Assembly: GCF_006345805.1 (NCBI RefSeq)
Contig: NW_021832878.1
Coordinates: 1 to 29,636 of the forward strand
Source: Octopus sinensis
Taxonomy: Eukaryota
Direction: 5' to 3'
DNA length: 29,636 bases
Each line of letters opens with the position of its first letter. The stretch's first letter is position 1. The position numbers were made by a program, and so were the translations under genes. A model generated the notes under the pieces. The model was not told where the DNA came from. It ran no database searches and worked only from the letters and a program-made list of their open reading frames with translations. This document shows, one piece after another, positions 1 to 29,636 of the stretch.

Positions 1-378
1 AAAGTCTCTATCATCCCCCGTCCCTGATAGAACACCATCAGTGCAGATACCCATGCATTCATTCCAATCCAACTTTAAATGTTCGAAATATGAATTTATA
101 AGATTGAAAATGTCATATCCCTTTGTTGTTTCGACGACTCTTTGAGGAAAAAAATCTTCAATAATGGATTCATCGTCCATATAACGAAATAAAACAGAAA
201 ATTGCATTCTTGTAATATCTGAGCTTTTATCTACTTGAAATGGAAAAAATTCAGATTTTTTTATTCGCCGAACCAAAAGGGTTTCGATGTCATCAAACAT
301 ATCCTTGATCAGTCTGCTCACAGAAGTATTTGAAATAGGAATTAAACCTAGCTCAGTGGCAGCAATTTCTCTAAACAT
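1..378 (-). mobile_element. hAT (Buster/Charlie, ZBED5/SCAND3-like) transposase fragment running off the window edge
   Basis: The minus-strand frame is open from 378 to 1: ...IPISNTSVSRLIKDMFDDIETLLVRRIKKSEFFPFQVDKSSDI...FRYMDDESIIEDFF...DIFNLINSYFEHLKLDWNECMGICTDG. This matches the IPLSNNTVSRRI / LDESTD / CTDGA motifs of Buster-type hAT transposases. Confidence 0.8.
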
Positions 379-617
379 TATCTTACTACTTCTTTGGGAA
401 GAATATTAGGGTATCCTTTTTCACTCCCTTAGTACCTAATTTTCATTTCGAAATAGACTATTTGGTTTTATCAATTTTTAAATTACACGACGGCTAGCAC
501 ATAAGCCAGTTTATGGGATGTAAACAATCTCAATAAAATAGAAAAATATATTCCTAAATATTTTTTTAATTAAATGTTTTTTATTAATTTATATTTAATT
601 AAAAAATTAAAAACCAT

Positions 618-2196
618 ATGAAGACTAGTGGTGGCCGATTGCGTCCACTTGTAGCTGTACTTGGCCCAACTGGTTCTGGAAAATCACAAATAGCATTTGC
701 ATTGGCCAAAAAATTTAATGGAAGCATTATAAATGCTGATGCTATGCAGATGTACAAAGGATTAAATATTATTACCAATAAACCCACTCCTTCTGAGTTA
801 AACGCGTGTCCTCATCATTTAATTGACTTTTTGGACCCTTTATATGAAAATTATAATGTCAAGATGTACAGTGATTCTGCATTACAAATTATATCCTTTA
901 TTATCATTTAATATTTTCATGCATTTTCACTTAACTATTTTACATTGAAAATCTATACAAAAATGGCAGTGGACTTCCAATCATCGAGGGAGGTACAAAT
1001 TATTATTTGGAATCGATTCTTTGGGAATCACTTTTGGAAGTTAAGTAGTAAAAATAATTTACTAAAATTTATTAGTTTTTCTCACAATTATAATTCAAAT
1101 GGTGATTTTTCTAAATTATTTTAAAGATATTGTGATGGACCAAGAGAACGAGGACAACCACAAATTGTTAATGGAAATTGATTCTGTTCATGCCTCAAAA
1201 TTTCATCCAAACGATTCTCGGAAAATAAAAAAGTTTTTTTTTAACATTTTTTAGAGCGATTGAAGTTTATAAACGAACTGGCAAGTCTATCACTGAGCTA
1301 TACTCTGCGCAAAGACAAGGGACAAAACATAGACTCAGAATTGATGATTTTTGTATCGTTTTTGTTTATCGGGATTTGAAAGGTCTGGATTTTTAAATAT
1401 TTATTTTCAGAGCTTGATAAGTTAATTGACGAAAGAGTTGATAAAATGCTGGAAAATGGTCTGGTTGATGAACTTGTCGATTTTCATCATCGTTATAGTG
1501 AAAATCGTAAAACCCAGAAAGGGTTGTTGTATATGAATAATATTTATAGACATTATGACTATCAACGGGGAATTTTCCAGTCTATAGGCTTTAAGGAGTT
1601 TCACGAATATTTGATGCTTAACGAAAATGTGTGCGAAGACTCGATAGAAGGAAAAAAATTACTTGAAAAAAGTTATTTTTTTTAAAACTATTTTCAGGCG
1701 TTGAAAGGTTGAAAAATTCAACTAAGCGCTATGCGAGACAACAACTTGGCTGGATAAGAAAACGTTTTTTAACTCGTAAAAATTAATGACTATTTGTATT
1801 ATTTCAGAGACCTATGAGGGGTGTAGTAGACCTGAACGCTATTGTGTATATAAACTAGATGCCACAGGATCCAAGGATCTGTCGACAGACGTAATTCCAA
1901 TGGCAATTACCATTGTTGCGGACTATTTGGCTGTATTGTCTCTGGTGATTATAATTCAGAAACGTGAATGCCAATTTCCCAAAGAGAAGATTAATTTTAT
2001 TACTGAAGTCGAGCAAAGATCGAGGGGCGTATCCATGCGAACTTGTAAAATCTGTGAAATGACGTTTTATGTTGATGAGAAAACCTGGAATCTACATAAC
2101 AAGACTAAACGTCACAAAGCAGCAATAAAGGCAAAAGCTAAGAATGTGAAAAATACAATAAATATATTGGAAAGTTTTATCAATAAAAATACCTGA
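618..2196 (+). CDS. TRIT1: tRNA dimethylallyltransferase (tRNA isopentenyltransferase), 10 exons
   Basis: Motifs: P-loop [76 protein letters not shown] and a C-terminal C2H2 finger CKIC...HNKTKRH. Introns: 891-943 (AT-AC), 1045 (or 1048)-1075, 1102-1126, 1233-1254, 1383-1410, 1523-1549, 1672-1697, 1776-1807 and 1933-1959. One base is missing near 1718 (att[t]ca). Confidence 0.95.
891..943 (+). other. U12-type (minor spliceosome) AT-AC intron, 53 nt, TRIT1 intron 1
   Basis: The 5' end is ATATCCTTTA, a branch-like TTCACTTAAC lies at 926-935, and the 3' end is TTTAC. Removing it joins SALQI to [21 protein letters not shown] in phase 0. Confidence 0.9.
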
Positions 2197-2269
2197 TTTT
2201 ATTCTTTTAGTTTTATTTTTTTGATTAGAATATGTTTATTAGAAAAAAATTGTTTAAAAGAAAAAAAAT

Positions 2270-2620
2270 GGTTATTGTCGGACAGACAGGGCATTATTTT
2301 TGACTAAAGCAGGAAATCTTGTTGGGAGATACCAGTTCTCGGATTGATCGTCAGTAACCTTATCCAGAAGTAACCCGATATGTCAGAGCAGGCTCCGAGC
2401 GGAAGGTCCTCGTATTTTAGGCGTCAGGAGGCCAAACACTCTGCAATTCCTGACATCATCATGTTTCGCATGTTTCATCTTTTCGGCCCGTTCTGTTGGG
2501 GCTCCAGGGCTTTCGATTGATGCTACTATGTTCTAGCCAAAAACGAGTTTATACCCTTGACGTCCAAGAGCAGACATTTTCCCCTTTGGAAAAGAAAAGT
2601 CGGAATCCTTTATACACCTT
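2270..2620 (-). mobile_element. Old CRE-like non-LTR retrotransposon 3' fragment (restriction-like endonuclease region)
   Basis: Frameshifted minus-strand peptides FLFQRGKCLLLDVKGINSF / NIVASIESPGAPTERAEKMKHAKH / GPSARSLL*HIG...ENWYL align by eye with the better-preserved copy at 26305-26749. Confidence 0.6.
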
Positions 2621-2999
2621 CTTTAGCATATTTTATCTATTAAATAAAAATGGTTCTTAATCTCGACTTGATTGTTTGACAAAATGTTAATTGTTTTGAC
2701 CCCTGAATAGAATGGAGACTCTAATTTATTTAGCCGTGACGAAAGTTTTGTTCCATAATCTTTTTTAACTTGAGTATCCGTAATTTTTTTAGGTATACTT
2801 TATCTCCGCAGATAAATTCGTATTTACTGTTGTATACATTCATTTTTCTATTTATTTCTATTTATTTCCTTGTAGTACACTAAGTTTTATCAAACAGATT
2901 TAAATCAAATTCGAATTTTTTGTTTAAAGGGATTTTTTTAGTATTCCATGTCTCTAAAGTGTGTTAAATTCCTCGCATAGATTTAAGAAACACATGCTT

Positions 3000-3670
3000 G
3001 GTTTTGGATAAATTGTAAATTCTAAAGAAGTGTTTGCTGAAACACAGAAACGTCTTCAATTGCCAACTTTTCAATGTAATTCTTGAAAAACTTAAAAACG
3101 ACACCGTCACATGTCATATCCAGTAAAATTATTTTGATTTGAGCGTCGTAGAGGCTGGATAAATCCATGCCCAAAGGATTGCATTTATGGCATTTCTCAA
3201 CTTCGGCCTGCTTCAGGCAGGTCCTGTCCTACTTCGAGAGGGGACGTCCCACTTCGATGATAGTAATTTCGTTTTTTTATTTTGTCGTACATGAATATAT
3301 CAGTCTTGTTACATTAAATTTTTGTGTCTGTAATTATTAAAGAATCTTCACATATTTCAACATTTTATGTGAATATGATTGACTGAAGTGAATATTCTTT
3401 AAATTTTTTAACTTTGCGGATTCTATACTTCCTACAGACATACAAGTGAATACATTTCACGACTTCGTTATGTTTTCTGACGTAATTACTGTTGAGCATT
3501 TTCCCACATTGGGTTGCCAAATGATCAACGGTTTTTTTGCTTCTTATAAAATAGTTAAACAAAGCTCCCTTGGTTAAAAAAACAGATTCTCAATCCTGCA
3601 ATAGGCAATATAATGCCTCACTTCTGGGGGAAACATTCCCGTTCCAAAGCGATCCGTTCAAAATTTCTGT
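3000..3670 (-). mobile_element. Decayed RLE-type non-LTR retrotransposon C-terminus (R4/NeSL-like), with zinc knuckle and endonuclease
   Basis: Peptides PRSEALYCLLQD, KKTVDHLATQCGKMLNSNYVRKHNEVVKCIHL, NKTDIFMYDK, ITIIEVG and KIILLDMTCDGVV cover the CCHC knuckle and the PD-(D/E)xK region. Multiple stops and frameshifts are present. Confidence 0.75.
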
Positions 3671-3737
3671 TGATAAAGTTTATATTTTAAAATTAAAAAA
3701 CTTTTCGAATCAATCATTAAATTCCCTATTACTATTA

Positions 3738-4798
3738 ATGAGTCTAGTGTGCAACTTAACCAATTTCCTTAAATACAGTTCGAAAATGTTTTTAATTTCT
3801 CCGTAGAATCATTACCCCTGCCGGAGACAATTACGTTATATCAGGTTAATGAAAGTATTAAACTTTTTTTCAATAAACTTAAAACAGGTTCTCAGATATT
3901 ACCCGATCAGTATGCAAACTGTCAAGCAATGCAAGCACTTTTTAAGATTATCAAAATACCATATAATGTAGAATATTATAAAAATGCAGAAGAAATTTCT
4001 CCAAACGGTTAAAAATCTAACAAAATGTAACATATTAGGGGAGATTCCTTTTATTAAGGTCGGCCCTCTTCTTCTATCTGGAATTGAATCTGTATTTAAA
4101 TTCATTGAGATCAAAGTGATATTCATAATAAAAAATTCAGGGACTTTCTCCTACCCTATCATTCGGAATACAAAAACGTGATTTGGCCTCTACAATTATG
4201 TACATTATCATTGGAGATTTGGCTGACTGTGAAGTTTATTATTTTCTTTAAAAATATAGACATATATAACGTGGTGTGATGATAATATTTATAAAAAGGT
4301 TGTTTAATTTAATTATATTTTCTAATAATGGGATGCTACCTCAAAAGTGAGGGCATTTCATATTTACTTGAATTTTTATTAAAGGTAACTCGTCCCCGTA
4401 TTGCTTCGTGTTATCCTTTTCCACTAAATTTAATTATTCCGTGGATTCAATGCCAGAAAAATAGGTATCGTTATTTTTCCTCAAAAGTAACTCCAAAAAC
4501 TAAAAAAGAAGTTTTTATTGTTTTTTATTGATTTAGGTTTTTGATTGTGTATTAAATTCGTTTGACTATTTATCCCGACTATTGGGGGAAAATAGATATT
4601 TTTTGTCAAAAACGTGTTTTATATGGACTTTACTGTTTTAGAATTCCGTGTGAATTGGATGCGATTGCCTATGGCCATATTTATGCTTTCATGACTATCG
4701 ATTCTTTAATTACTTTTACGGATAACGCATCAAAGAAGTATTCAAATCTTTGTAGTTTTTGTGAGAATTTCAGAACGGAGTTTTTTAATAGTGATTAA
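3738..4798 (+). CDS. MTX2: Metaxin-2 (mitochondrial outer-membrane SAM complex, GST-like fold), 9 exons
   Basis: The spliced protein reads MSLVCN...QILPDQYANCQAMQALF...NAEEISPNGEIPFI...WCDDNIYKKVTRPRIASCYPFPLN...LSRLLGENRYF...PCELDAIAYGHIY...YSNLCSFC. Introns 3778-3806, 3855-3887, 4008-4038, 4116-4140, 4234-4259, 4299-4384, 4511-4536 and 4614-4641 all keep the frame. Confidence 0.9.
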
Positions 4799-5403
4799 TT
4801 TCTTTATGATTTCATTTTTATGAATTATCTAGTTTAACGTATTACGATGCATCATAATTAAAACAATATTTTGAATAAGATAATTTAGGTGTGGAATTAT
4901 TGATTACCAATATTCTGCCTTTTCGATTACTCTCAAATATACCACTTCGTATCTCTTCACACTGCTAAGCTATCATAAAACATTCAGTGAGGATTTGTTT
5001 CCTGATTTATATTTTGGTAAAGATGCATTTTAAAAGTTTCTTGATTGATTTATTTTGAAATAACGTTATTAAAATCTATTAGTTCAATCTATCTAATGGG
5101 AAAATTAGATATTTGGAATAAATTACCATTTTTGAAAACTAATGAAAATTCATTCTGATCTGAGGTTAAGATCAAGAAATTCCAATACCATTTATTTTGT
5201 AATTTCATTTATCCAGAAATAGACACCAGCTTGCTTAATATTATTTGAGTTTGAAAATTAAAATCAATAAGTGGAAATTTTTATAATCTTTTTTCCAATT
5301 CATATAACGAATTCGTCAATAAATAAAAAAAATTTATTGTCTAGTACCTTACACATATAGTAAAATTATGCAAAATATATTTTATAGATGTCTATGAGCT
5401 AAG

Positions 5404-6611
5404 TTATAATTTACGGGTTAAAATTTCATCTAGAAGACGATCGACTGCTTGAGAAGGTGTAAGTAAATCTTTAGCAACTTTTTCTTGTAAACTTGTTATT
5501 CTTTCACCAAATTTATCTTGAACAGCTCCCCAAATACTGTTTTGAAGGGATTTTATAACCAAGCTTGCTTTTGTTTTTGTCGATTTTCCATAAACTCCCC
5601 ACTTTCTATCATTTTGGAGCGAAATTCGAATATTTTGCTATATAATTGATCAAATCCATCATGATTCATCGAAGATATCCTTATAACCTATACATTTTGT
5701 AAATCCCCAAAGTACAGTTGGTTTCCAATTTGGGGATTTTTGTGACAAAAATCTAAGAGCGCTTTTGTAATCTGCTTGAATACGTTTTGACTGAGTCAGC
5801 ATGTCTGAGTCACTTTTAGTCACTGCAATGATGTCGCTCAGTTCAGTAATTCCCCTCTTCATTCCTTTGATTTATTTATATTTTAAATTAGTATTATTTA
5901 TTAATTTTTAGCAACCTTGCATTTCATCTCCTGCTGTCGGAGGAATCAACAGTAAAAACAAATCCACCATATCAGCAACAGCCGTTTCTGACTGGCCAAC
6001 ACCAACAGTCTCAATAAGAATAATGTTATATTGGGCGGCTTCACAAAGGAAAAGAACTTCATTTGTCACTCTTGCAACCCCCCCAAGCATGCCACTTGTT
6101 GGAGACGGTCTTACATAGGCATTTTTGTTCAATGAAAGTCGAGGCATTCTCACTTTATCACCCAAGAGTGAACCTTATTTTATTATTTTAATAATATTGT
6201 ACCTCCTCGAGTTACAGAAGAAGGATCAACAGCAAGGACAGCCACTTTGTTTTCCTTTTTAATCAGAAAAGTACCGAACGACTCTATAAAAGTACTTTTT
6301 CCGGCCCCAGGCGGTCCTGAGATGCCTATATTTTTAGTTTTGATTAGTTTATAATATTTTAAATAAACATAGTATACCAATTCGGAACGTCTTTTGGAGA
6401 TCTGAGTTTTCTTTGGCATATTTAAGGCATTTTGATATAATATTCTGCCCAATTTCCCTTTTATAAATATTTGTCGATTCCACCAGTGTTACTGAACGGG
6501 AAAGTGCGCCTCTGTTGCCGTTTATAATCCCGTAAAACAGTTAGAAGCAATGTTAGATACAGCTTCAGTCTCCGAAAAAAAATTTCTTATGAGTAAGAAG
6601 CTTAGTGTCAT
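5404..6611 (-). CDS. MMAA: MMAA/MeaB GTPase chaperone of methylmalonyl-CoA mutase, 6 exons
   Basis: Motifs: [83 protein letters not shown] and AVTKSD. GT-AG introns of 52, 29, 52, 28 and 23 nt. One A is missing near 6541 (tct aa[a] ctg). The start codon is uncertain. Confidence 0.92.
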
Positions 6612-6789
6612 AATTTTAGTAATACATCGGAACGATTTTTTGTAAACCACAATCTATTTTTGATAATTTATAAAATAATAAATATTTAAAATAAATAAAA
6701 TTACGATTCATTGTAAATTGTTTAACAAAAGAATTGAAGTTACAACGGAAACTAAGACTTCAAAACAAACGAGAGGTGTTTTGGACCTA

Positions 6790-7240
6790 ATATCAAAATT
6801 TGACTTCATTCCTATGGGGATGTTCAAAAAGGCACCGGGATGCCTGCTTTGAATTCTGGTTAAACTTTTTAATGCCATTTGGGACATTGGTCATATCTTA
6901 GCTGACTGGAAACGAGTAATTGTCCAAATGATCCCAAAGTACGCAAGAGGGAAGCTATGGGCCAATTAGCCTTATCGCTACAATTTCGAGGGTAATGGAA
7001 AAGATCGTATTTAATGGTTTTTCGACACATGCGTAGGAAAATAATATACTTGCAGAAGAAATGTGGAGCTTTAGACCTGGTCGGTAAATCGGAAACTTTT
7101 TCTTAGTATTTGATAAAGAACTATTTCCAGCCAAACTTTATAAAGATTGCCTAACCGCGGTTGCTTGGACGTCTGCAAGGCCTTTGATAGTGTCTGGCAC
7201 CTTGGGTTGATGGAGAAAGTGGCAGAATCGGGTGCTGGGA
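6790..7240 (+). mobile_element. Decayed LINE (jockey/I/CR1-like) reverse transcriptase fragment
   Basis: Peptides KLFNAIWDIGHILADWKRVIVQMIPK, GPISLIATISRVMEKIV, WSFRPGR and LDVCKAFDSVWHLGL, with stops. Confidence 0.8.
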
Positions 7241-7252
7241 AAAAACTGTAAA

Positions 7253-8273
7253 ATGACTAGAATGTTTTCTATCCGAGAGAAATTCGATAATTCAATGTTG
7301 AAATCTGTTATCAAACTTTGTGAACCTCAAGAGAGGCGGCTCACAGGGATAAGTTCCCAGCCCTCTGCTTTTCAAATTATTCTTGGCAGATGTCCCAAAC
7401 TCTCTTTTTTGACAAGCAGATTGATTATCTACGCCGACGAAATCTTTTGAAATCAATCATATTCGGTGAAAAATTACCTTCAAATGAAGAAAATACAGTA
7501 CCGTGCAAATGTTCCGGACCACCCAATTATTTTTCAATTCTATATATATTTGGCAGCTACGGCTTGACTTTCTTAGACAAATTTTCGCTGTTCAAGAATC
7601 ATGCAGAATATTTGAAGAAAATGTTATTTGTTAATTTATTTTATTTAAATAGGTCAAACCAGAAGAACCAGTCGTAAGTGGTGTTTTTAATTATAAAAAT
7701 AGATCATTGTGAAAAAAGACAGCCAAAAACAGTTTCTTGTTTTGATAAAATTTTGGGCATGTTTTTAAAATATTTTACAGTTTAGGAAATTGGCGACTTC
7801 CATCAATTTATATTGATTCCCAAGATGCAAAATTAAAAAAACACTACTACGGATAATCACTCTCAGATTACGTTGGGAATAGTCCACTGATAGATATACT
7901 GTCCGGTAAAATTTGCTTTGGACAAATGCAAAATTTATAGTTATGCAGAACTATTGAGAAAATGTGCTTTTTTGCAAGCAACAATAATCGATAAAAATGT
8001 CGGCGATTATTTTTACGACATCTCCCCTTCAACCAAAAATAAAGCCGTTTCGGGGAACAAGGATAATGTGATTTTGTATTCGAAAAAATCAAAAACATAT
8101 GAAATTGTATCTGAAAAATATTTTCAACTTTTTGTTAGATCTCAGCTCACAAATTTTTGTTACTTGATGCATTTGAAGCTGTGATTCAATCTAGAGAAAT
8201 TAAAAACAAACATTCTAAAGAACACAAATCATTTGGAATTAGGATTTCCGCTAAATTCTTCAAAACTTTTTAA
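7253..8273 (+). CDS. Putative multi-exon gene or pseudogene with weak resemblance to mitoribosomal MRPL46
   Basis: A chain of GT-AG introns (about 59, 30, 29, 49, 35 and 32 nt) gives ...VKPEEPVIIVKKDSQKHLGNWRLPSIY...ATIIDKNVGDYFYDISP...SGNKDNVILY...KFFKTF*. The frame breaks near 7845-7905 and the 5' end is unresolved. Confidence 0.4.
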
Positions 8274-8299
8274 GTAATTATATCGTGGAACATACACTA

Positions 8300-8690
8300 C
8301 TTAAGAGTAACAGTGGACACCACCGGGTCCTACAAACTACATGTGGACGCGAAGCGTAAAAAATGTACGAAGATCCTAAAAGAGCTAAGGAGTCTCCGAC
8401 TTAACACGGAAACGTTTCTTCACGTTAAACTGACCTAGTTTCAGCCTCTACTAATACATGGATTGGAGGGCTGGTATTAAACGGACGAGAGAGAACGTCT
8501 AATTGTCAAACTCAAAGAAACCAGACGCTTCCCATCAACTGGCATTTGGCCCGGAATTAGTAGTCCGCTTGAGGATTCGCATGAGCGGAGTACTGAGACG
8601 ATAGCCGCGATCCTATTCAAAACTTGAAATTCGTTGAGGGAGATAAGAAAAATCTCCCGGGGCAAAACTGGAGTTGAGACCTTTGTGGTT
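8300..8690 (+). mobile_element. LINE post-RT (thumb/C-terminal) fragment
   Basis: VTVDTTGSYKLHVDAKRKKCTKILKELRSLRLNTETFLHV...QPLLIHGLEGWY, similar to the minus-strand fragment at 19240-19620. Confidence 0.55.
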
Positions 8691-9269
8691 ATGGTTTTCA
8701 ATTCCCCTAAGCGCTAATTCCTTGAATATTTTTCTTGTTGAGCTAATTTTTTTATTATTTCCTTTTTCCGCTTTTGTGTCAATAAAACCGCATTTTAAGA
8801 TTTTGAAAATTTTGGGGATTGAAATTGATGTCGAAATCAAAATTTTACTGGAATTACCGAAGCATCCTAAAATCTATGACTAAGCAAACAAAACTAGTCG
8901 CGATCAAGATATAATTCTAATTTGCGCAAGCTAAAATCCATTAGTTTTTCCTACCCGTTGATGTTTCGAGATCTTTTTTAATTAAAAAATTATTAGATAA
9001 TCTAAGAACTTTTAAAATTTGTCAAAATAATGATATTATTAGGACTATAAAATCAAGAAGCGGTAAATGTAAAAAGTGTTTAAAGTGTTTAAAGAAGCGG
9101 TAAATAAATGTATGTTAAACAAATTAACTTTTTTTATATAAAGATGGACAACTATGTATAATTCCGTGGAATTGGAGCTTTGTGCTCTTTCAATTGCTGC
9201 CAAGAGAGCATCTCAGAAGAGGGAGTCCTATAGGGCGGAAAAGGTGCGTCTTTTTTTGCTAAGCATAGA

Positions 9270-10075
9270 ATAACATCCGAATATCGCCACAAAAAGATTC
9301 ATTCTTAACTTAATGAAACACATATTGAACCTATCCAAAACTCAACATGGCTTCCGCCCACAACATTCAACAACAACTTACTTCATGACTCTAACGGATT
9401 GCATTGCAGACAGATTTAACAACTACAATCCATTCCAAAGAACAATTCTGACATCAATAAACATCAGTAAGGCATTTGACTAAACATCGCTTCATGTCAT
9501 CAGCACCGAAATTTGTGAATCCAACATTATGAAATATGGCTGACCAGCTTTTTATCAGAAAGACACGGTCGTACAGAATACGCGAACAAAAAATCTTGAT
9601 TCCGCTACCTTTCAAATGGCGTATCACAGGACTCTTCTCCCTCCTCTTTACTCTTCAACCTCCATTTGAGGACATCCCCTACTCTTAAGTTACGCAGACG
9701 ACATTGCGACTGCATCAAAACATCGGGAAATCACAGAAGCCACAGTCAGATTCCAAACACACCTAGACTGTCTTACCAATTGGGCAAGATCTAACCACAT
9801 GATGCCTTCCCCGTCAAAATCATATGTGACCTTATTCATCCCCGACCGACAACAGTTCAACGTCAGCCCTAAAAAACTACCCGTCCTCGAACATTCCAGA
9901 ATTTTGGGGGTCATCTTTGACCACTGCCTCTTCTTTTCTCAGGAAATTGACTTCACATGCAGTAAAGTCGCCCTAAAAGCCATATCAGGCCAATTGTTCG
10001 GTCGAGCAAAAGAAAGTCTAGTAACCGTTTATAAACAATCTGTTTGAACGTCCCTGAATTGTACCAGCCATAGTG
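9270..10075 (+). mobile_element. Decayed LINE reverse transcriptase fragment
   Basis: Peptides QHGFRPQHSTTT, SINISKAFD, NGVSQDSSPSSLLFN, YADD (tac gca gac gac near 9691), LTNWARSNHM and RILGVIFD. Confidence 0.85.
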
Positions 10076-10619
10076 GTATTGAAATGTATCCTGATAGATT
10101 TTAAATCGTTTTTGTCTGTGATAGATTTTAAATCGTTTTACCGATTTTTTAAATCATGCTTTTGCTTTCTTGTCGATAGCACCACTTATTTCGAGTGCAA
10201 TTGTAATTTTTTTGAACTATTTTTATAGACTATGAATGAAAGAGACTTCGAAAGCTTGGGCAATATAAATCTATACATAATTATTGACAAAAAATTCCCA
10301 TGAAACACCAAGTGAATGAAATGAGAGAAATCTCTTTATGCAATAATATATAAATTTTATTGATTTATTCCAGGATTAAAGAATCGGTCTATCAAATAGC
10401 TAAACTTTTTTATCAAGATCGGGACTGAAATCCTTTGGAACGGCCACATTGTCTCTCTTCTATTTTCGACTAATTCCTCTTTCAATTATGTGACATAATG
10501 GACACATTTCATCGAAAAACTATTACAAAATTTACTCGGGTTAGATTAGCCAAAAAAGATTTAAACAAGAAATTGTACTCTATAGCAAAATCCGTTCCAA
10601 TAAGCACTGAAATTACCGA

Positions 10620-11050
10620 ATCAAGATATTCAATAAGCATGTACTTAAGCATGCGTGCAATACAGCGATTAGGCGCGTTGCGTGCTTTCCGGCTGCGGAG
10701 AGGTGCCTGGCTACGCGTGTTTAACGCCATGGTGTTACCCGTGTTGACCTATGGCGTACATGCCGGGCACTTCTGCGAGGACAGGGAGAAGTACAAAAAG
10801 TCAGAAAACGAGCCATCCGGCTAGCCCATAACTTAGGATAGCGAGAGGAGCTCTCGGACACCCAGGAATTGTCCCTCAAAGGTCTCCCTGAGGTCCTAGA
10901 GAAGAAAATGTCTGGGTTGCAGGTAAGGCGGCTGAGAGGTGAGCGTGTGTGCGGAACTGTGCGGAACTGTGTGTGTGCGGAACTGTGTGCGGAAAAGGAA
11001 GGAATGCCGAAGGTCCTTATCTATCCTCTACTAACAGCCTCTTTTAAATA
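10620..11050 (+). mobile_element. LINE 3' end remnant with 3' UTR simple repeat
   Basis: RLGALRAFRLRRGAWLRVFNAMVLPVLTYG (post-RT motif), followed by a GT-rich tandem repeat and an A-rich end. Confidence 0.55.
10945..10994 (+). repeat. Short tandem repeat (GT)n-GCGGAACT, 4 units
   Basis: gtgtgtgcggaact gtgcggaact gtgtgtgtgcggaact gtgtgcggaa. Confidence 0.9.
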
Positions 11051-11549
11051 AAAATTTTTCTTTCTTTACTTGATCCTGTCAACAGATTGATCCATCTGAA
11101 AAATAAAGCGATTGCTGATTCAAAACTAAATGCGAGGCAATCCTTATCGACACATTCTATTAATTTTACTTTTTCACTTTTTGGTTATAAACAAATTTAA
11201 TGAATTGTTCAATATACTGGCCTCTCCTCTATACCGGACAATTCTGTCGATCCCAAAAGGAATCGGTTTAGAAGGATTTAACTTTACTTGGAAAAATCAC
11301 CTCTCATTAAATACGGAAAGCTTTAATGAAGGTTTGGAGGCCTATGTTGATTGGCACAAACGACTTCTTCCCTCTGTCTCTGCCTTCGATAGGCTAGTTA
11401 TGCCTGTTGTTTGTGCCTGAGTTGCTACCTATAATGTACAACTTTAAGGGTCATAAAAAAGTTTTCTGCTAGTACCAATTAGTTTGTTATTAATTCCACT
11501 TAGTTTGGGTCTAATCTCATTTAGTATGGGAAATAATATAGACTCCGAA

Positions 11550-11830
11550 TTACAATTTCCGCTGCTCTGAATGATGTCATTTCTCGTGCATTCAAGCTGC
11601 GGGGTTCCTCTCCATCCTCGAACCAGCCGGTCTCGGCCTTGCGACGGAAAAAGACTGGACGGAATGACAAACTTTCTATTCCGCGAGAGCCGATCACTGA
11701 TGTGAGAAGGCACCTGCACGAACACGTTTTCAACGTCGAATATGGTCTTGTTGGGCGTGTCCCCAAGACATGCAGCAAACAAGACGGATCACGTGAAAGC
11801 CAACAAATATCAAACTCTCGCAGTCCAAAA
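11550..11830 (+). mobile_element. CRE-like non-LTR retrotransposon 3' fragment
   Basis: Frameshifted AALNDVISRAF...GFLSILEPAGL...DGKRLDGMTNF...GTCTNTFS...KANKYQTL. Confidence 0.75.
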
Positions 11831-11928
11831 CCTTTTTGCCCCTGCCATATATAAATAACATTTAATAAATTTATAATTAGTGCTATTTAAAAATATAATA
11901 ATGTTTAAATATATAATAGTATATTCTA

Positions 11929-12312
11929 ATGAATGGTTACCTTGTGTTTTATAATTTTAAAAGATAATGAATCTTATTTTTCTGAGAATTCATTACATGA
12001 TATCATGCTGCGTAAAGCTATGAATGTAAAACAAGTATTTTTGTTGGTTTAGTTTAAGGTAGCTTTAGATATGAAAGAGGCAGTTAAAGACAGTAAACTC
12101 CTATCTAACAAACTGGTATTATAAAATATTTCTATTACATTTTTAAGCATTTTGCCAGTGAAAGACAAACCTCTTTATTTAAGCAGTCTATTCTTAATGT
12201 TAGTAAAATAGGAAAGTCCGCTCGGAGTTATAAATTTACATTGTATTTGATCATTTACTTGATTATTTTATTTGTTTTTTCTAGATTGATATTTTACATT
12301 ATTTTAAAATAA
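11929..12312 (+). CDS. Tail-anchored SNARE, USE1-like, 98 aa as reconstructed, 4 exons
   Basis: Introns 11936-11963, 12026-12052 and 12116-12147 give an uninterrupted MNDNESYFSENSLHDIMLRKAMNFKVALDMKEAVKDSKLLSNKLHFASERQTSLFKQSILNVSKIGKSARSYKFTLYLIIYLIILFVFSRLIFYIILK*. This is a heptad helix plus C-terminal TM segment resembling the USE1 C-terminus. Confidence 0.65.
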
Positions 12313-12409
12313 AGATTTTTCTATACTTTACTTAACATCAACAAACAATTTATAAATCTTTTTTTATATTAAGTTTTAATATTCAAAATTAATTATTTAG
12401 TATTTAATT

Positions 12410-13355
12410 AGCAGCAGAGGATAAGATTGAATGGCAATTCCCACGCAAGATAGCTATTGATATGCGTTGGAAAAGCCATATCCGTTCCCGAGGATCATTT
12501 TTTCTTCTGCTTGCCAGCTCCCCCATAAGGAATATTGGTACTTTTGTAGTAGTCTACTGTAAAAAATAGTATTATTTTGAAACTCGCTAGAAAGTGGCTG
12601 TAGACTACTACAAAAGTACCGGAATATTTTAGTTCTGGGACCGAGGACTCTCGACGTCTCCACTGCGATCGGGGCAAAGATATGACGGTGCGATAATGCA
12701 CTGTATTTCTTGACTTTTAATGTTTCCGCAAGGTTGGCCACGGAGCCCGGCTCTGTGGCTGACGTAAAGATGTTTCCGTCGGAGAAGGTGTCCGTGCAAG
12801 TTGCGTCCCAGATGAAGGGGAAAGTCGTTAGGCCGTCAGGACGTTTACCATCCTCCCGAACCAGGCCGACCGATTCCAACTGTGATGAGAATCCGGCAGT
12901 TTCAAGAGTCCGCTTGACTATGTCGTGTCGGGGAAAGCGTCCGGAGCTTCTCTGACACGATAATGGGTGCAATCCAAAGGGGTCAACGGTTGATCCACAG
13001 CGGCACCAGTGTTCTCTGCATACGTTTAGCCCCAGGCAGAATGAGACGCCGATCCTCAGGCAATCATCGTCCAATAAGGTTCAAATCGATCTCATAGGGA
13101 TGGCGGTCAATATGGTTGCAAGACGCCCAATAAACAAGCCAAGCTATGTTTGTTAAGCTTAGGCTTGAGGTTGTTTGACTTCTGATCACAGAGAATCCTG
13201 TCCCATTCGTCCTGTGCGTGTGTATTCTGCGGAAACTTAAGAGACAACCCAAGCCAGCGACTTTCTACGGCGACTGACTCTGAGTCCATAAAAGATTCGG
13301 TAACGGGTTGGAGAATCTCTTGGACAAGGGTGCTCGTGGCATGTGTAGAAGAAAG
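12410..13355 (-). mobile_element. CRE-like non-LTR retrotransposon, 5'-truncated and interrupted by a MITE
   Basis: HWCRCGSTVDPFGLHPLSCQRSSGRFPRH (CCHC), EDGKRPDGLTTFP, WDATCTDTFS and FAPIAVETS. The 3' end is nearly identical to the copy at 22663-22866. Confidence 0.85.
12537..12620. mobile_element. 84-bp MITE with perfect 21-bp TIRs and an 8-bp TSD (Merlin-like)
   Basis: The TIR GGTACTTTTGTAGTAGTCTAC is at 12537-12557 and its reverse complement at 12600-12620. GGAATATT flanks both sides (12529-12536 and 12621-12628). The homologous CRE copy near 22790 lacks the insert. Confidence 0.9.
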
Positions 13356-13616
13356 GAATTCATAGTTTTAGGTTAATTTAAAATTGAAAGAAATAAAGAT
13401 TTATTTAAAGAAGCAATCATCTTAGCTGTGATTAAGAAATTTCACAAATTATCAGTTTTTCTTAATTTGCATGTAAAATATTTTTAGAATGTTTAATAAA
13501 CATCGATTATAAAAAAGCTTTTAAACGAATAGTTCTTAAATTTTCAAATAATTATCTGTATTTTATTCAATATTTATTTTAATAGCATAATTTTGGATTA
13601 AATTATTTTTCTTTTA

Positions 13617-13831
13617 ATGACTGGGGAAACAATTAAAGCGGATGGAGATATAAAAATGTGTAAGAATTGCGGAGTATTATAATAATCTGAGCTTCTTATT
13701 AGATCGGATATATGGTAGAAAAATTCACGATTAAGGGAATCGTTTTGGCAATACTTTGCTTTCCTTGCGGCCTCATTTGGTGTTTTTCTGGGATTAAAAA
13801 AGAATGTTCATATTGCAAAAACATTGAATAA
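13617..13831 (+). CDS. BRI3: BRI3-like (brain protein I3/DUF2367) small membrane protein, 61 aa, 2 exons
   Basis: Intron 13674-13702 (29 nt) gives MTGETIKADGDIKMCKNCGIGYMVEKFTIKGIVLAILCFPCGLIWCFSGIKKECSYCKNIE*. The CxxC - hydrophobic (G..LAI..FP.G..C) - CxxC pattern is that of BRI3. Confidence 0.8.
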
Positions 13832-14309
13832 AAAAATTTAATTGAATATATTTGGTTGGGAATTTATTAAAATAAATGTAAAATCTATTTTTTGTAGAGA
13901 TTTTTTATTAAAAAACATAACATTAGTTATTTACCAAAGTTTTTTGTTTATCTAACACCAATCTAATAGTATTCTGAATAAAGATTAATTAATGCACATA
14001 ATTTGTTAATTAAATGATGTTTTAAACATATTTGTTTTCTACGAGTACTTAAATTTTTGCGCTTAAAAGTTTCTGCGCTGTCCGCCTACCGTTCATTAGT
14101 AATAATTTAAATAATATTACTTTTATCTTTTTAATTTTGTTATATGTTCCGGAGCTATTGGAGTATATCCCATTTTATAGCTGATTAGACAGTAAAGATT
14201 CTGTTTAAAAAAATATATGATTTTTCATTGTTTTATTTAAATCATTAATTAAGATAACTAGGTTATCGAATAAATCTGAGAATTTTTGGAATTTTTTGAG
14301 AGGACACAC

Positions 14310-15800
14310 AAAAAAATAAGGTCGGGACTCAATCTAATCGAATAGGTCGTCACTGTCTCACGATTATTTCAGATTAATTCAAGTCATGTATCCAGCTAAG
14401 ATTGCCTATCTAGTTCATTTCTTTATGGTACAACCAGCTCGCTTCTTTTAGGAGACAAAACATCGACGAAGCCATTCCCTCGGGGCGTCTTTTAGATGGA
14501 CGACTTCTGGTGCGGCCCCATGGACTCAATCATCGATAAGTTATCACGGCTAATCCCGCGATTTATTCCCTCTGGTTAGTGGTAAATGCATCGAAAACCG
14601 AAATCCTGAACGTCAACTTCCTTGAGGCCGGTTTTCTTGTGGCCAGCAACCCGATCTTAAATAACCTTTCTAAATTATTTGTTATAGAACTTGCCAATTC
14701 CTCCTTTTTGGGTTTTCCTTTTTAAACTGATGCATTTTGGCGTGGACTGTCCTTCAAAGACGAGGAACTTTGCAAGCTAACATTCGTCTCAACTTTCACA
14801 ACTCATTGTTTATGCTGAAGAGCAGGTTACATATTCTTAAACTCCTATACACACTACGCTGCTTGCCGTCTTGTTTCCGTGCCGATCTCTTTTGAAATTT
14901 CTAGAAATCCCTAAAATCATCAGCTGAGTCGATCCTACTTCAAATTCAATGATATCGGTTGGAGACAGGGAAAACTTTTGATTTTCTACAGCGGTCGTCC
15001 TATCTACGAAATTTTAACGCCTTCCAATATCTTTTGTTGGAAATTCTTGACAAACTCAAACCTCCTACTTCTTTCTGACCTATAAAGACAATCGCACTGA
15101 AATGGACTGTATGCCACTAAGTCTTTTTAAGGGCTAAAGCCCGCGCTCAACCTAGCACTATCTGGCCTACCTCCTTTCTGCTGCACATCAGCGCTATGTT
15201 GCCTGGCTGAATGTATTTCCTTCTGCATCTACAGGAATTCTCCTCGACGATAACTACATCAGAACTGGAGTTACTTTCGGAATCGGTCTAAACTAATGTT
15301 CAAAGCAGCGTTGTCGCAGTGGAAGCATGGTAGATGAAAAGAAAATGCACCTTTCTTCATGCCACCGCAACGCCGACCGTCTTCTCGGATACGCGACTTT
15401 AAATAATGTAGTGTCTTGCGCAATCAAATCTTAGAGTTCCGCTCAATCGTTGAGCCAGCAAACCTCGATCGCGATGATAGCAAGAGACCGGACGGATTTA
15501 CAATTTTCCCATAATGGGAAGGCCGATCACTTGTCTAAGACGCTACCTGCACGGACACGTTCTCAATGTTAAAGCTAACATCGCCGGCCATATCTCACGG
15601 GCACACTACGAACAAAACCGAGCGTATGAAAGGTATCAAATACCAAATTCGCTTGGCAAATCACTTTTTGTCTACGTCGCATTTGATACCTCTGTAGACG
15701 CAGGAAATCTAACCGCGGCTTTTATACACAACAACGGGAGAAGAATTGGCTTTGGAAAAATTACCCTCGGGAATCATTATGGTTTTGGCAAACAATTTCG
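14310..15800 (+). mobile_element. Long, heavily decayed CRE-like retrotransposon (RT, zinc knuckle and RLE)
   Basis: Peptides LYGTTSSLLLGDK, MDDFWCGPMDSII, NASKTEILNV, KLLYTLRCLP, AWLNVFPSASTGILLDD, RCRSGSMVDE..HLSSCHR and EPANLDRDDSKRPDGFTIFP..DATCTDTFS, with many stops. Confidence 0.8.
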
Positions 15801-16138
15801 ATTTAGATTCTTTGCGGAAACAAAAAAGCAATTTTCTCTGCGCAAAACTAACATAATTTTGAAATATCTAAAAACTTTTGCTCTTCTTTTGGAAGCGAAA
15901 TTGATATGTTTGCAAATATAATTAGAATTTATCAGAAGAAAATAGTCAAAAAAATCAACTTGGAAAAGTGCGGTCTGAATAAAACATATACGCAAGACTT
16001 AAATACATTTCATAGAAAACAGATAAAATCTTTATTTTCACTTAGGTAAATTAAAAAGGTTATTAAAAATTATCATTTTTTAATTTACTTTTATTTATAA
16101 CAGTTTATAAATGTTAAATATTAATTTGAAGTCTCGTG

Positions 16139-16605
16139 ATGAAGCTCGTCAGGTTTAGATGTGATTTTAAGTTTTCCTAGTTTTTTAATGAAGTTGAGCC
16201 ACGAAACTGTCACGATTGAATTAAAAAATTCTTCCCAAGTTCATGGAACTATTACTGGTAAGCATCAATCTAATATTAAAATAGGAGTCGACATTTACAT
16301 GAATACTCATTTAAAGACGGTGAAAATGACCACTAAAAGTGGAGACACCTATCAATTGGATACTCTTTCAGTTCGTGGAAACAACATTCGTTATTTTATC
16401 TTGCCCGATAGTTTGCCGCTTGATTCTCTTTTAATCGACGACGGACCGAAGGTTAGGAAGAGAGGAGAAGGTCTTAATATGAATATTCAATTTCGTAGTT
16501 TTGGATAAAGATGACGAACGTCAGCGTAGAAAACAAGAAAATAATATCGTCAGACCCAGAGGACGGGGAAGGGCGCGCGTACGGGGTCGCGGTAGAGCCC
16601 GTTAG
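16139..16605 (+). CDS. SNRPD1: Small nuclear ribonucleoprotein Sm D1, 4 exons
   Basis: [41 protein letters not shown]...[23 protein letters not shown]...[15 protein letters not shown]. Introns are 16153-16180, 16258-16284 and 16471-16498. Confidence 0.97.
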
Positions 16606-16879
16606 TTCTGAGTCGGTGATTATTTACCTTTTGTTATGAATCATTAATTTGTTTATAATAGTCTTCTAAAAAATGAGACGCCTTCATCTTAAAGAAATTG
16701 GAGGAGCTTTGCTCGCTTTTATGCACCACAGCGACCAATCGTCTTCCTATTCGATCTCTTAAAGATAAAGTCTATTTTGTTTCCAAGTTTCATGTTTATT
16801 GAGTGCTACAAGAAATGTTTAGTGCACACATGACTCGATTCTTCTCAAAAATTCATCACTGTTTTTGCAAATTTGATAC

Positions 16880-17885
16880 GCAAAATTTTCATTATCATTT
16901 GAAACCGGAGAGTCCTCCTTAGTTTCATCCGGAGTTCCTGCTTTGCCCAATTGTTAAATGCTTTTTCAAAGCAATTCGTTACTGTTGTTATTATAATTTC
17001 ATCCCACTCTTAAATTATCAATGGTATTGCATCACTAGTTTTAAATTTCTGATTTTTTCATGAAAGTAAAATGTATCCTCTCTTTCAGTTAACGTAATAT
17101 TTTTCATCAAGAGGTTTTTATACTTCGCTATAAAAGATCTGATGATTCCTTGATCAAGAGGTTATATTTTCGAGGTTGTATTTGCGGAAATGGAAAAAAT
17201 CAATATTACTGTATTTTCTATCAATACAATGAACAGATGCGCAGCCTAACATAAGAAAAATGTTTCGATTTTCATTTTTTCATTAAAATTTTTCGCCCAA
17301 ATTTCAAACAAAATACAATTCATCCAAGGTTTTTTGCTGTTGCCATATGTTACTGGAAGTTGTTTAACGAGGATTTTTTGATTTTCCGATGATAAATGGG
17401 TCTAATTTATCCCCCAAATAATTGGTACACAACATAAGTGTAATTCTATCCTTATAAACCTTTCCCAATGCTCTTACATCGGATTGTAGTGTCAACGTCT
17501 TACGTGGCGTGCATTTAAAAAACAATGCGATTTCGTCACAATTAAACACATCTTTGAGACCATAAGATGACATTTTCGGTAAAAAGTCAGCATGGCTTTC
17601 ATATAAAAAGACAGGATTGACTAATTGATCATCTCCTGATATAATACAAGATTTTATTCAAAATTTATTCTTAAAAGAATTAATTCGTGTACTCGAAGCT
17701 TTAAAATTTAGAAATGAAAATTTTTTGCAATTTTATTTTTATTTGTTTTAGCATTGCATTTGTAATAGTATTGCCAAATGATCTTTTATTCTGAATCCAT
17801 TCATATAACGGCATATGAATTGAGGAAAACTTCGAGGAAATTTTGTTAAAATTCTTATTTTTAAAATATGATTCATTGCTTAGGA
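16880..17885 (-). mobile_element. Decayed pogo/Tigger (DDE_1, CENP-B-type) transposase
   Basis: HTH region LYEWIQNKRSFGNTITNAMLKQ, plus DVFNCDEIALFFKCTPRKTL, KDRITLMLCTN, PFIIGKSKNPR, LDQGIIRSF and TVTNCFEKA. Confidence 0.85.
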
Positions 17886-18290
17886 CAGTGGTTGTCAAAC
17901 TTGGGATTTTGTCCAAAGCCTTGGGATTTTGTTTATTGTTCCTAATGGCATGTTGAATACTTTACTGAATTGAGATTGTGTAATGTTTTTAAATTTTGTA
18001 TAGTTAAAAGCTTCGAGGTTTCTTTGGAAATTATATGTTTTCGATTTTTTTGCGTATTCTTACGTGCACACATAAGTGAAATTTAAAAATCGTTTTTGTT
18101 AAATTAAAAAACGTACTGTAATTTTTATTTGCCACACTTTAATATTTGTCTTTGTAATTCCTGAGTTTAAACGTCCTCAAAAAATTTCCACGAAAAATAG
18201 GTGTTTTCAATCATTATGGGAAGAAAAATTCTGTCATTGAGGTCAATGAAAAGGCTTTTTGTCTAATCTGCAATTTTTCATTAACACCTT
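17886..18290 (+). mobile_element. Left end of a Buster/Charlie-type hAT element
   Basis: It starts CAGTGGTTGTCAAAC after the 8-mer GCTTAGGA (central TA). TTGGGATTTTGT occurs twice as a subterminal repeat, and a BED-finger-like peptide IEVNEKAFCLIC lies at about 18236-18272. Confidence 0.55.
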
Positions 18291-18293
18291 ATA

Positions 18294-18463
18294 CAGCGGT
18301 TCCCAACCCGTAGGGTGCGCGAGTTACGCAATGATATTTTGTTCTAAATTATTACAGAAATCCAATTAAGTTTTTTCCTTATATCTCTTCAGTTGGACGA
18401 ATCAACCTGCTTATTTAAGACTCTTGAGTTTGCCCCCTGCCTTCGAAACCTTGGGAACCGCGA
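18294..18463. mobile_element. About 170-bp hAT-type MITE remnant
   Basis: It begins CAGCGGTTCCCAAC and ends TTGGGAACCGCGA (11-bp perfect inverted core). No clean TSD. Confidence 0.5.
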
Positions 18464-18469
18464 CTCTAC

Positions 18470-18610
18470 TTCTCACTGACATTGGTAGGAGAATTTCCTC
18501 AAAAACGAATGACCGGAGGGAGACGAGCTGACTCTTTCAGCTCGGTCGTCGTACTCAGCGAAAACTGCCATTTAATACGCAGTGTGGCGTTGTTGAGCTG
18601 ACCCCCAGGC
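18470..18610 (+). mobile_element. CRE-like 3'-terminal fragment
   Basis: DIGRRISSKTNDRRETS*LFQL...QR matches the C-terminus of the other CRE copies (NDHRERTWLFQQIS). Confidence 0.6.
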
Positions 18611-19239
18611 TCTCGACTATTCTTTGAGTTACTTACTTTCTATAATAATCTGGTATCACAGGCACGTTTACTCTCATAGTACTTTTCTCCGTATTTGGTC
18701 CCACATGGAGTTGTTTTGTTCATCGATAATAATAGAATTCCGCTTTTTCTTCCAATAAGCACGCGTTATTCCAGCTTCTCTTTAAATTTGGCAATTTCTT
18801 CGAATGTGCTTGTTTTATATTTAAAATGCACGAATTCTGTGTTTGTGTTCATGCTGGATGCTGGATTACTGTTTTTCTTAAGGAGATTGACTTATTTTAT
18901 AAATTTGTATATTTCGTCAAAAATGGTTTCTGATTGAGAAGACCGATATAACAGTGATAGATCAAGCTCAATAATTGTTCTAAGTAGATTACCTGCATTT
19001 AGTTTAATTTCTGATTATCTAACGATACGATTTTGCATTTCCTCTTTAATATTTTTGATTACATCCTCTACACCTGTCTTCTAGCACTCCTAAATAACGA
19101 TAGCACAGCACAAAAACCAGCAACCACCCGATTAGGACGTATTTTATTAATAAACCATTATTTACTTAAGTGATGCAACAATTTTTCAATGGATCGTACA
19201 AATTTCTCCAACTTTGGGGTTAGTTTTGATTTTAAATCC

Positions 19240-19620
19240 AGCCATGCCCCATTTTAATGGTATATCTCTGCGTTTTCTCCAAAAGTTAAATGTGTTTCTT
19301 TTCTTCACAACTTTTGAACCATCCTTGAAATCCATAGATCAGGATAGGCTCTATACACGCAGAGTATACGTATAGGAAGGTTTCCGGTTTCAACCAAAAT
19401 CATATAAGAGCTTTCAACATTAAGGTAGCTTTGTTCTTTCTGTTTATTATATAAATTTTAAATGATTCAGATGCATCCAAAATTATTCCGAAATATTTTA
19501 GATTTTCAACTGATTTTATAACTACTGTGTTAATACAAAGATCGGGTTTCCTTCATTTTCGTCTTATTAATGTTAAATACATCCATCTAAAGTGTGCCGA
19601 CAAAACTATCAGCTCTGCTA
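19240..19620 (-). mobile_element. LINE RT C-terminal fragment
   Basis: KSVENLKYFGIILD...KPETFLYVYSACIEPILIYGFQGW...LEKTQR. Confidence 0.65.
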
Positions 19621-20030
19621 CCCATTTTCAAAAAGAGCAGGCCTTAACCAGGGTAATCCTGGTTGCATTTGATTTATTTGATGGCAGCTTCCCTCTTTTA
19701 GAAGAACCGCCAAAAAAGTAAAAATTTAGCATCTTTTTAGTTCTGGTCATTTTTTGTTTAATTAAGTCAGAGAAATAGTCATGGCTCTGAAAAACAATTT
19801 AGATTGCCATTCTTTGCGGGACCACTCAATCAAATCTCTTCGCACAACAATAATTCTTTTTTAACTTTATTCGAGTTTATAATTAAAATTTAAAAATTAT
19901 TTTAATTATTCTAAATAAATTATTTATTGATTTACAACCCTGTGGTTAGTAATACATTTACTGATTTAAGATTCGTTCTATTTTAATATATTAATTTAAA
20001 TGATTTAATAACTTTCATAGATCGAATTTA

Positions 20031-20420
20031 ATGGTTAGAAGTTTCTACGCAGTTAAATTTCTGAGAAATCCCGGTCGACAGATCCGGAAATCTTCAATGG
20101 TTGTTATATAATTAACACAAAGTACATATAGTATGACGAGGAAGCCATAACATGGGTTAATCGAGAAGAGCACTTTACGAAAAAGAAGAAATTTACAGGG
20201 GTAGGCCCAAGTATCTAATCTTCCTAAATTATTCTAATAGTCGAAATGGATCCTCAAAATTTACCTCCTCCGTCTGCAAATATTGATTCAACCGCGTTGT
20301 CTTTTTATCAACAACGACCTTTTTGTAGTGGAAATGGAGGAAAGATATATTGTTCAAGGTATTTAAATACTATAAATTTATTATAGAACACACAATCGAC
20401 GTAGAAAAAAGAAAAATTAG
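20031..20420 (+). CDS. Hypothetical protein, 4 exons, about 99 aa; the 3' end may extend further
   Basis: GT-AG introns 20100-20131, 20211-20240 and 20359-20386 splice into one open frame: MVRSFYAVKFLRNPGRQIRKSSMYDEEAITWVNREEHF...MDPQNLPPPSAN...FCSGNGGKIYCSRTHNRRRKKKN*. Confidence 0.55.
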
Positions 20421-20734
20421 TAATTTCAAATTAATTTTAATCCTTATTGTTTCTCTATTCACTTTTTCAAGTATAAATAGATCCAACGTGCTGTTGTGAC
20501 AAATTTTGCTTTGCTTTAGCGTTTTTGATTAGGGTATAATATCTTCAAACCTTGGACATTATTAAATGGGAAACCAATCCTAGTAAAGTAAGTGCTAAAT
20601 TATTTTGGAGTGACTTTAGAGAAGAATAGCAAATTTAATTAACACATACATGCCAAAAATTGCATGCCAAAAATTGCATTGTTTAAAGTAATAGAAAATT
20701 TTTTAACTTAAGAAATTTTTTGTCTTTAATTTCT

Positions 20735-21133
20735 TTAAATGATTTCTTTAAATGAGGCGATGGATAGATGTTCATTCGGTCCTTGTAGTGCTTTCCGAAA
20801 TCTTTCTTGAATTTTTTCGATTTTTTCACGGTTCTTTTCACTGACAAACCCCCCTTCTACCTTCCTGCTTACATTATTAATTAAAACTCTTCATTATGAT
20901 AAAATCTTTGCCGGAAACAAATGAAGTTTTTCTCGGCGACGGTAAGAGGTTGACAAATGGGATCTGGGAGAACCATCTCCCACCTCTCTTTGCATACAGA
21001 AAAAACTGTAATGAAGATTTGAGGTGTTTGCTTAAAACCATTTGATATATTACTTTAAACAGAGTAGTTTTTAATCTGTTAGACTTTTTTATTAAAATTT
21101 TAATAAATATCACAATCTTGTTATGGCTTCCAT
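20735..21133 (-). CDS. Hypothetical protein, 4 exons, 104 aa
   Basis: GT-AG introns 21076-21113, 21031-21053 and 20865-20887 splice into one open frame: MEAITRLLKTTLFKQTPQIF...RQRFYHNEEKVEGGFVSEKNREKIEKIQERFRKALQGPNEHLSIASFKEII*. Confidence 0.55.
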
Positions 21134-21269
21134 GAAAACTCACTTAATTAATAAAAAGAAACTAATTAGCTAATTAATTGTTTAACTAAATCCTGAGCTT
21201 TGAAGTAAACAGGGAGTTGGACTCCATGCACCTTCTTCCTCCTCTTCTCTGGTTCTGTAGACCTCCTAG

Positions 21270-21680
21270 AATATGCAATCTAACGCTCCTCGCTGACTAT
21301 ATGTCAGGAAAGGACTCTAACCCCGAAGACTGAGTAAACAGTTTAATATCGACTATGAATATGAGATGGTTAATGCTATAACACTTTTGATTATGCTCGA
21401 TCGACATTTGTTCGAATTAGGCAGTGAGGACTCTGCACACCAGTTCTAGACACACGAAAAACAGCAATGGGAATATGCTGTCGCTATGTAATGTGCTCCT
21501 TTCTAGCATTTGTTGTAGTGTGGATGCACATTCCATCTGTCCAGCACAGTTGCAAAAAATTTTATAAACCATAAAGAAGTCTTCGCAAACACTCAACGGA
21601 GTAGGCATTGTCAACATTTGCCTTTTTTACATCCACCCACATCCACTAGATCAAACTATTAAAAGTTGCTAAAAAATTAT
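21270..21680 (-). mobile_element. RT fragment of an RLE-type (R4/NeSL-like) non-LTR element
   Basis: WVDVK, LHSDSIFPLLFFVCLELVCRVL (degenerate QGDSLSPLLF) and SINHLIFIVDIKLF (degenerate NHLLFIDDLKL). Confidence 0.7.
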
Positions 21681-21933
21681 AATCCCTATTGTGTTGAGGT
21701 GTCCAAAACAACTGAAGAGATTTTGGTGGATAGGAAAACAAACTCAATACCACAGAGAGCAGGTGTAAATTCATTTATATTTAATAATTACGATTTAACA
21801 CTTAAAACAAACCGGACTTGACGCCGTTTTAATAAAAAAAGACGTAAATTCGCAAAAATTGCCGTAATTTACGTCTTCACAAACAATATAAATACGTGTT
21901 TTGCGTTCTGCGGATGATAAATACTATTTTGAC

Positions 21934-22401
21934 ATGAGAACGTGTTTATATGAATTTCTAATTGAAAATTTGAATAAGAAGTGTCCATATCTCTCATGGA
22001 TTGGAATGTCGAATTCATTTCAAATCACCAATCCAGCAGAACTTGCACGAATGTGGGGGGAGTTGAAAAACAACCCTAAGATGACGGTTGACAAGTTCAA
22101 CCGCGTCTTAAGGTTGTATTACAACAACCCAAGAATCCTAAAAAGAGAAAAAGGGGAAAAAAATACCTATACTTTTTATGAAGAAGTTTGGGGAAAATAT
22201 CCCCCTTGTCAATTTTACGAGTGCTTCTCAAATGAATGTGAGCCTACTCTCAATAAATTTTATGACGACCTCTATTTTCAAGAATATGAAACTCCACAGC
22301 CTAAAAATTATAATAATTTTCTGGGATGGAGTTATGAAGAATATGAACCCCTATTTCCCCAATATTATGAAGATCTGTCCAAATTTGACTTCTATTATTA
22401 A
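21934..22401 (+). CDS. Divergent ETS-domain transcription factor, intronless, 155 aa
   Basis: LYEFLIENL...YLSW...FQITNPAELARMWGELKNNPKMTVDKFNRVLRLYY...TYTF matches the ETS consensus (LWEFL, W, VARLWG.RKN.P.M.YDKLSRALRYYY). The first ATG is at 21934; the ORF track starts at a TTG. Confidence 0.88.
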   Translation: MRTCLYEFLIENLNKKCPYLSWIGMSNSFQITNPAELARMWGELKNNPKMTVDKFNRVLRLYYNNPRILKREKGEKNTYTFYEEVWGKYPPCQFYECFSNECEPTLNKFYDDLYFQEYETPQPKNYNNFLGWSYEEYEPLFPQYYEDLSKFDFYY

Positions 22402-22662
22402 AATTCTTTATTCTTTAAATAAAATTTATATATATTAATTGTTACATTACAGACAATAGCAAATATTCGGTTAAATAAGTAATTATCGATTGATTATCGA
22501 TTTCCTAAACATCGATTTTTTCCTCAGATCTAACCCGGATTTATTGATTATCGATTATATATATTTTTATTGATTTTAGTTTTTTAAGTTTGTTAATTAA
22601 TAAAAAGAGTTTTTATTCCAATTGATTAGCACTAATTAACTAGTTAATACTATTTCAACAAT

Positions 22663-22866
22663 TTAATTAGCAGCAGAGGATAAGATGGAATGGCAATTCC
22701 CACGCAAAATGGCTATTGATATTTGTTGGAAAAGCCATGTCCGTTCCCGATGATCATTTCTCCTTCTGCTTGCCAGGTCCCCCAGTTTAATAAGGAATTT
22801 TTCAGTTCTGGGACCGACGACTCCCGACGTCTCCACTGCGATCGGGGCAAAGATATGACGGTGCAA
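22663..22866 (-). mobile_element. CRE-like 3'-terminal fragment with an open frame
   Basis: HRHIFAPIAVETSGVVGPRTEKFLIKLGDLASRRRNDHRERTWLFQQISIAILRGNCHSILSSAAN*. Confidence 0.85.
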
Positions 22867-23129
22867 GTTAATTAATTAAACTTTGTTAGATTGCTTTAAA
22901 ACAAAAACATTTTTCTGACTGGTTTGTTCTTACAGTTATTAATAAAAAGAAACTAATTAACTAGTTAATTCCTAACTCTCAAAGTGAAATTCATTAGAAT
23001 TGCCAATTTCTTTTACTTAATTAATTTACGTGGTGCTATTCAGTCCTTCGTCGGTTGCTAAAGTCTTTTCAGTTGTTGAGTTCTGCTGGTTGTCAAACAT
23101 AAAAGAGCAATAAAAAAACTTAGATTGTT

Positions 23130-23825
23130 GAAATCAACTTACATATATCAATATGATTGACAAAATTTTAAAACTGATTTGAATCTGGAAAATTTTATCA
23201 AATAGAATCTTTCCTTCAGGGACGTTGAAATTTGCTTTTATGTCTAATCCAAAATTGGAAATTTACATATTAATTCATTGTTGATAAGAACGCTATCTGC
23301 TCTTAGATCTCCATGGACCAAATTCTCCCGATAAATGTAATACATTTCACTTGCGACATAACAAAAACATTATTTAGGCTAAAGAAATCGACTTGTAGAA
23401 ACATATGTGCTAAAATGTTGACTTTGATGGTTTTTCTTTATCTTTTGTTGATTCATAAACTCCATCACCAATTTTGTTTTATTTTTGTCCATAAGGGCAA
23501 AGTATTTTTATAAGGTTTTTTTATGATTCAGTTCATGAAGAATTTAGCCTTTTCTATAAACTCGCGATCCTTTATCTTTTCGAGTAACAACTTTTATTAC
23601 TGACAAAACGTTCTATCAAAGAAAATATCTTATTTTCTTATGTAATAATTCTCGACTCTTTTGTTGTAAACAGTACAACTTTTAAAATGTTTGACGGCTA
23701 TGTTACGTCTTAACATGGAGAGACTCATCTTCCCATTTGAAGAAGGTCTTATCACAAATGCTCTCGGAACCTATTCTTTGGCAAAAAGAAGTCTCATTTC
23801 TACTTCCATTCTGCTACTAGTGATA
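23130..23825 (-). pseudogene. Decayed SH2-tyrosine kinase (Src/Frk-like) pseudogene
   Basis: SH2 region: SRMEVEMRLLF..RAFVIRPSSNGKMSLSM..VKHFK. Kinase region: REFIEKAKF, hinge VMEFM, VASEMYYIYRENLVHGDLRADSVLINNELICK, and a frameshifted NFGL. Several stops. Confidence 0.7.
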
Positions 23826-23977
23826 AAATAACCATGAAGCTTTTATTAATTAACTTGTAGTTATTTACTTTGTTGTTTGATTAAAAAGTTTGATTAAAAA
23901 GTTTAATTTAACTAAATTTAATAATTTTGAGATAAAAAACTCGTTGATTTCGCATTTCTTAATAATAAAATGGTATG

Positions 23978-24018
23978 GTGTGTGTCTGTCTGTCTGTCTG
24001 TGTGTCTGTCTGTCTGTG
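23978..24018 (+). repeat. (GT)n/(GTCT)n compound microsatellite
   Basis: gtgtgtgtctgtctgtctgtctgtgtgtctgtctgtctgtg. Confidence 0.95.
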
Positions 24019-24159
24019 CACACCCACATTCAAATTGTTACAAACCAGATCAAATTGTCAAAACCTTCCCTTTTGTAGTTATTCGATAATGAGGCACAAT
24101 AAAAGGTTGATATCCTCTAAGAACCTTCCTGTCAAAAAATTTTAATAAGAAAGAATATC

Positions 24160-24555
24160 CTCGATGATGAGGTCCCCCAAAACCTTCAAGTCAATTTTCT
24201 GCGTTTTTGTTAAAATGAACAACAAGAAAGTCCTCGACTCACATGATGTGGTCCCCCAAAACCTTCAAGCCAAAAAATTAAAAAAAATTATTTTCTGCGT
24301 TTTTGTTAAAATGAACAACAAGAAAGTCCTCGACTCACATGATGGGTCCCCCCAAAACCTTCAAGCTAAAAAATTAAAAAAATTATTTTCTGCGTTTTTG
24401 TTAAAATGAACAACAAGAAAGTCCTCGACTCACATGATGTGGTCCCCCAAAACCTTCAAGGTAAAAAATTAAAAAAATTATTTTCTGCGTTTTTGTTAAA
24501 ATGAACAACAAGAAAGTCCTCGACTCACATGATGTGGTCCCCCAAAACCTTCAAG
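24160..24555 (+). repeat. Tandem array of about 4 units of 95-96 bp
   Basis: GTCCTCGACTCACATGATG recurs at 24230, 24326, 24421 and 24516. Units are nearly identical and have no spacers. Confidence 0.97.
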
Positions 24556-25259
24556 CCTCGTGAGGCCATTAATTAGCTTAGCTATCTTTTTTCGATGACA
24601 TAAATTCTTTTTTGTTAAATTTTCGTTAAAAAAATAAAATAAAAGCTCTAATTGTTATCGACCATGAATACTGTGCAATTATCAGATTTTGAAAACCACT
24701 AAAAAGGAAAAAGCAAAATTATAGAGATTTACATAATTGATTCTTTTTAACTGCCGAAACTGACAAATTCGATTATGCTACTGTTTAGATTTCTTAAAAG
24801 ATAGAGGCAAATAAAATTTAAATTAGTCATGTAAATTTCAATTTGCCTATATTTAAATCTCCTTGATTTAACAGGCTTTAATTTTTTTCCTTATAATACT
24901 ACAAAGATGAAGCTGATTATCATTTTCTTTACCGAAACAGACAAGTTCGATTATGCTAAAGTTTCAATTCCTTTAAAACTAGAGGCAATTAAGTATAATG
25001 GCTTTGATTGGATAATACACTTACATAAATTTCACTAAATAAATTTACGTAGAAAATTTAATATATTACTGATTCGCGTTTACAAAATCATAAGAATGTC
25101 CTATAAAGAGAGATCTGAGAATGTTAACAAACAAGAGAATATGAACCATATAACAAAAAAAAGAAACGAGGAAGATGTGCTTAAATGGTGAGGGAACTTA
25201 GACAACAGCTGAACAAGGTCAGGACTGCTGTTAGACTCAACTACGGGTAATAGAATTAT

Positions 25260-26199
25260 GCATTCTAGGTTAATTGTTTGGGATGAATGTACGATGGCTC
25301 ATAAAGGCGCATTCAAGCAGTTGACCGAACATATAGAGATATCAAGAATTGTAGCGACCATTTGTTTGGGGGAGCATTAGTTGTATTGGCAGGTGATTTT
25401 AGACAGACGCTGCCATTATTCAAAGAGGGACGCCAGCGGATGAATTGAATGCCTGCCTCAAATCGTCATATTTGTGGACACACGTGAAAAAGGTTAGCTT
25501 AGATGTAAATGTACATGCACATTTACAAGGCGTTAATAGCATATTCCCACAAATCCTTCTAGATATTGGAAATGGGGCAATCACTTCAGAAATGCACGAC
25601 CAGAAAATTAGGCTACCGGAAGAATTATGTATTTTCGTAGAAACAGCAGAAGAATTATTGAATGCCGTCTATTCCGAACTATCTGAACACTACGTGAATT
25701 TCGACTGGCTGCGTGAACGAGCTATATTAGCTCCACTTAATGATGAGGTACTTAATATAAATTTAGATTTATTAATGAAAATCCCTGGCAGAGAAAGAAT
25801 ATATAAATCGGTCGACGTTATTATGGACCATGAAAGGGCCTGCGATAGATTTAAAGACTACAATTTCCGCTGAAGATAAGTTTTGCTATGACAATAAACA
25901 AGGCCCATGGACAGTCTTTAAAGGTAGTAGGCTTATTTTTAGAGAACGAGTGCTTTTCACATGGCCAGCTGTATGTGGGGTGCTCAAGGGTAGGTAGAAG
26001 AGAAATTTATTTATATTTGCCAAGGATGGACGGACTCTGCAAACATCGTTTATCCACAGCCTTAGAATAAGGTTATATCAAAGCAGGTCGCATTTATATA
26101 TCTACATAAATTTATAGTTATTTAAGGAAACTGCGAGCGTAGCGAGCAGGGCCTCCGCAGGAGCTAGCTCGCAGTGAGCGAAGCGAACTGCTGAGCTAG
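25260..26199 (+). mobile_element. Internally deleted Helitron: PIF1-type helicase remnant and intact 3' terminus
   Basis: Peptides LIVWDECTMAHK, FGGALVVLAGDFRQTLP, RAILAPLN and FAMTINKAHGQSL...FSHGQLYVGCSRV. The 3' end has a CTGCGAGC...GCTCGCAG inverted repeat and CTAG|T at 26196-26200. Confidence 0.9.
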
Positions 26200-26218
26200 T
26201 ATTAACTATATCCATTCT

Positions 26219-26762
26219 ATTCTGTTTCCTTTTTTTTTTTTTTTAATTTATTTTTTTTTTTGATGAAAACCAACCAATAACTACAAGTTAATTAATTAAA
26301 AGCTTCAAGTGCGGGAAGCCGACGCGATCGAGAAAGAATTAGAGCGTACTATCGCAAGGGATATCCGCTCGAAAAAACATCTCGATTCGCGGGCGTCGCC
26401 TGTGATGGCAGACATGCGGGATCCGATCTCCTGAACGAAGCTGATTGCCTTACTGCCCAAGGAACCGGAAGTCTCAACCGCGAATGGAAGGAATTGGAAC
26501 TTCTCCGTAAGTGAGGAGTACTTCCGCATCTTTTTGCATTCCGCGGTTGTGACAATAGATCCAGGAGCGGAGGCCGACATCAGCAGGTTCTGAGGCGAGA
26601 AAGAGTCCACACACGTGGCATCCCAGGTGAGAGGCTTCCCCCTGTTGAAAGGAAACACAGTTATCCCGTCAGGCCTTTTTCCGTCTCCCCGATCGATCCC
26701 AGTGGGTTCAAGCAGGGAGGGGATTCCGGCGACTTCCAGGGCTCTCTGAATTCTGTTTCCTT
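26219..26762 (-). mobile_element. 5'-truncated CRE-like retrotransposon insertion with poly(A) tail and 13-bp TSD
   Basis: The ORF ...GDGKRPDGITVFPF...WDATCVDSF...FAVETSG... is open to its stop at 26305-26307. Poly(T) lies on the + strand at about 26230-26261, and ATTCTGTTTCCTT occurs at 26219-26231 and 26750-26762. Confidence 0.92.
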
Positions 26763-27254
26763 GCATGTAAAAATATTTAATTTTTATTTATTTTGACCAA
26801 AACAAGTTTTTAATTAAAAAATAATTGACAATTTTAATTATAATCATTCATTGTGAAATTATATTGAGCAAAAGCTTGCTTGTTCTTGAAACCATCTAAA
26901 TATTAGTTGAATTTTTCGACTAAATTTTTTGAAGATTGCTAATTCGGGAAATTGCTGGTTGATATTCATATGATTGGTTGACATATAACAGACAGACTTT
27001 TTATATTTTAGGAAATGAAGATTTTGATTCCAAATTAAAAGTTGACAGAGTTTGCCTATTCAAACCTCGAGACAACTTGGGTCATTTCCGGTGGACTCTG
27101 AATTGTGCAATACTATATTCAACTAGTTGAAGGATGTTTGATGTGATAATTAATATATTTTGTGAGATTAGTTTTGTGACATAATTGTTTAATTACTTTT
27201 TTACTGCAATTCAATTCCAGTGAATAACAAAGAATTTTCTAAGTAGAATTAGAA

Positions 27255-27560
27255 AATAGAGATTTTCAAAATATGATGTTTCAAAAATATGGGGCGCAGT
27301 GCCAAAAATCGAGATCCACCATTCAATACCATCCACCTTGATCAGAAGAAAGTTAAATTACTTAAAAAGTGGCGAAGTCAGTCACCGGATTTAAACATTA
27401 TTGAGAACGTCTGGTGTATTTTTAAACAAATTGGGTGGAAGATTTACATTTTAATATAATGATTTGAACTTTTTAACAAGCTTGAAATGCCAATGCAAAC
27501 TCTTTCTCCGGATTAAAAAAGATGTATAGACCTTAAAAAAGTGGTAAAATTTACAAGTGA
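27255..27560 (+). mobile_element. Tc1/mariner transposase C-terminal remnant
   Basis: MFQKYGAQCQKSRST and KVKLLKKWRSQSPDLNIIENVW (the WPSQSPDLNPIENLW motif). Confidence 0.7.
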
Positions 27561-27871
27561 TATCCAATTGCTTCTGAAATTCACGGAAAAGAGGATATTT
27601 ATTAAAATTCGGCTTTGAAGAAAGAAATATTGTGCTTTTTTGTTTTATTATGCTAACTAGAATTCGTTACAATTATGAATTACGATGACAAAATTTTGAT
27701 ATCCAAAGAAGAGTCGAGTTATAAACGAAAGCAATTTTGTTCTTTTTTTATAATTGGAAGTGATAGCTAAAAACATTAAATTTTTAAATAATTTTTAAAA
27801 AATTTCTTAGAATTTCTAAAAAAAATATTTAAATTAATAAAGACTTATCACTAACTATTTTAAAATTTTAT

Positions 27872-29426
27872 ATGTATGGTGAACCGTTTTTCATATGGAA
27901 ATATCACGAATATATAGCCGCAGCATTGAATGCTCCATTATATCGCCTTCTGTTCGAGGTAATTTTGATCATCGGTTGCATATCTCTATTTTTTCAAAAA
28001 AAGCTACAAAATAAAAAGTGCTCTAACCAAAAAAGTATTTTATTTAACAAAAAAATTAAAGGAAGAAGAGGAACTAATCGAAGAATGGACTCCCACTCCT
28101 TTATTTACTGAGCACCTGTTCGCAAGAGACGCATAATCTCAAGGTACGAAATGTAGCTTATGTTCTAGTAAACCTGGTAAGCATATAACAGTTGATGGGA
28201 TTAAATGTATTAATTTTTCTTCCTATAATTTTATTGATCTTGCTGGGAATCCTGAATCAGAAGTATATTGATTTTCCTATTAATTCGCAGGAACAGGCTA
28301 TATCAATTCTATCAGAATGCGGCGTAGGAGTTGTGGACCTCGAGCATTTTATGGAACATTAGGTAAAATACCTACGCAATACATTATAGAATGCCATTTA
28401 CAATTGGAAGAAGAATTTGCTTTATTTATGGGAGCAGAGGCAGCTATTCTTTATTCATACTCTTGTTCTGTTATTATAAGTGTGCTTCCCTCGTGCATAC
28501 ACAGTGATGATGATGTGTTTTTGGACGAATCGTGTTCTCAATGGATCGCGTTTGGTGCCAAAACATCTCGAGGTCGCATTCATTTCTACAGACACCACGA
28601 TTGGGGCCATTTGGAACAGTTGCTAGCCGCAAGCCTTTCTCCGGGCAAGTTCATAGTGGCAGAGGGCGTTAATCAAAAACATATGGACATTCCTGATCTC
28701 CCCACACTTATCAGATTGAAATACAGATACAAAGCAAGGATCATATTGGATGAGAGCTATTCTATTGGTGTAATAAATCAGAGAGGACTTACTCAACTTT
28801 TTGAATGTGATGTAGATCATTATATTATGACTTTGACAGATTTCCCAAATTGATATGATTATTCTCTCTCTTGAAAATTCTTTTTCTTCCCTTGGTGGTC
28901 TTTGTATTGGCAGCTCATCAATTATTAATCATCAAAGACTTGCCGGGTCCGGCTATTTGTTTTCTGCCTCATCTCCTCCGATTACTGTTGCAGATGTGAT
29001 TGCAAAACTTCCTCTCCTATCTCAGGAATGGAGGTTTGTCAAATTATCTGAAAATACAGCATATTTGAGGAGTTTGTTCGAAAAATTGTTCTTTTTGTTT
29101 TTTTGAATTTTAGACTCCCAAAATTCGAAGTTGCTGGAGATAAGAACGTTCCGATTCTTCTGTTGAGACATGAAAATGTAGATTTGTTGGAGCATATTGT
29201 CAACCAAGCCATCTTTCAAGGCATTGCTTTGGTAATGGCATACCAAAGTCGTCCGTATTATCCTCAAATGGTGCCTTCTCCGCCAAGGTTTTGGTACTTT
29301 GCTTTATTTTCCAGCATAAAAATAACTGTTTCATATGCAATGGAATTCAAAGAACTTGATTCGCTTGTTTATACTATTTGTGATATTATCTCCTCATACG
29401 ATGAACCCATTTTAAATCATCTTTAA
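27872..29426 (+). CDS. SPTLC1: Serine palmitoyltransferase subunit 1 (LCB1), 8 exons
   Basis: Motifs: EEELIEEWTP, CINFSSYNF, GVG[S]CGPRAFYGT, EAAILYSY, LKYRYKARIILDES, SLENSFSSLGGLCIG, HQRLAGSGYLFSASSPP and PPSIKITV. Seven GT-AG introns of 25-28 nt. Three 1-nt frameshifts occur near 28000, 28112 and 28328. Confidence 0.93.
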
Positions 29427-29587
29427 TTCTCTGCATCTAATAAATTTCTTCTCTTATTTTTATTAAATAAAGTTTTGATTTCTGAAAAATCATTCCCAAC
29501 ATTCATGGGATTCAAGAGTTTAAGCCAGCAATAGTTGGATAAGCAAGTTAAGAGAACTAAAAATTTTAAAATTAATAAAAAGCGAAA

Positions 29588-29636
29588 CTAGTGGAGTTGA
29601 CCCGTCTGCGTGGGTTAATGTAAAAAGATCTTTGAC
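29588..29636 (-). mobile_element. Possible Helitron 3' terminus, with the element extending beyond the window
   Basis: The minus strand reads ACCCACGCAGACGGGT (hairpin), then 8 nt, then CTAG|T. Confidence 0.35.

Follow-up and report, generated by a model that had tools for sequence, protein, structure and literature searches.

In the U12 pathway, recognition of the 5′ splice site is coupled to that of the branch site, both being bound by the U11/U12 di-snRNP. Human TRIT1 is among the genes listed as containing a minor intron (PMC7507305). In the protist Blastocystis, minor introns have a mean length of about 42 bp and a median of 39 bp, 77% of them being AT-AC and 49% lying in phase 0 (PMC10639083). 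According to the same survey, by Larue and Roy, minor splicing has been lost in nematodes, myxozoans, oikopleurids, and tardigrades. Reports of a median intron length below 30 bp in animals are confined to myxobolid myxozoans and Dicyema japonicum (PMC13644364), the dicyemid median being 27 bp (PMC6543705). D. japonicum was collected from Octopus sinensis, and a passage of the same paper reports dicyemids as spiralians (PMC6736024). U12 is never mentioned in two dicyemid genome papers (PMC6736024, PMC6543705), and AT-AC is absent from one of them; Dicyema goes unmentioned in the main text of two large minor-intron surveys (PMC10639083 is one), and neither Dicyema nor TRIT1 is mentioned in PMC11347168 or PMC7367187. 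The intron that we describe here is probably the first evidence from sequence that points to minor splicing in Dicyemida, one 2008 intron-evolution paper that names both aside, and it probably ranks among the shortest U12-type candidates in animals.

The window, by which we mean the whole 29,636-nucleotide contig analysed, carries on its forward strand a gene for a TRIT1/Mod5-type tRNA dimethylallyltransferase (618-2196). The gene has eight exons and encodes 453 aa with a C-terminal C2H2 zinc finger. Exon 1 (618-890) encodes the P-loop GPTGSGKS and, at its end, SDSALQI, and is followed by intron 1 (891-943), the subject of this study, and by exon 2 (944-1044). The remaining introns are all GT-AG: intron 2 (1045-1075, 31 nt), intron 3 (1102-1126, 25 nt), intron 4 (1233-1254, 22 nt), intron 5 (1383-1410, 28 nt), intron 6 (1672-1697, 26 nt), and intron 7 (1776-1807, 32 nt). 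They separate the 26-nt exon 3 (1076-1101) and exons 4 (1127-1232), 5 (1255-1382), 6 (1411-1671), 7 (1698-1775), and 8 (1808-2196). The product of this model matches the Pfam IPPT family (PF01715) with 197.6 bits in a single stretch covering profile positions 1-242 of 243. The family is marked by an IPPT domain with an N-terminal P-loop, to which eukaryotic members add a C-terminal C2H2 zinc finger; the product includes both GPTGSGKS and the zinc-finger sequence CKICEMTF...HNKTKRH and so qualifies as a member of the TRIT1 family. Its closest homologues are animal TRIT1 proteins, with 37-47% identity and E values down to 6e-80.

Our main reading, to which we assign a probability of about 0.85, is that the segment at 891-943 is the U12-class AT-AC phase-0 orthologue of the TRIT1 minor intron, reduced from kilobases to 53 nt in what is most likely a dicyemid genome. 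Read from the letters of the forward strand, these 53 nt are ATATCCTTTATTATCATTTAATATTTTCATGCATTTTCACTTAACTATTTTAC; they begin with ATATCCTTTA and end in the dinucleotide AC, and TTCACTTAAC lies at 926-935, followed by 8 nt (936-943) up to the junction. The intron letters, branch motif, 8-nt spacing, and AC end given in a preliminary description of this DNA are an exact match at 891-943. The 5′ splice site ATATCCTTT (891-899) agrees with the U12-type consensus /[AG]TATCCTT(T) at nine of nine positions. The branch-site-like element CACTTAAC (928-935) agrees with the consensus TCCTTAAC at six of eight; its CTTAAC core is intact, and C928 and A929 are the mismatches. This match is partial, and its fit is similar to that of the element of the primate orthologue, TTCTTAAT. 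Branch sites of U12-type introns lie roughly 8-20 nt from the 3′ splice site, with no polypyrimidine tract in between. The putative branch point falls on A933 or A934, 9-10 nt before the 3′ junction, and CTTA(A)C could form five contiguous pairs with the U12 snRNA consensus, A934 or A933 being bulged. Only TATTTT stands between the branch element and the terminal AC. The layout is thus a 9-nt donor, a 28-nt spacer (900-927), the 8-nt branch element, and an 8-nt tail, and the terminal dinucleotides, AT at 891-892 and AC at 942-943, are one of the two pairs (AT-AC or GT-AG) of U12-type introns. The assignment of intron 1 as a U12-type AT-AC intron is supported because the signals, the reading frame, the profile score, and above all the positional orthology, which are presented below, agree.

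By itself, the 5′ octamer RTATCCTT is not enriched in the window (4 matches vs 2.78 expected). The composite of ATATCCTT, CTTAAC, and an AC 5-14 nt further on is expected 0.03 times per window over both strands, as estimated from 400 first-order Markov simulations of the window, and its start and end in intron 1 are the very boundaries demanded by the reading frames and by homology. The window contains a single case of a U12-type intron, and the other three RTATCCTT matches fall outside introns on their strand. Those at 299 and 5675 lie antisense to coding sequence on the opposite strand, and the one at 411 is intergenic. RTATCCTT does not occur within the 9.4 kb of upstream sequence.

The reading frames set tight limits on what can be excised. 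The frame of exon 1, which opens with the ATG at 618, is closed by a stop at 909-911, and the frame of the downstream conserved blocks is closed on its upstream side by a stop at 932-934; the excised piece therefore spans 909-934 and has a length of 3n+2. As the preliminary description had claimed, removal of 891-943 restores the TRIT1 frame, joining exon 1 to exon 2 as ...ALQI-IENL... We enumerated all in-frame, stop-free excisions around intron 1. GT is absent between 872 and 911 and AG is absent between 935 and 967, so that the GT-AG or GC-AG paths that keep the frame measure 104 nt or more (866-969, 879-988, 871-992, 858-988, and longer ones). Such paths cost at least 17 residues from the conserved helix and strand that precede the GGT motif. 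Thirteen alternative splice paths were scored with a profile HMM built from 119 animal TRIT1 proteins. The AT-AC path 891-943 was the best of the 13, with 408.9 bits; other AT-AC pairs gave 385.5-402.8 bits, the best GT-AG path gave 374.6 bits (34 bits below 891-943, with 17 residues deleted), and retention of intron 1 gave 120 bits. The preliminary description had offered 871-969 as an example of a GT-AG path, and this example fails: at 99 nt it breaks the frame, yields a truncated product of 120 aa, and scores 111 bits. In a MAFFT alignment, the junction SALQI/IENLY is gap-free relative to AL.I/I(D/E) in 11 animal TRIT1 proteins.

The origin of intron 1 was addressed by taking the TRIT1 genomic loci of other animals and locating the equivalent codon boundary. 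The window reads ALQI/ATATCCTTTATT...TTTTCACTTAACTATTTTAC/IENL at this place (53 nt, AT-AC, phase 0). Takifugu bimaculatus has an AT-AC phase-0 intron of 1639 nt (ALSL/ATATCCTTTCAC...TTTTCCTTAAAACATTCTGAC/IDDM) with donor ATATCCTTT, branch TCCTTAAAAC, and an AC end. Sapajus apella likewise has an AT-AC phase-0 intron, of 3303 nt (ASAL/ATATCCTTAGGA...TCTTTCTTAATGTTCAC/IEDI), with donor ATATCCTTA, branch TTCTTAAT, and an AC end. The intron of Tubulanus polymorphus is a phase-0 GT-AG intron of 776 nt (ALAI/GTATCCTTATTC...GGCCTTAACTTAAGTTTCAG/IDKL), with donor GTATCCTTA (GTATCCTT), branch GCCTTAAC (CCTTAAC), and an AG end. A U12 intron at this TRIT1 position in other animals, a point raised in the preliminary description, is thus present in a pufferfish, a primate, and a nemertean. 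The branch elements of the orthologues (TCCTTAAA, TTCTTAAT, GCCTTAAC) lie at distances comparable to that in the window, where the 9-10 nt from branch to AC fall within the orthologue range of 7-12 nt after TTAA. No intron was found at this TRIT1 boundary in the beetle Diorhabda, in the sea urchin S. purpuratus, or in the intronless coral copy (Oculina). Because the boundary, phase 0, and U12-type signals are common to all four species, intron 1 is an inherited ancient U12-type intron and not a chance look-alike. This orthology is the strongest line of evidence.

Polymorphism within the assembly speaks to whether the gene is used. Two haplotig contigs of the same assembly (L006 and L007) are 99.5% identical to the window. 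Of the exonic differences in TRIT1, 12 of 17 are synonymous in the modelled frame and 5 are nonsynonymous; in the shifted frames, 4 and 1 of the 17 would be synonymous, and the neutral expectation is 20% (P ~1e-5). All 17 lie downstream of intron 1, and the synonymous excess there indicates that the downstream exons are translated in the frame that needs a 3n+2 excision. By this measure, the TRIT1 gene is in use and under purifying selection. The letters of intron 1 are identical in the window and in both haplotigs, so that they are not an assembly error; as about 0.4 variants were expected, this identity is silent on constraint. A search for transcript-derived proteins, with full-length and N-terminal 169-aa queries, returned only three mis-modelled RefSeq proteins (P0121-P0123), of which P0122 is annotated as ‘tRNA dimethylallyltransferase-like [Octopus sinensis]’ (assembly GCA_006345805.1). 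All three are chimeras: NYNVKMY is joined, through the donor GT at 871, to exons far downstream, and unrelated sequence follows. A predictor restricted to GT-AG introns above a minimum length would be expected to produce such a structure on this gene. Our analysis reveals probable dicyemid contamination of the O. sinensis RefSeq annotation, together with chimeric gene models, and GT-AG-only predictors mis-model AT-AC introns both in the window and in Takifugu bimaculatus.

Intron 1 sits among very small neighbours. The 12 modelled GT-AG introns of the window measure 22-51 nt, with a median of 28 nt, and 11 of them are 22-32 nt long, in line with the claim of the preliminary description that most major introns have shrunk to 22-33 nt. 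The introns of the SmD1 gene are 28 and 27 nt long, and those of the MMAA/MeaB gene, whose Pfam match is contiguous, are 29, 51, 28, and 23 nt long. The fewest-introns path search used for these models was sound for SmD1 and MMAA after a homology check. For the SPTLC1-like gene, it gave implausible introns of 48-53 nt that skip coding sequence, and these models were excluded from the length statistics. A homology-free census of GT-AG, GC-AG, and AT-AC segments gave more than 1700 candidates on the plus strand alone and was useless. None of the other 12 introns modelled in the window is as long as intron 1 (53 nt), and its length is not outside the U2-type range because the MMAA/MeaB gene includes a 51-nt GT-AG intron (5865-5915). 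The preliminary description suggested that this length may reflect a different minimum size for the minor machinery, a point on which the window offers a single intron. One might imagine that dicyemids, the bilaterians whose introns are the most miniaturised, keep a working minor spliceosome and that its length floor (~50 nt) exceeds that of the major one (~20 nt), but we hold this combined proposal only tentatively and consider it rather doubtful. If true, U12-type introns would form a separate, longer size class in the dicyemid genome, and the distance from the 5′ splice site to the branch site (28 nt in intron 1) would serve as an in vivo measure of the shortest span that the U11/U12 di-snRNP requires. 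A distinct U12 size class shown genome-wide would raise the significance of the finding.

Dicyemids inhabit the renal sacs of cephalopods. The window most likely derives from a dicyemid (Dicyema sp.) co-assembled with its host O. sinensis, and the case is circumstantial: the contig is read as a dicyemid contaminant because its introns are 22-51 nt long and O. sinensis hosts Dicyema japonicum. The window holds four animal genes with mini-introns. An Ets-domain gene is also present, from which we conclude that the contig comes from an animal. Further features of the window that point to a dicyemid are a GC content of ~33% and numerous repeat-like ORFs.

Several alternatives to our main reading have to be weighed. 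Other boundaries could be used, for example GT-AG 866-969 or AT-AC 888-943 or 900-943; such paths are in frame and stop-free, and gene predictors picked the GT at 871 as a donor. However, they score 6 to 51 bits lower against the TRIT1 profile, the GT-AG paths of at least 104 nt contrast with the 22-32 nt of 11 of the 12 modelled GT-AG introns, and the long GT-AG paths lose the conserved helix that precedes PIIxGGT. No alternative AT donor has a splice-site motif, only 891-943 matches the orthologous intron position, and the predictor (Gnomon) models omit five conserved exons and are clearly artefacts. We therefore regard the use of other boundaries as very improbable. It is barely credible that the segment is not spliced at all, being part of a decaying copy or a 53-nt assembly or insertion artefact with a functionless resemblance to a U12 intron. 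The source contig is an unplaced contaminant scaffold, which would fit such a history, but the intron 1 sequence is common to three independently assembled haplotigs, the eight TRIT1 exons are all open and conserved, synonymous differences outnumber nonsynonymous ones 12:5 in the modelled frame, and the position is exactly that of the ancient intron.

The nature of the host genome of intron 1 and of its splicing machinery can also be questioned. Octopus introns are far longer than 22-51 nt, the range found in four genes of the window, and it is quite unlikely that the contig, in spite of its database label of Octopus sinensis, belongs to the octopus or to another non-dicyemid associate such as a myxozoan, a ciliate, or an apicomplexan, an origin that would give the intron a different evolutionary meaning. 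Some ciliates reassign TAA/TAG, and the standard genetic code of the window, with no in-frame TAA or TAG, speaks against these codon-reassigning forms; the Ets domain and the animal-type TRIT1 and SmD1 speak against protists. The TRIT1 protein shares 37-47% identity with bilaterian proteins, and its best 120 matches include no myxozoan, which, together with the host, makes a myxozoan unlikely; specimens of D. japonicum were taken from O. sinensis (PMC6736024). On another view, 891-943 could be a real AT-AC intron that is removed by the major (U2-type) spliceosome, minor splicing having been lost and the intron being a relic in the course of conversion. The nematodes, myxozoa, oikopleurids, and tardigrades without a minor spliceosome are fast-evolving parasitic or compact animals (PMC10639083), dicyemids likewise evolve fast, the ~39 kb examined showed no minor snRNA, and the branch element is degenerate (6/8). 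We nevertheless consider removal by the major spliceosome unlikely, as the 5′ splice site fits the U12 consensus at 9/9 positions, unlike the GTa-type donors of the 12 modelled U2-type introns, and CTTAAC 8-10 nt from the 3′ end without a pyrimidine tract is a U12 arrangement. Without selection from pairing with U11, U6atac, and U12, these motifs would decay in an AT-rich, fast-drifting intron.

We favour excision of intron 1 by the minor spliceosome. Retention of this spliceosome is strongly implied by the 9/9 U12 5′ splice site kept in a functional gene, from which we infer that it exists in this organism and performs the excision. Neither U11, U12, U4atac, nor U6atac was found in the ~39 kb examined (the window and 9.4 kb of haplotig), a result that carries no information either way. 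The window was scanned with Rfam at E up to 10, and the two haplotig contigs were scanned at gathering scores; no spliceosomal RNA exceeded the threshold, a U4 match of 16.8 bits (E = 9) being no more than noise, and a single tRNA was detected. In the proposed mechanism, the U11/U12 di-snRNP would bind ATATCCTTT (891-899) and CACTTAAC (928-935) jointly, across intron 1. TCCTTT at intron positions +4 to +9 would first base-pair with U11, at its 5′ end, and then with U6atac, which would take the place of U11 at the 5′ splice site. Either A933 or A934 would serve as the branch point, the AC at 942-943 may be selected through its short distance from the branch, and exons 618-890 and 944-1044 would be ligated to give ...ALQI-IENL... 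From a biological perspective, that the 5′ signal has stayed intact in a conserved TRIT1 minor intron ~60 times more compact than that of primates is an argument for survival of the minor pathway in dicyemids, and intron 1 is a natural substrate for the question of how short a U12-type intron can be.

In U2-type AT-AC introns, the donor is U2-like, as are the branch or pyrimidine signals. Intron 1 has AT-AC termini in common with them but has instead a U12 donor and branch arrangement. It also stands apart from the U2-type mini-introns of its own window, which have a weak GTa donor, lack ATATCCTT and CTTAAC, and are mostly about half as long. The dicyemid U2-type mini-introns described earlier (median 27 bp; PMC6543705, PMC13644364) most likely belong to the same genome and follow the same trend of miniaturisation. 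The minor introns of Blastocystis resemble intron 1 in being tiny AT-AC phase-0 U12-type introns in a compact genome, and they illustrate that the minor machinery copes with ~40-50 nt. However, Blastocystis, a protist, has hundreds of them, whereas here we have one animal case that is orthologous to a long vertebrate intron. The TRIT1 intron of the nemertean Tubulanus polymorphus, itself a spiralian, has the same position and phase as that of the window, with its branch element GCCTTAAC 12-14 nt from the 3′ end, but it is of the GT-AG subtype and 776 nt long. Finally, the vertebrate TRIT1 minor intron interrupts the same codon boundary, AL.[IL]/I[ED], in phase 0, with AT-AC termini, the ATATCCTT(T) donor also found in the window, and a TTAA branch element 7-11 nt from the 3′ end, as in the window. 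It differs in its branch sequence (TCCTTAAA or TTCTTAAT vs CACTTAAC) and in its length, 1639 or 3303 nt vs 53 nt, the intron of the window being ~60 times shorter than that of the primate and lying in a genome whose median intron is 27-28 nt.

In the Octopus sinensis assembly GCA_006345805.1, the window (1-29636) makes up one complete unplaced contig. Introns of 22-51 nt and the gene content indicate a dicyemid parasite as the putative source of this DNA. Two more contigs of the assembly, of 64 kb and 279 kb (L006, L007), are haplotigs of the window with 99.5% identity. The RefSeq proteins derived from these contigs are chimeric mis-models, one of which was named “adenylate isopentenyltransferase 5, chloroplastic-like”.

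Within TRIT1, single-base indels separate the haplotigs inside two mini-introns, at 1240-1242 in intron 4 (22 versus 23 nt) and at 1389 in intron 5 (28 versus 29 nt), and mini-intron length is therefore polymorphic in the population. Mini-introns were also found in other genes. The SmD1 (SNRPD1) gene, at 16139-16508 on the forward strand, contains two, of 28 nt (16153-16180) and 27 nt (16258-16284). Because the second keeps the reading frame and contains no stop codon, an ORF finder translates through it as KHQSNIKIG. The MMAA/MeaB GTPase gene, at about 5430-6452 on the reverse strand, has GT-AG introns of 29, 51, 28, and 23 nt. The longest of these (5865-5915) is close to, and slightly under, the length of the U12-type intron of TRIT1.

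Of the four matches in the window to RTATCCTT, the U12-type 5′ splice-site octamer, three fall inside a stretch of 600 nt of the TRIT1 strand (+), at 299-306, 411-418, and 891-898, where about 0.03 would be expected for a span of that size. The match at 299 overlaps coding sequence of the upstream gene in antisense orientation. This gene, of the FAM200/ZBED5 type (hAT-derived, DUF4371), occupies 1-380 of the window and continues in L007 at 9237-9761, on the reverse strand in both; it is divergent from TRIT1, with start codons 237 nt apart. Farther out, L007 carries a tRNA gene (8930-9001, +; Rfam, 64 bits) approximately 450 nt upstream of the first position of the window. The match at 411 (GTATCCTTTTTCACTCCCTTAGTACCTAATTTTCATTTCGAAATAG) falls inside the 237-nt intergenic stretch 5′ of the TRIT1 ATG, and it could mark a U12-like 5′-UTR intron, act as a decoy U11 site, or have arisen by chance. 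At 5675, ATATCCTT on the forward strand is the reverse complement of the MMAA/MeaB codons for IRIS.

Two reverse-strand ORFs, at 12454-13074 and 26305-26766, share the motif DGKRPDG.T.FPF...WDATC.D.F...E..K..KY, and neither had a Pfam match. These two, further ORFs at 9.7-11.8 kb, and a PIF1-like fragment (25445-25873) all appear to be copies from an unclassified family of repeat or transposon proteins. Repeats are reported to make up 49% of the D. japonicum genome (PMC6736024). Another ORF (24164-24409, +) contains an internal direct repeat, in which FCVFVKMNNKKVLDSHD..PQNLQAKKLKK is present twice, indicating a tandem duplication of approximately 100 nt.

Finally, the TRIT1 protein deposited for Takifugu bimaculatus (P0088) reads ...ALSLISFHLRNKLPII. 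The opening bases (ATA TCC TTT CAC) of the AT-AC intron, at 7792-9430 of the genomic locus L001, are translated in this protein, whereas splicing would give ALSL|IDDMQSRNKLPII, an annotation error that arose because the intron is non-canonical (AT-AC).
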